Source: Candidatus Latescibacterota bacterium (lineage in GTDB: Bacteria; Latescibacterota; UBA2968; UBA8231). From it: a stretch of DNA of 64,000 bases. How positions within the stretch are numbered: the stretch's first letter is position 1; the number at the start of each line of letters is the position of its first letter. Shown here piece after piece: positions 1 to 64,000 of this stretch. The DNA is taken from the NCBI GenBank assembly GCA_965243025.1, contig CBDETY010000003.1:160001-224000 (forward strand). The letters are read 5' to 3'. The notes under the pieces are model-generated. The model saw only the letters and a list, made by a program, of their open reading frames with translations. It had not been told where the DNA came from and did no database searches. The position numbers and the translations under genes were made by a program.

Positions 1-807
1 AAACCTGCCGTCCTCTTGGTTCTCGACCTGGAGGAACCCCATGGACCTGTCTACGGCGGACTGCCAGGGCAGCAGAAGATCGAAGTCTCCGTCCCCGTCG
101 AGGTCGGAAATGCCGGAGGGAGACCTCCGAGGCCCGTGAGGCTCGCCGATCCCTTCCTGGTCGAGAGGGAGGAACCGGCTTTCGGCGAATAGAGCGCCCC
201 CTGTGCATGGGGGGGCCGTACCGGGGAGAGTTCCCCCGCGGTCCCGGAACCGGTCGACGAGCTCTATCTCTTCTATTTCAAGGAAGCGCGCGGCGTCTGA
301 CTCCGGAAGACCGGAGCAGCGGCCCACCGCTACCCGGAGGTCTGTCAGGTTCTCGTCCCAGACCAGTTCCTCCCTGGTGAGATCGAACTCGACATCCGTC
401 CAGGAGTCCGACAGAACCGTCTCGACTAGCAAAGCGAAGCGGCTTTTTCCCCGTGGTTTCGGATCCTGCCCCGGGTGCTGCTCGTTATGACTGTTCGTCC
501 AGGTCAGAGCGACCGTGCAGTCCGTTCCCGGCGACCCGGGAAGACGGAGGCGTACCTTGGCGCGGCTGAACCGGTCCGACTCTAGGTTCAACCGCGGCGA
601 CAGCAGAAGGGGAAGGCGGTGATCCTGCAGTTGCAGGGCAAACCGGAGCCTACCGTCTGCTGCCACCACATCAATAGGTGGTTGAAACCCAAGGGAGGGG
701 GTTCGTTGGCGCACTTGCCAGCCCTGCAAGCCCGAGCTGAAATCCCACTTCGTGCCGAGCGCAGGACCAGCCTGCAGTGCAACGATCAGAACAGCGGACC
801 GAAGCAT
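1..807 (-). CDS. Secreted FG-GAP repeat protein, paralog of 1489-3708 and 3849-6065; 3' end runs off the window
   Basis: Absent from the ORF track because its stop is outside the window. Manual translation from ATG 807: MLRSAVLIVALQAGPALGTKWDFSSGLQGWQVRQ...LLSPRLNLESDRFSRAKVRLRL...PSGISDLDGDGDFDLLLPW, which aligns with WEFEEDTQGWQIR, ISPQLNLDSGLFDRVEIRLRF and GIADLDGDGDLDVLVPW in the paralogs. AAAGGA lies upstream. Confidence 0.88.
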   Translation of the reverse strand, partial: MLRSAVLIVALQAGPALGTKWDFSSGLQGWQVRQRTPSLGFQPPIDVVAADGRLRFALQLQDHRLPLLLSPRLNLESDRFSRAKVRLRLPGSPGTDCTVALTWTNSHNEQHPGQDPKPRGKSRFALLVETVLSDSWTDVEFDLTREELVWDENLTDLRVAVGRCSGLPESDAARFLEIEEIELVDRFRDRGGTLPGTAPPCTGGALFAESRFLPLDQEGIGEPHGPRRSPSGISDLDGDGDFDLLLPWQSAVDRSMGFLQVENQEDGRF

Positions 808-829
808 GGGATTTCCTTTGCCCCTCCCC

Positions 830-874
830 AAAAAAAAGGCTGGAGGGGCTATATGCTACCATCCCTCCAGCCTT
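830..874 (-). terminator. Intrinsic terminator downstream of the Cys-rich peptide gene
   Basis: Minus strand: stem AGGCTGGAGGG...CCCTCCAGCCT followed by a run of T. Confidence 0.8.
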
Positions 875-917
875 TCCTTGGCCTAGGATTTCCTAGGTGA
901 TTTTTTTTGTCCTCTCT

Positions 918-1214
918 CTAGCCCGGGCAAGTGGACCCCCTGCACCCAGACTCATTACTAACAAAACCGCCGGATCTACAACACTTGTAAACCAAACGTT
1001 CTCCCCAAGGACAACAACCACCGTGCCAGTGCCAACTTCCGCAAGTGTAATCCACTGAAGGACAGCCTGTCGTGTGTGCCTCCGCAGGTTGGAAGGTGCC
1101 GAAGATCATACCTACGGCCAAAATTGCGACTAGGACGAATCCCAGGGAAATCCCTGTCTTCTCCGCGACAATGCCGCTGTCGGAGCCGAAGAACTCGATC
1201 AGTGATGTTTTCAT
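918..1214 (-). CDS. Small secreted cysteine-rich protein (98 aa; predicted 52-aa mature peptide with 8 Cys)
   Basis: RBS GGAGAGG before the ATG, hydrophobic h-region, AEA signal-peptidase-I-like site, Cys pattern C-x6-C-x8-CC-x9-CC-x11-C-x4-C, and its own terminator. Confidence 0.8.
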   Translation of the reverse strand: MKTSLIEFFGSDSGIVAEKTGISLGFVLVAILAVGMIFGTFQPAEAHTTGCPSVDYTCGSWHWHGGCCPWGERLVYKCCRSGGFVSNESGCRGSTCPG

Positions 1215-1488
1215 GGCATCCTCTCCATGCTGTGGGGAAACTTACCTCGTGGAAATGAATATGCGGCCGAGTTGTTAGGATGATCAACCCAAACAGTCAA
1301 AAAAAGTCTGATCCTTGGAAGAACTCAGGAACAAATGATGAAAATACATTCCAAATTTAAATGATATGATTAAATGAGGATATTCTGCCAATATACCAAA
1401 AATTTGATGAAAAAGTCACAGTTTTGGCAAAAAGTCTGGGAAAAGCTTTTTTTACTATTCGTGAGACTCAACTCACATACAGGAGGAC

Positions 1489-3708
1489 ATGACGATGCGG
1501 ATCCCTGCCATCGCAGCATTCCTCGCTTTGACCACCTCCTCCGGGGCGATCACCTGGGAGTTCGAGGAGGACACCCAGGGCTGGCAGATCCGGCTCGGGG
1601 GCTCCAGCGGCAGCTTCTTCCCACCTCTCGATGCAGAGGTCGAGGAGGGGGTGCTCAGGATCCCTGTTACGGAACAGTTCCTTGAGCAGGTCGATTTCGG
1701 GGGCGAAGGCTATCTCTATGACCGCTATCCCGTCCTGATATCGCCGCAGCTGAACCTCGATTCCGGGCTCTTCGACCGGGTCGAGATTCGCCTGCGTTTC
1801 GTGCATCCGGATCCGGTTGCGACGGGAGTGTTCCTTTCCTGGATAAATGACCTCGACGCCAGTGAGTTCGGAGTGTCCCATGTCGAGCTGCCGGGGATCC
1901 TGGTCCCCGCGGTATTCACCTCGGAATGGCAGGAGGTGGTGTTCCATTCTCTGGACGAGGAGGAGCAATGGGACTCGGATGCCACGTGGGGTGGGATTCT
2001 GGAGGAGATCCGGCTTTCCATCGACCTGTTCGAGAGCTCGGAAGAGCGCCGGGAACCGGTCGACCTGAGCGAGCTGCCGGAGTGGGTGGAGATCGACCGC
2101 ATCGTGCTGACCGGGGTAGAGGAGCGCTTGCAGGGGGAGCTTCCCCCTCCGGAAGTATCGGCAACCCATGCTCCCGGCCTGCTGTTCGGGCCGTCCCAAT
2201 TCGTACCGATGGGGCAGGAGGGGTTGGGGCGTGTTACAACCACCGGGTTTCCGGGAACGGGGATTGCGGACCTCGACGGGGATGGGGATCTCGATGTGCT
2301 GGTGCCTTGGAGTTTGTTCGACCCGGATCGGTGTGGGTTCATGGCGGCGATGAACGACGGAACGGGCGTATTGAGCGAGACGTGGCGACCGGTGCCTGAG
2401 GTCTCGGTCGGGGGGCGGCCGTTCTACTTGCTGGGCGGATTGGTCGATGTCAACGGGGACGGACGCGTGGACCTGTTCTACCGTCACGTCGGGTTGGGGG
2501 TGTGGCTGACCGATGCGGAGGCCCCGGGGAGGTACGTCCACCAGGCGATCCCGGGCATGGGTCCGGACGACCAGGACGGGGACGGGATACACGACGGAAA
2601 CCCGAGATACCTCGACGACTTCGACGGAGACGAAGACGTCGACCTGCTGGTCTCGGTATACCGGTGGACGACGACAGGTGACTCTTTTCTGCGGCTGCTG
2701 CTCAACGATGGCGAGGGCGGCTATTCACCTGGAGACTTCTGGGAGTTTCCGCAGTACTGGGCGAGACGAGTGCGCGACTTCGACGGAGATGGGAAGCTGG
2801 ATTTGAGGTGGTTTCCCATCGATTCTCAGTACAATCCCCGGGCCCGGATCGTGATGCTGCTGAGCTACAACATCCTGGAATCAGGCACGGAGCAGACCTT
2901 CGAGATGGTGGTCGAGGACGCAAGTGGCCTGGATTTACCTATGCCGTTCGCATACGGGGACTTCAGCGGGGACGGGGCCTTCGACATGATCCTTCCCGGG
3001 AGGACGGTAGAGGAGTGGGGCAGGGACCGCCACAGCATGCTGATCGCGGTGAACGACGGCACTGACCAGCATTTCGAGCTCATGCCCTGGCAGGGGGAGG
3101 AGGTCGTGTACGACCACATCTCTGATTTCCCTACCAGCATTGACCTGAACGGAGACGGCCTGCTGGACGTGGTGGTGGCAAACCGCCACCGGCGAACCGG
3201 CCGGAACGTCATCGTCTACCTCGGCCAGAAAGACGGCTTTCCGATCGAGGAGGGGCGGTACGGGCTGGCAGGGTTCGGGAACGCGGTCTGGGCCGGCGAC
3301 CTCGACGCGGACGCAGACCTGGACCTGGTGGTGATCGACGGCCAGTACCGGGGCGGGGGGCTGCACGTGCTCTACAACCGGCTCGACCCGCCCACCGCAG
3401 TCGAGGTGTCCTCAGCGGCGGTTCCGGACGCCCATTCACTGGGGCAAGCCTACCCCAACCCCTTCAACCCCGACCTGGCGATTCCGCTGACTCTTGCCCA
3501 GGCTGAGCGGCAGGTAACGGTTCGCGTCTACAACAGCCTCGGGCAGGAGGTTCGGCGCTTGACCCATGGGCCCCTGGACGCGGGGCACCACTCCCTGGCC
3601 TGGGACGGCCGGGACCGCGGCGGTCACCCAGTGGCCTCCGGGAGCTATCTGCTGAAGGTCAGCGCCGGCGACTGGGAGGCGGCGCGCAAGGTAGTGAAGG
3701 CCCGGTAG
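1489..3708 (+). CDS. Secreted FG-GAP/VCBS repeat (beta-propeller) protein with N-terminal beta-sandwich-like domain and C-terminal FlgD-Ig/T9SS-like domain
   Basis: AGGAGG RBS, signal peptide, about 7 DxDGDGxxD motifs, C-terminal QAYPNPFNP...VYNSLGQEVR...WDGRD...SGSYL. Confidence 0.9.
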   Translation: MTMRIPAIAAFLALTTSSGAITWEFEEDTQGWQIRLGGSSGSFFPPLDAEVEEGVLRIPVTEQFLEQVDFGGEGYLYDRYPVLISPQLNLDSGLFDRVEIRLRFVHPDPVATGVFLSWINDLDASEFGVSHVELPGILVPAVFTSEWQEVVFHSLDEEEQWDSDATWGGILEEIRLSIDLFESSEERREPVDLSELPEWVEIDRIVLTGVEERLQGELPPPEVSATHAPGLLFGPSQFVPMGQEGLGRVTTTGFPGTGIADLDGDGDLDVLVPWSLFDPDRCGFMAAMNDGTGVLSETWRPVPEVSVGGRPFYLLGGLVDVNGDGRVDLFYRHVGLGVWLTDAEAPGRYVHQAIPGMGPDDQDGDGIHDGNPRYLDDFDGDEDVDLLVSVYRWTTTGDSFLRLLLNDGEGGYSPGDFWEFPQYWARRVRDFDGDGKLDLRWFPIDSQYNPRARIVMLLSYNILESGTEQTFEMVVEDASGLDLPMPFAYGDFSGDGAFDMILPGRTVEEWGRDRHSMLIAVNDGTDQHFELMPWQGEEVVYDHISDFPTSIDLNGDGLLDVVVANRHRRTGRNVIVYLGQKDGFPIEEGRYGLAGFGNAVWAGDLDADADLDLVVIDGQYRGGGLHVLYNRLDPPTAVEVSSAAVPDAHSLGQAYPNPFNPDLAIPLTLAQAERQVTVRVYNSLGQEVRRLTHGPLDAGHHSLAWDGRDRGGHPVASGSYLLKVSAGDWEAARKVVKAR

Positions 3709-3842
3709 CGTCCCCGGGGCTCAGTTTGCACACGGGTTCGTGCTTACCCAAAAGGCCGGCCATCCCGGCGACCCAGATAGACGTGCCGGGTACAAACTGA
3801 ACCGGTTTTCACACCCCGGGCCATTCCCAGATACAGGAGGGT

Positions 3843-6065
3843 ATGGAAATGCGAACCGTAGCCATGGCGGCATTGCTTCTCGCTTTTACCACCTCCCCCG
3901 GGGCGATCACCTGGGAGTTCGAGGAGGACACCCAGGGCTGGCAGATCCGTCTCGGGGGCTCCTCCGGCAGCTTCTTCCCACCTCTCGATGCGGTGGTCGA
4001 GGAAGGGGTGCTCAGGATACCTGTTACGGAACAGTTCCTTGAGCAAGTCGATTACAGGGGCGAGGGCTATCTCTATGACCGCTATCCCGTCCTGATATCG
4101 CCGCAGCTGGACCTCGATTCCGGGCTCTTCGACCGGGTCGAGATTCGCCTGCGTTTCGTGCATCCGGATCCGGTGGCGACGGGAGTGTTCCTTTCCTGGA
4201 TAAATGACCTCGACGCCAGTGAGTTCGGAGTGTCCCATATCGAGCTGCCTGGGATCCTGGTCCCCACGGTATTCACCTCGGAATGGCAGGAGGTGGTGTT
4301 CCATTCTCTGGACGAGGAGGAGCAATGGGACTCGGATGCCACCTGGGGTGGGATTCTGGAGGAGATCCGGCTTTCCATCGACCTGTTCGAGAGCTCGGAA
4401 GAGCGCCGGGAGCCTGTCGACCTGAGCGAGCTGCCGGAGTGGGTGGAGATCGACCGCATCGTGCTGACCGGGGTGGAGGAGCGCCTGCAGGGGGAGCTTC
4501 CGCCTCCGGAGGTATCGGCAACCCATGCTCCCGGCCTGCTGTTCGGTCCGCCCCAATTCGTGCCGATGGGGCAGGAGGGGTTGGGGCGTGCTACAACCAC
4601 CGGGTTTCCGGGCACGGGGATTGCGGACCTCGACGGGGATGGGGATCTCGATGTGCTGGTACCTTGGGGGGCGTCCGGGCCGGATAGAGGCGGCTTCGTA
4701 GCGGCGATGAACGATGGAACGGGGGTGCTCAGCGAGGTCCACCGGCCGGTGCCTTCCAGGGCGGTCGACTTTCACCCCATTTACTACCTGGGCGGGTTGG
4801 CCGACGCCAACGGGGATGGTCTGGTAGACCTGTTCTACCGTCACGTAGGGTTGGGGGTGTGGCTGACGGATGCGGAGGCCCCGGGGAGGTACGTCCATCA
4901 GGCGATCCCGGGAATGGGTCCGGACGACCAGGACGGGGACGGGGTACACGACGGATTCCCCAAATACCTCGACGACTTCGACGGAGACGGAGACGTCGAC
5001 CTGCTGGTCGAGGTATACCGGTGGACGACGACGGATGACTCTTTTCTGCGGCTGCTGCTCAACGACGGGGAGGGCGGTTATTCACCTGGAGACTTCTGGG
5101 AGTTTCCGCAGTACTGGGCGGGGCCGGTGCGCGACTTCGACGGAGATGGGAACCTGGATATGAGGTGGTTTCCCATGGATGCTCTGTACAACCCCCGGGC
5201 AAGGATCGTGATGCTGCTGAGCTACAACATCCTGGAATCAGGCACGGAGCAGACCTTCGAGATGGTGGTCGAGGACGCAAGTGGCCTGGATTATCCTATG
5301 CCGTTCGCATACGGGGACTTCAGCGGGGACGGGGCCTTCGACATGATCCTGCCCGGTAGGCTGGTAAGGGAGGGGGGTAGGGACCGGCACAGCATGCTGA
5401 TCGCGGAGAACGATGGCTCCAACCAGCATTTCGAGCTCATGCCCTGGCAGGGGGAGGAGGTCGTGTACGACGACATCTCTGGTTACCCTACCAGCATTGA
5501 CCTGAACGGAGACGGGCTGCTGGACGTGGTGGTGGCCAACCGCCACCGGCGAACCGGCCGGAACGTCATCGTCTACCTCGGCCAGAAGGACGGCTTTCCG
5601 ATCGAGGAGGGGCGGTACGGACTGGCTGGGTTCGGGAACGCGGTCTGGCCGGGCGACCTCGACGGGGACGCAGACCTGGACCTGGTGGTGATCGACGGCC
5701 AGTACCGGGGCGGGGGGCTGCACGTGCTCTACAACCGGCTCGACCCGGCGACCGCGGTCGAGACGGCCTCGGCGGCGGTTCCGGACGCCCATGCGTTGGG
5801 GCAAGCCTACCCCAACCCCTTCAACCCCGACGTGGCGATTCCGCTGACTCTTGCCCAGGCTGAGCGGCAGGTAACGGTTCGCGTCTACAACAGCCTCGGG
5901 CAGGAGGTTCGGCGCTTGACCCATGGGCCCCTGGCCGCCGGGCACCACTCCCTTTCCTGGGACGGGCGGGACCGCGGCGGTCAGCCGGTCGCCTCGGGGA
6001 GCTACCTGCTGAAGGTCAGCGCCGGGGACTGGGAGGCGGCCCGCAAGGTAGTGAAGGCCCGGTAA
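3843..6065 (+). CDS. Tandem paralog of the FG-GAP repeat protein (start at ATG 3843 or 3849)
   Basis: Same architecture as 1489-3708 with long identical nucleotide tracts; same ATACAGGAGG RBS. Confidence 0.9.
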   Translation: MEMRTVAMAALLLAFTTSPGAITWEFEEDTQGWQIRLGGSSGSFFPPLDAVVEEGVLRIPVTEQFLEQVDYRGEGYLYDRYPVLISPQLDLDSGLFDRVEIRLRFVHPDPVATGVFLSWINDLDASEFGVSHIELPGILVPTVFTSEWQEVVFHSLDEEEQWDSDATWGGILEEIRLSIDLFESSEERREPVDLSELPEWVEIDRIVLTGVEERLQGELPPPEVSATHAPGLLFGPPQFVPMGQEGLGRATTTGFPGTGIADLDGDGDLDVLVPWGASGPDRGGFVAAMNDGTGVLSEVHRPVPSRAVDFHPIYYLGGLADANGDGLVDLFYRHVGLGVWLTDAEAPGRYVHQAIPGMGPDDQDGDGVHDGFPKYLDDFDGDGDVDLLVEVYRWTTTDDSFLRLLLNDGEGGYSPGDFWEFPQYWAGPVRDFDGDGNLDMRWFPMDALYNPRARIVMLLSYNILESGTEQTFEMVVEDASGLDYPMPFAYGDFSGDGAFDMILPGRLVREGGRDRHSMLIAENDGSNQHFELMPWQGEEVVYDDISGYPTSIDLNGDGLLDVVVANRHRRTGRNVIVYLGQKDGFPIEEGRYGLAGFGNAVWPGDLDGDADLDLVVIDGQYRGGGLHVLYNRLDPATAVETASAAVPDAHALGQAYPNPFNPDVAIPLTLAQAERQVTVRVYNSLGQEVRRLTHGPLAAGHHSLSWDGRDRGGQPVASGSYLLKVSAGDWEAARKVVKAR

Positions 6066-6107
6066 ACCCGGGTTCGTACCCGGTCCGGTCTCCCGGGCTG
6101 GGTGCCG

Positions 6108-6677
6108 TCACCCGCTCCCGGTGTCGAAACCGTCGGCGAGCGCCCGCAAAAGGGACTCGGGGTCGGCCTCGACGCGCAGCAGCGACCGGTGCCCGGGGCT
6201 GAGGAACTGCTGTTCGACCGCTTCGTCGAGGAAGGCGATCAGGTGGTCGAAATAGCCGCCCGTGTTGAGCAGCCCGACCGGTTTTGCGTGGAAACCGAGC
6301 TGCGACCAGGCCAGCGCCTCGAACAGCTCCTCCATGGTGCCGTACCCGCCCGGCAACGCCGCGAAGGCGTCCGAGCGGCGGGCCATGTGCGCCTTGCGCT
6401 CGTGCATGTCGCCGGCGACGATCAGTTCGTGCAGGTTTCCGTGGGCGGCCTCCTGCTCCTGCAGGGCGCGGGGGATCACACCGACGACGCGGCCCCCGGC
6501 TTCGAGAGCGGCCACGGCCACGGCCCCCATCAGCCCGACGTTCCCTCCGCCGTACACCAGTCCCATCCCCGAACGGGCGATGGTCCTGCCCAGGGCCTCG
6601 GCTTCGCGGCGGTACTCCTCTCCCCGGCCGGACTTCGAGCCGCAGTACACGCAGATGTTCCGGGTGGTTCCGTTCAT
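6108..6677 (-). CDS. LOG family nucleotide phosphoribohydrolase (TIGR00730-like)
   Basis: ICVYCGS, VYGGGNVGLMG, MHERK and PGGYGTMEE motifs. Confidence 0.9.
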   Translation of the reverse strand: MNGTTRNICVYCGSKSGRGEEYRREAEALGRTIARSGMGLVYGGGNVGLMGAVAVAALEAGGRVVGVIPRALQEQEAAHGNLHELIVAGDMHERKAHMARRSDAFAALPGGYGTMEELFEALAWSQLGFHAKPVGLLNTGGYFDHLIAFLDEAVEQQFLSPGHRSLLRVEADPESLLRALADGFDTGSG

Positions 6678-6949
6678 GTCGCTTTCCGGGGTCTTCCCGA
6701 TGAGACCAAAGAAAAACAAGCCGTGATCCCAATTCCGGCTCGTTGGCCGAGGCGGGGGTCAGGGGCGCACTTCCAGGTCCAGACTGTCAGCCGCAACCCG
6801 CCGTCAGCGCGTTGGAGCGGCCGGGATTCCGCAAACTCCGGACCCGGACCTCCCGGTGCCGGGTCGGCGGGGTGGAAGCGCGGTGTCCACGAACAGAGGT
6901 GCAGCGAGTCCCCCTCTTATCCGCAAACCCTCCGCAGGCGAGCAGACCA

Positions 6950-7489
6950 TTATCCCCCCATACCCGGTCGCGCGCCGGCAAGGGCGGCATCGGCGGGAAG
7001 GACCTGCCCGGCGTTTTCGGGGGTTGCCACAGGGGCTGAACTCAGCCGTGCGGACATCAACTCGCTCATCTCCCGGGCGGAAGGGGCGGCGAGAAGGAGG
7101 TGGACGAAGTCGCTGTCCCCGAAGGCCCCGGCGAGGAGGGAGAGGAGGCCGAGGTAGGGGCGCGGCGAGTCCATCGGCACGGCGATCACGCAGACCGCAC
7201 GCACCGCGCAGAGGTCGTCGCCGCTCGGGTAGTAGATCGGCTCGTCGCACACACCCAGGGCCATCCCCAGGCCGGTGACGCTGCGGGCGCGGGCATGAGG
7301 AAGAGCGATGGTGCCGCCTATCACGGTGCTGCCCAGGTTCTCCCGTTCGAGAACCAGCTGCAAGAAACTGAGGCTGTCGTTGAGCCGTCCGGCGCGGTAG
7401 AGGCGGTCGACGAGCTGTTTGATGGCGCCGATCTTGGAGTCGGAACGGAGACGGGGGACCATCATGGTCTGTTCGAGCAGACCGGACAT
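6950..7489 (-). CDS. PTS EIIA domain protein (PtsN/fructose-mannitol type); start could be 7561
   Basis: RENLGSTVIGGTIALPHAR with the phospho-acceptor His. Confidence 0.85.
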   Translation of the reverse strand: MSGLLEQTMMVPRLRSDSKIGAIKQLVDRLYRAGRLNDSLSFLQLVLERENLGSTVIGGTIALPHARARSVTGLGMALGVCDEPIYYPSGDDLCAVRAVCVIAVPMDSPRPYLGLLSLLAGAFGDSDFVHLLLAAPSAREMSELMSARLSSAPVATPENAGQVLPADAALAGARPGMGG

Positions 7490-7780
7490 GGCGGGAAAGG
7501 CCCCGGGAGGGTTGCCTGCTGCAAAATCTGCGTCGCTGTCCGCGGCGTCGCGGAAAATCATCGTAACTGGTTGTTTATTCTTGCTTAATGAAAATCGGAC
7601 AGCAGGGGTTGGCGGGCTGCATTAATTGCACGGTATCGAGAAGAGTCGGGGCAATGACCTTAACAATGTTGGCGGGCCCAACTCCCGGTGAGATTCCGTG
7701 GCCCGAGGCGGGGAATCGCGGTGGTTTTCGGAATTCCGGGCGGGCAGTTGCCGGCGCAACCCCCGGCCGCCAACGATCTA

Positions 7781-7796
7781 TGCAAACTCGGTGCCA
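7781..7796 (-). promoter_or_regulatory. Sigma-54 (-24/-12) promoter
   Basis: Minus strand TGGCACCGAGTTTGCA matches TGGCAC-N5-TTGCA exactly; intergenic and next to an NtrC-family gene. Confidence 0.75.
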
Positions 7797-7934
7797 GGGG
7801 TCGGAACAGTATCGTTTACTTGCTGTTTTATCTCAGGTTGCGCGAATTACAAAAAAACCCGGGAAGTCGTGTTCCCGCCTTGCCACCTCCGGAAGGTGGG
7901 CCTCGGTGCAAGAATTGCATACAGGCGAACCAGG

Positions 7935-9326
7935 TCAGGTCAGCTTGTACTGCTTGAGCTTGTACTGCAGGGAGCGCACGCTGATTCCCAGCATCGCGGC
8001 GGCCTCGCGGCGGTTCGAGGTCACCCGCTGCAGCGTCTGCCGGATCAACTCCGCTTCCACGTCCTCGATGGAGGAGCCGAGGGAGATGGTGAACTCCCCG
8101 ATTCCCGCACCCGGCTGGTCGATCGCCGCCTCCCCCAGGGCCTCGCGCAGGTGCCGGGGCTCGATGGTGTTCTCGGGGCAGGTGATCACCAGGCGCTGAA
8201 TGATGTTGCGCAGCTCGCGCACGTTACCCGGCCAGTGGTAGGAGACGAAGAGGTCGACGGCCTCCCTGCCGATCTTCTTGCGGGGCTGGTCGTAGGCCCG
8301 GCAGGCCTCGTCGAAGAAGGTCTCGACGAGCAGCGGGATGTCCTCGCGCCGCTCTCTCAGGGGGGGGACGTCGATGGGCACGACGTTGAGGCGGTAGAAG
8401 AGATCCTCGCGGAACTCCCCCTCGCTGACCGCGGTTTCGAGGTGGCGGTTGGTGGCGGCGATGACGCGCACGTCCGCCTTGTGGACCCTGGTGTCGCCGA
8501 GCGGCTGGAACTCGCGGTTCTCGAGGGCGCGCAGCAGCTCGACCTGGTTCTTCAGCGGGATCTCGCCCACTTCGTCGAGGAACAGGGTGCCCTTCTCGGC
8601 CAGGGCGAAGCGGCCGGCCCGGTCGACGTGGGCCCCGGTGAAGGCGCCGCGCTTGTGGCCGAACAGCTCGCTGCCGAACAGGTCCTGGGTGAAGCCGCCG
8701 CAGTTGACGGGAACGAAAGGCCCCTCCTTCCGGCGGCTGCGCTCGTGGATGGTGCGCGCGATCAGCTCCTTGCCGGCCCCGGTCTCCCCCCTGATCAGCA
8801 CCGGAACGTCGGACAGGGCCACCTGCTTGACGGTGCGCGTCGCCTGCTGCATGGAAGCGCTGCGGCGCACGATGCGCCGGAACGGGTCGTCGCTGTCGCC
8901 GCGGCCGAGGCGGTCGTGCAGCTCCCGGTTCTCGCGCACGAGCCGGACCCGGTCGAGGGCGCGGTTGACGATGAGGCGGACGTGGGTCAGGTCGACGGGC
9001 TTGGTGACGAAATCGAAGGCCCCCTTCTTCATCGCCTCGACCGCGGTATCGACGCTGCCGTGCGCGGTGAGGATGACGACGTTCGATTCGGGGTGGCGCT
9101 CGCGGATTTCCTCGAGCAGGTCCATTCCCGAGACACCCGGCATGCGCAGGTCGAGGAGGATGACGTCGAAGGCTCCCTTGCGCAGCCGGCGGCGCACCTC
9201 CCGGGCGTCGGAGGCGGTCTGGAGGTCGAGACCCGGCTCCTGCAGGGCGTCCTGCAGCCCTTCGCGGATGAAGACCTCGTCATCGGCGATGAGGAGGCGC
9301 GCCCGCGAGCTGCCGTGGTCTTTCAT
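7935..9326 (-). CDS. Sigma-54-dependent response regulator (NtrC/AtoC family: REC-AAA+-Fis HTH)
   Basis: Receiver domain (IADDE, LLDLRMPG), GETGAGKE, GAFTGA, FLDEVGE, WPGNVREL, C-terminal HTH. Confidence 0.95.
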   Translation of the reverse strand: MKDHGSSRARLLIADDEVFIREGLQDALQEPGLDLQTASDAREVRRRLRKGAFDVILLDLRMPGVSGMDLLEEIRERHPESNVVILTAHGSVDTAVEAMKKGAFDFVTKPVDLTHVRLIVNRALDRVRLVRENRELHDRLGRGDSDDPFRRIVRRSASMQQATRTVKQVALSDVPVLIRGETGAGKELIARTIHERSRRKEGPFVPVNCGGFTQDLFGSELFGHKRGAFTGAHVDRAGRFALAEKGTLFLDEVGEIPLKNQVELLRALENREFQPLGDTRVHKADVRVIAATNRHLETAVSEGEFREDLFYRLNVVPIDVPPLRERREDIPLLVETFFDEACRAYDQPRKKIGREAVDLFVSYHWPGNVRELRNIIQRLVITCPENTIEPRHLREALGEAAIDQPGAGIGEFTISLGSSIEDVEAELIRQTLQRVTSNRREAAAMLGISVRSLQYKLKQYKLT

Positions 9327-10105
9327 GTTTGCCGGTTTTCCGAAGGAACGGCGAGGGGAAGGCGAACGGACACCGTGGTTCCCGCTCCCTCCTCGCTCTC
9401 CACTTCAAGGCTGCCCTGGTGCTGGTCGATGATCCGTTGGGCGATGGAGAGCCCCAGTCCGGTGCCCGTGTCCTTCGTAGTATAGTAGTACTCGAAGATC
9501 CTCTCCAGGTCGCCGGGAGGGATGCCGCAACCCCGGTCGCCGATGGTCACCAGGGCGCTGCGGTCGTCCGCGGCCCCCAGGCGGATCTCGACGAGCGCGC
9601 CGCTGCCGCGGGGCTCACCGCCGGCCTCGCCGCAGGCCTGCATGGCGTTGATCAGGAGGTTGAGGAACGCCTGGCTCAGCAGGTTCTCGTCGGCGTCGAT
9701 GACCGCGGCCGGCTCCCCGTCCCCGCCGTGAAACTCCAGGGCGATTCCGCGCTCCCGCGCTTCCGGCTCGATCAGTTCGCGGAGGCGGGCAAGCAGCTCG
9801 GAGAGCGATACCCGCGCCAGGTGCAGCGCCGGCGGCCGCGAGAAGCGCAGGAAGTTCTGCACGATCCGGTCGAGCCGGCGCAGCTCGGCGCGCGCCGTGT
9901 CGAGCCGTTCGCCGGCGCGCTCGCCGGAGCCGGCCCGCAGCTCCTCCTGCAGCAGCTGCAGCTGGATGTCGATCGCTCCGAGGGGATTGCGGACCTCGTG
10001 CGCGACCGAGGCGGCGAGGCGGCCGAGGGCCGCCATCCTGTCGCCGAGCAGGATCTCCCGCTCGCTGCGCCGCTCTCCTTCTTCCCGCCCGCCGGTTTCG
10101 CTCAT
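9323..10105 (-). CDS. Histidine kinase core (HisKA + HATPase) with no sensor domain
   Basis: AHEVRNPL H-box, NLLINA N-box, DRGCGI, GTGLGL; overlaps the regulator start by 4 nt. Confidence 0.88.
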   Translation of the reverse strand: MSETGGREEGERRSEREILLGDRMAALGRLAASVAHEVRNPLGAIDIQLQLLQEELRAGSGERAGERLDTARAELRRLDRIVQNFLRFSRPPALHLARVSLSELLARLRELIEPEARERGIALEFHGGDGEPAAVIDADENLLSQAFLNLLINAMQACGEAGGEPRGSGALVEIRLGAADDRSALVTIGDRGCGIPPGDLERIFEYYYTTKDTGTGLGLSIAQRIIDQHQGSLEVESEEGAGTTVSVRLPLAVPSENRQT

Positions 10106-10133
10106 TGACAGGTTTTCCGCCGCGGGATAGGGT
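10105..10133 (+). promoter_or_regulatory. Putative sigma-70 promoter of menG
   Basis: TTGACA-17 nt-TAGGGT. Confidence 0.45.
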
Positions 10134-10157
10134 TGCCGCGCGGCTCGGTTCAACAGG

Positions 10158-10895
10158 TTGAAAGGGGTGGTCTTGGCTGACGATACGGAATCGGTACGGG
10201 CTCGCAAGCAGCGCATTCAGCAGATGTTCAACGCCATCGCCGGGCGCTACGACCTGCTCAACCACCTGCTGAGCGGCGGCGTCGACTTCTACTGGCGCCG
10301 CCGGGCCCTGGCTTCGGTGCGCCGCCGCGGCCCCGGCCGCGTCCTCGACCTCGCCACCGGCACCGGGGATTTCGCGCGCGCCGCCGGCCGCCTCGCCCCC
10401 GGCCGCGTCGTCGGGGTGGACGTCGCCATCGACATGGTCCGCATCGCCCGTGCCAAGCTCGGGGACGCCCCCGGGGGCAGAGGCCCGGACCTGTTGGCGG
10501 GGGACGCGGAGATGCTGCCCTTCCGGGACCGCAGCTTCGACCTCGTCACCGTCGCCTTCGGGGCGCGCAACTTCGGCAGCGTCGGCGCCGGCCTCGCCGA
10601 GGCGGAGCGCGTCCTCAGATCCGGAGGGGAGGTGATCGTCCTCGAGTTCACCGAACCGACCCTGCCGGGGTTCCGCCAGCTCTACGGCTTCTACTTCCAC
10701 CGCGTCCTGCCGCTCGTCGGGGGGCTGATCTCCGGAAACAGGGAGGCCTACTCCTACCTGCCGCGCTCGGTAGGCCGCTTCCCGCAGGGGAAGGAGTTCC
10801 TCGAGTTGATGGAAGCGGCCGGGTTCACCGGCACCAGGGCGACCCCCCTGACATTCGGTATCTGCGCCGTCTACGAGGGCCGCAAGTCCGATTGA
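10158..10895 (+). CDS. menG: Demethylmenaquinone methyltransferase (UbiE/MenG); exact start uncertain
   Basis: MFNAIAGRYDLLNHLLSGG, VLDLATGTGD, AFGARN, AYSYLP; adjacent to the mqn genes. Confidence 0.9.
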   Translation: MKGVVLADDTESVRARKQRIQQMFNAIAGRYDLLNHLLSGGVDFYWRRRALASVRRRGPGRVLDLATGTGDFARAAGRLAPGRVVGVDVAIDMVRIARAKLGDAPGGRGPDLLAGDAEMLPFRDRSFDLVTVAFGARNFGSVGAGLAEAERVLRSGGEVIVLEFTEPTLPGFRQLYGFYFHRVLPLVGGLISGNREAYSYLPRSVGRFPQGKEFLELMEAAGFTGTRATPLTFGICAVYEGRKSD

Positions 10896-10920
10896 CCCAT
10901 CCCCTCCCCGGGGATATACT
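10892..10920 (+). promoter_or_regulatory. Sigma-70 promoter of the mqn operon
   Basis: TTGACC-17 nt-TATACT. Confidence 0.7.
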
Positions 10921-11031
10921 CAAGCGGCCGGTTGCGGACCCCTCCACCGGTCCCGCACCGGCTGCCGATCCCCCACTTTCGAACCGCGGCGGAAGCGCTC
11001 GCCGCCCTCACTCCCGACCGACAGAACCGAT

Positions 11032-12156
11032 TTGAGCTTCGAGGCAGCAGTCGCCGCCGCCGGACTGGCGGAAATTCACCGCAAGGTCGTCGAGGGTGAG
11101 CGCCTGACCATCGACGACGGCGTCGGGCTGTACGCCTGCGACGACCTTCCCGTCCTCGCCTGGCTCGCCAACACGGTGCGCGAGCGCCTGCACGGCGAGG
11201 CGACCTACTACGTGCGCAACCAGCACGTCAACTACACCAACATCTGCAACAAGCTGTGCAAGTTCTGCTCCTTCTACGTGACCCCGAAGGACGAGCGCGG
11301 CTACGTCCTGCGGCCGGAGCAGGCCGCCGAACGGGTGCGGGAGTACGCCGACGCCCCGATCACCGAGATCCACATGGTCGGCGGGGTCAACCCCAAGCTG
11401 CCGTACGAGTACTACCTCGACCTGCTGCGGGCGATGAAGGAGGCGAGGCCGGAGGCCCACCTCAAGGCGTTCACGATGATCGAGCTGGCGCAGATCCAGC
11501 GCATCGCAAAGCGCCCTCTCGAAGAAGTGCTCGCCGACCTCAGGGAGGCCGGGCTCGAATCGATACCGGGAGGGGGCGCCGAGGTCTTCAGCGACCGCGT
11601 CCACGAGGACCTCTTCTGGACCAAGTCCGACAGCGAGGACTGGCTGCGCATCGCCGCCGCCGCCCACCGGGCCGGGTTGCCGACCAACGCCACCATGCTC
11701 TACGGCCACGTCGAGAACCCCGGGGAGAAGGCCTACCACATGGCGCGTCTCCGCGACCTCCAGGAGGAGACCGGGGGGTTCCTCGCCTACATACCGCTCT
11801 CCTTCCATCCCGAGCGCACCGCCATCGACCACCTCCCGGGACCTTCGGGGGCCCTCGATCTCAAGGAGATCGCCGTCGGCCGCCTGATGCTCGACAACTT
11901 CCCGCACATCAAGACCTTCTGGATCATGAACACCATCGAGATCTCGCAGGTCGCCCTGTGGTACGGGGCCAACGACATCGACGGCACGGTGATGGACTAC
12001 GAGATCACGCGGCGCAGCTTCGAGGAGACGCAGCAGCGCCTGTCGCGGCAGGAGCTGCTCGACCGCATCGCCGAGGCCGGCCGCGAGCCGGTCGAAAGGG
12101 ACAGCCTCTACAACGTCGTCGAACCGGCGGCGGAGACGGTCGAGGCGGCCGGGTAA
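11032..12156 (+). CDS. mqnE: Aminofutalosine synthase (radical SAM)
   Basis: NYTNICNKLCKFC, EIHMVGG, PGGGAEVF, NATMLYGHVE, HIKTFWIM. Confidence 0.88.
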   Translation: MSFEAAVAAAGLAEIHRKVVEGERLTIDDGVGLYACDDLPVLAWLANTVRERLHGEATYYVRNQHVNYTNICNKLCKFCSFYVTPKDERGYVLRPEQAAERVREYADAPITEIHMVGGVNPKLPYEYYLDLLRAMKEARPEAHLKAFTMIELAQIQRIAKRPLEEVLADLREAGLESIPGGGAEVFSDRVHEDLFWTKSDSEDWLRIAAAAHRAGLPTNATMLYGHVENPGEKAYHMARLRDLQEETGGFLAYIPLSFHPERTAIDHLPGPSGALDLKEIAVGRLMLDNFPHIKTFWIMNTIEISQVALWYGANDIDGTVMDYEITRRSFEETQQRLSRQELLDRIAEAGREPVERDSLYNVVEPAAETVEAAG

Positions 12157-12161
12157 CCCGC

Positions 12162-13325
12162 GTGTCCGCGATAGCCGACATCTCGGAAAGGGTCTTTTCG
12201 GGGGAGCGCCTCGGCAGCAAAGACGCCCTGCGCCTGTTCGCCCACCCCGACCTCGCCGAGCTAGGCATCCTGGCGAACCGGGTCAGGATGGAGAAGCACC
12301 CCGAGCCGGTGGTCACCTACAACGTCGGCCGCAACATCAACTACACCAACGTCTGCTGGGTCCGGTGCGACTTCTGCGCCTTCTACCGGCCCCCGGGGTC
12401 CGACGAGGGGTACGTGCTCCCGAACGAGCAGATCTTCGCCAAGATCGACGAGCTCGTCGCCTTCGGCGGGGCCGAGCCGAAGTCCTGCGAGATCCTGATG
12501 CAGGGGGGGCTCAACCCCAGGCTGAAGCTCGGCTACTACGAGGAGCTGCTCTCCGAGATCCGCGACCGCTACCCGATGGTGCAGCTCCACTGCCTGTCGG
12601 CGACGGAGATCATCTACATCGCCCACATTTCGCGGCTCTCCCTCGGGGAGACCATAACGCGGCTGCGCGCCGCCGGGCTCGACTCGATTCCCGGCGCCGG
12701 CGCCGAGATCCTCGACGACGGCGTGCGCGACGTCATCGGCTTCCGCAAGGACCGCAGCGACGAGTGGCTCGAGGTGCACCGGATCGCCCACGGCCTCGGC
12801 ATGCGCACCACGGCGACGATGATGTACGGCCACGTCGAGACCGTCGAGCACCGCGTCGAGCACCTGGAGAAGATCCGCGACCTGCAGGACGAGACCGGGG
12901 GGTTCACCGCCTTCATCGCCTGGAGCTTCCAGCCGGACGAGACCGCGCTCGGGGCCGACCCCGGGCGCTGGGACGGGGTCAGGGCGACCGGGTTCGACCA
13001 CCTGCGGACGGTGGCGGTGGCGCGCCTGTTCCTCGACAACGTCGACAGCCTCCAGGCCTCGTGGGTGACCCAGGGGCCCAAGATCGCCCAGGTCAGCCTG
13101 CGCTACGGCGTCAACGACTTCGGCAGCACCATGCTCGAGGAGAACGTCGTCAGCGCCGCGGGCACGAGTCACACCAACGAGATGGACCTGCCGGCCATGG
13201 AGCGGCTGATCCGCGACGCCGGGTACCGGCCGCAGCGGCGCAACACCCGCTACGAGTGCGTCGCCACCCCCGCGGTGCCGCAGGCCGCGGCTGCCGCCGC
13301 GGAGCCGGTCCCCGCGGCTCCATGA
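12162..13325 (+). CDS. mqnC: Cyclic dehypoxanthine futalosine synthase (radical SAM)
   Basis: RNINYTNVCWVRCDFC, ILMQGG, QASWVTQG, DFGSTMLEENVV; GTG start 5 nt after the mqnE stop. Confidence 0.9.
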   Translation: MSAIADISERVFSGERLGSKDALRLFAHPDLAELGILANRVRMEKHPEPVVTYNVGRNINYTNVCWVRCDFCAFYRPPGSDEGYVLPNEQIFAKIDELVAFGGAEPKSCEILMQGGLNPRLKLGYYEELLSEIRDRYPMVQLHCLSATEIIYIAHISRLSLGETITRLRAAGLDSIPGAGAEILDDGVRDVIGFRKDRSDEWLEVHRIAHGLGMRTTATMMYGHVETVEHRVEHLEKIRDLQDETGGFTAFIAWSFQPDETALGADPGRWDGVRATGFDHLRTVAVARLFLDNVDSLQASWVTQGPKIAQVSLRYGVNDFGSTMLEENVVSAAGTSHTNEMDLPAMERLIRDAGYRPQRRNTRYECVATPAVPQAAAAAAEPVPAAP

Positions 13326-13442
13326 GCCGCCGCTCGCCCCGGGCGCCGGGACCCCGCCCGGGTCTGTTTACGGGCCGGTGGGAAGCCGCGCCGCAAGAGA
13401 AAAAGCGGCCGTGCTCCCAGCTCCCGGCGCTCCCTGACTGAC

Positions 13443-14339
13443 ATGCCCCCGCCCCTGCAGAGCCAGCCCCCCCACAGGCCGCGGGTGCGCCTCGGGGCGG
13501 TGAGCTTCCTCAACTCGAGGCCGCTGACCGCCGCCCTCGAGGACTGCCTCGACGAAGGCCCCTTCTCTCTCGTGTACGACCTGCCGTCGGCCTGCTCCCG
13601 CGGCCTGCGCGCCGGCCGCATCGACCTCGGGTTCGTGCCCACCATCGAATACGCTCTCAGCCCGGTGCCGTACGCGCTCGTCCCCGGCGTCGCCGTCGGC
13701 TGCCGGGGGGAGGTGCTGACGGTGCGCCTGTTCTTCCGCGGCGACCTCGCAGCGGTCCGCACCGTCGCCGTCGACACCAGCTCGCAGACCTCCGTCGTCC
13801 TGCTGCGCATCCTGCTGGCGGAGAAGTACGGCCTGCATCCGGCGTTCGAGCAGGCTGCCCCCGACCTCGACGAAATGCTGCACGGCGCCGACGCCGCCCT
13901 GCTGATCGGCGATCCGGTGCTGCCGCTGCTCGACGGCGGCAACGGCCCGAAACGGACGCGCCGCAGCCTCGACCTCGGCCGCGAGTGGGCCGACCTCACC
14001 GGGCTTCCGTTCGTGTTCGCCTGCTGGGCCGGCAGGGAAGGGGCCCTCGACCCGCGGCAGGCGCGCTGTCTCGTCGAGGCGCAGCGCCGGGGACAGGCGG
14101 AAATCCCGCGGATCGCGCGCCGCTTCCAGCGCGAGCGCGGCGGCCGGGTCGAGCTCTACGAGCGCTACCTGCGCCAGCATGTCTCCTACGATTTCGGGGA
14201 GGCCGAGCTTGCCGGAATGCGCGAGTTCTTCCGGCTGGCCCACCTGCACGGGGAGATCGACCGGGTGCCGGAGCTGCGCTTCTTTCAGGTAGCGGGGCGC
14301 GGAAAGACGGCCCCGGCCGCCGCTACCCGGGACCAGTGA
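13443..14339 (+). CDS. mqnA: Chorismate dehydratase (futalosine pathway)
   Basis: GAVSFLNSRPL, SSQTSV, LLIGD, DLGREW...TGLPFVFA. Confidence 0.88.
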   Translation: MPPPLQSQPPHRPRVRLGAVSFLNSRPLTAALEDCLDEGPFSLVYDLPSACSRGLRAGRIDLGFVPTIEYALSPVPYALVPGVAVGCRGEVLTVRLFFRGDLAAVRTVAVDTSSQTSVVLLRILLAEKYGLHPAFEQAAPDLDEMLHGADAALLIGDPVLPLLDGGNGPKRTRRSLDLGREWADLTGLPFVFACWAGREGALDPRQARCLVEAQRRGQAEIPRIARRFQRERGGRVELYERYLRQHVSYDFGEAELAGMREFFRLAHLHGEIDRVPELRFFQVAGRGKTAPAAATRDQ

Positions 14340-14345
14340 CAGCCG

Positions 14346-15236
14346 ATGTCCCTGTTCGCCCAGGTGCGGCTGTACGGCCGCATGATCAGGTTCTCGCACA
14401 GCATCTTCGCGTTGCCGTTCGCCCTGAGCGGGGCCGCCCTGGCCGCGGCGACCTCCGGCTTCTCCTGGAGCCAGGCCGGCTGGATCGTCGTCGCCATGGT
14501 CGCGGCCCGCAGCGCCGCCATGGGGTTCAACCGCGTCGCCGACCGCGACATCGACGCCGCCAATCCCCGCACCCGCAACCGCGAGCTGCCGAGCGGGGCG
14601 ATGTCCGTCGCTTCCGCCGCCCTCTTCGTCGCCGTCTCCTCGGCGCTCCTGGCCGCGGCGGCGTACAACCTCAACCCGCTCTGCTTCGCGCTCTCGCCGG
14701 TGGCCCTGGCCGTCGTCTTCTTCTACTCCTGGACCAAGCGCTTCACCTGGCTCTCCCACCTCGTGCTCGGCATCTGTCTCGCCCTCGCCCCGGTGGGGGC
14801 CTGGATCGCCGTGACCGGGGGCATCGCGCTGCCCCCCCTGGTTCTCGGCCTCGCCGTGCTCTTCTGGGTGGCGGGGTTCGACATCCTCTACGCCTGCCAG
14901 GACCGGGACTTCGACCGCGACAGCGGCCTGCACTCGATCCCGGTGCGCTTCGGCCTGGCCGGGGCTCTCAACATCGCCCGGGGACTTCACGGCCTCGCCG
15001 TTCTCTCAATGCTCGCCCTCGGCGCCCTGATGCCGCTCGGATTGCTCTACGTCGCCGGGGTGGCGGTGATAGCCGGGCTGCTGTTCCACGAGCACCGGCT
15101 GGTGCGGCCCGGCGACCTGACCAAGGTCAACACCGCCTTCATGACCATGAACAGCATCGTCAGCGTCGTCTTCTTCCTCTTCACCCTGGCCGATCTCCTG
15201 CTTTTGGGGGAGTGGCCGGGACTGAAAACGGTGTGA
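14346..15236 (+). CDS. UbiA-family prenyltransferase (MqnP-like)
   Basis: [38 protein letters not shown]; multiple TM segments. Confidence 0.88.
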
Positions 15237-15243
15237 TCAATCC

Positions 15244-17283
15244 ATGACGCGAAACGGCAACGGACAACCCCCTGGTTTTGAGCAGATCGTCTTCGAGCAG
15301 ATCGTCGAGGTCCCCTCCCGGGAGGACGTATTCGAGGTGCGTACCCGGGCCCCGGGTCCGGAGGGCCGGCTGCCCCTGCAGATCGAGCAGGTGACCGGCT
15401 CCCCGAGCGGCGACATCTTCGCCTACAGCCAGAACGCCGGCATGGGCTGGAACCCCTCGGAGCTGGGGCGCAGCGAGTTCCTCATCATCAGCACCATGGG
15501 GGGGATCCGGGCCCCTGACGGTTCCCCGGTCGCCCTCGGGTACCACACCGGCCACTGGGAGGTGGGGCTGCTGATGGAGGCGGCCGCCGGCGAGATCCGG
15601 CGGCTGGGGGGGATCCCGTTCGCCGCCTACTGCTCCGACCCCTGCGACGGCCGCACCCAGGGGACGGCGGGAATGTTCGACAGCCTGCCGTACCGCAACG
15701 ACGCCGCCATGGTGATGAGGCGCCTGATCCGCTCGCTGCCGACCCGCCGCGGCGTCATTGGCGTCGGCACCTGCGACAAGGGGCTGCCGGCGGTGCTGAT
15801 CGCCCTCGCGGGCACCCGCGACCTTCCGGTGGCGGTGATTCCCGGGGGCGTCACCCTGCCCCCGGAGCAAGGGGAGGACGCCGGCAAGATCCAGTCGGTC
15901 GGGGTGCGCCTCGCCCACGGCGAGATCACCATCGACGAGGTCAACGACTACGGCTGCCGGGCCTGCGCCACGGCCGGGGGCGGCTGCCAGTTCCTCGGCA
16001 CCGCGGCGACCTCGCAGGTAGTCGCCGAGGCGCTCGGCCTGACCGTGCCGCACGCCGCCCTCGCCCCTTCCGGGGAACCGGTCTGGTACGACATGGCGAC
16101 GCGCACGGCGCGGGCGATGACGGCCATGGAGAGCGCCGGGATCGCCTCGCGGGACCTGCTGACCGACGCGGCGTTCCACAACGCCATGGTCACCCACGCC
16201 GCCTTCGGCGGCTCGACCAACCTGATCCTGCACGTGCCGGCGATCGCCTACGCGGCCGGGCGCCGGCGCCCCGCGGTCGAGGACTGGGACCGCCTCAACC
16301 GCCAGGTGCCCCGTCTCGTCGACGTGCTGCCCAATGGGCCGCAGTACCACCCGACCGTGCGCGCCTTCCTCGCCGGAGGGGTGCCGGAGGTGATGCTGCA
16401 CCTGCGCGCCCTCGGCCTGCTCGAGGAAGGGGCCCTGACCGCGACCGGAAAGCCGCTCGGGGAGAACCTCGACTGGTGGGAGGGCAGCGAGCGCCGGGCC
16501 CGCTTCAGGGAGGTGCTGCGCTCCGCCGACGGCGTCGACCCGGACGAAGTCATCATGTCGCCCGAAGCGGCCCGCGCCAAGGGCCTGACCAGCACCGTCT
16601 GCTTCCCCCGCGGCAACCTCGCGCCCCAGGGATCGGTGGTGAAGAGCACGGCCATCGACCCGGCCGTGCTCGACGGCGACGGTTTCTACCGGCACACCGG
16701 TCCGGCGAAGATCTTCACCACCGAGCGCGCCGCGGTCGCCGCCCTCAAGGCGCAGCGGATAGAGGCGGGGGACGTGATGGTGCTGCTGAGCTGCGGCCCC
16801 CTCGGCACCGGCATGGAGGAGATCGCCCAGGTCACCACGGCCCTGAAGTACCTCGATTTCGGAAACCGGGTGGCGGTGCTGACCGACGCCCGTTTCTCCG
16901 GGTTCTCGACCGGGGCCTGCGCCGGCCACATAGGGCCCGAGGCCCTCGGGGGCGGACCGCTCGGCAAGCTGCGGGACGGGGACCTGGTCGGCATCGAGAT
17001 CGACACCCGCGGCCTGCGCGGCCGCCTCGACCTCGTCGGAGAGGCCGGCCTGCAGTTCGGACCGGAGCGCGGAGAAGAGGTGCTGAAGCAGCGGCCTCCG
17101 CGCCCCGACCTGGCGGCCGAGGCGGAGCTGCCTGACGACACGCGGCTGTGGGCGGCGCTGCAGGACGTCGGCGGCGGCACCTGGGGGGGCTGCGTGTACG
17201 ACGTCGACGCCATCATCGAAACCCTGCAGGCCGGTTCCGCGAACCGGAAGGGGGCGGGGGAGCCGCCGGGGCGTGTCAGATGA
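15244..17283 (+). CDS. YjhG/YagF-family (IlvD/Edd) sugar-acid dehydratase, D-xylonate dehydratase-like
   Basis: [62 protein letters not shown]. Confidence 0.88.
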
Positions 17284-17894
17284 GTGAAACGAAGAGAATC
17301 GCCGTAGCCGTCACCGGGGCCAGCGGCGGCATCTACGCCGCCCGTTTCCTGCGCGCCCTGCTGCAGGGGGGCCACGAAGCCCACCTGGTCCTGTCCCGGT
17401 ACGGGCGCTACATCCTCTGCGAGGAGATGGGCCTGGAGCCGGACAAGGAGTCGGTGCAGGAGTTTCTAGGCAGACTGTACGGGGACGAGGTTTCAGCCGG
17501 CACCCTGGTCGAGTACGGCGCCAACGACCTCACCGCGGCGCTCGCCAGCGGCTCGGTGGCGATGGACGGGATGGTGGTGATCCCCTGCTCGGCCAAAACC
17601 TTCGCCGCCATCGCCTGCGGCTCCTCCAGCAACCTGATCGAACGGGCGGCGGACGTCGCCCTGAAGGAACGGCGGCCGCTGATCCTGGTGCCGCGCGAGA
17701 CCCCGCTGAACCTGATCCAGCTGCGCAACCTGACGGCCCTTGCCGAAGCCGGCGCCGCCGTGGTCCCCGCCATGCCCGCCTTCTACCAGAAGCCGCGGTC
17801 GTTCGACGATCTCGCCGACTTCATGGCCGGACGCGTGCTCAACCTGCTGGGAATCCGGCAGGAGCTGTTTCCCGCCTGGCGCGAGGAATCGTAG
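17280..17894 (+). CDS. ubiX: Flavin prenyltransferase
   Basis: [37 protein letters not shown]. Confidence 0.92.
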
Positions 17895-17895
17895 G

Positions 17896-18000
17896 AAAAA
17901 AAAGCGGGACCCGAAGGCTCCATCTGCGAGAGGAGTTGCAGACGGATGCGAAGGGGAGTCTCTGCCTTCGGATCCCGAACCGCAGGGAGGATGGATCTGC
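17896..18000 (-). ncRNA. Candidate sigma-54-dependent small RNA with three CU-rich anti-SD segments and an intrinsic terminator
   Basis: Exact sigma-54 promoter immediately upstream; 5' hairpin; 14-bp and 9-bp stems whose imperfect pairs are G-U only on this strand; ends in U8. Confidence 0.7.
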
Positions 18001-18009
18001 GTTCCCCGA

Positions 18010-18025
18010 GGCAAACGGCGTGCCA
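18010..18025 (-). promoter_or_regulatory. Sigma-54 (-24/-12) promoter
   Basis: Minus strand TGGCACGCCGTTTGCC = TGGCAC-N5-TTGC; predicted +1 near 18000. Confidence 0.78.
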
Positions 18026-18558
18026 GTCCCCGAAGTGAGGAGTTCCGCGACGGTTTCGGGGAAGACGGGCCTCCTTGTTTCGGGGAGGACTTCCCGGATC
18101 TGGGGGCGAGCGGCGGGAGAGGCCCCGTATATGGTGGATGTGGGAAAATCGCCGACAGAAGGTTGTCCGGGCGGGGTGGGAAAGATGTTCCGCCGGGAAA
18201 CGAAATGCTTTCCCCTGGTGGGCCGGGACTCAGGGCGGAACCGGGGACCCGTTTACAGGACTCAGATTGATTCTCAACTCTCGGCTCGGACGTTCCGGAA
18301 GCGGGGGGGCTCTTCGCCGGTATAACTGCTCAAGTCCGGGGGCGGCGGGTCCCGCGCCACACCCCTCGCGCCTTCCCGGCCCCGCCGATGCGAAAGGGCG
18401 TTCCGGGCGCGGTGAGGGTTCCCGTCGGTGAAACAGTTTCGTGAAGTCGGGCCCAGGGCCGCGATTGCGTCCGAAACCTTTCGGCCTGTTTCGCTGCCCG
18501 CCAGGGTAGTTGAGCGTTCCCGGGGTTCAGGCCCGCAGAACAGCGGAATGTCCCTGAT

Positions 18559-19608
18559 TCATCGCGGCCCCGGCTTGCGGTACCACTCGGAGAGGACGGC
18601 CTCCGCCGGCTTTCCGCGCGGGGTGAACCCGGGGTGGGAGGCGCCGCCCCGGTCGAGGTCGCTGAACCACTTCCACCAGTACATCCCGGAAAACCAGGGC
18701 TTGTCCCAAAAGACCCGCAGCACCGCCTCGTAGCATCGGGCCTGGGCCTCGGGGTCGATTTCCGGCTCGAACCGGCGCGGCCACTGCCAGGGCCGCATGC
18801 TCGTGCCCCGGGTGCTCTTGAACCCGACCTCGGTGAACAGCACCGGTTTGCCGGTGCGCTGGTGCAGCAGCGCCAGCTCCCCGGCGACCGAATCGGCTTT
18901 GGCGAACAGCGTCTCCGCCGAGGGGTCGGGGACGTCGCTCAACGGGAAGAAGGCGTTGACGCCGATGTAGTCGAGGGCGTCCCAGAAACCGATGCGGTCG
19001 TATTCCTCCCACCAGTTGGCCGCGTACACCAGGGGCCCGCGGTAGCGCTTGCGGATTTCGGCGACGAGGTCGCGCCAGTCCTGCTCGCGCTCGATGGCGG
19101 TGCGCGCCAGCTCCACCCCGATGCAGAAGATCTCGACGCCTTCGGTTTCAGCGAGGGCGGCGTAATGGAGGAGGAATTTACCGTAGCTGCGGAACCAGGC
19201 TTCCCAGTCCTCCTCGCTGTTCATGGCGATCGTCCCCCGCCAGCGCTCGGCGCTCTGGTGGTGGAGCCAGACGTGAGGTTTGAGAATCACCTTGAAGCCG
19301 AGCTCGCGGGCGCCGGCGATCGCCTGGCGCAGGTGAGCGTCGGGAGGGTCCCCTCCGAACAGGACGTTCGGGTCGTCGACGTCCCGCTGGTACCCGAACG
19401 GGTTGAGGGCGATCCACTCGGCCCCGACCCGCGAGCGCAGGTGTTCGAGCGACCGCCGGGACCGCTCCGACAGGAGGTTGTTGTGGGGGCGGTACAGGTG
19501 CGTGTAGGTGACCCCCTTCTGCCATTCCCGCGCCGGGCTGTCGCCGGCGTCCGCCGGCGTCGGTCCCGGGGCCGGGAACAGCAGAAGAAGGAGGGAAACC
19601 GCCGTCAT
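18559..19608 (-). CDS. Secreted glycoside hydrolase family 113-like TIM-barrel protein
   Basis: Signal peptide; VILKPHVW, IGVEL, YAANW, GVNAFFPL, FTEVGF, YWWKW. Confidence 0.75.
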   Translation of the reverse strand: MTAVSLLLLLFPAPGPTPADAGDSPAREWQKGVTYTHLYRPHNNLLSERSRRSLEHLRSRVGAEWIALNPFGYQRDVDDPNVLFGGDPPDAHLRQAIAGARELGFKVILKPHVWLHHQSAERWRGTIAMNSEEDWEAWFRSYGKFLLHYAALAETEGVEIFCIGVELARTAIEREQDWRDLVAEIRKRYRGPLVYAANWWEEYDRIGFWDALDYIGVNAFFPLSDVPDPSAETLFAKADSVAGELALLHQRTGKPVLFTEVGFKSTRGTSMRPWQWPRRFEPEIDPEAQARCYEAVLRVFWDKPWFSGMYWWKWFSDLDRGGASHPGFTPRGKPAEAVLSEWYRKPGPR

Positions 19609-19835
19609 GGCAGTGGAGTGCCGGCGGCTGAGGACCACGTTCACCTGCGGCCTTTGTGTTATGCAGTTGCCGGCGGAAGCAGGGTTGGCGCAATCAACCG
19701 CCGCCCCGGATCGCGCCGTGGAACGGAGTTCCAATCGGGCCGCCGCATGGTGCAGCGTCCCACGGATAACTTGGAAAACCCCGCCGCAGACGGGATGGAT
19801 CGCCGGAATCGGCAAGGGATTCCTGGGACGCCATA

Positions 19836-21362
19836 CTAAGTCCCCAGCTCCTCGACGCCCCCCCAGTCGCGCAGCCTGGTGAGCGCCTCGGTCCGCAGCG
19901 CCCTGGGCAGGAACCCGGTCAGGCTGCCGTCCGCGCCCACGAGCCCGCGCCCCAGCGCCCAGGGTCCATGCGTGAGCAGGACCTCTCCGGGTTCCACTGT
20001 CCTTCCACCGAGGCCGATCTCACGGCCGGCGAACAGGGCGCGAGCGTCCGCCCACTCCAGGGCCAGCAGGCGGCGCTTCATCCCGTTACCCCAGAGGGTC
20101 GCCGCCTGGTGGGTGAGGTAGGGATGGCCCTTGTGGATGCTGGCCGCCTTCATGCCGCTGCGCACGTAGAAGGGAAGATCCGCGAAGGCCTCCCAGGACC
20201 GGGGCCGCACCTGCAGCTGCCTGGGCCCGGCCGTCAGGGTGCAGTCGCCGGGCAGGGGGGCGCGGAATCCCCAGCGCTCTTCGAGATCCTCGAGCAGGCT
20301 CCTGTCCGCGGTGGATGCAGGCGTGGGCTGGAGGACGCCCGCGTTCCCCTCGACCGCCTTCCATGCGGTCGCCCCGAGCTTGCGGACCCGGGCGACGCAG
20401 GCCCCTTCCGTGTTCTGCCGGTGGGGCCAGACGCGCGCCATGCCGCGAAAGCTGTCGGGGTAGCCCGAAGCCGCGTCCCTGGGGAGCGGGGGGCCGAGGT
20501 CCGGTTCCTCGACCGGGGCCACCTCGGCCTGCTCCGGATAGGTGCGAAGCAGGGCGAGCAGGACCTCCTCGTTTTCCTCGGTGGACAGCGAGCAGGAGGA
20601 GTAGACCAGGGTCCCGCCGGGCCGCAGCATGTGAAAGGCGGCCCGGGCGAGCCCGAGCTGCTGCCCGCTCTTGTTGACGGCGTCTTCGGGGGACCAGTAA
20701 CGCAGCACTCCCTCGTCCTTGCGCAGGATCCCGTCGCCGCTGCAGGGAACGTCGAGGAGGACGCGGTCGAAGCAGTTGTGGAAGTAGCGGGCAAGCACGG
20801 TTCCCGGAGCCTGTGTGAGGACGCAGTTGTGAACCCCGCAGCGCTCGAGATTGCCGGCGAGGGCGGCCAGGCGGCGGCGGTTCGGCTCGTTGGCTACGAG
20901 CAGGCCGCTGTTCTCCATGGCCGCGGCGATCTGGGTCGATTTGCCGCCGGGGGCGGCGGCGAGATCGAGGACGCGCTCACCCGGTTGCGGGTCGAGGACG
21001 GCGACGGCGAGGGTCGCGGCCTTGGCCTGTATGTAAAGGCCGCCGAGGAGATGCTCGAGAGCCGTGCCGAGGCGGTCCTCGCAGCCGTCGAGGGCGAAGA
21101 CGTCCGGCGACCAGGGAACTCCGCTGCCGCTGCCGGCGCAGGCCTGGCGCAGCCGCGGCGCCTGCGGCATCAGGGGGTTGACGCGAACCGAAGGGGGAGC
21201 GGGGAAGCTCATGTGATCGAGGAAGGCGCCGCGCTCCCCCGGGTCGGGCAGGAGGCGCGAGAGGTGCTCGAGCAGAGCGGCGCGCACCTTCCCGGAGGGC
21301 GGTTCTTTGCGCCTTTCCAGGCCTGTGGCGAAATTCAACTCAGCCGCCGATACATCCCGCAT
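19836..21362 (-). CDS. RsmB/RsmF (NOL1/NOP2/Sun) RNA m5C methyltransferase
   Basis: VLDLAAAPGGKS, FDRVLLDVPCSGDG, LVYSSCS...EENE. Confidence 0.88.
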   Translation of the reverse strand: MRDVSAAELNFATGLERRKEPPSGKVRAALLEHLSRLLPDPGERGAFLDHMSFPAPPSVRVNPLMPQAPRLRQACAGSGSGVPWSPDVFALDGCEDRLGTALEHLLGGLYIQAKAATLAVAVLDPQPGERVLDLAAAPGGKSTQIAAAMENSGLLVANEPNRRRLAALAGNLERCGVHNCVLTQAPGTVLARYFHNCFDRVLLDVPCSGDGILRKDEGVLRYWSPEDAVNKSGQQLGLARAAFHMLRPGGTLVYSSCSLSTEENEEVLLALLRTYPEQAEVAPVEEPDLGPPLPRDAASGYPDSFRGMARVWPHRQNTEGACVARVRKLGATAWKAVEGNAGVLQPTPASTADRSLLEDLEERWGFRAPLPGDCTLTAGPRQLQVRPRSWEAFADLPFYVRSGMKAASIHKGHPYLTHQAATLWGNGMKRRLLALEWADARALFAGREIGLGGRTVEPGEVLLTHGPWALGRGLVGADGSLTGFLPRALRTEALTRLRDWGGVEELGT

Positions 21363-21458
21363 GCAACACCAGAACCCTCCCGATTGCCACCTTCCGGATT
21401 GCGCGCCGGAAGGTTCTGCCACCCCAATTTCGAAGCTGCTCCCCGAGGCGGCAAACCG

Positions 21459-22133
21459 ATGACGGCACCGGTTTCCTACGTGGTCAGCGACCTCCACCTG
21501 GGAGACAGGCACTTCTGTCACACCCAGTTCCTCGCCTGGCTCGACGGGCTGCCCGGGGAAGCGGCGCTGATCCTCAACGGGGACATTGTCGACAACCCCG
21601 GCAAACGCCTCTGCGCCGAGCACGACAGCGTCCTGCGGCGCCTGGTCGCCGAGTCGCACAGCCGTCCGGTGGTCTGGGTGCGCGGCAATCACGACCGCGA
21701 TTTCCAGCTGCCGGACCCGGGGGGGATCCGCTTCGAGAACCAGTGGGAGATCGGGCGCCAGCTGCTGGTCGTACACGGCCACGACCTCGACGCGGTGATG
21801 CCCCGCCACCGCCTGTTCAAGGCGCTCTTCAGGCTGTTTCACCGCGCCCTGGTTTTCGCCGGTCTTCCCGATGTCCACGTCGCCCGCTTCGCAAAGAAGT
21901 GGGGGTTCCTCTACGGAGTACTGAACGATCACGTGGCCGAAAAGGCGATCCGCAGGGCGGCTTCGAGCGGCCACCGCGCCGTCACCTGCGGCCATACCCA
22001 CGCGGCAATGGAGGTGCAGCGGGAGGGCCGCCGCTATCTCAACACCGGATCCTGGACCGAGGAGCCGCTCCATTTCCTGTCGGTCGTCGGCGAGCGCATC
22101 GCCCTCGAGGTATTCCCCGGGGCAACCCGGTAA
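21459..22133 (+). CDS. Calcineurin-like metallophosphoesterase (LpxH-like)
   Basis: SDLH, GDIVD, GNHD, HGH, GHTH and NTGSW motifs. Confidence 0.82.
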   Translation: MTAPVSYVVSDLHLGDRHFCHTQFLAWLDGLPGEAALILNGDIVDNPGKRLCAEHDSVLRRLVAESHSRPVVWVRGNHDRDFQLPDPGGIRFENQWEIGRQLLVVHGHDLDAVMPRHRLFKALFRLFHRALVFAGLPDVHVARFAKKWGFLYGVLNDHVAEKAIRRAASSGHRAVTCGHTHAAMEVQREGRRYLNTGSWTEEPLHFLSVVGERIALEVFPGATR

Positions 22134-22140
22134 CGCAGCC

Positions 22141-24564
22141 TTGCCTCTTTCAGAGAGCCTGTTGGACAGCGGTTTCCGGCCCTTGGCCCGGTGCGGGGCA
22201 GGATCCCGGCGGCGCGGCGGTTTCACCAGGGGTCTCCTCTCCTTTGTCGCGGTCCTTCTCGCCACCGGTTCCCGGTCGGCCGCGGCGGAGCCTGCCCTCC
22301 TGTGGCCGCTCGACCTCGATCCGGCCCTCTCCTCGACCTTCGGCGAAACCCGCTCGACCGCGTTTCACGCCGGCATCGATCTGAAAACCTGGGGCCGGAC
22401 CGGGTACGAGGTGCGGGCGGTCGCCTCGGGACACGTAACGCGCCTCCGCACCTCTCCCTGGGGGTTCGGCCGCGCCGTGTATCAGAAGCTTCGCGACGGC
22501 CGCATCGCCGTTTACGCCCACCTCGAGTCGTTCTCGCCGGCCCTGGCGCGAAGGGTGCGGGCGGCGCAGCGGAAAGCCGGCCGCTACACCGTCGATCTCT
22601 GGCTGAAGGAAGGAGAGCTCCCGGTCGCGCGCGGGGAGGTGATCGCCCGCAGCGGCGAAAGCGGCGCGGGGCCGCCCCACCTGCACCTGGAGATCCGCAA
22701 CGCCGGCAACGTCCCGGTCAATCCGCTGCTCCACGACTACTCCGTAACCGACACGAAGGCGCCGACCCTGCAGCGGATCGCACTTGTGCCGATGGACCAC
22801 GCAAGCCGCGTGAACGGACGCCCCCACCCCGTTTCGCTGAAGCTGAGCCCGGACGGAGCGGGGAAATTCTCCGCCCCCGGTCCGGTGAGGGTGCACGGAA
22901 GGATCGGCATCGCCGTCGAGGGGTACGACCGCGCCGACGCGGCCGCCAACAAGCTGGCCCCCCTCGGCAACCGCCTGCTCGTCGACGGGGTCGAGCGGTT
23001 TTCGGCGCGCTACGCTTCGGTCTCCTACTCCGACGGCTACCAGATGCGCCTCGATCGCTTCCGCATCCCTTCCGGAGGGGCCCTGCGCACCTATTTCAAC
23101 CTCTTCCGCCTGCCGGGGAACCGCCTGCCGTTCTACCGCCCGAAGGGGGAAGCTGCCGGGATACTGCTGTGCGGGGGAGAACGGGAAAGCGGTTCGGAGC
23201 AGGTTCTGGAGAAGGGGCCGCACCTGCTCGAAATCGAGTCGGTCGACGCGGCGGGCAACAGGGCCGCGGCGCGTTGCCGGCTGCTGGTCAATGCCGATCC
23301 GGCCATCATCAGCCCCCGACTCATCGTCGCGGATGGAAACCACGTCTTCGCCGAGATGGAGATCGCCGATCCCGATGACGACCGCGTTGCCGTTTCGCTC
23401 TCCCTGGTCGAAGGCGGAAAGGCGCGGCCGGTCGTGCGGCAGGAGGTCCGGGTCGGGCGGGGGCCCTACTCCTTCGCGCTGGAAGAAGGTGGTCCGGGGG
23501 CGGTCTGGGAGCTGGCCGCAAGCGATCCCGGCGGCGGCCGGGATTCCGCGATCCTGACCGCGGCGCCGTCCGCTTCGGCGCGGCTGACAGCGGACCCGGT
23601 CCAGGCCCACGGGGAGTACGTCACCGTGGCTCTAAAAAGCGACGCGCATCTGTCGGGGGCGCCGGCGGTCTCCCTGGAGGTAAAGAGAAGCGGCGCTTCC
23701 CGCCACCCGGTTTCCGGCACCGGGGAGGCGCTGCGCCTGCGGCAGACGGGTCCCCTTGAATTCGAGCTTACCGCGGACCTGCGCGCCCTGCGGGGAGCGG
23801 CGGCCGGGCTCATGGGTGCTCCGGGCCTTTTCGCAGGTCCCGTTCCGCTGCTGGTGGCGGTGCCTGCCCACCGCCCGTCGGCGCGGCTCGAGATCCCGGT
23901 GAATCTGCGCCCCGCGGTTCCGGGGGAAGCGGTGGAGCTGGCGTTCGCCGAGGGAGCGGTTTCCCTCCGCTTTGCGGCGACCAGCGCCTATGGACCTGTC
24001 TATCCCCAGGCCGCCCCGTTCGCCGCGGCCGGATCGAAGGAGCTGGAAAGCACCGGGCCCGGTTATGCCTTCGGACCGGTGCTGGCGAGTTTCGACGGGC
24101 CTGTCGAGGTGACCTTCCGTGTTCCCGGGGATGGCCGCGCCCCCGGCAAGCTCGCCCTCTACAGGCAGAGGAAGGGGGGATGGGGGTTCGCCGGCAACCG
24201 GCTGAGCCGGGGATCGACCCGGATCGGAGCCAGGGTGCGGCACCTCGGGCGGTTCGCCGTGCTCGCCGACGAAACCGCCCCGTCGATTTCCGGGTTGAAA
24301 CCCACCGGCGGGGCGTTGCTGGATCGGAGCCCGGGCCTGGTCTCGGCGAGGGTCGCCGACCACGGATCGGGGATCGGCTCGGAAACCGACCTCGTGATGG
24401 AGCTGGACGGCGCCGGGGTGATTTTCGAATACGATCCGGAGGCGGGCACGCTGCGTTACCGGCCCGGGGCGGACCTGCAGCCGGGGAGGCACGTGCTGCG
24501 GGTCGCCGCCCGCGACCGGTGCGGCAACGAGGCCGAGAAGCGGGCGGAGTTCACCGTGCGCTGA
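22141..24564 (+). CDS. M23 family metallopeptidase with long C-terminal beta-rich extension; start uncertain
   Basis: FGETRSTAFHAGID, VYAHL, SGESGAGPPHLHLEIR. Confidence 0.85.
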   Translation: MPLSESLLDSGFRPLARCGAGSRRRGGFTRGLLSFVAVLLATGSRSAAAEPALLWPLDLDPALSSTFGETRSTAFHAGIDLKTWGRTGYEVRAVASGHVTRLRTSPWGFGRAVYQKLRDGRIAVYAHLESFSPALARRVRAAQRKAGRYTVDLWLKEGELPVARGEVIARSGESGAGPPHLHLEIRNAGNVPVNPLLHDYSVTDTKAPTLQRIALVPMDHASRVNGRPHPVSLKLSPDGAGKFSAPGPVRVHGRIGIAVEGYDRADAAANKLAPLGNRLLVDGVERFSARYASVSYSDGYQMRLDRFRIPSGGALRTYFNLFRLPGNRLPFYRPKGEAAGILLCGGERESGSEQVLEKGPHLLEIESVDAAGNRAAARCRLLVNADPAIISPRLIVADGNHVFAEMEIADPDDDRVAVSLSLVEGGKARPVVRQEVRVGRGPYSFALEEGGPGAVWELAASDPGGGRDSAILTAAPSASARLTADPVQAHGEYVTVALKSDAHLSGAPAVSLEVKRSGASRHPVSGTGEALRLRQTGPLEFELTADLRALRGAAAGLMGAPGLFAGPVPLLVAVPAHRPSARLEIPVNLRPAVPGEAVELAFAEGAVSLRFAATSAYGPVYPQAAPFAAAGSKELESTGPGYAFGPVLASFDGPVEVTFRVPGDGRAPGKLALYRQRKGGWGFAGNRLSRGSTRIGARVRHLGRFAVLADETAPSISGLKPTGGALLDRSPGLVSARVADHGSGIGSETDLVMELDGAGVIFEYDPEAGTLRYRPGADLQPGRHVLRVAARDRCGNEAEKRAEFTVR

Positions 24565-24636
24565 AGCATGCGGCCCCGCTGATCAGTCGCGGAGGTCTGA
24601 CGTTTCCGGTGGAGTCCGGGACAGCAGGGGCGTTTC

Positions 24637-25446
24637 TCAGCCGCCGCCGGGGGGGGCGGCAAGGCGCTTCCTGAGCGACCGCGCCGTCTCCCGGAACAGC
24701 TCGCTGGAAGGGTCGCTGCCGTACGCGGCGGCGAACGGTGTCCCTTCATCGGCGCACCGGCCGATCCGGGGATCGAGAGGCAATTGCGCCAACATGTCGA
24801 TGCCGAAGCTCCCGGCGAGCTTCCTCCCGCCTCCCCGGCCGAACAGATTGGCGCGGTGGCCGCAGCGATCGCAGGCGAACTCGCACATGTTCTCGATGAG
24901 TCCGAGCAGGGGAACGTCGGTCTGGCGAAACATCAGTACCCCGCGGCGCACGTCCTCCAGGGCGATCTCGGAAGGGGTGGTGACGATGACGGCACCGGTG
25001 AGCGGGGCGGACTGGGTCAGGGTGATCTGCACGTCCCCGGTGCCCGGCGGGAGGTCGAGCAGCATGACGTCGATATCCCCCCAGTCGACCTGGAACAGGA
25101 ACTGGTTCATCATTTTCGCCAGCATCGGGCCGCGCCAGATCACGGGAACCCCGGGATCGATCAGCATTCCCATGGAAATGACCTTGATCCCGTGGGCCGT
25201 GAGGGGTCTGATCCGGTTGCTCCCGGGATCGACGGCCGGCCGGCCTTCCAGACCGAGCATTCCCGGGACGTTGGGGCCGTAGATGTCGGAGTCGATCAGC
25301 CCGACCGCGGCTCCATCGGCGGCCATCGAAACGGCGAGGTTGGCGGCGATCGTCGACTTGCCGACGCCCCCCTTGCCGCTCGAAACCGCGACCATATCTT
25401 TCACTCCCGGAATGGGTTGGCGATTGTGAACATGCGCTTGGGTCAT
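24637..25446 (-). CDS. apbC: Mrp/ApbC/NBP35 Fe-S cluster carrier ATPase
   Basis: VSSGKGGVGKST, DIYGP, IWRGPM, DLPPGTGD, ENM..F.CxxC. Confidence 0.9.
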   Translation of the reverse strand: MTQAHVHNRQPIPGVKDMVAVSSGKGGVGKSTIAANLAVSMAADGAAVGLIDSDIYGPNVPGMLGLEGRPAVDPGSNRIRPLTAHGIKVISMGMLIDPGVPVIWRGPMLAKMMNQFLFQVDWGDIDVMLLDLPPGTGDVQITLTQSAPLTGAVIVTTPSEIALEDVRRGVLMFRQTDVPLLGLIENMCEFACDRCGHRANLFGRGGGRKLAGSFGIDMLAQLPLDPRIGRCADEGTPFAAAYGSDPSSELFRETARSLRKRLAAPPGGG

Positions 25447-25485
25447 CTCAATTCAAAGCTCCGAAAGGGGGGTGGAATATCCCCG

Positions 25486-26331
25486 ATGCCAGTACCTACT
25501 GCAACCGCGGCGGTCACCGCCGTCCTCGCCTTCTGCCTGCTGCTTTCCTGCACCAACGTATCACGCATGCACAAGGCGTACGAGGCGGGTGACACGAAGA
25601 AGCTCGACAAGCTGATCGAGATCGTTTCTCGACCCGATTACCCCTACGCGACCCGCCGGAAGGCGGCTGAGGCGCTCGGAGAAATCGGCGAGCCGACAGC
25701 GGTCCCGGCCCTGATCGGGGTGCTTGCGGAGTACGATCAGCGAACCACCCTCAAGACGTCCTCCATGGCCTCCCTCGGGAAGATCGGAGACCGCAGCGCC
25801 GTCAAACCGATCGGGAAGCTGCTCGACCGCTCGCTGAACGACCCCAATGTCGAGGTGCGAATGGCCGCAATCCCGGTGCTGGGGCAGCTCGGAGGAACCC
25901 AGGCCGCCGAAATCCTCGTCAACGCCCTGGTCTACTACGATCTGCTGATGCTGCGGGAGGAACGGCGGTCTCCCAAGGGAGTCTTCACCGGAGACGAGAC
26001 CGACCTGGCGGCCCTGCGCGATTCGCTGCGCGGTCCCATGGAGCTGTTCGGAGATCCCAGTCTCGGCACCGGGCTGTTCGGGGACAGCATGCCGAGGATC
26101 ACGATGTTCGGCACTCCGATGGAGAACCCCGGCCGGGCGGAAGAGACCACTCCGCGCGAGAGGGCCCTCGCGCGCGAATCGCTTGTGACAGTCGGCGAGC
26201 AGGCCCTGCCGGTGATTCAGGGCCACCTCGACAGGAAGAATTCGACGGCGAGCCTGGAGAAGGAACTGCTGGCCATAGTCGAGGAGATCCGGGCGGGCGC
26301 GGAAGGGGGACAACCTTCTCCGGGAAGTTGA
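25486..26331 (+). CDS. HEAT/PBS-repeat lipoprotein
   Basis: LLLSC lipobox; RRKAAEALGEIG, SLGKIG and VRMAAIPVLGQLG repeats. Confidence 0.75.
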   Translation: MPVPTATAAVTAVLAFCLLLSCTNVSRMHKAYEAGDTKKLDKLIEIVSRPDYPYATRRKAAEALGEIGEPTAVPALIGVLAEYDQRTTLKTSSMASLGKIGDRSAVKPIGKLLDRSLNDPNVEVRMAAIPVLGQLGGTQAAEILVNALVYYDLLMLREERRSPKGVFTGDETDLAALRDSLRGPMELFGDPSLGTGLFGDSMPRITMFGTPMENPGRAEETTPRERALARESLVTVGEQALPVIQGHLDRKNSTASLEKELLAIVEEIRAGAEGGQPSPGS

Positions 26332-26356
26332 CAAGGTGCCGGGCCGGCTCTATACT
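26328..26356 (+). promoter_or_regulatory. Sigma-70 promoter
   Basis: TTGACA-17 nt-TATACT. Confidence 0.78.
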
Positions 26357-26436
26357 GCCCGGCCTTTTGCCCGAACCGATCCGTTGCCTGTCATCCTCCG
26401 CCCCGCAGTTTCACCAGACCGAACCCGGATCCGGAA

Positions 26437-27189
26437 GTGATGAAGTACAAGGACATCAGCAGCATACTGGACGCCTGGGGCTACAAGCCGGGAGAGCTCA
26501 TGGTTCGCGCAATAGACGGCGGCGGCCGCAAGCGCAAGATCCAGATTCGCGTCGATCTCGGGCTGATGCAGCTCGAGTGGACGGACCGTCCCGACGGATC
26601 CCGGCCGCACAACAGCCGCTCCCTTCTCAACTACTACCAGAAAAAGCTGCGGGATGCGATAAGGGGGGGAGAAAAACCAGGCTTCTCGCTGTCGCGGGAG
26701 GACTGCTGGGACCTGAGCCGGGAGGCGATCCAGTACTACTGGCGGCGCATCAGTTTTTTCGAGCTCAGGGAATACGAGAGGGCCTGGGAGGACGCCGAGC
26801 ACAATCTCGGGATTCTCGACATGTGCAAGCAGTACGCCGAGCATGACGAGGACCGCCGGATGTCCGATCAGTACCGGGTCTTCGTAACCACCCACCGGAT
26901 CCAGGCCCGCGCCCTTCTCCTCCTCGAAGAAAAGGAGCACGAGGAGGCCTTGGAGGAAATTCGCGGCGGAATCCAGGAAATCGAGCAGCTTCTCGACGGC
27001 CAGGGAGAATCCGGCCCCGAGGAATGCGAGGAGCTGAAGTTTCTCAGGAACTGGGAGAAGGAGGTGGAGGGAAACCGGCCCTTGAGCCGAAGGGAGAAGC
27101 TCGATGCAGATCTCCGGGCAGCGGTCGAGGATGAGAAATTCGAGCTCGCCGCCTCGTTGCGCGACAAGCTTCGCCGCCTTCGGGATTGA
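26437..27189 (+). CDS. Conserved protein with C-terminal UvrB/UvrC (UVR) motif
   Basis: IQIRVDLGLMQLE...RPDG, EAIQYYWRR; C-terminal LRAAVEDEKFELAASLRD. Confidence 0.78.
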   Translation: MMKYKDISSILDAWGYKPGELMVRAIDGGGRKRKIQIRVDLGLMQLEWTDRPDGSRPHNSRSLLNYYQKKLRDAIRGGEKPGFSLSREDCWDLSREAIQYYWRRISFFELREYERAWEDAEHNLGILDMCKQYAEHDEDRRMSDQYRVFVTTHRIQARALLLLEEKEHEEALEEIRGGIQEIEQLLDGQGESGPEECEELKFLRNWEKEVEGNRPLSRREKLDADLRAAVEDEKFELAASLRDKLRRLRD

Positions 27190-27338
27190 GCCCGGAACAG
27201 CAGTGAAACGGATGGATCCGGCCGGACCGGGAAAAACCGGGACTGCCGGAACGCACGAGCGCCCGGCGGATCGCTGGAACGCTCGCCTGCGGTTCACGCC
27301 CCGCGCTGAAGATGCGGGGCTTCCAGGGGGAGAACAGG

Positions 27339-27827
27339 ATGGCTGAAAAAACGGCGCTGAACAAAAAGGAGCGCCTCAAGATGAAGAAGCGGCTTCTGGA
27401 ACGCCGCGCCGATCTGATTGCCGATCTGCAGGGCAACGAGACCGAGATCGACCACCTGCAGGATCCCAAGGCGGACGATCTCGACCGCGCCGTCGAAGCG
27501 GGAACCATGGAGCTGCTGGTCGCCCTGGGGGATACGGAGCGCCGCGAGCTGGAGGAGATCACCCTCGCCCTCGAAAAGCTCGAGACCAACACCTACGGCA
27601 AATGCGAGGCCTGTCTGGAGACTCCCCTGAAGCTGTGCCCGACCTGCCCCCTCATCCCGCCGCTGCGGCTGAACGCCCTGCCGACCGCCCGCCTCTGCGT
27701 CGCCTGCCAGGAAGCCGAAGAGAAGAACCAGATCCCGAACTACACCCGCCTCAGGCCGCGGCGCCTGATCTTCGGCGAGGAGGAGGAATTCTCCCATCCC
27801 CTGATGGATTCGAACGACGACAGCTGA
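27339..27827 (+). CDS. DksA/TraR family C4 zinc-finger protein
   Basis: Coiled coil with DxxDxA tip (DDLDRA), YGKCEAC, RLNALPTARLCVAC. Confidence 0.85.
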   Translation: MAEKTALNKKERLKMKKRLLERRADLIADLQGNETEIDHLQDPKADDLDRAVEAGTMELLVALGDTERRELEEITLALEKLETNTYGKCEACLETPLKLCPTCPLIPPLRLNALPTARLCVACQEAEEKNQIPNYTRLRPRRLIFGEEEEFSHPLMDSNDDS

Positions 27828-27831
27828 GGCC

Positions 27832-29322
27832 CTACTCGCCGGTCTTCCTCAACTCGGCCAGGTCCGCCATCGTCGCGACCCGCAGGCCCGCGAGGGCGCG
27901 CTGGTAATCGATCGCCTCGCGCAACCCGTCCAGCCGCGCCTGGGTCAGGGCGGTCTGGGCCTGCAGCAGTTCCTGGCTGTCGGCCAGCCCCAGCTCGAAA
28001 CGACTGCGCTCCACGTCGTAGGTTCGCTCGGCCACCGTCAGTTCTTCCCGCCCCAGTTCGATCTGCTGTTCCGCCTCCCTGACGTTGCGCACAGCGTCGC
28101 GGATCTCACGCGCTATCCGGCGCTCGACCGATTCGGTGTTGAGCAGTGACTTCTCCAGGTCGATCTCGGCCCGGCGCACGCGGGCGCGGCGTTCCCCGCC
28201 GTCGACGAGCGGCAGTTCCATGCGCACCCCGGCGGAAACGAAGCTGCGTTCGAAGGTGCTGCTGACGTCGCTGGCGTCCTGTCCGCGGCCCAGCAGGGTC
28301 AACCTCGTGGTCAGCTGCGCGGTGGGGCCCAGCTGCTGCTCGAGATCTTTCAGCGAGAGCTCGGAGGACTGCCGCGCCCACTCCGCCTCCCGCAGGTCGC
28401 TGCGCCGGCGCAGCCCGAACTCGACCGCGGGGCCTTCGGCGATCGGAACTGTTTCGTGATCGACCGAGGTCAGCACATCGAGCGGGTCGTCCATTTGCAT
28501 CCCGAGTATCTCCCGCAAGCGGTCGCGCTGGCGTTCGATCTGCGTCTGCGCCCGGTTGAATTCCGCCTCTGCGCGAAGCTTCTCGACACTGAGGTGAAGC
28601 GCCTCCACCTCGGCGATCAGCCCGATCTCGAACTTGCGCAGGGCGAGATCGAGGGCCGCCGTCGACTGCTCGAGCCGCTGTTGCTGGATCTCGAGCTCGC
28701 GGATCGCCTGCACGAGGTCGTAGAAGGAGTTGGTGACCTGCTCCTCGAGCTGCAGCTCGCGGCGGTGCAGGTTCGATTGGCTGATCGAGAGCCCGATTTC
28801 GGCCTGCTGCAGCTGGATTTCGGCGGCCGGGGTGAAGAGGAGGTCGCGCGTGTAGGCGACCTGGAGGTCGCCGATGAACTCGCGCCGGTCGACGCGGCGG
28901 TTGGAGCTGAAGTCGTTGCGCGAGCCCGAGGCGGTAACGCTGAGCCTGCCGACGTGGGGAATCCGTTGCGACATCGTCGTCCGGCCCTGGTATTCCATGG
29001 TGGTGTTCTCTTCGCGGACTCTCTGGATCAGGGCGATGTCGTCCTGGAGCTGGCGGCTCTCGGAATAGGTTGGCAGGTCGAAGGAGGCGTCGATGCCCAA
29101 CCCGAATTCGGAGCGCGCCTGGCGCAGCTGCTCCCGGGTGGCCTCGACATCGCGGAGGTCGCTGAGGTATCCGAGATTCTGTCTGGCCGCCAGATCGATG
29201 CATTCCCGCAGCGAGAGCGGCGCCGCCGGGGATGAGCGAGCGGCGAGCAGGGCGAGGGCGAAGACGGCCGCGGCCAGGGGCAGGCCTTTCTTCCACACGG
29301 GGTTCCGTCGGCTGTTCGGCAT
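27832..29322 (-). CDS. TolC-family outer membrane efflux protein
   Basis: Signal peptide; LSLRECIDLA, RKFEIGL, PLVDGG and RFELGL duplicated OEP halves. Confidence 0.85.
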   Translation of the reverse strand: MPNSRRNPVWKKGLPLAAAVFALALLAARSSPAAPLSLRECIDLAARQNLGYLSDLRDVEATREQLRQARSEFGLGIDASFDLPTYSESRQLQDDIALIQRVREENTTMEYQGRTTMSQRIPHVGRLSVTASGSRNDFSSNRRVDRREFIGDLQVAYTRDLLFTPAAEIQLQQAEIGLSISQSNLHRRELQLEEQVTNSFYDLVQAIRELEIQQQRLEQSTAALDLALRKFEIGLIAEVEALHLSVEKLRAEAEFNRAQTQIERQRDRLREILGMQMDDPLDVLTSVDHETVPIAEGPAVEFGLRRRSDLREAEWARQSSELSLKDLEQQLGPTAQLTTRLTLLGRGQDASDVSSTFERSFVSAGVRMELPLVDGGERRARVRRAEIDLEKSLLNTESVERRIAREIRDAVRNVREAEQQIELGREELTVAERTYDVERSRFELGLADSQELLQAQTALTQARLDGLREAIDYQRALAGLRVATMADLAELRKTGE

Positions 29323-29487
29323 GGGGTGAAATTCTCGCAAGTTTTTGTATTTTTGGATGATAGGGTATTCTGAAAGCGGTGCCGGAATTCTAATTACTCG
29401 GCCGAACCTCATCAAACCGGGAACCGGAGAAAACGGCCTGCCGCCGCTGCCGCGGTCCGCCGGGGCCGACCCGGGCAGGCGGGGGTA

Positions 29488-30435
29488 ATGGGGCTTTGTC
29501 TGGTTACCGGCGGAGCCGGATTCATCGGCCGCTGGCTGGTTTCCGAGTTGCTGCAACGCCGCAGGCGGGTCATCGTCCTCGACAATCTGTCGGGAGGATG
29601 CCGCGCCAATCTCGCGGAGTTCTCCGGCCGTCCCGGATACGAGGGGCTGATCCGGGGGGACATCCGCAACCCCGGAACCTTGTACGAGCTTTTCTTCCGC
29701 GGCCTCGAGTGCTGCTACCATCTCGCCCCGGGAACCGGTGCGGGGAAATCGCTCGGAAAACCGCAGGAAACCTTCGAGAGCGTCGTTGGCGGCACCATGA
29801 GGTTGCTCGAAATGTGCCGGGAGTACGACACGAAAATGGTTTTCGTCAGCACTTCCCGCGTCTATGCCGAGAGCGGCACGGCCATTGCCGAGGACTTCCC
29901 GCTGGCGCCCCGGTCCCCGTACGCGGCCTGCAAGCTGGCCGCCGAGAACCTCTGTCTCGGATACCACCGGGCCTACCGCCTCCCCGTCGCCGTCGTGCGG
30001 CCGTTCGCCATCTACGGCCCCTTTCAGAGATGCGAACTGGAAGGGGGGATTGTCGCCCGCCTGCAACGGACAGGTGGATCTCCCCTCCCGCGCGGGGACG
30101 GGGAGCGGATCCGGGATTTCGTGTACGTGGAAGACTGCGCCGCCCTGGTGGCCGCGGCCGGGCTCCTGAGGCGCTGCGAAGGTGAGATCCTCAACGCCGC
30201 CAGCGGCCGCGGCGTCCCCCTCGGGGAGCTGGCGGAAATGATCGCCGGAGATCCGGCAGCGGTCGCCGCCCGAAAGCATCAGCCCACCCGGGGGGAACCC
30301 TCGAGAAGGGTGGGAGACGGCTCCAGGGCCGAGGCTCTCGCAGGCTGGAAAGCCTCGGTGGGCATCCGCGAGGGGATCGGCAGGACCAGGGCGTGGATGG
30401 AGGCTGCGGCCGGGGAAGAACAGGGAACGGAATGA
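29488..30435 (+). CDS. NAD-dependent epimerase/dehydratase (divergent)
   Basis: VTGGAGFIG, YAACK, RDFVYVED. Confidence 0.82.
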   Translation: MGLCLVTGGAGFIGRWLVSELLQRRRRVIVLDNLSGGCRANLAEFSGRPGYEGLIRGDIRNPGTLYELFFRGLECCYHLAPGTGAGKSLGKPQETFESVVGGTMRLLEMCREYDTKMVFVSTSRVYAESGTAIAEDFPLAPRSPYAACKLAAENLCLGYHRAYRLPVAVVRPFAIYGPFQRCELEGGIVARLQRTGGSPLPRGDGERIRDFVYVEDCAALVAAAGLLRRCEGEILNAASGRGVPLGELAEMIAGDPAAVAARKHQPTRGEPSRRVGDGSRAEALAGWKASVGIREGIGRTRAWMEAAAGEEQGTE

Positions 30436-31403
30436 CGTCGACACTTGTCACCGGGGGCGCCGGTTTCATCGGTTCCCACCTGGTGGGGGAACTGCTCGCG
30501 AAAGGACACCGGGTCCGCGTACTCGACAATTTCTCCTCCGGCAGGCGCGAGCGCCTCGAGCCGTTCTCCGGGGAGATCGAGATCGTCGATGGGGACCTGC
30601 GCAGCCGGCAGACGGTGCGCGAGGCGGTTCACGGGGTCGACTTCGTCCTCCACCAGGCGGCGGTGCCCTCGGTGCCGCAGTCGGTGGAGGACCCGGTTAC
30701 CACCAACGACGTCAACGTCGGGGGCACCCTCCACCTTCTCGAAGCGGCGCGGGATTCCGGGGTCAGGCGCCTGGTCAACGCCTCTTCCTGCTCGGTGTAC
30801 GGCGACAGCGAAACCGTGCCGAAGACCGAGGACATGGTGCCTGAACCGATTTCCCCGTACGCCGTTTCCAAGTTGACGGGGGAGTACTACTGCCGGGTGT
30901 TCTCGCATCTGTACGGTTTCGAAACGGTGTCCCTGAGGTATTTCAACGCTTTCGGGCCGGGAATGGATCCCGGTTCCGAGTACGCCGCATTCATCGCCAT
31001 CTTCACGGTTGGGCTGATCGAGGGCAGGCCGCTGACCATCAACGGCGACGGCACCTTCGTCCGGGATTTCACCTACGTCGGGAACGTCGTCGACGCCAAC
31101 ATCAGAGCCCTCGAAGCCGAAGGGGTCAGCGGGGAGGTCTTCAACGTTGGGTGCGGGGCCACCACCAGTCTGAACGAGGTGGTCGAAATCCTCAGGAAGC
31201 TGCTGGGGACGGAGGGAGACATCCGCCACGGACCGGAGCGGCCCGGCGATATCAGGCGATCACTCGCCGGCATCGACACGGCGCGCCGGAAGCTGGGGTA
31301 CGTGCCCCGGGTGCCGGCGCGCGAGGGACTCGAGCGCACCGTCGAGTGGTACAGAAACGGGGGCAGAGGGTCGAGGACCGGCCGGGAAGAACGGCCTGGA
31401 TGA
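30432..31403 (+). CDS. NAD-dependent UDP-sugar 4-epimerase (WbpP/GalE-like)
   Basis: VTGGAGFIGSH, HQAAVPSVP, PYAVSK, LRYFNAFGP, RDFTYV. Confidence 0.9.
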   Translation: MTSTLVTGGAGFIGSHLVGELLAKGHRVRVLDNFSSGRRERLEPFSGEIEIVDGDLRSRQTVREAVHGVDFVLHQAAVPSVPQSVEDPVTTNDVNVGGTLHLLEAARDSGVRRLVNASSCSVYGDSETVPKTEDMVPEPISPYAVSKLTGEYYCRVFSHLYGFETVSLRYFNAFGPGMDPGSEYAAFIAIFTVGLIEGRPLTINGDGTFVRDFTYVGNVVDANIRALEAEGVSGEVFNVGCGATTSLNEVVEILRKLLGTEGDIRHGPERPGDIRRSLAGIDTARRKLGYVPRVPAREGLERTVEWYRNGGRGSRTGREERPG

Positions 31404-32704
31404 CCAACCTGATCGAAAAGATCGAGCGCCGGGAAGCGCGGCTGGCCGTCCTCGGCCTGGGCTACGTCGGTCTGCCGCTCTCCGTCGAGTTCGCGCGCGG
31501 CGGCATCCGCACCTCGGGCATCGACGTCGACCCGGAAAGGGCCTGCAGGGTCAACGCCGGCGATTCCTACGTGTCGGAGGTTGCCAGCGAGGAGCTCAAA
31601 CGGCTGGTCGACGCCGGGACGCTGTCGGCAGGCACCGATTTCAGCGTGCTGAAGGAGGTCGATTGCGTCTGCATCTGCGTTCCCACGCCGCTGAGCAAGA
31701 CCAAGGCCCCCGACATCTCCCACATCGTCTCGGCCTGCGAAGAGATCGCCCGCTACACCCACCCGGGCATGCTCGTTGTTCTCGAGAGCACGACCTATCC
31801 CGGTTCGACCGAGGAGCTGATTCTGCCGAGGCTGCGCGCGGACGGGGCGGTGCCGGGAGAGGATTTCTTTCTCGCCTTCTCGCCGGAACGCGTCGACCCG
31901 GGAAACCGGCGCTGGACTACCCGGAACACCCCCAAGGTTATCGGAGGACTGACGCCGCAGTGCACCGCCGCGGCGGCGGCGCTCTACAAGCACGCCGTCG
32001 ACGTCGTCGTCCCGGTCTCTTCCCCTGCAGCCGCGGAGATGGTCAAGCTGCTGGAGAACACCTACCGCTCCGTCAACGTCGGACTGGTGAACGAGATCGC
32101 CCTGATCTGCGACCGGCTCGGACTCGACGTCTGGGAGATCATCGAGGCCGCCGCGACCAAGCCGTTCGGTTTCATGCAGTTCTTCCCCGGCCCCGGGTTG
32201 GGGGGGCACTGCCTGCCGATAGATCCTCTCTACCTTTCCTGGAAGATGCGCAGCCTGGATTACGAGACGAGATTCATCGATCTCGCGGACAAGGTGAACG
32301 CGCACATGCCTCTTCACGTGATGGAGAAGGTCACCGACGCCCTGAACGAAGAGGGGCGGGCGGTGAAGGGGTCGCAGGTGCTGGTCATCGGCGTCGCTTA
32401 CAAGGCGGATGTCGACGACGTCCGCGAGAGTCCCGCGGTGCGCATAATCGAGCTGCTGCGGCGCCGGGGGGCGGAGGTCTCCTACCACGACCCCCACGTC
32501 CCCAGGCTCGAGGTCGAATACGGGGACGACCTCGTCTCCGTCGGACTGGACAGGAAGTCACTCGAAGCGGCCGACTGCGTCGTGATAGTCACGGCGCACT
32601 CGGAGTGCGACTGGCGCCGGGTCGGGAAACAGGCGCGGCTGATCGTCGACACGCGCAACGTCCTGGGTGCGCTCGGGACCAGGGCGAAAGTCAGGGGGCT
32701 GTGA
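31400..32704 (+). CDS. UDP-N-acetylhexosamine 6-dehydrogenase (WbpA/WecC family)
   Basis: GLGYVGLP, CVPTP, ESTTYPG, SPERVDPG, GGHCLPIDP, DVRESP. Confidence 0.92.
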   Translation: MTNLIEKIERREARLAVLGLGYVGLPLSVEFARGGIRTSGIDVDPERACRVNAGDSYVSEVASEELKRLVDAGTLSAGTDFSVLKEVDCVCICVPTPLSKTKAPDISHIVSACEEIARYTHPGMLVVLESTTYPGSTEELILPRLRADGAVPGEDFFLAFSPERVDPGNRRWTTRNTPKVIGGLTPQCTAAAAALYKHAVDVVVPVSSPAAAEMVKLLENTYRSVNVGLVNEIALICDRLGLDVWEIIEAAATKPFGFMQFFPGPGLGGHCLPIDPLYLSWKMRSLDYETRFIDLADKVNAHMPLHVMEKVTDALNEEGRAVKGSQVLVIGVAYKADVDDVRESPAVRIIELLRRRGAEVSYHDPHVPRLEVEYGDDLVSVGLDRKSLEAADCVVIVTAHSECDWRRVGKQARLIVDTRNVLGALGTRAKVRGL

Positions 32705-33726
32705 GCACCGCGGGCGAACGGACGACGCTGGCCTGCGTGGGAGCCGGTTACTGGGGCAGGAACTTGGTGCGGGTGTTCGCCGGGCTTCCGGAAGTCCGTC
32801 TGAAGACCGTGTGCGACGCCAACGCCGATATCCGCAAGGCGATGCGGGCGCAATACCCGGAGGTCGAGGCGGCCGCCTCCTTCGAGGAGGTGCTGTCCGA
32901 CGGGGAGGTGGAGGCGGTGGTGCTGGCCGTGCCGGCGGTTCGCCACTTCGCCGCCGCTCGCGCGGCCCTGGAGGCGGGCAAGCACGTGTTCGTCGAAAAG
33001 CCGATGACGCTGTCCGGCGGCGAGGCCGAGGAACTGGTGGAGCTGGGAGAAAGGCAGGGCCGCACCCTCATGGTCGGACACCTGCTCGAGTACCACCCCG
33101 CGGTCGAGTTCCTGCGGGAGATCATCTCCCTGGGGGAGCTGGGAGAGATCTACTACCTCTACTCGCAGCGGGTGAACCTCGGAATCGTGCGGCGGGATGA
33201 AAACGCCTTGTGGAGCTTCGCTCCCCACGACCTGTCGGTGATTCTCTACCTGCTGGGTCAGGTTCCCGACTCGGTGAGCGCCCGCGGCGAGTCCTACCTG
33301 CAGCAGGGAGTGGAAGACGTCGTTTTCGTCAACCTGCATTTTCCCGACGGCAAGATGGCGCAGCTGCAGCTGTCCTGGCTGGACCCGCACAAGATCCGCA
33401 AGCTCACCATCGTGGGAAGCCGCAAGATGGCGGTGTTCGACGACATGGAGAGCACCGAGAAGGTGCGCATCTACGACAAGGCGGCGGAGCGGGAGGAGTA
33501 CGAGAGCTACGGCGATGCCATTACCCTGCGGATGGGGGACATCGTGATCCCCCACATCCACATGGCCGAGCCGCTGCGCCTCGAGGCGCAGCATTTTGCC
33601 GAATGCATCCGCTCCGGGAAGCCCCCCCGCAGCGACGGGCGTGACGGCCTGCGCGTGGTGCGGGTGCTGGAAGCCGCCCAGAAATCCCTGCAGGAGGACG
33701 GAGCGCCGCAACGGCTCCCGCGGTAG
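32701..33726 (+). CDS. Gfo/Idh/MocA family oxidoreductase
   Basis: GAGYWG, HVFVEKP, MVGHLLEY, PHD. Confidence 0.88.
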   Translation: MSTAGERTTLACVGAGYWGRNLVRVFAGLPEVRLKTVCDANADIRKAMRAQYPEVEAAASFEEVLSDGEVEAVVLAVPAVRHFAAARAALEAGKHVFVEKPMTLSGGEAEELVELGERQGRTLMVGHLLEYHPAVEFLREIISLGELGEIYYLYSQRVNLGIVRRDENALWSFAPHDLSVILYLLGQVPDSVSARGESYLQQGVEDVVFVNLHFPDGKMAQLQLSWLDPHKIRKLTIVGSRKMAVFDDMESTEKVRIYDKAAEREEYESYGDAITLRMGDIVIPHIHMAEPLRLEAQHFAECIRSGKPPRSDGRDGLRVVRVLEAAQKSLQEDGAPQRLPR

Positions 33727-33732
33727 CAGGCA

Positions 33733-34518
33733 GTGGAAGCTCTGAACGGGATCGCCCGGGAGGGATTCTGCGTGCTAGAGGGGGTGATCCCCCCCGGTGC
33801 CGTCGAAGAAGTGCGCGACAGCGTTCTGGCGACGGCCGCGGCGCACAAGGTCGCCGATCCGCGCAGCCGCCTCGACAAGGTTTCCGGCCTCATCAACTTC
33901 GACCAGTCCTTTGCCCCATTCCTGGCAGAGCCTCGCCTCCTGGGGCTGTGCAAGGCCCTGCTCGGGGAGCACGTGCGGGTGTCGTACACCACCTGCATGG
34001 TGACTCACCCGGGCAACGAACGCGGCGCCTGGCACGCGGACTGGCCGTTCAATCAGCAGAACGCCGGGCGCGTCAAGGCCCCGTACCCCGACGCCGTGCT
34101 GCACCTGACCACGATCTGGATGCTCACCCCCTTCACCGCGGATACGGGCACCCTCGTGGTGCCGGGATCCCACCGGCGCCCCGACAACCCTTCCGGAGAC
34201 GCCGGCGTCGATCCGCACCGGTCCCACCCGGAGGAGGTCGCCGTGGAGGGGGATGCCGGCTCCGTGCTCGTCATGGACAGCAGACTGTGGCACGCCATCA
34301 GTCCCAACCGGTCGGGCGAGTCCCGCGTCGCCCTGCCGATCCGCTTCGCCCCGTGGTGGCTGAACCTCGACTCGCTGCGGCCCGGATCCGACGAGCGCCG
34401 GCGGCTGACCGCCGGCGGGCTGTCGGAGAACGTGGTGCCGCTGGTGCCCGCCGAGGTGTTCGCCCGCCTGCCCGAAGGGGCGAAGCCCCTCTTCCGCCAC
34501 TGGGTGGACCGCTCCTGA
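33733..34518 (+). CDS. Phytanoyl-CoA dioxygenase (PhyH) family Fe/2OG oxygenase
   Basis: WHAD...VVPGSH...LWH...R facial-triad motifs. Confidence 0.85.
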   Translation: MEALNGIAREGFCVLEGVIPPGAVEEVRDSVLATAAAHKVADPRSRLDKVSGLINFDQSFAPFLAEPRLLGLCKALLGEHVRVSYTTCMVTHPGNERGAWHADWPFNQQNAGRVKAPYPDAVLHLTTIWMLTPFTADTGTLVVPGSHRRPDNPSGDAGVDPHRSHPEEVAVEGDAGSVLVMDSRLWHAISPNRSGESRVALPIRFAPWWLNLDSLRPGSDERRRLTAGGLSENVVPLVPAEVFARLPEGAKPLFRHWVDRS

Positions 34519-34673
34519 GGGGAAGATACCCGGGCCGCACAATCGCGCGGTCGCAACCGGCGGGGAGCAGAGCTCCTCCCGTGGATCGATTGGATCGATG
34601 CCCGCGGGCTGTCTGCGGCGCTGAGTCCCTCTTCAGGGCACATCGTGTCGCTGACAGGAGGGAAGGACGGCAC

Positions 34674-34705
34674 AAAAAAAGGCGCCCGAGCCTCGCCCGG
34701 CGCCT
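34674..34705 (-). terminator. Intrinsic terminator after tRNA-Met
   Basis: Minus strand AGGCGCC...GGCGCC followed by T7. Confidence 0.7.
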
Positions 34706-34721
34706 GGGAAACTGCTTTCGG

Positions 34722-34798
34722 TGGTAGCGGCGGAGGGACTCGAACCCCCGACACGTGGATTATGATTCCACTGCTCTAACCAACTGAGCTACGCCGCC
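34722..34798 (-). tRNA. tRNA-Met (CAT), elongator type
   Basis: GGCGGCGTAGCTCAGTTGGTTAGAGCAGTGGAATCATAATCCACGTGTCGGGGGTTCGAGTCCCTCCGCCGCTACCA folds as a cloverleaf with encoded CCA. Confidence 0.96.
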
Positions 34799-34809
34799 CC
34801 GGAAATCCG

Positions 34810-34838
34810 AACCTAGGCGGCCCCCCTTTCCCTGTCAA
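34810..34838 (-). promoter_or_regulatory. Sigma-70 promoter of tRNA-Met
   Basis: TTGACA-17 nt-TAGGTT. Confidence 0.65.
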
Positions 34839-34876
34839 CAAAGGAACCGGGGGGAAACCCGGGATCAACCCGCTCT

Positions 34877-37801
<2,925 letters not shown>

Positions 37802-38083
37802 GCTGGTTGCCCGGTGGTGACTGAAGGGGGGGGGGAGGGAGCCGGATGCGGAGAGAAGAGCATAACGGTTCGGCAACCCTGGCGTCAATCGGGTGACAGG
37901 AACGCCCCGGGAACCCGCTTCGGGACCGTATGTGAGGAGGCGGAGAGGACAGAACCATTCGTCGAAGGGCGATTCCGTGCCGGACGGGCTCGGTTTCCCG
38001 CCGGGCACGCTTGTTGATGAGATCTCCATTCAATGGCCAGCCACGACTCAACCGAGTCCCATGACTGCGGGGCACCGGATACA

Positions 38084-38842
38084 ATGGCGGCGCGGATCGC
38101 ACACACTCTCCGCACCGGGGCCGGCTGTCTTCTCGATTTCGTCTACCCGCCCCACTGCGCCGTCTGCCGGGCTCCCGTCGATTCGGTGGACCGGCCCCTG
38201 TGCTCCTCCTGCTGCGACGAGATCGTCCGCCCGCCCGCGAACCGCTGTCCACGCTGCAGTTGCCCGCGGAATCACCCGTCGCCTGGAGACGGTGGTTCAG
38301 GCCCGAACGACTGTCCCCAGTGCGGGAACTGGCCTCAGGCGATCGAGCGCGCCCTGGTTCTGGGGCCGTTCGCCGGCGTCCTGAGGGAGGCCGTCCACGC
38401 CATCAAGTTCGCCGGCCACCGCCGGCTGGCCGTGGAGCTGGGGAGACGCCTGGCCGTCCTGCCCGAGTTCGAGCAGTTCGGCGGTATCGACCTGCTGGTC
38501 CCGGTGCCGCTGCACCCTGCCCGGCAGCGGGAGCGCGGGTTCAACCAGAGCCTGCTGATTGCGCGAGGGATCGCTGCGGCCAGCGGGAAGCCTGTCGTGA
38601 CCGACAGGGTCAGGAGAGTAAAGGCGACCCGTCAGCAGGCGATGTTGACTGCGGCGCAACGGGCGGCCAACCTCAGCTCCGCCTTCGCCGCCTCCCCCAT
38701 GCCTGCGGGGGTTGTCGCAGGCCTTGTTGACGATGTGGTAACCACGGGTTCGACCGTCGGGGCATGCGCCGAACCCCTCGCTGCCCGAGGGGGTTCGGTG
38801 GTCGTACTGGCTCTCGCCAACGCACCTGTGCAGGAAGCCTGA
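38084..38842 (+). CDS. ComF family protein (double zinc ribbon + PRTase)
   Basis: PPHCAVC and further CxxC pairs, PVPLH..RQRERGFNQS, LVDDVVTTGST. Confidence 0.88.
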   Translation: MAARIAHTLRTGAGCLLDFVYPPHCAVCRAPVDSVDRPLCSSCCDEIVRPPANRCPRCSCPRNHPSPGDGGSGPNDCPQCGNWPQAIERALVLGPFAGVLREAVHAIKFAGHRRLAVELGRRLAVLPEFEQFGGIDLLVPVPLHPARQRERGFNQSLLIARGIAAASGKPVVTDRVRRVKATRQQAMLTAAQRAANLSSAFAASPMPAGVVAGLVDDVVTTGSTVGACAEPLAARGGSVVVLALANAPVQEA

Positions 38843-38858
38843 GCGCCACCTCCCCGGC

Positions 38859-38887
38859 TTGACGCTACCTGCAGGCCGCGATAGAAT
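38859..38887 (+). promoter_or_regulatory. Sigma-70 promoter of the glycolytic operon
   Basis: TTGACG-17 nt-TAGAAT. Confidence 0.72.
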
Positions 38888-39036
38888 TGCGGCCATTTGC
38901 ACCCCCTGCCAGAGCCGTTCTTCCGGGCGCCATCGAAAGCCCCGCGGTTGCGGCGGGGCGCGAAGGAGAGCAAGGATCCTTCGCCTTCCTGCTGATGGAA
39001 GGAACCCTTCGAGAGGGGGTCCTTCCGGGAATTTCG

Positions 39037-40104
39037 ATGGATATCGCGGATCCAAGAGTGGAATTGCCGAAAAAGACTGTCGGGATTCTGACCGGAGGCG
39101 GCGACTGTCCTGGACTGAATGCCGTCATCCGCGCCGCGGTCCGCAAGGGAATTGTCGAGTACGGGTATCGCTTTCGCGGCGTGCTCCTCGGTTGGAGGGG
39201 AATGCTCGAGTGCCAATGGCTGCCCCTTGGGCTGGAGGAGATCTCCGGCATTCTGCCGCGCGGCGGGACCATCCTGGGCACCTCGAGAACAAACCCGTTC
39301 AAGGATCCGGACGGCGGCGATATCGTCGTCGAAAACATGAAACGGATGAAGCTGGACGCCCTGATCGCCATAGGGGGAGAGGACACCCTTTCGGTAGCGG
39401 ATCAACTCACGGAGATGGAGGCTCCGGTGATCGGCGTCCCGAAGACAATCGACAACGACATCAGCAAAACGGATTACACCTTCGGTTTCGACACGGCGGT
39501 CAACATCGTCACCGAAGCCCTGGACCGCATCCATACCACCGCCGAGTCCCACAACCGGGTAATGGTAGTCGAGGTGATGGGAAGGCAAAGCGGCTGGATC
39601 GCCGTCCACGCCGGCATCGCCGGGGGCGCGGACATGATCCTGATTCCCGAGCAGGCGTACTCGATCACCGAGATCGTCGAGTCGATTCAGAAGCGCCACG
39701 AGCGCGGGAAAGATTTCAGCATTGTCGTCGTGGCGGAAGGAGTGAAGATCGAGGGGACGAACGACCACGTGGTTTTTTCACGGGGCAAGGACGAGTTCGG
39801 CCACGTGAAACTGGGCGGCGTGGGACACCTCGTGGGGGAGGAGATCGAAAAGCGGACGGGCTACGAGACCAGGGTCACCGTGCTGGGTCATCTGCAGCGC
39901 GGCGGCACTCCGACTGCCTTCGATCGCGTTCTGGGGACGCGGTTCGGGATCGCCGCCATAGACCTGGTTGCCGCCGGCGATTTCGGCATGATGGTCAGCC
40001 TGCAGGGCAATCAGGTCGTGCCCATTCCTCTCGCGGAAGGGGTCGGAGAGCTGAAGATGGTGGGTGAGGATCTTTTCGACATCGCGCGAGTATTTTTCGG
40101 GTGA
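39037..40104 (+). CDS. pfkA: 6-phosphofructokinase (start 39037 or 39064)
   Basis: TGGGDCPGLNA, GGTILGTSR, PKTIDND, EVMGR, LGHLQRGG. Confidence 0.93.
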   Translation: MDIADPRVELPKKTVGILTGGGDCPGLNAVIRAAVRKGIVEYGYRFRGVLLGWRGMLECQWLPLGLEEISGILPRGGTILGTSRTNPFKDPDGGDIVVENMKRMKLDALIAIGGEDTLSVADQLTEMEAPVIGVPKTIDNDISKTDYTFGFDTAVNIVTEALDRIHTTAESHNRVMVVEVMGRQSGWIAVHAGIAGGADMILIPEQAYSITEIVESIQKRHERGKDFSIVVVAEGVKIEGTNDHVVFSRGKDEFGHVKLGGVGHLVGEEIEKRTGYETRVTVLGHLQRGGTPTAFDRVLGTRFGIAAIDLVAAGDFGMMVSLQGNQVVPIPLAEGVGELKMVGEDLFDIARVFFG

Positions 40105-40168
40105 TGCAGTGAATTCAAATCTGTATTTTTGGAATTGCGCGGCGGGGCGATAGCCCGCGGAGACACCC

Positions 40169-41368
40169 ATGCCGAAAAGAACGATTGACGACATCGATGT
40201 AGCCGGCAGGCGCGTCCTTGTGCGTGTCGATTTCAATGTGCCGATAGACGCCGACCGGAACATTACCGACGACACCCGCGTCAAGGCGGCGCTTCCCACC
40301 CTCTGGCATCTTCTGGAGAAGGGGGCTTCGCTCGTGTTGATGTCCCATCTCGGCCGCCCGAGGGGACAGCACCGGCCCGACCTCACGCTCGCACCAGTCG
40401 CCAGCCTGTTGCATCAGCTTCTGGGGACCTCGGTCCATCTCGCCCCGGACTGCATCGGGGAAGAAACCCGGCGCATGGTTGCCGATCTCAAGCCGGGGCA
40501 GGTGATCCTGCTCGAGAACCTGCGCTTTCACCCCGAAGAAGAGGAGAACGACCCCGATTTCGCGCGACAGCTGGGCGCCCTCGGCGATCTCTACGTCAAC
40601 GACGCATTCGGCGCCGCCCACCGCGCCCACGCTTCCACGGAGGGGGTAACTCACTACTTCGACGAGGCGGTCAGCGGCTACCTGATGAAAAAGGAGCTGC
40701 AGTACCTCCAGGACGCGATTGCCGATCCCCAGAGGCCCTTTGTCGCCATCCTGGGGGGTGCGAAGGTGTCGGACAAGATCGAGGTGGTCCGCAACCTGAT
40801 GTCCAAGGTGGACAGCCTGCTCATCGGCGGCGGCATGTCGTACACCTTTCTCAAAGCACAGGGCCTGGAGATCGGCGGTTCCCTCTTCGATCCGGAGTCC
40901 GTGTCCACCGCAGGTGAACTGTTGAGCCGGGCGCAAAACAGCGGCGTCGAGTTGCTCCTCCCTGTCGACCTCGTCGTCGCCTCCCGCATCGCCGCCGGCG
41001 CCGATACCGGGATAGTCGCCGCCGACGCCATACCCGAAGACCTGCAGGGCCTGGATGTCGGACCCGAAACGAGCGCGCTTTTCGAAGACCGGGCCGGAAA
41101 GGCGGGGACCGTCGTCTGGAACGGGCCCCTGGGTGTTTTCGAGGTGGAGCCCTTCGCGAAGGCCACGCTCTCGATGGCCCGCTGCCTGGAACGGGCCGGC
41201 TGGGAATCGGGTGCGGTGACCATCATCGGGGGAGGGGATACTGCCGCCGCCGTGGCGCGGGCAGGGGTCGCCGACCGCATGACCCACGTTTCAACCGGGG
41301 GAGGCGCTTCGCTCGAATGCCTCGCCGGTCTCGAACTTCCCGGCGCGGCGGCTCTTTCAGACGCCTAG
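40169..41368 (+). CDS. pgk: Phosphoglycerate kinase
   Basis: RVDFNVP, SHLGRP, LENLRF, NDAFGAAHR, GGAKVSDK, STGGGASL. Confidence 0.97.
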   Translation: MPKRTIDDIDVAGRRVLVRVDFNVPIDADRNITDDTRVKAALPTLWHLLEKGASLVLMSHLGRPRGQHRPDLTLAPVASLLHQLLGTSVHLAPDCIGEETRRMVADLKPGQVILLENLRFHPEEEENDPDFARQLGALGDLYVNDAFGAAHRAHASTEGVTHYFDEAVSGYLMKKELQYLQDAIADPQRPFVAILGGAKVSDKIEVVRNLMSKVDSLLIGGGMSYTFLKAQGLEIGGSLFDPESVSTAGELLSRAQNSGVELLLPVDLVVASRIAAGADTGIVAADAIPEDLQGLDVGPETSALFEDRAGKAGTVVWNGPLGVFEVEPFAKATLSMARCLERAGWESGAVTIIGGGDTAAAVARAGVADRMTHVSTGGGASLECLAGLELPGAAALSDA

Positions 41369-41406
41369 CGGCCTGCATTTTTGAATGCAGCGGTCCGATC
41401 CCACCC

Positions 41407-42168
41407 ATGAAGCGCCGTCCCCTGGTTGCCGGAAACTGGAAGATGCACAACACCGGTCCGGATGCCGCTGCCCTGGCAGCGGATCTGCGCCGGCGCATCG
41501 AGGCGTTCTGCGACTATCGCGACGTTGTTGTCTGCCCTCCGTCCACCTCTTTGACGGAGGTCCGGGAGGCCTTGAAAGAGAGCGCGATCTCTCTCGGAGC
41601 ACAGAACATGCACTGGGAAGAAGCCGGGGCTTTTACCGGCGAGGTCTCGGCTCCCATGTTGTTGACCAGTGGTTGCACTCACGTTATAATTGGTCACTCT
41701 GAAAGACGGCAGTTGTTCGGCGATACCGACGCGGCCGTCAATCGGAAACTGGGGGCGGCGTTGCACTTCGGCCTCACTCCTCTCGTATGCATCGGTGAAA
41801 CGCTGGCCGAGCGAGAGGCCGGCCGCACCGAGGCAGTGGTTCTCGGGCAGTTGCAGGCGGCCCTGAAAGAGATTCCCTCCGACGACATCCCGCGAAGCGT
41901 TATCGCCTACGAGCCGGTCTGGGCCATCGGCACCGGAAAAACGGCCACCCCCGGGCAGGCGGACGACGTTCACCGAATGATCAGAGATTCAATTCGCCAG
42001 AACCGGGGCGAACGCGTGGCAGAGCGAGTCCGCATTCTGTACGGCGGTAGCGTCAAACCCGACAACGCCGGGGATCTCTTCGCCCGCGAAAACATCGATG
42101 GCGGCCTCGTTGGCGGAGCCTCCCTTGAAGCGGGGAGTTTTGCCGGGATAGTCCTCGCCGCGGAGTGA
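41407..42168 (+). CDS. tpiA: Triosephosphate isomerase
   Basis: [27 protein letters not shown]. Confidence 0.97.
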
Positions 42169-42172
42169 CCTC

Positions 42173-42571
42173 ATGATTGTCCTGCTTACGATTCTTCACG
42201 TTCTGATCGCCATCCTCCTCATCGTTGCCGTGCTTATGCAATCCGGCAAGGGCGGCGGCCTTGCGGCCTCCGTGGGAGGAGGGTTGAGTTCCTCCTCGGT
42301 CCTCGGCGGCCGCACCGCGGCGACCTTTCTGACGAAAACCACCAGCGCCCTAGCCACCGCATTCCTGGTCAGCTGCCTCGTGCAGTCGTTCATGTGGAGA
42401 ACCTCCGACGAACAGCCGATGACGGCTACCGAAAGAATGCTGCAAGAAGGAGGAATGCCGCAGAGTCAGCTTCCGGATTTCCAGGAAACTGTCGGCGAGG
42501 GTGTGGAGAATCCGTCCGTGCTCGGCGGCGGAACCGGGGCCGCGGCGGGGAGCGAAGGCTCGGAGGAGTAG
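42173..42571 (+). CDS. secG: Preprotein translocase subunit SecG
   Basis: VLMQSGKGGGLA, FLTKTT; conserved tpiA-secG-tRNA-Leu order. Confidence 0.93.
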   Translation: MIVLLTILHVLIAILLIVAVLMQSGKGGGLAASVGGGLSSSSVLGGRTAATFLTKTTSALATAFLVSCLVQSFMWRTSDEQPMTATERMLQEGGMPQSQLPDFQETVGEGVENPSVLGGGTGAAAGSEGSEE

Positions 42572-42597
42572 ACGATCTCCGGGGATTTCGGAATCGT

Positions 42598-42682
42598 GCG
42601 GAAGTGGTGGAACTGGTAGACACGCTGTCTTGAGGGGGCAGTGCCTTCGGGCGTCGGGGTTCGAATCCCCGCTTCCGCACCA
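42598..42682 (+). tRNA. tRNA-Leu (GAG)
   Basis: GCGGAAGTGGTGGAACTGGTAGACACGCTGTCTTGAGGGGGCAG...GGTTCGAATCCCCGCTTCCGCACCA with long variable arm. Confidence 0.96.
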
Positions 42683-42705
42683 TTAAATCCAGCCCATACG
42701 AGAAA

Positions 42706-45027
42706 GTGAGCGACATGGCAACGAATCCACGGTATCCCGACTACACCAGCGGCGGCAAGTACAAGGTCATCGGCACCCGTCCGGTCCGCCATGACGGCCA
42801 CGACAAGGTGACCGGCCGCGCGGTCTACGGGGCAGACGTAAGGCTTCCCGATACCCTCTACGGCAAGGTGCTGCGCAGTCCCCACGCACACGCCCGCATC
42901 CTTTCCATCGACACGAGCAAAGCCCTCGAGGTCGATGGGGTACGGGCGGTCGCCACCGCCGACGACCTCGTCGAGACGGTCGACAAGCTGTCCGACATCG
43001 GCGAAACCCTCGTCAACATCCGCGAGATCGCCCAGAACAGCCTCGCTTCGGACAAGGTTCTGTACAAGGGCCACGCGGTGGCCGCGGTCGCGGCGACGAG
43101 CCCGCACATCGCCGAAGAGGCGCTGGCCCTGATCGACGTCGAGTACGAGCCCCTGCCGGCCGTCGTCGACGTGCGCGAAGCGATGGAAGAGGGGGCCCCG
43201 CTGCTCGACGAAAACCGCACCACCCAGTCGATGGGGGAGGATTCGGGCAGGAAGAGCAACGTCGCCAGCTACAACCAGCACAAGATGGGCGACCTCGAGA
43301 AAGGCTTTGCCGAGGCCGATGTCGTCGTCGAGAGGGAGTTTCACACCGCAACCGTTCACCAGGGTTACATCGAGCCCCACAACACGACCGTCTTCTGGAA
43401 AGAGGACGGCACGGTCACCGTCTGGGTGAGCACCCAGGGGCCGTTCCAGATCCGCGCCCAGCTTGCGGAAGTGCTGCAGCTGCCGATCTCGAAAGTCAAG
43501 GTGATCCCCTGCGAAATCGGCGGCGGGTTCGGCGGCAAATTCCCGATCTACATGGAACCGGCCGCCGCCGTGATGTCGCACAAGACCGGCCACCCGGTGA
43601 AGATGCTGATGAGCCGGAGCGAGGTGTTCGAGGCGACCGGTCCGGCCCCCGGGTCGTTCCAGCGGATCAGGATGGGGGCGACCAATGACGGCCGCCTCGT
43701 CGCCGCCGACTGCTACATGGTGTACGAGGCCGGCGCTTATCCCGGCTCTGCCGTCGGCGCCGGGGCCCAGTGCATTCTCGCCCCGTACAACATTCCCAAC
43801 GTCACCATCGACGCCTACGACGTCGTCGTCAACAAGCCGAAATCGAGCGCCTACCGCGCCCCGGGAGCTCCGAACGCCGCCTTCGCGTCCGAGACCGTGA
43901 TCGACGAGCTCGCCGAAAGGATCGGAATGGACCCGTTGGAGCTGCGGCGCCGGAACTCCGCCCGCGAGGGCACCCGCAGGGCCGACGGCACGGTCTACGG
44001 AGAGATCGGCTGCGAGGAAACGGTCGCCTCCATCGTCGACTCCGACCACTACCGGAGCCCGGTACCGAGCGGTCCAAACCAGGGCCGCGGAGTCGCCTCC
44101 GGTTTCTGGTTCAACGGCGGCGGGCAGTCGGCGGCGACCATCGTCGTGGCAACGGACGGCACCGTGACCCTGCAGGAAGGCTCGGCCGACATCGGCGGCA
44201 CGCGCGCCGCCATGGCGATGATCGTGGCCGAGACTCTCTGTCTCTCCGCCGACCAGGTGAACCCGATGGTGGTCGACACCGATTCGATCGGCTACACCGA
44301 CGGCACCGGCGGAAGCCGCGTCTGTTACGCGACCGGCCACGCCTGCTATCTCGCCGCCGAAGACGTCAAGGAGAAGATGCGGGTGCGCGCCGCCCTGCAG
44401 CTGGAGGTCGAGGAGGGGGACGTCGAGTTCGACAACGGCCGGTTCGTCTGCAAGTCCGATTCGGGCAAGGGGTTGACTTTCAACGAAGTCGCCGCGGAGC
44501 AGGGTTCGACCGGCGGTCCGATCGAGGGCACCGGGGCGATCAACGCTTCCGGTCCCGGAAATGCCTTCGCGACGCACGCCGTCGATGTCGAGGTCGACAC
44601 GGAGACCGGCAAGGTCCGCATCCTCCGCTACACCGCCGCCCAGGACGTCGGCAAGGCCATTCACCCTTCCTACGTGGAGGGGCAGATCCAGGGCGGCGTC
44701 GTCCAGGGGATCGGCTGGGCCCTTACCGAGGGGTATTTCTACGGCGATGACTGCACCATGGCGAACCCGACCTTCCTCGACTACCGCATGCCGACCACCC
44801 TCGACCTGCCGATGGTGGACTGCATACTGGTGGAGGTGAACAACCCGGCCAGCCCGCACGGGATCCGCGGCGTCGGGGAGGTTCCCCTGGTTCCTCCGAT
44901 GGCGGCGATCGCCAACGCCATCTACGATGCCGTCGGCGTCCGCCTCCGCGAGCTGCCGATGAGCCCGGACCGGGTCGTGGCGGCCCTGCAGCGGCACTCC
45001 GAGCAGTACCAGGAGGCCGCCGGCTGA
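42706..45027 (+). CDS. Xanthine dehydrogenase/CoxL family molybdopterin-binding subunit
   Basis: KVTGRAVY, LRSPHAHA, HQGYIEPH, GGGFGGK, AYRAPG, GQIQGG..QGIG, GVGE. Confidence 0.92.
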   Translation: MSDMATNPRYPDYTSGGKYKVIGTRPVRHDGHDKVTGRAVYGADVRLPDTLYGKVLRSPHAHARILSIDTSKALEVDGVRAVATADDLVETVDKLSDIGETLVNIREIAQNSLASDKVLYKGHAVAAVAATSPHIAEEALALIDVEYEPLPAVVDVREAMEEGAPLLDENRTTQSMGEDSGRKSNVASYNQHKMGDLEKGFAEADVVVEREFHTATVHQGYIEPHNTTVFWKEDGTVTVWVSTQGPFQIRAQLAEVLQLPISKVKVIPCEIGGGFGGKFPIYMEPAAAVMSHKTGHPVKMLMSRSEVFEATGPAPGSFQRIRMGATNDGRLVAADCYMVYEAGAYPGSAVGAGAQCILAPYNIPNVTIDAYDVVVNKPKSSAYRAPGAPNAAFASETVIDELAERIGMDPLELRRRNSAREGTRRADGTVYGEIGCEETVASIVDSDHYRSPVPSGPNQGRGVASGFWFNGGGQSAATIVVATDGTVTLQEGSADIGGTRAAMAMIVAETLCLSADQVNPMVVDTDSIGYTDGTGGSRVCYATGHACYLAAEDVKEKMRVRAALQLEVEEGDVEFDNGRFVCKSDSGKGLTFNEVAAEQGSTGGPIEGTGAINASGPGNAFATHAVDVEVDTETGKVRILRYTAAQDVGKAIHPSYVEGQIQGGVVQGIGWALTEGYFYGDDCTMANPTFLDYRMPTTLDLPMVDCILVEVNNPASPHGIRGVGEVPLVPPMAAIANAIYDAVGVRLRELPMSPDRVVAALQRHSEQYQEAAG

Positions 45028-45102
45028 GGGCGCGGAGCAGACAGCCTGTCCCGCCGGGGCCCCGGGAGTTCCTTCCCGGGGCCCGTTTCGTTAGGAACTC
45101 CC

Positions 45103-45951
45103 ATGTCCCGACAGATCGATCCGCGGGAATTCGTCGATACCCTGCTGCCTGTGGTGCGCCAGTGCGCCGAAGCGTCGCTGATTTTCTACGGCCGGGTCGC
45201 CGACCTGGGAAAGGCGGCCGACACCAGCCTCACCGGGTCGAAGGCGCAGGAGGCGTCGAGCGTGCTCACCGCCCTCGACGGCGCCCTGCAGGAGATCATC
45301 CTGGCGGTGGTGTTGCAACGCTATCCGGAGATTCGCTGCATCGCCGAAGAGGACACCGCCCTGAAGCGGCGCTTCCGGGGAAATCGCAGCGAATACGCGG
45401 TCATTCTCGATCCGATCGACGGCACCTGGCACTTCCAGCGCGGCGACGCACCCTACCACCTGTCAGTCGGGTTGTGCAGGAAGGGACTGATGCAGGCCGC
45501 CATAGTCGCCCGTCCGGATGAGGGCAAGATATTCACGGCGATACGCGGCCGCGGAGCCTGGGTGCAGACCGGAAACCGCCGGTCTCGCCGCCTGCGGCTG
45601 CCCTCGACTCCCAGGACCAATGCGGCCTTCGTCTCGTCCAAGGCGCGGCCTTACCGGGCGCTGCTCCGCCCCCGACTCGAACCCCGCGAGCACCCGATCG
45701 GCGCCGCCCTCGTGCTCACCCTGCTGGCCGAGGGGGAGCTGTGCGCCTATCTCACGCGGCAGGTCGAGGTGTACGACGTAGGCCCCCCCTCCCTGATAGC
45801 CGAGGAGGCCGGAGCGCTCTGCTTCCTCAGGGGGGGCAGGGCGCCGGCTTACATGAGGCGGGCCAAATTTCCCCTGTTCATGGCCGCGGCCAACGAAGGA
45901 ATACAACAGTTCCTGCAGGACGCCGTGCGCGCGGCGGGGAGGATGCCGTGA
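45103..45951 (+). CDS. Inositol monophosphatase/FIG superfamily phosphatase
   Basis: AEED, LDPIDGT, YDV...LIAEEAG. Confidence 0.8.
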   Translation: MSRQIDPREFVDTLLPVVRQCAEASLIFYGRVADLGKAADTSLTGSKAQEASSVLTALDGALQEIILAVVLQRYPEIRCIAEEDTALKRRFRGNRSEYAVILDPIDGTWHFQRGDAPYHLSVGLCRKGLMQAAIVARPDEGKIFTAIRGRGAWVQTGNRRSRRLRLPSTPRTNAAFVSSKARPYRALLRPRLEPREHPIGAALVLTLLAEGELCAYLTRQVEVYDVGPPSLIAEEAGALCFLRGGRAPAYMRRAKFPLFMAAANEGIQQFLQDAVRAAGRMP

Positions 45952-46859
45952 CCGCGAAACGGTTCGGCGGCGTCCTGCCGGTCGTCAGCATGCCCTACAA
46001 TGCCGACCTGTCGATCGACTATGTCACACTGCAAAGGGAGGTCGACCACATCTTCGCTCTCGGCGCGGACGGTCTCTGCCTCGCACTGGTTTCCGACCTG
46101 CTGCGGCTCACCGGGGAGGAGCGTCTTCGGCTGCCTGCGGAACTGGTGAAGTTCGCCGCGGGAAGGGGTCCGGTCGTCGTCAACGTCGGCGCCGAGAGCA
46201 CCGGCCAGGCGGTCCTCTTCGCCCGCGCCGCCGAACGGGGAGGAGCGGCGGCAACGATGGCCCTGCCGCCGGTTTCCCGCGTTCTGCCCCAGGAGGAGCT
46301 GCGCTCCTACTTCGAGGCGATTCTCGACGCCGTCGAGCTTCCGATGTTCGTCCAGGACGCCAGTTCCTACGTCGGCAGTCCGATGAGCGTGCAGTTCCAG
46401 GTGGACCTGTTTCACCAGTACGGAGACCGCATCCTCTTCAAGCCCGAGGCGACTCCCCTCGGGCCGGCGATTTCCGCGTTGCGCGAGAGCACTGCCGGCC
46501 GCGCCGGCATCTTCGAGGGGAGCGGCGGGGTTCTTCTGATCGACTCGCATCGCCGCGGCGTGACCGGGACGATTCCTGGAGTGGAAATGCTCTCGGGGCT
46601 GGTGGCGCTCTGGCAGGCACTGGAGGCGGGGGAGGAGGAGAGGATCTACGACCTCTGGTTTCCCGTCTGCGCGCTGGCAACCCTGCAGCTCCAGGGCGGT
46701 CTCGACGGGTTCATCACCGCCGGACGCCACATGCTCCACAGGCAGGGTCTGTTCCCCGGCCAGCATCACAGGGGTCCTCTCTCGTTCGAGCCGGACGAGG
46801 TCGCCAGGGCCGAGCTCGACCGCCTGTACGACCTGCTGCAGCAGGTCCTCGACCAGTGA
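45948..46859 (+). CDS. DHDPS/NAL family class I aldolase or dehydratase
   Basis: GVLPVVSMPY, LTGEER, VQDA, Schiff-base Lys in FKPE. Confidence 0.8.
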   Translation: MTAKRFGGVLPVVSMPYNADLSIDYVTLQREVDHIFALGADGLCLALVSDLLRLTGEERLRLPAELVKFAAGRGPVVVNVGAESTGQAVLFARAAERGGAAATMALPPVSRVLPQEELRSYFEAILDAVELPMFVQDASSYVGSPMSVQFQVDLFHQYGDRILFKPEATPLGPAISALRESTAGRAGIFEGSGGVLLIDSHRRGVTGTIPGVEMLSGLVALWQALEAGEEERIYDLWFPVCALATLQLQGGLDGFITAGRHMLHRQGLFPGQHHRGPLSFEPDEVARAELDRLYDLLQQVLDQ

Positions 46860-46894
46860 GGGCTGGCGGCGGCACCGGGAGGCCGCGCGGCGCC

Positions 46895-48058
46895 ATGAAG
46901 GAGTCGCGGCGCATGGCCGAGGTCCTCAGTCCGGTCATTCCCGACGTCGCGGCGCTGATCCGCGACAACCCCGGCACCATCTCGCTCGGACAGGGGGTCG
47001 TCCACTATCCGCCGCCGCCGCAGGCGCTGGAAGCGGTTTCCCGTTTCGGCGGCGAAATCGAGGAACACCACTACCAGGCCGCGTCGGGGATTCCGCAGCT
47101 GCGCGAGAAGCTGCTCGCCAAGCTCCATTGCGAAAACGGGATCGCCGTGGGCGACGGACAGGCCCTCGTGGTCACCGCGGGCAGCAACATGGCCTTCTAC
47201 CATGCCCTGCTGGCGGTCTGCGACCCGGGGGACGAGGTGGTGATCGCCGCGCCCTTCTACTTCAACCACGAGATGGCGATAGCCATGGCGAACTGCCGGC
47301 CGGTGCTGGCGCCGACAGGGCCGGACTACCAGCTCGACCCCGCCGTCGTCGAGGCCTGCCTGTCGGCGCGCACGCGCGCCGTCGTAACCATCTCTCCCAA
47401 CAACCCGGCGGGAGTCGTCTATCCGCGCGAGGTCCTGCAAAGGGTCAACGAGCTGTGCCGGCGGCAGGGGCTTTACCATTTCAGCGACGAGGCCTACGAG
47501 TACTTCACCTACGATGGGGCAGAGCACTTTTCGGTGGGTTCATTGCCCGATAACGAGGCGCACACGATCTCCCTGTTCTCGTTCTCGAAGTCGTACAGCC
47601 TGGCCAGCTGGCGGGTCGGTTACATGGTGACTCCCCGGCACCTGCTGCGGGCCCTCGAGAAAAGCCAGGACACGATCCTGATCTGCCCCCCGGTCGTTTC
47701 CCAGATCGCCGCTGCGGGGGCCCTCGATGCCGGGCACGAGTACTGCCGCCGCCGCGTCGGGAAGCTCTCGCAGGTTCGGCGGCTCTGCCTGGAAAGGCTC
47801 GGAGAGGTTGAGGACGTGTGCACGGTGCCGGAGTCGAACGGCGCTTTCTACCTGTTGGTCCGCCTGCATTGCGACCTCGACTCGATGCAGGTTGTCGAAC
47901 GTCTGGTGAGGGAATTCAAGGTCGCCGCCATTCCGGGATCCGGCTTCGGGATGACCGATGCCTGCTACCTCCGCGTCGCCTACGGAGCCCTTCAGCCCGG
48001 TACGGTGGCGGAAGGGATGGACCGCCTTGTGAGAGGTCTGCGAGATCTGATCGCGTAG
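46895..48058 (+). CDS. Class I/II PLP-dependent aminotransferase
   Basis: SLGQG, SPNNPAG, SDEAY, SFSKSYSLASWRVGY. Confidence 0.92.
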   Translation: MKESRRMAEVLSPVIPDVAALIRDNPGTISLGQGVVHYPPPPQALEAVSRFGGEIEEHHYQAASGIPQLREKLLAKLHCENGIAVGDGQALVVTAGSNMAFYHALLAVCDPGDEVVIAAPFYFNHEMAIAMANCRPVLAPTGPDYQLDPAVVEACLSARTRAVVTISPNNPAGVVYPREVLQRVNELCRRQGLYHFSDEAYEYFTYDGAEHFSVGSLPDNEAHTISLFSFSKSYSLASWRVGYMVTPRHLLRALEKSQDTILICPPVVSQIAAAGALDAGHEYCRRRVGKLSQVRRLCLERLGEVEDVCTVPESNGAFYLLVRLHCDLDSMQVVERLVREFKVAAIPGSGFGMTDACYLRVAYGALQPGTVAEGMDRLVRGLRDLIA

Positions 48059-48391
48059 GGCGCGGCGCAGGAGGACCGTCCTCGTCGCTGCCTCGCCTGG
48101 CCGATTTTCAGGATTCACGGGGCTCCGTCCAAAGGGTTCGTCCGCGTGTGAAAGAGAGGCTCCGGGGTGGAGCCGGGGTTTCTTGACACTCGCGTTCTCC
48201 AATTTATCTTTGCCGGCACGAGAGCGACCTGAATTCACGAAAGACTGCCCCTGCGGAAGTTTTCCACTTCCTCCGAACGTGGAACTTCGACAAAGTCAAT
48301 TCCGGCATTCTGGTGAGTTGGTCGCTCTTTTTTGTGACCGCTCGAGATCTCCAGCCCGTTGAAAAAGCTGCTCTGCAGGCGAGGCCGAGTC

Positions 48392-51160
48392 ATGGTGGTT
48401 CCAAGACCTGGGGCAGAAACATCGCGACACCGGATCCGACCCCTGCGTGGATTTTTCCGCAGCACCGGGTTCGCCGCGGCATTGCTCGCCCTCGCCGCCG
48501 GCGCTGGCGCCGAACAGGTCTCCGTCCGACCCCGGAGCATCGACCTCGGGATCGTCGCGGTCGGAGTTCGCGTCGAGTCGAAGATCACCCTGGTCAACAA
48601 CGCGGATGAGGCCATCGAGGTAAGCCTTTCCGCAAACGAGCCCCTCTCCCTGCCGGTAGAGTCCCTGATCCTGGAGAAGGGGAGCGAGCGAGAGATCGGG
48701 ATCGCCTTCACGGCGGGGAAGCCGGGTCCCTACCGATCCGAGGTCGCCGTCGAGGTGGAGAAGCTGTTCGGCTCGGAGGGAATCGCGGTACCGGTCACTG
48801 CGACCGCGGCGCGCCCCGGACTGCTTCCCGATCCCCCGGCAATCGAGTTCGACTCCGTCGCCGTTGGCGCAACGGCGAGGCGCACACTTCTGCTGAACAA
48901 CAGCGGCCCCGTGCCGCTGCGGATCGACAGTATCTACCTCGCCGGCGGCACCGGGCCGTTCGCAATCCTCCTCCCCGACCGGCTCTCCCTGGAGCCGGGC
49001 GCATCCGGAGAGGTGACGCTGGAGTTCACCCCGCCCGCGGACGGCCGCCTGGTCGATCGCCTCATCGTATCAGCCCCGGAGGTCCCGGACAGGGTGGAGG
49101 TGGCAGTAAGCGGAGTGGGGTTGGCCGCGGCAGCGGCGGTCTCTCCGCTGCCGGAAGTCGGCCTGGATTTCGGCCGCCTCGAGACCGGCCGGAGGGGCAG
49201 CAGCACAGTCACGGTCCTCAACAATGGCCGCGCCCCCCTCGAGGTCTGGGGCCTCGAGCTTTCGGGAGAAAGCTTCTCTGTTTCTTCCGGCATGGATACG
49301 CTGAACCTGGAACCGGGTGGACGGGGCGGTATCGAGGTCGTCTATAACCCCGCCTTTCCGGGGGTATCGATGGGCACCCTCTCCCTGGCCACCAGCGACC
49401 CGGAGCGCCCCCGGATTTCGCTTCCACTGAAGGGCACCGCCTTCGTCAGTCCCCCGGAAATCGTCGTGGTGGGGGAGAGGGCGGTAGATTTGGGCCGGGT
49501 CGCCGTCGGCAAGACCTCGAGACACCCCCTGCTGATCTGGAACCGGGGAGGCAGCGCCTTCGCGGTCGCCGCGGAGGTGAAGGGGGAGGGGGAAGAGTTC
49601 CGGGTCGAGAGCAGCTCGTACCTGCTGCAGCCGGGCGCCAGCGCCAGCGTCGGCCTCAGCTTCAGCCCGCAGGCGACGGGCATCCGCGAGGGCGTGCTCG
49701 AGATCGGGACGGAAAAGGGGCCGACAGTCCTTTCCCTGACCGGGACGGGGAGCTACCTGGAGCTGAGCCCGAGAACGGCCGAGTTCGGACGCGTCCCGGT
49801 GGGAGAGGCCGGCAATGCCATCATCGATCTGACCAATGTCGGCAACGCCGATTTCACCGTTACCCGGGTGTTGTCGACGAGCCCCGATTTCACCGTGTAC
49901 ACGCAGGTTTCGGCCGACGGCGAATACGGACTGCCCGCCAACAGCCTGCGGTCGCTGCCCGTCAAGGTCACCTTCACGCCGACGCTTCGGGGCACGCGCA
50001 GCGGCACCCTGCGCCTCGAGGGGTACTGGGAGGAGGGGAGCGAGGCTTTCGACATCCTCCTCACCGGTACCGGCATCGCCGCGGAGATCGAGTTGCACCC
50101 CTCCGGGCCCATCGACTTCGGCTACGTGGTCGTGGGGGACACCGGGACGCGAACCCTGGTCGCCACCAATATCGGCGACACCGCCCTGCGGGTCGCCGCC
50201 AGCACCCTCAGCCGCGAGGCCTTCCTCGAACCTGCCTCTTTCTCGCTGCTGCCCGGGGAGTCGACCAGGCTGCAGGTTTCGTTCTCCCCAAGATCCCTCG
50301 GCGACCGGTTCGCGCAGATCCTCCTGGTGAGCAACGACGTGCGCGACAAGGCCCAGCCGGTCCCGCTGAAGGGCCACGGAGCGCTGCCTGCGGTCGACCT
50401 CACCCAGGTGTCCGCGGTGACGGCCTCGAGGGGCTCGCGGACGCGGTCCCTGTCCGTACCCTGGACCAGTACCCCGCTGGCCGTCGTCGAAGGCACCCGC
50501 ATCGATCTGGCTTTCGCAGTACCCGACTCCCTGAAGGCCGCCCTCACCGGCAGGCAGATGGAGGTGGAATGGGTCGAGCTTGACGAGGGGTACGGCCCGG
50601 TAGGCCCCTCGAAACGTCTCGAGGTCAACATCTACGACGACGACCAGAGTCTCGTGCCTGTCGACGCCCTCAACCTGCGCCTGGAGGAAGCGGGAATGAA
50701 GCGGGTCCGACTCAAGATCACGACGCGCAGCCATCCAGGGGGCGCTCCGCAGGCGATATCGCAGGTTTTCGAGGTGGGGGGCTGGAAGTGGGAGTTCGAA
50801 GCGAAACCCCTGGTCTCCTTCCTGACGATCCGCCCGGGCCGCGACTACACCGGCGCCGACGGCAGCAAGGTGAAGGGAGAGACCGAAAGACTGATCGGGC
50901 TGCCTGGAATCGCCTTCGCGGGCTGGCACAACCCGGACAACGCGTCGCTGTCCGGAATCCACCTGACCGCCATCGGGAACGTGCTGGAGGCGCTTTCGAC
51001 GGACAACGCCATTGCCGTCACCCTCGGACTCGCCCTGTCCGCCTACAAGGACCGGCTCCTCTTCGGGTTCGGATGGGATATCTACGATTCACGGCCCAGG
51101 GCAAAGCGAATGGGGACCCAGGACTACATCATGACGATCAAGTATTCCGGATTGTTCTAG
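48392..51160 (+). CDS. Secreted protein with about 6 tandem ASH/choice-of-anchor-D Ig-like repeats and a putative C-terminal membrane beta-domain
   Basis: Repeats of P..(L/I)DFG.V..G......L.N.G...L.......L.PG......V.F.P....L.G.G; ends IMTIKYSGLF. Confidence 0.78.
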   Translation: MVVPRPGAETSRHRIRPLRGFFRSTGFAAALLALAAGAGAEQVSVRPRSIDLGIVAVGVRVESKITLVNNADEAIEVSLSANEPLSLPVESLILEKGSEREIGIAFTAGKPGPYRSEVAVEVEKLFGSEGIAVPVTATAARPGLLPDPPAIEFDSVAVGATARRTLLLNNSGPVPLRIDSIYLAGGTGPFAILLPDRLSLEPGASGEVTLEFTPPADGRLVDRLIVSAPEVPDRVEVAVSGVGLAAAAAVSPLPEVGLDFGRLETGRRGSSTVTVLNNGRAPLEVWGLELSGESFSVSSGMDTLNLEPGGRGGIEVVYNPAFPGVSMGTLSLATSDPERPRISLPLKGTAFVSPPEIVVVGERAVDLGRVAVGKTSRHPLLIWNRGGSAFAVAAEVKGEGEEFRVESSSYLLQPGASASVGLSFSPQATGIREGVLEIGTEKGPTVLSLTGTGSYLELSPRTAEFGRVPVGEAGNAIIDLTNVGNADFTVTRVLSTSPDFTVYTQVSADGEYGLPANSLRSLPVKVTFTPTLRGTRSGTLRLEGYWEEGSEAFDILLTGTGIAAEIELHPSGPIDFGYVVVGDTGTRTLVATNIGDTALRVAASTLSREAFLEPASFSLLPGESTRLQVSFSPRSLGDRFAQILLVSNDVRDKAQPVPLKGHGALPAVDLTQVSAVTASRGSRTRSLSVPWTSTPLAVVEGTRIDLAFAVPDSLKAALTGRQMEVEWVELDEGYGPVGPSKRLEVNIYDDDQSLVPVDALNLRLEEAGMKRVRLKITTRSHPGGAPQAISQVFEVGGWKWEFEAKPLVSFLTIRPGRDYTGADGSKVKGETERLIGLPGIAFAGWHNPDNASLSGIHLTAIGNVLEALSTDNAIAVTLGLALSAYKDRLLFGFGWDIYDSRPRAKRMGTQDYIMTIKYSGLF

Positions 51161-51324
51161 TGCCCCGTCGCAGAAATATCTCGACATTGGGACGCCGATC
51201 CATCCCGGCTCACGGCGTTGCCTTCGCTCGCCGTACACCCTCGGTACGACTCGCTCAGGCGCCTTGTGAGCCGGGCGCCTCGGCATCCCAATTTTGTCAA
51301 TCTATCTCTGCGACGGGACACTAG
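51157..51324. mobile_element. 168-bp MITE-like palindromic element, copy 1
   Basis: CTAG at both ends, ~22-bp imperfect terminal inverted repeats CTAGTGYCCCGTCGCAGARATA; differs from the reverse complement of 61122-61289 at 2 positions. Confidence 0.85.
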
Positions 51325-51351
51325 CCCCCAAGGTTTCTTCCAAAAAGATCC

Positions 51352-51380
51352 TTGACATCTGAAACCATGTGCACTAAGAT
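51352..51380 (+). promoter_or_regulatory. Sigma-70 promoter overlapped by two ATGTGCACT repeats
   Basis: TTGACA-17 nt-TAAGAT; ATGTGCACT on each side of the -10 box. Confidence 0.65.
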
Positions 51381-51650
51381 ACATATGTGCACTGCGTGGA
51401 ACATACAATTTGCAAGGCTGCCCTTATCGCCGACGGCTGCGCGCGGGGGCTGACCGCGATCGGGTCGCTTTATCTCGCCACCCGTATCGGCATGGGGCTG
51501 CTCGGGGCCTGAGCCTCCCCGCACCCGTTTAAAGGGCCGGGGCGGGTACTCCCAAATCGTCCGTAAATATCTTTTTCTGTTTGACTTTATGGGCGAGTTC
51601 GGCTTGATTTGTAGCCATCCCCGAAGCATTGATTTCAATCCCCTGATACT

Positions 51651-52094
51651 GTGCGGGACAAAGCGTTGTGGCTCCTGGGAAGCCTTGCGGGGGCCTTTCT
51701 TCTGGCGGCCTCCATCTGGCCGCGATTCCAGGTCGAGGAAGCGGCAGAGCCGGTGGTTCCGATCCCGGAACCGCCCCAGGCCGCGCCGGTTCCCGTCCTG
51801 TTCACTAGAGTTTCGATCCTGAACGGCTGCGGAGATCCCGGCGTAGCCGCCCGCATGAGGGAAAAGGCTCAGTCACTGGGCCTCGACGTAATCGAAGAGG
51901 GGAACGCCGACAGTTTCGGCTATCTCGAAACGATCGTCATCGATCGCGTCGGAGACATCGAAAAAGCCCGGCAGGTCGCCTCGTTGCTCGGAATTCCCAA
52001 CTACATACAGCAAATCAGCAACGACGACTACCGCCTCGAGAATATCCGCATTATCGTTGGCAAGGATTACAGAAAACTCCAACTGTTGGAGTAG
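51651..52094 (+). CDS. Membrane-anchored LytR C-terminal domain protein
   Basis: N-terminal TM; VSILNGCGDPGVA, GNAD, IIVGKD; a common neighbour of rsfS. Confidence 0.8.
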   Translation: MRDKALWLLGSLAGAFLLAASIWPRFQVEEAAEPVVPIPEPPQAAPVPVLFTRVSILNGCGDPGVAARMREKAQSLGLDVIEEGNADSFGYLETIVIDRVGDIEKARQVASLLGIPNYIQQISNDDYRLENIRIIVGKDYRKLQLLE

Positions 52095-52123
52095 ACCAGA
52101 GGACCGGACAGCTGGATTCGCGC

Positions 52124-52537
52124 TTGGACTGCCCCTCCGATCCGTTGTTACAGGACCCAAGGCTGCCGCTCATCGCCGGAATTCTGCAGGAGAAGAAGGC
52201 GGAGGACATCCTGGCCCTGGACCTGCGGCAGGTCAGCGATGCCGCCGACTGTTTCATCATCTGCAGTGCTCCCTCGGATCCCCACGTCAAGGGCATCGTC
52301 ACCGCCCTGGTCGAGTCCCTGAGGGCGGCCGGTCACAGACCCTGGCACGTCGAGGGGATGGAGCAACGCCGCTGGGTCCTGATCGATCTGGTGGATATAG
52401 TGGTGCACGTTTTCCTTCCGCAGGCCCGGGAGTATTACGGCTTGGAGCGCCTTTGGGGAGACGCCGAGCCGATGGCACTGAGAGAACCGGAATCGCCGCA
52501 CGGGACAGCTTCGTCCGGGGTGGTCAGGACGACGTGA
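52124..52537 (+). CDS. rsfS: Ribosome silencing factor
   Basis: EKKAEDI..LDL, FIICSA, WVLIDL.DIVVHVF...REYY.LERLWGDA. Confidence 0.92.
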   Translation: MDCPSDPLLQDPRLPLIAGILQEKKAEDILALDLRQVSDAADCFIICSAPSDPHVKGIVTALVESLRAAGHRPWHVEGMEQRRWVLIDLVDIVVHVFLPQAREYYGLERLWGDAEPMALREPESPHGTASSGVVRTT

Positions 52538-53619
52538 GGATCGAAACGATCGAGTGGATCGAGCCGGGGAAGGGAAGACAGCCCGTCCTGCGCCTGCTGG
52601 ATCAGACCCGGTTGCCCGCCGAGGTGGTCTACGTCGATTGTACGGATGCCGAAACGGTCGCCCGAAGCATCGAAATTCTCAGGGTTCGGGGAGCCCCCGC
52701 CATCGGCGTCGCCGCGGCATACGGCGTCGCGCTGGCGGCCCGCAATTCCATCGGAGAAGCGGATTTCCAGGCGCGGGTCGAAGGGGCCCTGGATCGGCTC
52801 GCCGGCACGAGGCCGACCGCTGTCAACCTGTTCTGGGCGCTGCGCCGGATGCGCGAGACGATGACGGCATGCCCGGTTCGGGGACCTTTGGACGAGGAGC
52901 GGCTGGCGGGCGAGCTGCTGGCGACAGCTCACCGCATCCGCGAGGCGGACCGCGAGGTCTGCCGGCGCATCGGGGAGCACGGGGCCGGCCTGTTGTCCGA
53001 CGGCGACAAGGTCCTGACGCACTGCAACGCCGGATCCCTGGCGACGGCAGGCTGCGGCACCGCGCTCGGAGTCGTGTACGGGGCGGTGCGGCAGGGCAAG
53101 AGGGTGCGCGTTTTTGCCGACGAGACCCGGCCGTTGCTGCAGGGTTCGAGGCTGACGGCATGGGAGCTGATGCAGAACGGAATCGACGTAACCGTGATCT
53201 GTGACGGGGCCGCCGCGGCGGTCATGAGAACCGAAGGGATTTCCAGCGTCATCGTAGGCGCCGACCGCGTCGCAGCCAACGGCGATGTCGCCAACAAGAT
53301 CGGAACCTACGGACTGGCGGTGCTGGCGCGCGAGCACGGCATTCCCTTCTGCGTTGCCGCCCCGATGTCGACCGTCGATTTCCAGCTGGCCTCGGGAGCG
53401 GAAATCCCCATCGAGGAGCGGTCCCCGGAAGAGGTTAGCGGGGGCCCGGGAGCGGCCGGGACCCCACCGGGAGTCGGGATCCTCAACCCCGCATTCGATG
53501 TGACGCCCCATCGCCTCATCGACGCCATCATCACCGAGCACGGGGTGGCGAGATCCTCTTTCGATGCCGCTTTGAGCACTTGGAACCGAGAGCATGAAGA
53601 GCGGTTGCAGCGGGCTTAG
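52534..53619 (+). CDS. mtnA: S-methyl-5-thioribose-1-phosphate isomerase
   Basis: LLDQTRLP, VRGAPAIG, RPTAVNL, THCNAGSLAT, ETRPLLQG, GADRV..NGD.ANKIGT, NPAFDVTP. Confidence 0.94.
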   Translation: MRIETIEWIEPGKGRQPVLRLLDQTRLPAEVVYVDCTDAETVARSIEILRVRGAPAIGVAAAYGVALAARNSIGEADFQARVEGALDRLAGTRPTAVNLFWALRRMRETMTACPVRGPLDEERLAGELLATAHRIREADREVCRRIGEHGAGLLSDGDKVLTHCNAGSLATAGCGTALGVVYGAVRQGKRVRVFADETRPLLQGSRLTAWELMQNGIDVTVICDGAAAAVMRTEGISSVIVGADRVAANGDVANKIGTYGLAVLAREHGIPFCVAAPMSTVDFQLASGAEIPIEERSPEEVSGGPGAAGTPPGVGILNPAFDVTPHRLIDAIITEHGVARSSFDAALSTWNREHEERLQRA

Positions 53620-54511
53620 AACCTCATTCCTTCGCCTCCATCCGGCGGGGCTGTTGCTCTTGGCCGTTTCCGGCAGCAGCTGTGCAGGTCCGGCGAAACA
53701 GGCGGCTCAACCCGCCCCTCCTGACACCGACGGCGCTCCCCGGCTCGTCGAGGAGTTCGATCCGCGGTCGGTGCGGGAGGACCTGCTGTTGATCGAGCCC
53801 TCGTTTGCCCCGCCGTCCCGGCGAACCGCGGCAGCCGCAGCGGAGTCGTCGGCGCGGGAGGGCAGGCCGGTCCGGACTCCCATCCGGGAACCTGCCGGAA
53901 GCGGCAGCGCGGCCCGGGAAAGGCAGGGGGCCTACCAGGTCCAGGTCGTGGCCTTGAGTAGTGAAACCGCGGCCTTACAGCTTGCCGAATCGCTTGAGCG
54001 GCAACTGGGGGTGGGGGTAACCGTCATTCCTCACAACCGCCTGCATGCTGTCAGGGCAGGTCGATTCACCGGCCCTGACCCTGCCCGTGCGCTGCAGGCG
54101 CGAATTTCAGAGATGAGGAGCGACTTCGCCGACGCTTTCGTCGTCCGCGAAGATGCCCATGTGAAGGTGGAAACATCGACCGCAAGCCCTGCACCCGGAT
54201 TCGAACCGGAACGGGGTCTCCCCGAGCCGGCGGATGCGGGAGGGGTGCGGGCCCCGGGCTGGAGGGTCCTCATCGACCAGTTTCTCGACCTGACGGATGC
54301 CGAGGAGTTCCGCCGCAAGGCTGTGGAACGGCTCGACCGGGAGGATGTGGAAATCAACTTCCACGAGCCCTGGTACAAGGTCGAAGTCGGCCAGTTCAGG
54401 GCCGGAGAGGAGGCCGCGGCGCAGGAGCTCGTGGCGTCGGTCAAGAGGCGGGGCTTCCCCCACGCCCTGAAGGTGCGGGGCGAAGTGACGGTTCCGAAGG
54501 AGAACCAATGA
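53594..54511 (+). CDS. SPOR-domain lipoprotein (two SPOR domains)
   Basis: Lipoprotein-like N-terminus (GSSC); YQVQVVAL...VRAGRF and YKVEVGQF...GFPHA. Confidence 0.72.
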   Translation: MKSGCSGLRTSFLRLHPAGLLLLAVSGSSCAGPAKQAAQPAPPDTDGAPRLVEEFDPRSVREDLLLIEPSFAPPSRRTAAAAAESSAREGRPVRTPIREPAGSGSAARERQGAYQVQVVALSSETAALQLAESLERQLGVGVTVIPHNRLHAVRAGRFTGPDPARALQARISEMRSDFADAFVVREDAHVKVETSTASPAPGFEPERGLPEPADAGGVRAPGWRVLIDQFLDLTDAEEFRRKAVERLDREDVEINFHEPWYKVEVGQFRAGEEAAAQELVASVKRRGFPHALKVRGEVTVPKENQ

Positions 54512-56541
54512 TCGCAGCCGTGCGAATGATCCCGGTGTTCCTGGTCGCGCACCTGGCCGCGTGCGCCCCCAAGTGGGTGGTCCACGACGATCCCGGGCCC
54601 GTTGCCGAGCCTGCCGACTCCGCGTATGCAGATCTTTCGCTCGAGCGCGAGCGGGAGCGGCTGCTCCTGCAAGCCCGGTGGCGTCATCTTCGCGCCCTGG
54701 AAGAGATCGCCGCCAAGCGGTTCGAGTTGGCTCAAAGGGAGCTCGACAAGGCGTTTTTCACTCTCACGTCCCTGCAGCAGGAGGAGGAGGGCGAAGAAGC
54801 GCGGGGAACCCCCTCAGGCGAGCTTCCACCGGCTGCCCCGGTCCCGGTCCGGTATTCCGGGCCGGCGCCGTATGCCGAGGATGTCGACAGCCTCGCGGCC
54901 GCGGTGGAGCGCACCTACCTGACGCTGGTCCCCCACCTCGAGACTCTGTCCCCAGACAGCCCGGTATCGATACTGCTGCAGGGATTGCCCGAAGAGCGCA
55001 TCGAGGACCTTCCACCCGACGCCAGCCAGATGGTCCGCATCCACAAGGTCACGCCCCGGTGCGACATTCCGATCGACTACAACCCGCGGGTTGCGGCAAG
55101 CATCCATTTTTTCCAGACCAAGGGCCGCAAAAGCTACGCCAGCTGGATGCGCCGCTCGGGCCGGTACCGCGACATGATTCTCGACATCCTGAGCAGCGAG
55201 GGACTTCCCCTCGACTTCTTCTATCTCGCCATGATCGAGAGCGGCTTCAACCCGCGCGCCTATTCCAGGGCCAAGGCGGTGGGGTTGTGGCAGTTCATGC
55301 TCGGGACCGGACGCCTCTACGGCCTTGACCGGACCCACTGGGTCGACGAGCGCCGCGATCCGGAGAAGGCAACGCGCGCCGCCGCCCGCCACTTGAAGGA
55401 CTTGTACGGGCAATTCGGAGACTGGCGGCTGGCCGCGGCGGCCTACAATTCCGGAAAGGGGCGCGTTTCGCGGGCGATCGCAAAGGCTGGCAGCCGCGAT
55501 TTCTGGGAGTTGAAGCTGCCGAGGGAGACGCGCAACTACGTGCCGCTGCTGATGGCGGCGACGCTCATCTCCAAGAACCCGCGGCTTTTCGGGCTGGAGC
55601 ATCCCCCCCCCGAGACCCCTGCCGACGTCGAGCAGGTGCGGCTCTCGGAACAGATGCACCTGCCGACGGCGGCGCGCCTCTTGGGAATCGACTACCAGAG
55701 GCTCCGGGACCTCAACCCGGAGCTTCGGCGTCAGTGGACGCCACCCGGGAAACAGTATTCCCTCCGGGTACCGGCCGGGAGCGGTTCCTCCTGGCTGAGG
55801 GCCTACGCCCGGCTCCCCGAATCGAAAAAACCCGGGGTCGACCGGTACGTAGTTCGCCGCGGGGACAGCATTTCGTCGATAGCAGCCGCCTTTGGGGTCG
55901 GCATTCGCGCCATCGCCGAAGCCAACGGGTTGCGAAATCCCAACCTCATCCACCCCGGACAGAGCCTGTTCATCCCCGTGCCCTCCAAGACCGCACGCCT
56001 GCGCGCCACGGCAAACCCGGGCGGCTCGCGCGGGGGCCAGACCATTCACACGGTTCGTCGGGGAGAATCGTTGAGCGCAGTGGCGCGTCGGTACAGGGTC
56101 GTTGTGGCCGACTTGAAACGCTGGAACGGGCTGCGAGGCGACCTGATCCGGCCGGGAGACAAACTGCGGCTCGAGATTCCGGCTTCGACGAGCCCTCCCC
56201 AGACCCTGTCCCAGCTGTCGACCCGGGGAAAAACGGTGCACCGCGTCCAGCCAGGGGAAACCTTGTGGGGGCTGTCGCGGCGCTACCGTATCGATCTGGA
56301 CGACCTGATTGCCTGGAACGGGCTCACCGACTCGACGATCAGGCCGGGGCGGGATCTTGTCGTCGGGTCGCCAGAGGATGGCGGCTTCGACCTCTACACC
56401 GTCATCAGCGGAGACACCCTCCACAGCATTGCGCGCCGCTTCGGCACCGACGCGCGTGCCATTGCCCGCGACAACAACATGAGCCAGTCGACGACGCTTC
56501 TCACGGGGATGACGCTCAGGGTTCCATCGCAAGTGGACTGA
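54508..56541 (+). CDS. mltD: MltD-like lytic murein transglycosylase with 4 LysM domains
   Basis: LAAC lipobox; AMIESGF, AVGLWQFM, DERRDP, AAYNSG, ETRNYV; LysM repeats. Confidence 0.88.
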   Translation: MIAAVRMIPVFLVAHLAACAPKWVVHDDPGPVAEPADSAYADLSLERERERLLLQARWRHLRALEEIAAKRFELAQRELDKAFFTLTSLQQEEEGEEARGTPSGELPPAAPVPVRYSGPAPYAEDVDSLAAAVERTYLTLVPHLETLSPDSPVSILLQGLPEERIEDLPPDASQMVRIHKVTPRCDIPIDYNPRVAASIHFFQTKGRKSYASWMRRSGRYRDMILDILSSEGLPLDFFYLAMIESGFNPRAYSRAKAVGLWQFMLGTGRLYGLDRTHWVDERRDPEKATRAAARHLKDLYGQFGDWRLAAAAYNSGKGRVSRAIAKAGSRDFWELKLPRETRNYVPLLMAATLISKNPRLFGLEHPPPETPADVEQVRLSEQMHLPTAARLLGIDYQRLRDLNPELRRQWTPPGKQYSLRVPAGSGSSWLRAYARLPESKKPGVDRYVVRRGDSISSIAAAFGVGIRAIAEANGLRNPNLIHPGQSLFIPVPSKTARLRATANPGGSRGGQTIHTVRRGESLSAVARRYRVVVADLKRWNGLRGDLIRPGDKLRLEIPASTSPPQTLSQLSTRGKTVHRVQPGETLWGLSRRYRIDLDDLIAWNGLTDSTIRPGRDLVVGSPEDGGFDLYTVISGDTLHSIARRFGTDARAIARDNNMSQSTTLLTGMTLRVPSQVD

Positions 56542-56548
56542 CGTCGCT

Positions 56549-57031
56549 GTGCTCGACCTGGTACGGCAGATCCTGTTCCTGTGCCTGGCGTTCGTGGTAC
56601 AGACGACATGGCTTCACCACCTCCGCATTTTCGAGGTGTTTCCCGACGCCGTCCTCCTTGTTATCGTCTTCATAGCCCTCCGGTCGGGAGCGGTCAGGGC
56701 GACCCTCCTCGCTTTCGGTGCCGGCTTCGTGCAGGATACTTATCTTCCGGCGGAGCTGGGGTTGAACGCCTTGGCCAAGTCGGTCACAGCCTTTGCCGTC
56801 GCCACCTTTCGGGGCCGCGTTCTGGCGGATGCTCCGCGAGTTCAGGTGATGGTCATCTGCGCTGCCGTCCTCGTGCATGATCTGATTTTCTACGCTGCCC
56901 ACGGCGGGGTCCCCTTGTTCGAGAAGCCGTATTTCTGGCTGCGTTACGGACCGGGCCGGGCACTCTACACCGGCATCGCCGCCGCCCTCGTGGTGTTTCC
57001 TCTGCGGGTGCTCCGGCGCCTCCCCCTGTAA
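56549..57031 (+). CDS. mreD: Rod shape-determining protein MreD
   Basis: Hydrophobic; PD.VLL, AFGAGFVQD, LGLNAL; directly upstream of mrdA. Confidence 0.85.
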   Translation: MLDLVRQILFLCLAFVVQTTWLHHLRIFEVFPDAVLLVIVFIALRSGAVRATLLAFGAGFVQDTYLPAELGLNALAKSVTAFAVATFRGRVLADAPRVQVMVICAAVLVHDLIFYAAHGGVPLFEKPYFWLRYGPGRALYTGIAAALVVFPLRVLRRLPL

Positions 57032-57049
57032 TTCCAGGCTGAAGCTGCA

Positions 57050-58825
57050 ATGGACCCGGTGACTCACGGAGAGTGGATGACCAAGTTCCGCGTCCTGGTC
57101 ATCGCGGTCGCCATCCTGTTCACAGTTCTCCTCCTTCGGCTTTTCCATCTGCAGGTCAGGACCTTCGCCGACTACGCCAAGGAGTCGGAGGACAACCGCA
57201 TCAACCAGAAGCGGGTCAAGGCCCCCCGGGGCCGCATTCTCGATCGGCAGGGACGCGTCCTTGCCCGCAATCGGGCCTCCTACACGGTCTCGTTGATCTC
57301 CTCGTCGTCGCAGCGCAACGCCGAAACCATTGCCGCACTCGAAAGCGTGCTCGGTGAAAGAATCCCGTTGCCTGCATCCGAGGAGCAGTTCAAGCGACTG
57401 AAGCGGGACGTCGATTTCGAGACCGTGTGCATCGTCGAGGAACGCCTCATGGACAACTGGCCACTGGCGATCGCGATCGAGCCGCAGCGACAGTATCCGC
57501 AGGGCCAGGCTGCCTCCCATCTGCTTGGGTACATGGGGCAACTGCCCCCGAACGCCACCGGGAAGTTGCCGTCGGGCCGTTACGTCTCGGGGGATTACGT
57601 CGGAAGGAGCGGGGTGGAAAAGGCCTTCGAGGACACCCTGCGCGGCTGGGACGGGGTCCGCTACGTGGAAGTGGATGCCAAGCTCCGCATCATCGATGAA
57701 TTCCCCTTTCCCGACAGGGAACGGCCTCCTGCGGGGGGTCGCGACCTGGTACTCACCCTGGACCTCGACATTCAACACGCAGCCGAAGCCGCCTTTCCGG
57801 ACAGCCTGGCGGGCAGTATCGTGGTCCTCGACCCCCGCAACGGGGCGGTGTTGGCGATGGCCAGCCGGCCGACTTTCGATCCCAACGTTTTCGTGTCGTT
57901 CAAGTTCCAGCAGGATCGGCTGCGTCTGATGTCCAGCGACAACGATCTGCTGAATCGCTCCCTCCACGGGCAGTATCCACCCGGTTCGACTCTCAAGATG
58001 GTCGCCTCGGTAGCCGCTCTTGAAGCGGGAATAACCGACACAATGAGCACTTTTCCCCCCTGCCGGGGTACCTTGCGGGTGGGGGACACGGACTTCCGCT
58101 GTTTCAACCGCAGGGGCCACGGGGCCCTCAACCTGCTGGAAGCGACAGCGACCTCCTGCAACATCTACTTCTATCACCTCGTACAGCGACTCGGCATGAA
58201 AGCGTGGTACGCAACCGCCTCCCGGTTGGGGTTCGGCGCTGCGACCGGATTTCACGGGCAGTTCATGGAGAGAACGGGCCTGCTGCCCTCTCGCGGCTAC
58301 TATGTCGAAAACGAGGGGTGGTGGGCTACCGGGCACCTGCTGAACCTCGTAATCGGACAGGGCGCCTTTCTGGCGACACCGCTGCAGATGGCCCGGTACG
58401 TCGCGGCCCTTGCAAACGGCGGTTACCTCGTCACCCCCCATGTTCACGGTCCGGCCCCGCAGCCGAGGAGAATCGAGGGGATTTCCAGTAGCACGCTGAA
58501 CATCGTCAAGGAGTCCATGCGCCGCGTCGTGTTCAGCCCCGGGGGAACCGGGAGGAGCCTGCGCCTTGACGGCCTCACAGTTGCCGGAAAAAGCGGAACC
58601 GCCCAGGCCGGCAGGGGGGACGACGCCTGGTTCATCGCCTTCGCCCCTTTCGACAAGCCCGAAATTGCCGTGGCCGTGGTCGTCGAAGGAGGCGGAGGGG
58701 GAGGAGCCGTGGCCGCCCCGGTGGCGCGCGCGGTTTTCGAGGCATGCTTCCAGGACAGAATCGCGGCGGCCGCCCAGCGGTCGGCCCCGGTGGCAGGCGG
58801 GAGCGGAAGGAGCCCGGGAACGTGA
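57050..58825 (+). CDS. mrdA: Penicillin-binding protein 2
   Basis: APRGRILDR, RQYP, PGSTLK (SxxK), SCN, KSGTAQ. Confidence 0.92.
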   Translation: MDPVTHGEWMTKFRVLVIAVAILFTVLLLRLFHLQVRTFADYAKESEDNRINQKRVKAPRGRILDRQGRVLARNRASYTVSLISSSSQRNAETIAALESVLGERIPLPASEEQFKRLKRDVDFETVCIVEERLMDNWPLAIAIEPQRQYPQGQAASHLLGYMGQLPPNATGKLPSGRYVSGDYVGRSGVEKAFEDTLRGWDGVRYVEVDAKLRIIDEFPFPDRERPPAGGRDLVLTLDLDIQHAAEAAFPDSLAGSIVVLDPRNGAVLAMASRPTFDPNVFVSFKFQQDRLRLMSSDNDLLNRSLHGQYPPGSTLKMVASVAALEAGITDTMSTFPPCRGTLRVGDTDFRCFNRRGHGALNLLEATATSCNIYFYHLVQRLGMKAWYATASRLGFGAATGFHGQFMERTGLLPSRGYYVENEGWWATGHLLNLVIGQGAFLATPLQMARYVAALANGGYLVTPHVHGPAPQPRRIEGISSSTLNIVKESMRRVVFSPGGTGRSLRLDGLTVAGKSGTAQAGRGDDAWFIAFAPFDKPEIAVAVVVEGGGGGGAVAAPVARAVFEACFQDRIAAAAQRSAPVAGGSGRSPGT

Positions 58826-60036
58826 AGGCGGCTCGCGATTTCGACCTGCTCCTGATTGCGCCTGTCGCGGCGATGGTCGTCTTGGGGGTATTCATGATCC
58901 ACAGCGCCGCCAGCGGCTCGGACGTCTGGATGGATCAGGCGCTGTTCGCCTTCTGCTCGATGCTGGCTGCCGCCCTTATCGTCTACGTGCCGGAGCGCCT
59001 CGTCTACGGGTTGGCGTACCCGGCATACGGTTGTTCGCTCCTTCTGCTGGCCGCAGTCCTTGTCTGGGGCGCGGGTGAACCTGCGCGCTGGCTTGCCATC
59101 GGTCCGTTTCGCCTGCAGCCGAGCGAGTTGGTAAAAGTGACCACCGTGCTCGCCCTTGCCCGCTGCCTGGGGGACACCAACGCCGAGCAGATCAACGGCG
59201 CCAAGCCGTTCGTGATGGTCATGGCGCTTATCCTCGCCCCGATGGGCCTGGTCGCCAAGCAGCCGGACCTGGGTACCGCCGTCGCCATGGGCGGGTCGTT
59301 GTTCTCGATGATCTACTGGGCGGGGATGAGGCCCTCGCACATGATCATCATCATCGCTCCCGTGCTCAGCGTGATCTTCTCGTTCGAGCCGTTGTGGGGG
59401 CCGGACAACGCCGTCATCCTGTACGCCTTCTTCATCATCGCCAGCTCGATCGGCATCCACCTGGTGGTGGCGCGGCTGTGGGCGACCCTGGCCCTGCTGG
59501 CGGTCAACCTGACCGCCGGGTTGTACCTGTGGTCGGAGGTCATTCGCGATTACCAGAAAACCCGCATCCTGACGATGCTCGATCCGGAGAGCGACCCGCA
59601 CGGCGCCGGCTGGAACATCATCCAGTCCAAAATCGCCATCGGGTCGGGGGGCCTGACCGGCAAGGGATTCCTCGAAGGAACGCAGGCGAAGTACGAGTTC
59701 CTTCCCGCGGCCCACACCGACTTCATCTTCTCCGTCATCGGCGAGGAGCTCGGTTTCGGCGGCGTTCTCCTGGTGTTGACGCTGTTTCTCGTCGCAATCT
59801 GCCGCTCACTCTACATCGGCACGATGGCGAGCAACCGGTATTTCAGCCTGATGGCGATCGGCCTGGCGTCGATGTTCACATTCCACGTTTTCGTCAACGT
59901 CGGCATGACCATCGGGGTGATGCCGGTGACCGGACTGCCGCTTCCGTTCCTGAGTTACGGTGGCTCTTCGCTGCTGGCGAACTGGATTGCCATCGGCCTG
60001 CTGCTCAACGTCTACACCCACCGGAACGAGTACTGA
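58822..60036 (+). CDS. rodA: SEDS peptidoglycan polymerase RodA
   Basis: LQPSE, QPDLGTA, QSKIAIGSGG, HTDFIFS..GEE.GF, PVTGLPLPFLSYGGSS. Confidence 0.94.
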   Translation: MKAARDFDLLLIAPVAAMVVLGVFMIHSAASGSDVWMDQALFAFCSMLAAALIVYVPERLVYGLAYPAYGCSLLLLAAVLVWGAGEPARWLAIGPFRLQPSELVKVTTVLALARCLGDTNAEQINGAKPFVMVMALILAPMGLVAKQPDLGTAVAMGGSLFSMIYWAGMRPSHMIIIIAPVLSVIFSFEPLWGPDNAVILYAFFIIASSIGIHLVVARLWATLALLAVNLTAGLYLWSEVIRDYQKTRILTMLDPESDPHGAGWNIIQSKIAIGSGGLTGKGFLEGTQAKYEFLPAAHTDFIFSVIGEELGFGGVLLVLTLFLVAICRSLYIGTMASNRYFSLMAIGLASMFTFHVFVNVGMTIGVMPVTGLPLPFLSYGGSSLLANWIAIGLLLNVYTHRNEY

Positions 60037-60039
60037 ACC

Positions 60040-61125
60040 GTGCTGCGCGCCGCGCCCCTGGTGTTTTCCCTGACCGGTGTTTTCGTCATCGAGAACCACT
60101 GCGGCGGCACCGCCGTCGACCACGAATTTCTCGCCCGTCGCTTTCTCGAGCAGGGTTACTACGAGCGCGCCTTGCTGGAGGCGGAGAGAGCGCGGCGGGA
60201 GGATGGCGAAGCCACCGTGCCGCGGCTGCTGGCCTCTCTGGCCCATCTCGGGCTCGAGGATGTAGAAAGCGCCGTGGAGCAGCTGCAGGGCGCCATCCTG
60301 ATCGAGCCGGACAACCCCCGCCTGTTCGCGACCTTGCGGGAGATCTGCCTCCAGGAGGACCGGCTCGACCTGGCGCGTGACGCCCTGAAAGAGCTGCGCG
60401 CAGAGTACCCCGACAACTGGCACGTCCGCGCCGGGCTGGGGTGGGCCCATCGGGGGCTGGATGAAGAGGGGGCCGCCCTGGAGCTCCTCGAAGAGGCGAT
60501 CGCCCCTTCAGACAGCATCGACAGCGGCGCCCGGGACTTCGCCCTGGTCCAGCTCGGCAGGATTTACCTGCGGCAGGAACGCTTCGAGGACTGCGCCGCG
60601 GTGCTGCGGAAGGCGCTGCCGGGCGGGGACGAGGAGTACACTCTGCTGCTGCTGGGGGAATGCCGCCTCAGGCAAGGCCTCGAAGAGGATGCCGGGCTCC
60701 GGTTCGAGGAGGCCCTGGCGGCTTCGGAGGCACCGGCGGCGACCGCCTCCCACATCGCCATGATCTACTATGGGATCGGGGCGCGGCAACGGGCAATCGA
60801 GTACTACGAGCGTTCCCTTCGAGGGGAGGAGACGCCGCTGACCCTCAACAATCTCGCCTGGCTCTACGCCGAGGAAGGGGTAGAGCTGGAACGGGCTCTC
60901 GACCTGTCGCTGCGCGCCGTCAAGAGCGACCCGGACAACGTCGTCTACCTCGATACTTACGCCGAACTGCTGTTCCTGCTCGGACAGCGTCCGCGCGCCA
61001 CCGCCCTGATGGAGCTCGCCCTGAAGATCGAGCCCCCCGGGGGCGAGCAGTACGATTACCTGTTGGGCCAGCTGGAGAAGTTCCGCGGGGTTGCCGCGGT
61101 TTCGGTGTTGCCCGAAGTCCCCTAG
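60040..61125 (+). CDS. Tetratricopeptide repeat protein
   Basis: Multiple TPR helices; LNNLAWLYA...YLDTYA. Confidence 0.8.
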   Translation: MLRAAPLVFSLTGVFVIENHCGGTAVDHEFLARRFLEQGYYERALLEAERARREDGEATVPRLLASLAHLGLEDVESAVEQLQGAILIEPDNPRLFATLREICLQEDRLDLARDALKELRAEYPDNWHVRAGLGWAHRGLDEEGAALELLEEAIAPSDSIDSGARDFALVQLGRIYLRQERFEDCAAVLRKALPGGDEEYTLLLLGECRLRQGLEEDAGLRFEEALAASEAPAATASHIAMIYYGIGARQRAIEYYERSLRGEETPLTLNNLAWLYAEEGVELERALDLSLRAVKSDPDNVVYLDTYAELLFLLGQRPRATALMELALKIEPPGGEQYDYLLGQLEKFRGVAAVSVLPEVP

Positions 61126-61289
61126 TGTCCCGTCGCAGAGATAGATTGACAAAATTGGGACGCCGAGGCGCCCGGCTCACAAGGCGCCTGAGCGAGTCGT
61201 ACCGAGGGTGTACGGCGAGCGAAGGCAACGCCGTGAGCCGGGATGGATCGGTGTCCCAATGTCGAGATATTTCTGCGACGGGGCACTAG
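61122..61289. mobile_element. 168-bp MITE-like palindromic element, copy 2 (inverted relative to copy 1)
   Basis: Reverse complement of 51157-51324 except at 61161 and 61252; lies between convergent genes. Confidence 0.85.
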
Positions 61290-61294
61290 CCCGG

Positions 61295-62329
61295 CTAGCG
61301 GTATCGCCTGTAATCTATGCGCAGCTGGTTGAGACGCATGTACAGGTGCTTGCGCGAAATGCCGATCGCTTCGGCCACGTGGGTGATCACCCCGTTGTGA
61401 CGGCGCAGGGCACCGCAAAGGAAGCGGCGCTCGAACTGTTTGCGGGCTTCCCAGTAGCTGGTGGCGCCCATCTCGGCCAACTCCTCCTGCTCTTTCCAGG
61501 TGGCGATCTCGGCGGGAATGTCCTCGCAGGTCAGCTCCTCACCGCGCGCGAGAATCACCATGCGCTCAAGGATGTTTTCGAGCTGCCGGATGTTCCCCGG
61601 CCAGGGGTACTGCCGCAGGAACTCGACGGCATCCGGCAGGATGCGCCAGGTTCGGCCCTTCCGGCGGCCCGAACGGGTGAGGAAATGCTCGATCAGCAGG
61701 GGAATGTCCTCGCTCCGATCCCGCAGCGGTGGAAGCTCAATCGGCAAGACGTTGAGGCGGTAGAAGAGATCCTCTCGGAAATCCCCGCGCTTGACCGCTG
61801 CTGCCAGGTCAACGTTGGTCGCGGCGACGACGCGCACGTCGGTGCGCAGGGTGCGCGTGCCGCCGATGCGTTCGAACTCCCGTTCCTGGAGAACGCGCAG
61901 CAGCCGTTGTTGCACCTTTCCGTGGGCGGCCCCGACCTCGTCGAGCAGGATTGTTCCCCGGTGGGCGAGTTCGAAGCGCCCGGGCCGCTGGCGCACCGCC
62001 CCGGTGAAAGCCCCCTTTTCGTGGCCGAAGAGCTCGCTTTCCAGGACTCCCTCGGGAAGGGATGCGCAGTTCACCCGCACGAAGGGCCCCTCGGAACGCG
62101 GGCTGCGACGGTGAATCGCCCGCGCCAGAACCTCCTTTCCGGTCCCCGATTCACCCTGGACCAGGACTGTCGCCTCGGTGCGGGCCATGCGCCCGAGCTC
62201 CTCCAGAATCCGCTGCATGAGGCCGTTGCGCGTCACCATCAAGTCCGGGTCCCCCGGGCCCGAAGGCGCGGTGGAGGGTGGATTGCGAACGGTTACCGCC
62301 TGCCCGGTTTCGATCTCGAAGTACGACAT
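61295..62329 (-). CDS. Sigma-54 enhancer-binding protein (AAA+ + Fis HTH) with no N-terminal input domain
   Basis: RBS then ATG 62329; [40 protein letters not shown]. Confidence 0.9.
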
Positions 62330-62426
62330 GTCCCCGCCTTTCTCGCAGAGTGTGACCCTGACACCGGCGCGCCGCAGCCGGCCGTGGGCGAAGGGAAGAC
62401 CGCCCTGCGCTCGGTTGCGTGCACGG

Positions 62427-62442
62427 TGCAAGATGCGTGCCG
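62427..62442 (-). promoter_or_regulatory. Sigma-54 (-24/-12) promoter of the 61295-62329 gene
   Basis: Minus strand CGGCACGCATCTTGCA (GG-N10-GC), about 100 nt upstream of the ATG. Confidence 0.72.
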
Positions 62443-62638
62443 GGCTCTGTTTTTCCCCTCGATCCGGTTTCCTCCCCCTTCCTGCGAGTACTTCCGCCGT
62501 GTCATCCGTCAGACTTTGAGCGGCCGACCGCGGAGGGCGTTGCCGCCTGTCGGAAATCCGGTACCGGGAGGCATGAGTCGAACATTTCGCATCGGCCCCG
62601 AGATGCATTTCACGACAACGGGAACTCGTCAAAACGGG

Positions 62639-63610
62639 ATGACTGCGGTGATTGAAAAGGTGACTGAAAGACACGCCAAGGCAGGAGAGCTGATCGGCAA
62701 ATCCAACGGGCTGGCCGGAGTTCTGGCAGACGTCCGGCGCCTTCTCGGGCTGCCGATAAACGTGCTGATCGAAGGAGAGAGCGGCACCGGAAAGGAGCTG
62801 CTTGCGCGTTCGCTCCACTTCGACGACCCGGGGCGAAAGAAGGGGCGGTTCGTCCCGGTCAATTGCGCCGCCTTGCCTGAACAGTTGCTGGAAGCGGAGC
62901 TGTTCGGCCATCGCAAGGGGCTGTTCACCGGTGCGGACCGCGACCGCGACGGGCTCATCCGGCGCGCCGACCGCGGCACCCTCTTCCTCGACGAGATCTC
63001 GGAGCTGCCGCTTTTTCTCCAGCCCAAGCTGCTCCGCGTTCTCCAGGAACGGGCGGTGCGACCCCTCGGACACAGCGCCGAACTGCCTGTCGACATTCGC
63101 GTGATCTGCGCCACCAACCGCCATCTCCGGAAATCGATGGAAAAGGGGCAGTTTCGCGCCGACCTCTTCTACCGGCTCGCCGAATTCGAGCTCTGCGTTC
63201 CTCCACTTCGCGAGCGGCGCAGCGACATCCTGCCGCTGTCGCACCACTTCCTCGCCCAGTTTTCCGGCCAGTTCGGCAAGGACGGCCTGCTTTCGCTATC
63301 CAGCGAAGCGGCGGCCTGGCTGCAGAGCCGCGACTGGGCTGAGAACAACGTTCGCGAACTGTCGGTGGCCTTGAAACGCGCCGTCCTGCGCTGCGACGGT
63401 CCGGTGCTGCAGCTCCGGCACCTGCTGGCCGACCAGCCCCGGGTTTCGGTCCTCCCCCTGGGATCGCAGCTGCAGATCATGGAGCGCGACCACCTCGAGG
63501 CGGCCCTGCAAAAAAGCGCCGGCAACATCTCCGCGGCGGCTCGATTACTGGGGATGAAGCGCTCTACCCTGTTCGACCGTCTGCGCAAGCTGGGGATAGA
63601 AAAACCGTGA
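62639..63610 (+). CDS. Sigma-54 enhancer-binding protein (AAA+ + Fis HTH) with no input domain; GLFTGA variant
   Basis: [48 protein letters not shown]. Confidence 0.88.
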
Positions 63611-64000
63611 GTCCTGGCGAGTGCCGGGTCTGGCTTGGGGCGGCCGAGCGCCGAATCGACGACCCGTCGCTGGGCAAGTTGCCCGCGGTGCGGCTGATCC
63701 ACATGGAGGGAAATGGCCTGCGCTGTGACCGGCTGGGCCCGGTCTGCTGGTTCTACTGGTACCGCGGGACCTCGCCGACCGAACACCAGATTCAGTGCTT
63801 CGGCGAGATCTGTCGCTTTGCCGGCTGCGATCACTGGATTGCAAGGGAGATGTCGGACAGGGGTTCCGACCCCAACCGGCGCCGGACCTGGAACTCGGCG
63901 AAGGCGCCCCCATCCTGGAGGACGGAGGAACACGGCCTGGCCTACCAGTTGCGCTCCGACCGGGGTCGGTCGCCCGGGCTTTTTCTCGACCAGCGTCGCA
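63607..64000 (+). CDS. RlmI/RlmK-like class I SAM-dependent methyltransferase; 3' end runs off the window
   Basis: GTG overlaps the previous stop; translates to ...RLIHMEG...CDRLG...EEHGLAY...SPGLFLDQRR, with the GLFLDQR family motif. Confidence 0.75.
   Translation, partial: MSPGECRVWLGAAERRIDDPSLGKLPAVRLIHMEGNGLRCDRLGPVCWFYWYRGTSPTEHQIQCFGEICRFAGCDHWIAREMSDRGSDPNRRRTWNSAKAPPSWRTEEHGLAYQLRSDRGRSPGLFLDQRR

Follow-up and report, generated by a model that had tools for sequence, protein, structure and literature searches.

The window, i.e., the whole 64,000-nucleotide stretch analysed in this work, opens on a gene for a small cysteine-rich protein (the mini-protein, or mini) placed among three genes for FG-GAP repeat proteins (paralogs A, B and C), with the genes of a peptidase and two redoxins located to the left of its first base. 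The features on which the argument builds are the following (positions are those of the window unless a contig position is given):

918-1214, minus strand: mini-protein gene, 98 aa with 8 Cys, an ORF read from the sequence
1214-1152, minus strand: Flp-like leader of the mini, residues 1-21, with S13, G14 and G21 invariant
residues 22-41 of the mini, minus strand: hydrophobic helix (sequence and family alignments)
1085-1077, minus strand: signal-peptidase-I-type site A44-E45-A46 of the mini (family alignments)
1076-921, minus strand: hypervariable 8-Cys core of the mini, residues 47-98 (family alignments)
1220-1226, minus strand: ribosome-binding site GGAGAGG, 5 nt ahead of the mini's ATG (read from the sequence)
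830-872, minus strand: intrinsic-terminator-like hairpin followed by T8, between the mini and paralog C (-20.9 kcal/mol)
1215-1488, no strand: divergent intergenic region between the mini and paralog A, AT-rich (34-38% GC)
1489-3708, plus strand: paralog A, 739 aa, with signal peptide, N-domain, propeller and sorting domain
residues ~21-215 of paralog A, plus strand: beta-sandwich N-domain (fold model)
residues 655-739 of paralog A, plus strand: FlgD_ig-type C-terminal sorting domain (profile match)
3843-6065, plus strand: paralog B, 740 aa, with the same architecture as paralog A
1-807, minus strand: 5' part of paralog C, with signal peptide, CBM-like N-domain and the start of the propeller
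C3:156388-157494, 157506-158093 and 158090-158602 (contig positions, left of the window): A24 peptidase gene and two redoxin genes (profile matches)

The 98-aa ORF, with its eight cysteines, ribosome-binding site and terminator, lies where the initial annotation had put it, and it is a real gene rather than an ORF arising by chance. Its first 46 residues and its cysteines are retained in three close homologs (57-69% identity), and the family profile supports it as well. Moreover, a 400-nt contig from an RNA library, belonging to a relative about 90-93% alike, covers positions 865-1261 (i.e., the entire mini ORF), and its indels are confined to the core and sum to +3, so that the reading frame is kept. 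This contig gives weak support to expression of the mini, as such contigs cannot prove transcription. No Pfam or NCBIfam family matches the 98-aa protein. The AT-rich patch originally drawn around the gene (900-1480) holds for the intergenic part (about 1201-1500, with 34-38% GC) and not for the mini gene, which has 50-56% GC, the flanks having 60-73%. The divergent intergenic region presumably carries the promoters, and no sigma-54 -24/-12 match was found between 1215 and 1488. As for the hairpin at 830-872, it may be an attenuator setting the ratio of the mini to its partner; a hairpin followed by at least four T is present in 13 of the 34 gaps between a mini and a big gene at related loci.

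The three FG-GAP paralogs surround the mini in the arrangement first described, with C downstream of it on the minus strand and A and B on the plus strand. All of them match FG-GAP_3 above the cut-off (E values of 3.2e-20 for A, 4.2e-19 for B and 2.3e-18 for C), and seven DxDGDG-type repeats are readable in the sequence of A. Paralog B, a tandem copy of A, is 94% identical to it in the first 237 residues and has no mini gene of its own. At the FlgD/T9SS-like ending attributed to these two complete paralogs, FlgD_ig matches above its cut-off (58-60 bits) and Por_Secre_tail stays below its own (22 bits versus 27). Paralog C extends 993 bases left of the window, to a full length of about 599-607 aa, and has no FlgD_ig match and no C-terminal T9SS tail, though its FG-GAP repeats are present; over the N-domain it is 35% identical to A. 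Its start is better placed at the ATG at 807 than at the TTG at 831, since the latter overlaps the T-run of the hairpin. Lying directly downstream of the mini, C is taken here as the cassette partner of the window's mini. The N-terminal motif that the paralogs were said to share reappears as invariant columns (W-x-F, G-W, S...S..F and R.R) in 43 N-domains. No Pfam family matches this N-domain of the big proteins, and a fold model of that of paralog A (pLDDT 72, pTM 0.71) brings up CBM4/11/22/86, GH16 and the gingipain adhesin in Foldseek (E about 5e-5 to 5e-4, target-normalised TM 0.4-0.58); going by this model, the N-domain would be a CBM-like beta-sandwich.

The mini belongs to a family that counts 140 cluster representatives out of 1.84 billion and has a median of 8 Cys, and a profile built from 29 of its members retrieves 217 proteins. 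In each precursor, a Flp-like leader is followed by a hydrophobic helix (about 20 residues), then by an AxA site and finally by an 8-Cys core of about 50 residues. A reading of the leader as a plain signal peptide is not supported; the leader is Flp-like and conserved: its motif F-x-x-S-x-S-G-x6-G is near-invariant across the family, and S13, G14 and G21 do not vary in three family alignments. Similarly, all 29 alignment rows have Ala at the column of A46 and a small residue two positions earlier, so that conservation extends to all three candidate cleavage sites, G14, G21 and AxA. Two cuts within one small precursor would be unusual, a point against the maturation pathway proposed below. The core evolves much faster than the other parts of the precursor, with a mean pairwise identity of 26% versus 66% for the leader, and a median dN/dS of 0.79 (33% of pairs above 1) versus 0.20; in recent duplicates, pN of the core exceeds pS (e.g., 0.115 vs 0.030). 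The genes form arrays of up to 20 copies per genome in this uncultured phylum, and 20 of 47 minis have a near-consensus sigma-54 promoter some 150 nt upstream. Ten proteins share the mini leader, and the seven listed each carry a T9SS tail together with one, two or three Cys-rich modules, which suggests that this leader serves T9SS cargo and that the core must leave the membrane. As to the secretion system itself, SprA_N is present in the genome (9.3e-31), along with at least 149 FlgD_ig tails.

Between 1 and 3.6 kb left of the window are a Peptidase_A24 gene (PF01478, 33.9 bits against a cut-off of 26.5) and two genes for TlpA-like redoxins. The genome has four A24 genes, all above the cut-off and all four beside minis. 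D30 (in a YTD motif) and D90 (in GFWxxGDAKL) do not vary among 10 A24 homologs and, judging from these motifs, are the probable catalytic pair; PMC10191384 gives A24 peptidases two universally conserved catalytic Asp. No solved structure matched this A24 by sequence. Of 76 genomes of the order, 28 have both mini and A24, three have the mini without A24, one has A24 without the mini and 44 have neither, a table that overstates the statistics because related genomes are not independent. In the same 76 genomes, 38 of the 49 A24 matches lie within 5 kb of a mini match, and in the lone genome with A24 only, the contig of that A24 also carries a T2SSE ATPase match. The redoxins accompany the minis as well: at 20 further loci every A24 gene (21/21) has one or two same-strand redoxin genes within 2 kb. 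Both redoxins left of the window match the AhpC-TSA profile above cut-off (6.5e-11 and 3.6e-8), and nine homologs have CSAC and CPYC motifs with hydrophobic N-termini; both redoxins are membrane-anchored TlpA-like thiol-disulfide oxidoreductases, each a putative oxidase or reductase. The mini/A24/redoxin gene set is conserved and undescribed, and a search of the literature found no description of the set of mini, A24, redoxins and partner.

The genetic link between mini and big gene is also real and conserved, and to that extent the initial interpretation is supported in part. The adjacency of FG-GAP genes and small Cys-rich ORFs, proposed as a check in the initial annotation, was recovered from both sides, although at loci fetched for holding minis, so that the counts are conditional on that choice: a same-strand N-domain gene starts within 400 bp downstream of 34 of 47 leader-bearing ORFs, and a mini directly precedes 33 of 50 such big genes, the other 17 having none directly in front. 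The usual order is a mini followed by one to three secreted proteins beginning with the predicted CBM-like beta-sandwich, and partners in related genomes have the CBM-like N-domain, FG-GAP propeller and T9SS tail of the window's paralogs. That the propeller defines a partner, as had been supposed, is not supported. For other minis the partner is a CBM9-like protein of 300-340 aa (a second partner class) or an LRR+PD40 protein, and some Cys-rich cores are fused straight onto a T9SS tail; the two main classes (FG-GAP and CBM9-like) have no detectable homology to each other. Divergence of the core and of the big gene correlate (Spearman 0.69-0.72), as tandem duplication alone would make them do.

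The interpretation we favour, with a probability of about 0.5 for the explanation as a whole, is a pilus-independent maturation of variable disulfide-rich minis paired with T9SS-exported partners, of which the window holds one copy. The 98-aa ORF would then code for a disulfide-rich mini-protein that is exported and belongs to a family not named before, and paralogs A and B would be extra partners without a mini of their own. The leader and helix would insert the precursor into the inner membrane, where A24 would cut the leader at one of the invariant glycines (G14 or G21), and the two redoxins would introduce the four disulfides into the periplasmic core and rearrange them. Once released, possibly at the AxA site, the core would associate with the binding protein expressed alongside it, and type IX secretion would bring that protein to the cell surface, the outcome being a variable surface or secreted ligand-carrier pair for recognition or antagonism. 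The lack of a T9SS tail in paralog C weakens the idea of co-export for the window's own copy. Counting against the pathway are also the varying class of the partner (FG-GAP, CBM9-like, LRR-PD40), the 17 of 50 big genes not directly preceded by a mini, and a leader without the Glu5-Tyr6 of Flp or a match to any pilin profile. A bolder form of this interpretation, which we regard as rather doubtful, would have A24 kept solely for hypervariable knotted minis in bacteria whose type IV filament machinery was lost or never present, each mini docking onto its co-encoded CBM/propeller protein and leaving via T9SS, as part of a polymorphic lock-and-key repertoire for self/non-self recognition or antagonism.

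The presence of a prepilin-type peptidase naturally raises the question whether the minis are true Flp-type pilins, assembled in a filament with the Cys-rich domain exposed at its surface and the propellers as tip adhesins or accessory proteins. The Flp-like leader with identical glycine spacing, a conserved N-terminal helix before a variable C-terminus, several copies per genome and a dedicated A24 without methyltransferase domain, as in TadV (PMC4322843), would all suit this, which we nevertheless consider very unlikely. Pilin, prepilin peptidase, extension ATPase and platform protein form the core of every type IV filament system according to PMC10191384, and the last two are absent here: T2SSE and T2SSF, which stand for them, match nowhere in the 96%-complete genome, control searches having matched in 13 of 14 known genomes. 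Similarly, T2SSE matches in only 4 of the 28 genomes with mini and A24, the ATPase thus being absent from 24. The mini was also tried as a Flp/Fap pilin and rejected, there being no profile match, no Glu5-Tyr6 and no T2SSE/T2SSF for a tad locus. The window's mini does not match Flp_Fap (PF04964) even at E 10, none of 21 family members does, the best match genome-wide stays below cut-off (E 0.78), and the family leader matches no pilin profile. What follows G14 is IVAEKT in the window and LAPARQ or EVSSKQ in relatives. Finally, a conserved AxA site after the helix does not fit a pilin, nor does the occurrence of the same leader on T9SS-tailed proteins, which are necessarily soluble in the periplasm. 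If the AxA site and hydrophobic core are instead taken for a plain signal peptide, the mini could be an ordinary small Sec-secreted protein standing by chance among FG-GAP genes, from one of which (paralog C) a terminator separates it. This reading, already disfavoured and highly improbable to us, has to face a leader motif kept across 140 clusters, the adjacency kept in 34 of 47 cases, and the co-occurrence of mini and A24 (28/3/1/44, with 38 of 49 A24 within 5 kb).

More credit, though still as an unlikely alternative, is due to the minis being defensin- or bacteriocin-like toxins, with the adjacent secreted proteins as immunity proteins or carriers, and with arrays and mini-less big genes (such as A and B) as sets of orphan immunity genes. 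A conserved leader with a variable core is the layout of ribosomal peptide toxins, and the hypervariability of the core, with pN above pS in recent duplicates, the tandem arrays and the mini-less big genes agree with it. Single members even give defensin-like matches (AtDEF-like at 0.0082, actinodefensin at 0.68), but these are non-significant and far below any threshold. Moreover, Pfam scans of selected neighbours name no peptide exporter or ABC/C39 transporter, and a propeller of 700 aa exported by T9SS would be out of the ordinary as an immunity protein. On the other hand, the cytoplasmic leader being the family's most conserved part, the mini might be a membrane-tethered signalling precursor, from which A24, as an intramembrane-type aspartyl protease, frees the conserved cytoplasmic N-terminal peptide as the functional product whilst the variable periplasmic domain senses a partner or ligand. 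Transcription activators adjoin the loci (sigma-54 enhancer-binding proteins with Reg_prop/Y_Y_Y sensor domains and, beside the locus of the window, an AraC-type HTH protein), and the near-consensus sigma-54 promoters of 20 of 47 minis point the same way. Yet leaders serving recognition only are also conserved in pilins and ribosomal peptide precursors, nothing ties the released peptide to a regulator, and the redoxins and tail-fused forms indicate the periplasmic core as the product, so we find signalling quite unlikely.

Several known systems resemble the proposed maturation pathway in part. Like Flp pilins, which have a glycine at +7, the minis are small proteins in which a conserved N-terminal motif closes with a Gly, immediately followed by about 20 hydrophobic residues, and their dedicated A24, as TadV, has two conserved Asp and no methyltransferase domain. 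Their glycine spacing is that of G/XXXXEY-G in the Flp definition (PMC4322843). Unlike Flp, however, the minis have K/R/E and Q/T at +5 and +6 in place of Glu-Tyr, carry an AxA site and a hypervariable 8-Cys domain after the helix, and have redoxins and T9SS cargo as constant neighbours, with no Flp_Fap match, tad locus, extension ATPase or platform protein here. RiPP and class II bacteriocin loci combine a conserved leader, a hypervariable core, several precursors, a leader protease and adjacent tailoring enzymes, and mini loci resemble them in working logic only: the mini leader includes a transmembrane helix, the place of the protease is taken by a membrane aspartyl enzyme of family A24, and the tailoring would be disulfide formation by TlpA-like redoxins. 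No RRE-type or known RiPP enzyme and no dedicated transporter is named in the Pfam scans of selected neighbours. Paralogs A and B, like the poly-mini proteins fused to a tail, share with T9SS cargo a terminal FlgD_ig/Por_Secre_tail-like domain; here, however, the cargo gene is preceded by one for a small tail-less protein, and there is cargo whose leader is not of the Sec type, neither being, to our knowledge, a feature of described T9SS substrates.

Further analogies come from more distant organisms. Brassica SCR/SP11-SRK and conotoxin precursors are comparable in their conserved signal/pro region, hypervariable 8-Cys mature part, linked partner gene and folding helped by thiol-disulfide oxidoreductases; these are eukaryotic systems without homology to the minis, and receptor binding is demonstrated there, whereas for the minis it is putative. 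In the Sulfolobus bindosome, PibD processes sugar-binding proteins with class III signal peptides, and the system depends on BasEF (an assembly ATPase and a membrane protein). The likeness lies in a prepilin-peptidase-type enzyme acting on non-pilus surface proteins connected with carbohydrate binding; the bindosome is archaeal, no assembly ATPase or membrane protein of that kind is found here, and the proposed substrate is the Cys-rich mini, not the sugar-binding protein.

Prepilin peptidases are familiar as components of type IV filament machines, and here one occurs without ATPase or platform protein, tied to minis and disulfide enzymes. If the proposed pathway is true, it would be a new way in which Gram-negative bacteria produce and export small knotted proteins, and it would connect a leader protease of the inner membrane with the cargo of type IX secretion. 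It would also offer stable disulfide-rich scaffolds as a natural library, in which every member comes with a candidate binding protein, and would give a function to gene arrays of up to 20 copies per genome.

The gene of the 98-aa, eight-cysteine mini-protein (the mini) lies among three paralogous FG-GAP genes (paralogs A, B and C), exactly where the initial annotation had placed them, and the sequence left of the window, which that annotation advised inspecting, holds a prepilin-peptidase-type gene (Peptidase_A24, hereafter A24) and two redoxin genes. The AT-rich patch said to contain the mini consists for the most part of the intergenic stretch at about 1201-1500 (34-38% GC); the GC content of the mini gene itself is 50-56%. 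The features are as follows, in window coordinates except where the contig (C3) is named:

C3:156388-157494: Peptidase_A24 protein, 368 aa, 33.9 bits against a cut-off of 26.5
C3:158090-158602 and 157506-158093: AhpC-TSA/Redoxin proteins with CPYC and CSAC motifs and N-terminal anchors
C3:158605-159003 (L008 13605-14003): AraC-type HTH protein, first leftward from paralog C
1-807 in the window, minus strand: paralog C, downstream of the mini, with FG-GAP repeats and without C-terminal tail; about 599 aa from its ATG, the full length being taken from the genome sequence beyond the window
872-830, minus strand: strong hairpin and T8 after the mini, -20.9 kcal/mol
918-1214, minus strand: mini ORF, 98 aa
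1226-1220, minus strand: ribosome-binding site of the mini, GGAGAGG
1489-3708, divergent from the mini: paralog A, FG-GAP_3 and FlgD_ig above cut-off, Por_Secre_tail just below
3843-6065, divergent from the mini: paralog B, FG-GAP_3 and FlgD_ig above cut-off, Por_Secre_tail just below

This mini has one copy in its genome, where the N-terminal domain of the big proteins (N-domain) is confined to the three paralogs; the N-domain is absent from two genomes of the same genus, so the cluster is accessory. The AraC-type protein on the left (132 aa) has an HTH_18 domain, no sensor domain and a duplicated MPKFQ(R/K)(L)T stretch at its start, while 5 bases separate the end of its gene from the paralog C stop; the duplication and the spacing suggest a rearrangement, which may have cost paralog C its tail. 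Right of paralog B (window 6108-9326, minus strand) there are three ORFs (203, 203 and 463 aa); by eye only, the 463-aa one resembles a response regulator that has a sigma-54 activator domain.

The neighbourhood of mini and A24 recurs well beyond this locus. All four A24 genes of the window's genome lie 1.1-4.5 kb from a mini, and over 76 genomes of the order both genes occur in 28, the mini only in three, A24 only in one and neither in 44, a table meant as a pattern rather than a statistic, since related genomes are non-independent. In the same genomes a mini match falls within 5 kb of 38 of the 49 A24 hits. The sole genome with A24 only carries it on one contig with a match to T2SSE, and its A24 therefore looks like an ordinary pilus- or secretion-type gene. 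In 20 further loci, each of 21 A24 genes has one or two redoxin genes within 2 kb on the same strand, the layouts of the further loci being {mini-big}n-A24-red-red, A24-(205 aa)-red-red-mini-big and red-red-A24-mini-CBM9-like (big, N-domain gene; red, redoxin gene). Prepilin peptidases have two universally conserved aspartates, according to a review of type IV filaments (PMC10191384), and both Asp motifs are kept in ten A24 homologs; searching the PDB by sequence with the A24 profile gave no hits. The protein of about 205-218 aa between A24 and the two redoxin genes in one layout type is itself conserved (L039 1446-2063; L042 1437-2093; the A24-redoxin gaps of about 640 bp in L055, L065, L067 and L070), and gives a weak FMN_bind match only (E 0.002-0.003, below cut-off).

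The mini family is as constant at one end as it is variable at the other. In the three closest homologs of the window's mini (57-69% identity) residues 1-46 are nearly constant and the Cys-rich part varies. Across the family the leader reads L-x-E-F-F-x-S-x-S-G-x6-G, with S13, G14 and G21 invariant. Next come a hydrophobic helix some 20 residues long, a site where 29 of 29 aligned rows have Ala at -1 and a small residue at -3, and a core of about 45-55 residues. Among the 76 genomes, profile searches found copies in 22 when a first alignment was used and in 31 when it was broadened, up to 20 in one genome; in the phylum the minis occur in 33 of 153 genomes, which fall into three families within one class. 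Large protein sets yielded 217 matching proteins, none with a Pfam domain and with 'hypothetical protein' as the sole source name, and 140 cluster representatives match at E<=0.001 among 1.84 billion (median 8 Cys). The 21 minis scanned match no Pfam or NCBIfam model, the best ESM Atlas score (0.79, unnamed clusters) is under the level that counts, and no public locus of the window's own subfamily was confirmed in genome or metagenome contigs. A second subfamily, whose N-terminal extension is longer, occupies three other places in the window's genome. Within or adjoining its loci are two 450-aa ORFs (L045 11764-13116 and L046 6192-7544; C3 near 2.82 Mb and 3.44 Mb) with identical first 60 and last 25 residues, one of them beside a truncated mini (L046 7617-7823); the pair resembles a mobile element disrupting these loci.

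The leader resembles that of Flp precursors, and the minis could be taken for pilins of a type IV filament system. Flp pilins, as described in PMC4322843, are proteins of 50-80 aa whose motif precedes, on the N-terminal side, a hydrophobic stretch of about 20 residues; TadV cleaves them after the Gly of G/XXXXEY, and their genes nearly always belong to tad loci. The minis lack Glu5-Tyr6, however, and match no Flp profile. Every type IV filament system has a pilin, a prepilin peptidase, an extension ATPase and a platform protein (PMC10191384), yet T2SSE and T2SSF have no match in the window's genome (96% complete, 3 contigs), in searches positive in 13 of 14 control genomes, and T2SSE is missing from 24 of the 28 genomes with both mini and A24. 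For lack of the motif, of a profile match and of T2SSE and T2SSF, the minis fit neither the Flp family nor a type IV filament system, and the pilin interpretation is unlikely.

A different role for the leader is suggested by ten proteins which join it to a T9SS tail in one chain. Cargo of the T9SS is by necessity soluble in the periplasm, and the fusions therefore indicate an export function for the leader and a release of the core from the membrane. The seven fusions whose sequences were read have one to three Cys-rich modules between leader and tail (L056 8896-9891 and 9809-10840, both minus; L059 6877-7716, plus; L060 9930-10751, minus; L067 820-1812, plus; L034 9192-10223, minus; L029 2378-2980, minus). 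They measure 200-345 aa, with tandem modules, in most each ending CSSTPCSE-like, before the FlgD_ig/T9SS tail, and look like 'poly-mini' cargo. The window's genome encodes a SprA homolog, and its FlgD_ig tails number at least 149.

The core diversifies far more than the leader. Compared pairwise across 34 mini-partner pairs, leaders share on average 66% identity and cores 26% (residues 47-98 in the window's mini), against 51%, 49% and 66% for the N-domain, propeller and tail of the big protein; comparing core divergence with that of each big-protein domain singled out no contact domain. Over 101 gene pairs with leader pS below 0.4, median pN and pS are 0.063 and 0.286 in the leader and 0.491 and 0.617 in the core, and median dN/dS is 0.79 in the core (33% of pairs above 1) versus 0.20 in the leader. 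In the youngest duplicates core pN exceeds pS (0.115/0.030, 0.094/0.037 and 0.180/0.067). Synonymous divergence is itself far higher in the core than in the leader, which implies that leaders were homogenised or cores exchanged, and that selection on the protein sequence is not the whole cause. All these values are indicative only, being simple Nei-Gojobori counts on a difficult alignment.

The tie expected between FG-GAP genes with this N-domain and small Cys-rich ORFs holds in relatives: after 34 of 47 leader-bearing ORFs an N-domain gene comes next, on the same strand and within 400 bp, and 33 of 50 N-domain genes have a mini directly ahead, both counts being conditional on loci picked for containing minis. 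The other big genes are second or third in their unit or solitary, like paralogs A and B. The predicted N-domain structure (pLDDT 72, pTM 0.71) appears similar to carbohydrate-binding modules, GH16 enzymes and gingipain adhesin domains (target-normalised TM 0.4-0.58). Complex prediction of paralog C (residues 19-599) with the mature mini (47-98), with alignments for both, gave ipSAE of 0.01 and 0.00, which is evidence neither way. The propeller is one partner type among several. Second-subfamily minis are followed by a secreted protein of 300-340 aa, whose model (pLDDT 73, pTM 0.77) matches CBM9 modules (E 1e-7, target-normalised TM 0.67-0.73) and for which profile-profile comparison detected no relation to the big-protein N-domain; in one genome the partner is an LRR and PD40 protein. 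All CBM9-like partners (e.g., L036 9317-10288 and L045 9957-10895, both minus) end in (S/T)W(A/G)RIKAxLSE, modelled at low confidence, which may be a sorting or anchoring signal unlike the FlgD_ig tail. In a related genome (G001; contigs C96, C98, C112 and others) the N-domain has 28 matches, with four to five such genes in a row on each contig, an expansion far exceeding that of the window's genome. In the large genus, where minis form arrays, these are repeatedly accompanied by a DUF4159 protein of 445-460 aa (L032 1593-2930; L033 11454-12791; L037 17243-18583; L038 5590-6933; L042 8861-10243; L043 10665-12035), the domain being found in 6 of 7 scanned proteins of this size class.

In that genus, 20 of the 47 minis have a near-consensus sigma-54 -24/-12 element (TGGCACG-N4-TTGCA; loci L029-L043, e.g., L033 1165-1563 and L040 5509-5889) about 150-160 nt upstream, leaving long 5′ leaders, and the arrays are flanked by enhancer-binding proteins (800-1060 aa) whose sensor domains are of the Reg_prop/Y_Y_Y type. 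The window's mini has no sigma-54 promoter in the 300 bases upstream, and lies behind an AT-rich region, near the AraC-type gene. A hairpin and T-run follow 13 of 34 minis. From one RNA-library run, a 400-nt contig of a relative about 90-93% alike covers 865-1261, that is, the whole mini gene, with substitutions and frame-preserving indels clustering in the core; this is a weak hint of expression, as contigs cannot prove transcription or transcript ends, just as gaps in their cover (window bins 613-816 and 1429-2448) prove nothing.

The most likely way of working is a chain in which the precursor would insert in the inner membrane, the A24 enzyme would cut it from the cytoplasmic side at G14 or G21, four disulfides would be made and corrected by the two redoxins, and the core would exit the membrane, the AxA site (ending at A46) being the obvious place, and would then work jointly with the co-encoded candidate binding protein, exported by T9SS. 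What is observed is a conserved gene set, intact catalytic motifs, membrane-anchored CxxC redoxins, absence of pilus core proteins, tail-fused forms and a diversified core. Three conserved candidate cut sites, the tail-less partner in the window itself (paralog C) and the 17 of 50 big genes without a mini count against the chain as a whole, to which we give a probability of about one half; of its two parts, maturation of the mini by A24 and the redoxins is likelier than the pairing.

In conclusion, no description of the mini/A24/redoxin/T9SS-partner gene set was found in full-text searches of the literature outside subscription journals, and we know of no system with a filament-less A24, dedicated redoxins, a new family of hypervariable minis and T9SS-tailed binding partners. 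The separate parts belong to known families, and the mini system borrows its working logic from prepilin processing and from ribosomal peptide maturation.

Follow-up and report, generated by a model that had tools for sequence, protein, structure and literature searches.

Among the described systems closest to the RNA reported here are the CcsR or 'cuckoo' RNAs of Alphaproteobacteria (Rfam ar14, RF02344, including NfeR1), which go together with the small protein CcaF1 (PMC4615179; PMC8034643). As portrayed in the published accounts, cuckoo RNAs consist of two to four adjacent hairpins, every loop of which bears CCUCCUCCC (PMC4615179), and reside in a conserved neighbourhood with a gene for a small DUF1127 protein (PMC8034643). 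Equally, 6C of Mycobacterium tuberculosis (PMC6486639) and sX13 of Xanthomonas (PMC3771888) are described to pair via C-rich loops with G-rich sites of several mRNAs, with 6C acting without RNA chaperones (PMC6486639). The sibling RNAs SisA-D of Caulobacter are presented as a multi-copy family with no mention of sigma-54 (PMC12559287); the RNA considered here is single-copy and has no sequence relation to them. With 6C and sX13, as far as their descriptions go, it has in common short stable stem-loops that present C-rich loops, but the sequence is unrelated (no Rfam match is found here) and the loops are of the CU-mixed type CUCCUC instead of C-runs. To our knowledge, neither 6C nor sX13 is sigma-54-driven. 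Sigma-54-dependent sRNAs include Qrr1-5 (LuxO), GlmY (GlrR), CrcZ (CbrB) and NrsZ (NtrC), which are proteobacterial, depend, where applicable, on Hfq or CsrA/Crc and have seed types unlike those of this RNA; the connection between LuxO and sigma-54 was reportedly treated by Lilley & Bassler. These RNAs resemble the present candidate in that an sRNA gene stands under a bEBP-activated -24/-12 promoter with the RNA as the output of signalling, but none of them was matched here in Rfam scans. Furthermore, dual-function and leader-derived sRNAs (SgrS/SgrT, RNAIII/hld and those derived from 5' UTRs) combine a regulatory RNA with a small ORF on one transcript, and the ORF can disappear from a lineage in which the RNA persists.

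The window, that is, the whole analysed stretch of 64,000 nucleotides from a Candidatus Latescibacterota bacterium, harbours a putative sRNA gene between a convergent ubiX-type gene and a glycoside hydrolase gene. The features relevant to the argument are, in window coordinates:

7935-10216, minus strand: nearest two-component pair, consisting of an NtrC-type response regulator/bEBP (7935-9326) and a histidine kinase (9323-10216), from Pfam
17148-17894, plus strand: convergent Flavoprotein/UbiX-type gene with its stop codon at 17892-17894 (Pfam PF02441, E = 2e-42)
17896-18000, minus strand: predicted sRNA of about 105 nt, from the fold, with the 5' end from promoter geometry
17896-17903, minus strand: U8 tract, together with P1 an intrinsic-terminator-like 3' end, read from the sequence
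17905-17918, minus strand: 3' strand of P1, GCCUUCGGGUCCCG, from fold and covariation
17919-17946, minus strand: P2 hairpin with a 9-bp stem and the 10-nt loop AACUCCUCUC (17928-17937), from fold and covariation
17947-17963, minus strand: junction strand with the CU-rich CUCCCC (17958-17953), from the fold, with a CUCCCC/CCCUCC-type motif conserved in the alignment
17964-17977, minus strand: 5' strand of P1, CGGGAUCCGAAGGC, from fold and covariation
17982-18000, minus strand: 5' hairpin with a 4-bp stem GCAG/CUGC and the 11-nt loop AUCCAUCCUCC, from the predicted fold
18011-18025, minus strand: sigma-54 (-24/-12) promoter TGGCAC-N5-TTGC, TGGCACGCCGTTTGC, an exact match read from the sequence
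18559-19815, minus strand: GH113 glycoside hydrolase gene, upstream of the RNA and on the same strand (Pfam PF22612, E = 6.4e-63), with a tblastn match upstream of the RNA at 13/38 loci

The intergenic region, put at about 660 bp in the first-pass annotation, measures 664 bp, and the exact minus-strand sigma-54 promoter which had been claimed at 18025-18011 is indeed read there. With GG at -24 and GC at -12 lying 10 nt apart, the element has the spacing of a sigma-54 promoter. TGGCAC-N5-TTGC occurs in 22 exact copies in the 6.8-Mb genome versus 4, 8, 4 and 4 copies with spacers of N4, N6, N7 and N3, so that the promoter motif with the correct spacer stands above chance. A -24/-12 element is equally found upstream of the RNA core at all 38 homologous loci, where [TG]GG[CT]A-N6-[TA]TGC sits 31-151 nt 5' of the core; only 9 further matches to the relaxed pattern occur elsewhere (223,726 nt scanned). 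The covariance model contained no promoter columns. The host genome possesses one rpoN gene (Sigma54_DBD match, E = 1.1e-59) and about 20 bEBP genes (20 strong Sigma54_activat matches), and the three bEBP genes expected in the window were recovered as sigma-54 activator genes. The NtrC-type bEBP at 7935-9326 is a candidate activator only; a bEBP is found 8-9.5 kb downstream of the RNA and on the same strand in 6/6 genomes compared (4 genera), a syntenic position. An activator site common to the sRNA promoter and the promoter of this nearest bEBP (7796-7782) was not seen by eye, and a k-mer search for such a site upstream of the sRNA promoter found conserved blocks in relatives, one of which resembles a bidirectional terminator.

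Promoter geometry puts the predicted +1 11-12 nt past the -12 GC, within 17999-18001, and a CAGAC start motif is conserved at the same promoter distance in relatives. The 105-nt RNA (18000-17896) folds with an MFE of -45.2 kcal/mol (z = -4.67), which is reached by 0/200 shuffles, while the plus strand of the same segment folds more weakly (MFE -43.3, z = -3.09). The structure described beforehand from the letters was reproduced by folding: after the 5' hairpin, the 14-bp outer stem P1 encloses P2, and P1 is followed by C + U8. Exactly one G-U pair is present in each long stem, and the argument drawn from it in favour of the minus strand holds in the alignment, where 75 G-U cells stand against 25 A-C cells. 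The weak 5' hairpin with a UCCUC-type loop is present in most of the 23 loci that have their promoter at -43 to -54, is missing in genus g3 and is different in g9. The 14-bp P1 followed by C + U8 has the composition of an intrinsic terminator, a G+C-rich stem and then a U-tract, and the U-tract directly after P1 comprises U8 to U10 across three species of the window's genus (U9-U10 in two sisters); in this genus, the transcript is probably free-standing. A simple terminator scan with a loop limit of 3-8 nt did not call P1 with U8 because P1 encloses a large loop. The interior of P1 amounts to 47 nt, a size unusual for an intrinsic terminator.

Searches with the covariance model matched 38/76 genomes of the window's family, representing 16 of its 18 genera, whereas 56 genomes from other families of the class and 87 genomes across 13 other families of the phylum sample gave no match. 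Within the genome the element is single-copy, and its reading as a dispersed repeat was rejected on these grounds. Absence in the other 38 family genomes includes 27/31 of genus g14; a search with filters off for divergent copies beside ubiX in five matchless genomes (four of g14, one of g11) reached at best 12.4 bits (E = 0.23). The RNA is, therefore, dispensable, being absent in half of the family genomes. Where present, it shows compensatory double changes at 16/23 base pairs, 11/14 of the pairs in P1 among them, so that the covariation looked for in related genomes was found. The core alignment of 38 sequences is 90.3% paired compared with 31-46% for slid controls, and 0/500 shuffles match the observed values; an earlier set of 13 sequences was 96% paired with double changes at 8/23 pairs. 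The pair counts derive from this core alignment (A4), which was made by MAFFT and not fitted to structure, while the alignment from the model search (A3) was left out of the counts because reverse-strand and partial matches are mixed in. Sequence identity within the genus amounts to 84-93% for the RNA, 88% for ubiX and 52-72% for the 100 nt that precede the promoter. A hidden protein gene was considered and rejected: the overlapping ORFs at 17493-18014 (minus), 17740-18270 (plus) and 17936-18325 (plus) have no Pfam match, and substitutions fit stems and not codons. The existence of the RNA as a structured, strand-specific entity is strongly supported by these comparisons, and a real structured RNA under sigma-54 control is very probable. 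The best reading is that of a new RNA family limited to one family of uncultured, Latescibacterota-labelled bacteria.

In sister genera, this RNA has a different context. At 16/38 loci it is followed on its 3' side by ORF1, encoding a small membrane protein, and forms the leader of this ORF; at 11 loci, ORF1 is followed by ORF2, encoding a small, basic, arginine-rich protein. ORF1 starts 20-83 nt past P1 in these 16 loci, where U-tracts are weak or absent. A T-run of at least 5 directly after P1 is found in 7 of the 22 loci without ORF1 and in none of the 16 bearing it. Relatives of ORF1 number 28 in a large protein database, where all are unnamed or 'hypothetical'; Pfam and PDB gave no match for ORF1 or ORF2, and neither could be detected in the genome of the window (best E = 0.45 and 0.076). 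In a tree of UbiX (a single gene with 32 rows), the ORF state requires at least 4-5 changes, with ORF-bearing rows on both sides of the midpoint; the RNA therefore appears to have been retained after repeated ORF loss. The comparison supports a shared ancestry of the RNA with the 5' leader of a sigma-54-driven operon that encodes two small proteins and is still present in many sister genera; in the window's genus, both ORFs were lost and the RNA was retained. Since the same RNA constitutes the 5' part of a small-protein mRNA in many sister genera, the stand-alone sRNA of the window's genus most likely represents the derived state. In contrast to SgrS/SgrT and RNAIII/hld, the RNA domain here precedes two ORFs, and a single bacterial family has reached the ORF-less state several times.

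The resemblance to the CcsR/cuckoo loci, judged from their published descriptions, concerns modular RNAs with exposed anti-SD-like CU-rich loops and variable module number, an alternative-sigma promoter, a small protein ORF on the same transcript and a lineage-dependent placement of the RNAs, which occupy the 5' UTR or the 3' UTR or flank the ORF on both sides; in parallel, the RNA lies 5' of the ORFs here, and three CU-loop hairpins are added 3' of ORF1 in g16. However, homology to RF02344 is undetectable, with the window RNA scoring 18.7 bits (E = 1) versus the gathering threshold of 58.8, and the best score among 16 loci (30.6 bits) falls on the 3' hairpins of the g16 locus L070 and not on the core. 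In line with the novelty proposed initially, Rfam scans returned no match above threshold (window at E <= 10; 16 loci at E <= 0.1) and, below it, only ar14. Neither the window RNA nor any of the 38 loci, between TSS and core+300, contains the cuckoo 9-mer CCUCCUCCC. Equally, DUF1127 is matched by 0/16 ORF1 and 0/11 ORF2 (E <= 1), and the window is without such an ORF. Furthermore, P2 is nested inside P1, whereas cuckoo hairpins are described as adjacent, the promoter is of the sigma-54 type, whereas RpoHI/HII is given for CcsR, and the host belongs to a different phylum from the cuckoo hosts, with no Hfq found. The best reading is thus functional analogy to the CcsR/cuckoo RNAs without membership in RF02344.

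How might such an RNA act? Three CU-rich anti-SD loops had been proposed for it, and the unpaired state of all three stands, with predicted unpaired probabilities of 1.00 for CCUCC (17990-17986), 0.88 for CUCCCC (17958-17953) and 1.00 for CUCCUC (17935-17930); the middle segment, on the other hand, is no hairpin loop but belongs to the junction strand inside P1. The conservation anticipated for promoter and loop motifs in relatives extends, besides the promoter at 38/38 loci, to CUCCUC at 36/38 loci (script count), and the columns of the P2 loop show little or no variation in A4. Ahead of ORF starts in this genome, GGAG-type motifs are most frequent at -13 to -10, where 28.9% of 4171 crude ORFs have one, as compared with 12.7-13.4% for control windows. 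The conserved loops predicted to be single-stranded are complementary to these GGAG-type ribosome-binding sites of the host. The conserved seeds span only 5-6 nt and are generic anti-SD sequence. A target scan, noisy in this GC-rich genome, gave as its best cases a site ahead of an ABC permease gene that matches the P2 loop perfectly over 11 nt and, ahead of a gene for a TonB-dependent receptor, CUCCCCUUC; the two mRNAs are candidate targets in the sense of leads. Hfq, CsrA and ProQ were searched for in the host genome, and none was found.

Integrating these findings, a bEBP-dependent -24/-12 promoter, as seen upstream of every homologue, would drive the RNA, transcription would start near 18000, and P1 with U8 would end the transcript in this genus at about 105 nt, 2 nt short of the convergent ubiX stop codon. 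CCUCC, CUCCCC and CUCCUC would be held single-stranded on a rigid scaffold and could base-pair with several mRNAs, either at ribosome-binding sites of the GGAG type or at G-rich sites elsewhere, and such pairing might block translation initiation without Hfq. We lean towards a stand-alone sigma-54-dependent sRNA that pairs via its exposed CU-rich loops, while a trans-acting anti-SD mechanism is given about an even chance.

Alternatively, the CU-rich loops might bind a protein and not mRNA, as in CsrB-CsrA or CcsR-CcaF1, whereby the partner could be the co-transcribed basic ORF2 in relatives and another protein in the window's genus. CcaF1 is described to bind CcsR (PMC8034643), and CU-rich modules vary from 2 to about 6 per transcript, with an extra P2-like hairpin in g13 and three tandem hairpins 3' of ORF1 in g16, a variation typical of titrating RNAs. 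The P2 stem is also conserved in sequence, with 4 pairs that hardly vary, and the small, arginine-rich ORF2 is predicted always to be co-transcribed; however, searches of Pfam families and PDB chains found nothing for ORF2, the window's genome has kept the RNA without ORF1 and ORF2, and CsrA, Hfq and ProQ were not found in it. Protein binding is considered an unlikely function. A bacterial protein binding CCUCC loops is not known to us. Quite unlikely is a role exclusively as a cis-acting leader, in which the structure controls translation or stability of the small-protein mRNA and persists as a functionless remnant in the window's genus. The short distance from P1 to ORF1 with its weak or absent U-tracts and the outright loss of the RNA in half of the family agree with such a role, and CU-rich loops could sequester the Shine-Dalgarno sequence of the ORF itself. 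Yet RNA and promoter are kept in at least 4 independent ORF-less lineages, the RNA is more strongly conserved within the genus than the sequence upstream of its promoter, and U8-U10 has been gained directly after P1. Cis masking of the ORF1 ribosome-binding site was rejected in particular, as 15 pseudoknot-free folds of leader plus ORF1 start showed no consistent SD pairing (mean P(unpaired) of the SD region 0.18-0.79). As the RNA is a leader in 16/38 relatives, a purely cis role may nevertheless have existed in the ancestor. That the sigma-54 transcript, or the hairpin alone, targets the ubiX mRNA at its 3' end or merely terminates the neighbouring genes is very improbable: a convergent ubiX follows in 34/38 loci, any ubiX 3' UTR would be fully complementary to the sRNA with the last U 2 nt from the ubiX stop codon, and the plus strand folds well too, but the plus-strand hairpin, with A8 before it and no T-run after it, does not constitute a terminator of ubiX, the excess of G-U pairs points to the minus strand, ubiX is 365-810 nt away from the core in ORF-bearing loci, the GH113 gene stops 534 nt before the promoter, and a terminator needs neither a conserved dedicated sigma-54 promoter nor invariant loops.

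The preferred reading of a stand-alone, loop-pairing sRNA derived from an mRNA leader has several implications. Literature searched by lineage name or feature combination describes no sRNA in Latescibacterota, and the RNA would be the first sRNA candidate for this phylum, which is known almost solely from metagenomes. Its covariation is strong enough for the definition of a new database RNA family, and the conserved sigma-54 promoter provides a testable entry to a pathway leading from a sensor kinase via a bEBP and the RNA to translation. Furthermore, the coexistence of loci that have the two small ORFs and loci that lack them records repeated transitions between mRNA leader and stand-alone sRNA. 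As a tentative and rather speculative extension, an uncultured lineage of the FCB group might have independently evolved the CcaF1-CcsR design, a sigma-54 operon in which small proteins are flanked by anti-SD-loop modules that serve as a signal-dependent brake on strongly SD-led mRNAs, with the leader having turned into a free-standing terminated sRNA at least 4 times in one family. If true, these bacteria would offer a natural series showing the birth of sRNA genes from 5' UTRs. Equally, the likeness to the CcsR/CcaF1 loci suggests that the coupling of an anti-SD-loop RNA with a small protein recurs.

The gap between the ubiX and GH113 genes carries the exact minus-strand sigma-54 promoter reported by the first-pass annotation, and the U8 end claimed for the RNA, whose fold was recovered upon RNA folding (-45.2 kcal/mol, z = -4.67 for the 105-nt RNA, equalled by none of 200 shuffles), with a weaker fold on the plus strand (-43.3, z = -3.09). 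The promoter was read in the sequence and the parts of the RNA are those of the predicted fold.

18025-18011, minus strand: sigma-54 -24/-12 promoter TGGCACGCCGTTTGC, then 10 more bases before 18000
18000-17896, minus strand: predicted RNA of 105 nt, 3' end C + U8 at 17904-17896
Within the RNA, minus strand: 5' hairpin with a 4-bp stem and loop AUCCAUCCUCC
Within the RNA, minus strand: P1, the outer stem of 14 bp
Within the RNA, minus strand: junction strand containing CUCCCC
Within the RNA, minus strand: P2, the inner hairpin of 9 bp with loop AACUCCUCUC
17148-17894, plus strand: UbiX-type flavoprotein gene, convergent to the RNA
18559-19815, minus strand: GH113 gene, flanking the RNA
15244-17283: IlvD/Edd-family dehydratase gene, in a menaquinone (futalosine-route) cluster with ubiX
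14346-15236: UbiA gene, same cluster
13443-14339: mqnA-like gene, same cluster
11256-13325: radical-SAM MqnC-like gene, same cluster

The final U of the RNA and the stop codon of ubiX are 2 nt apart; the ubiX open reading frame as listed begins 48 codons ahead of the Flavoprotein domain, and the true start is probably later. The three CU-rich motifs, initially described as loops, are indeed predominantly unpaired (computed probability 0.88-1.00), but the middle one is a junction strand and not a hairpin loop, the sole correction to the earlier observation. Immediately upstream of the promoter (18030-18090, minus strand), YCCCCGAAAC is found twice in direct and once in inverted orientation in the window's genus, with one copy only common to its three species; in genus g8 of the same family this sequence sits within the transcript.

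Homologues were recovered with a covariance model derived from a 13-sequence core alignment with the promoter left out. Within the window's family it identified one copy each in 38 of 76 genomes, representing 16 of 18 genera; a BLAST search of 61 related genomes gave 11 homologues besides the window's own genome. The model found no copy in the three remaining families of the class (56 genomes) or in a phylum sample of 13 further families (87 genomes). Only 4 of the 31 genomes of genus g14 possess the RNA, and with filters off none was seen next to ubiX in four complete g14 genomes and one of g11 (top score 12.4 bits). The window genome (6.8 Mb) contains a single copy of the element, which speaks against a dispersed repeat. 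A pattern scan of named genomes gave eight stretches, seven of which carry the titles Candidatus Latescibacterota (3), uncultured Gemmatimonadaceae (2) and uncultured bacterium (2); the stretch from Solirubrobacteraceae was rejected as a chance match, the remaining structure being absent.

When the 38 cores are aligned with MAFFT, the proposed structure is 90.3% paired, with changes on both sides at 16 of 23 pairs (85 cells), and none of five measures was reached by any of 500 shuffles, while sliding the 3' partners lowers pairing to 31-46%. The 13-sequence set is 96% paired with double changes at 8 of 23 pairs. The minus strand is favoured by 75 G-U versus 25 A-C cells on the RNA strand. The CUCCUC loop was located by script in 36 of 38 loci, and the loop columns of the alignment are invariant or nearly so.

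The sigma-54 promoter is conserved independently of the covariance model. [TG]GG[CT]A-N6-[TA]TGC is present 31-151 nt upstream of the core in 38/38 loci, beginning with TGGCA in 34 and with TGGTAC or GGGCAC in four loci of genus g16, and only 9 other matches occur in 223,726 nt (all loci, both strands). Genome-wide, exact TGGCAC-N5-TTGC occurs 22 times on both strands of 6.8 Mb, compared with 4, 8, 4 and 4 times for spacers of 4, 6, 7 and 3 nt. Several of the 22 adjoin genes for sigma-54 activators (bEBPs), and three pairs of identical 15-nt promoters exist elsewhere in the window's genome (contig C3 of G000: 3304388 and 3308288; 5448862 and 5451999; 6020231 and 4265643). In 23 loci, the promoter is situated 43-54 nt before the core, with CAGAC as the inferred start region in most of them, followed by a weak hairpin with a UCCUC-type loop. 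In genus g3 the 5' part spans about 5 nt and in most genera about 20 nt; that of g13, at about 115 nt, accommodates an additional P2-like hairpin that also bears a CUCCUC loop. Further conserved blocks upstream of the promoter (TTTTTCCC, CCACATCTTGTGG, CTATATACGC/CAACATAA, and an A-tract, 6-bp palindrome and T-tract) are placed at L057:1248-1367 in one relative, 60-220 nt before the promoter in most relatives and at about 18100-18210 in the window, where the middle blocks alone are recognisable. The terminator-like calls in L057 fall on the first block and, for both strands, on the last; the blocks may be the terminator of GH113, part of a further tiny transcription unit or sites for an activator.

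In relatives, the RNA can be followed by small open reading frames and by additional hairpins.

L049:1596-1799 (plus strand), L070:1307-1477 (minus strand) and 14 further loci, not in the window: ORF1
L049:1854-2027 (plus strand), L064:1807-2010 (plus strand) and 9 further loci, not in the window: ORF2
L070:1167-1296, minus strand: tandem CU-loop hairpins, loop type UCCCNCUCCCC(GGGUA), after ORF1 or core

ORF1 starts 20-83 nt past P1 on the RNA's strand in 16 of 38 loci and encodes a lineage-specific small membrane protein of 33-71 aa with a single hydrophobic helix and an RxR-MYLL-type N-terminus. Its family, in which no Pfam domain was detected, has 28 members in a database of 5.8 billion proteins, all unnamed or 'hypothetical', those with a lineage name being labelled Candidatus Latescibacterota. 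In 11 loci ORF1 is followed by ORF2, an arginine-rich basic protein of 46-68 aa with the motif LRWY..QL..LP.DSR.RL...G.LPS.R.W and no match in Pfam and PDB, which could bind the CU-loop RNA as a protein partner. Both were undetected in the window's genome (best E = 0.45 and 0.076, respectively). Genus g16 carries a tandem array of three hairpins 3' of ORF1, with loops like UCCCNCUCCCC and a strong terminator at the end; hairpins like those of L070 occur in L071-L073 and L080, and single copies in L078, L082, L062 and L063.

Terminator strength differs between the two kinds of locus: a T-run of at least 5 directly follows P1 in 7 of the 22 loci that lack ORF1, reaching 8-10 T in the window's genus, and in none of the 16 that carry it. 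On a UbiX tree of 32 rows (two loci with partial ubiX and four without ubiX match were dropped), explaining the ORF label takes 5 changes, of which well-supported branches force no fewer than 4, and rows with ORFs fall on both sides of the midpoint. Because a homologous ORF cannot arise repeatedly, these changes make it most likely that the ORF operon goes back to the ancestor and disappeared several times with the RNA retained, as read from one gene tree without outgroup. Folding of leader and ORF1 start in 15 loci gave no consistent masking of ORF1's own ribosome-binding site.

The closest design is that of the CcsR/cuckoo RNAs (Rfam ar14, including NfeR1), modular hairpins with an anti-Shine-Dalgarno loop motif, which are transcribed from an alternative-sigma promoter together with the small protein CcaF1 and can be positioned 5', 3' or on both sides of an ORF (PMC4615179; PMC8034643). 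However, the window RNA scores 18.7 bits and the relatives' best, the g16 3' hairpins, 30.6 bits against an ar14 threshold of 58.8, the cuckoo loop motif CCUCCUCCC occurs in 0 of 38 loci, and neither the adjacent hairpins nor the DUF1127 neighbour of cuckoo RNAs are found here. As every tested defining feature fails, the RNA at best works like a cuckoo RNA and is not a member of that family. Other functional analogues are 6C and sX13 as well as SisA-D. Sigma-54-driven small RNAs include Qrr, GlmY, CrcZ and NrsZ, none of which was matched by the RNA in Rfam scans.

Sequence comparison demonstrates a conserved structured RNA with a conserved sigma-54 promoter and conserved, exposed CU-rich segments of lineage-variable number. 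The window RNA would be a free-standing transcript, and its CU-rich segments would pair with GGAG-type sites, both of which the persistence of the RNA without the ORFs supports. GGAG-type 4-mers peak at -13 to -10 upstream of crude ORF starts (28.9% of 4171 ORFs versus 12.7-13.4% in control windows), so the genome uses Shine-Dalgarno sites, which favours such targeting. Hfq, CsrA and ProQ were not found in the 96%-complete window genome, in keeping with chaperone-independent systems, in which C-rich loops form strong G-C pairs. On the other hand, the seeds are generic, which counts against anti-Shine-Dalgarno targeting. The target scan of the window's genome is noisy and its best cases are leads only, namely an ABC permease gene, whose GTG is preceded at 9-19 nt by 11 nt matching the P2 loop perfectly, and a TonB-dependent receptor gene with GAAGGGGAG ahead of it. 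A trans-acting anti-Shine-Dalgarno mechanism is the best available, though unproven, reading.

The host has one rpoN and 20 strong sigma-54 activator domain matches, three of them, as counted initially, within the window. The surroundings of the bEBP nearest to the RNA are as follows.

7935-9326, minus strand: NtrC-type response regulator, the nearest bEBP
9323-10216, minus strand: adjoining histidine kinase gene
7796-7782, minus strand: second exact sigma-54 promoter TGGCACCGAGTTTGC, just downstream of the kinase/regulator pair
6950-7561, minus strand: PTS EIIA-2 (PtsN-like) gene, with a leader of about 210 nt from this promoter

A TGCAA-N3-TTGCA palindrome is located about 115 nt upstream of the second promoter. 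A bEBP lies 8-9.5 kb downstream on the RNA's strand in 6 of 6 compared genomes of four genera, a constancy which may merely reflect conserved gene order, and no upstream site common to the RNA promoter and that of the nearest bEBP was seen. The RNA is a real feature. Its family is new but of a functional kind already known, its comparative signature is unusually clean, and its evolutionary history is informative.
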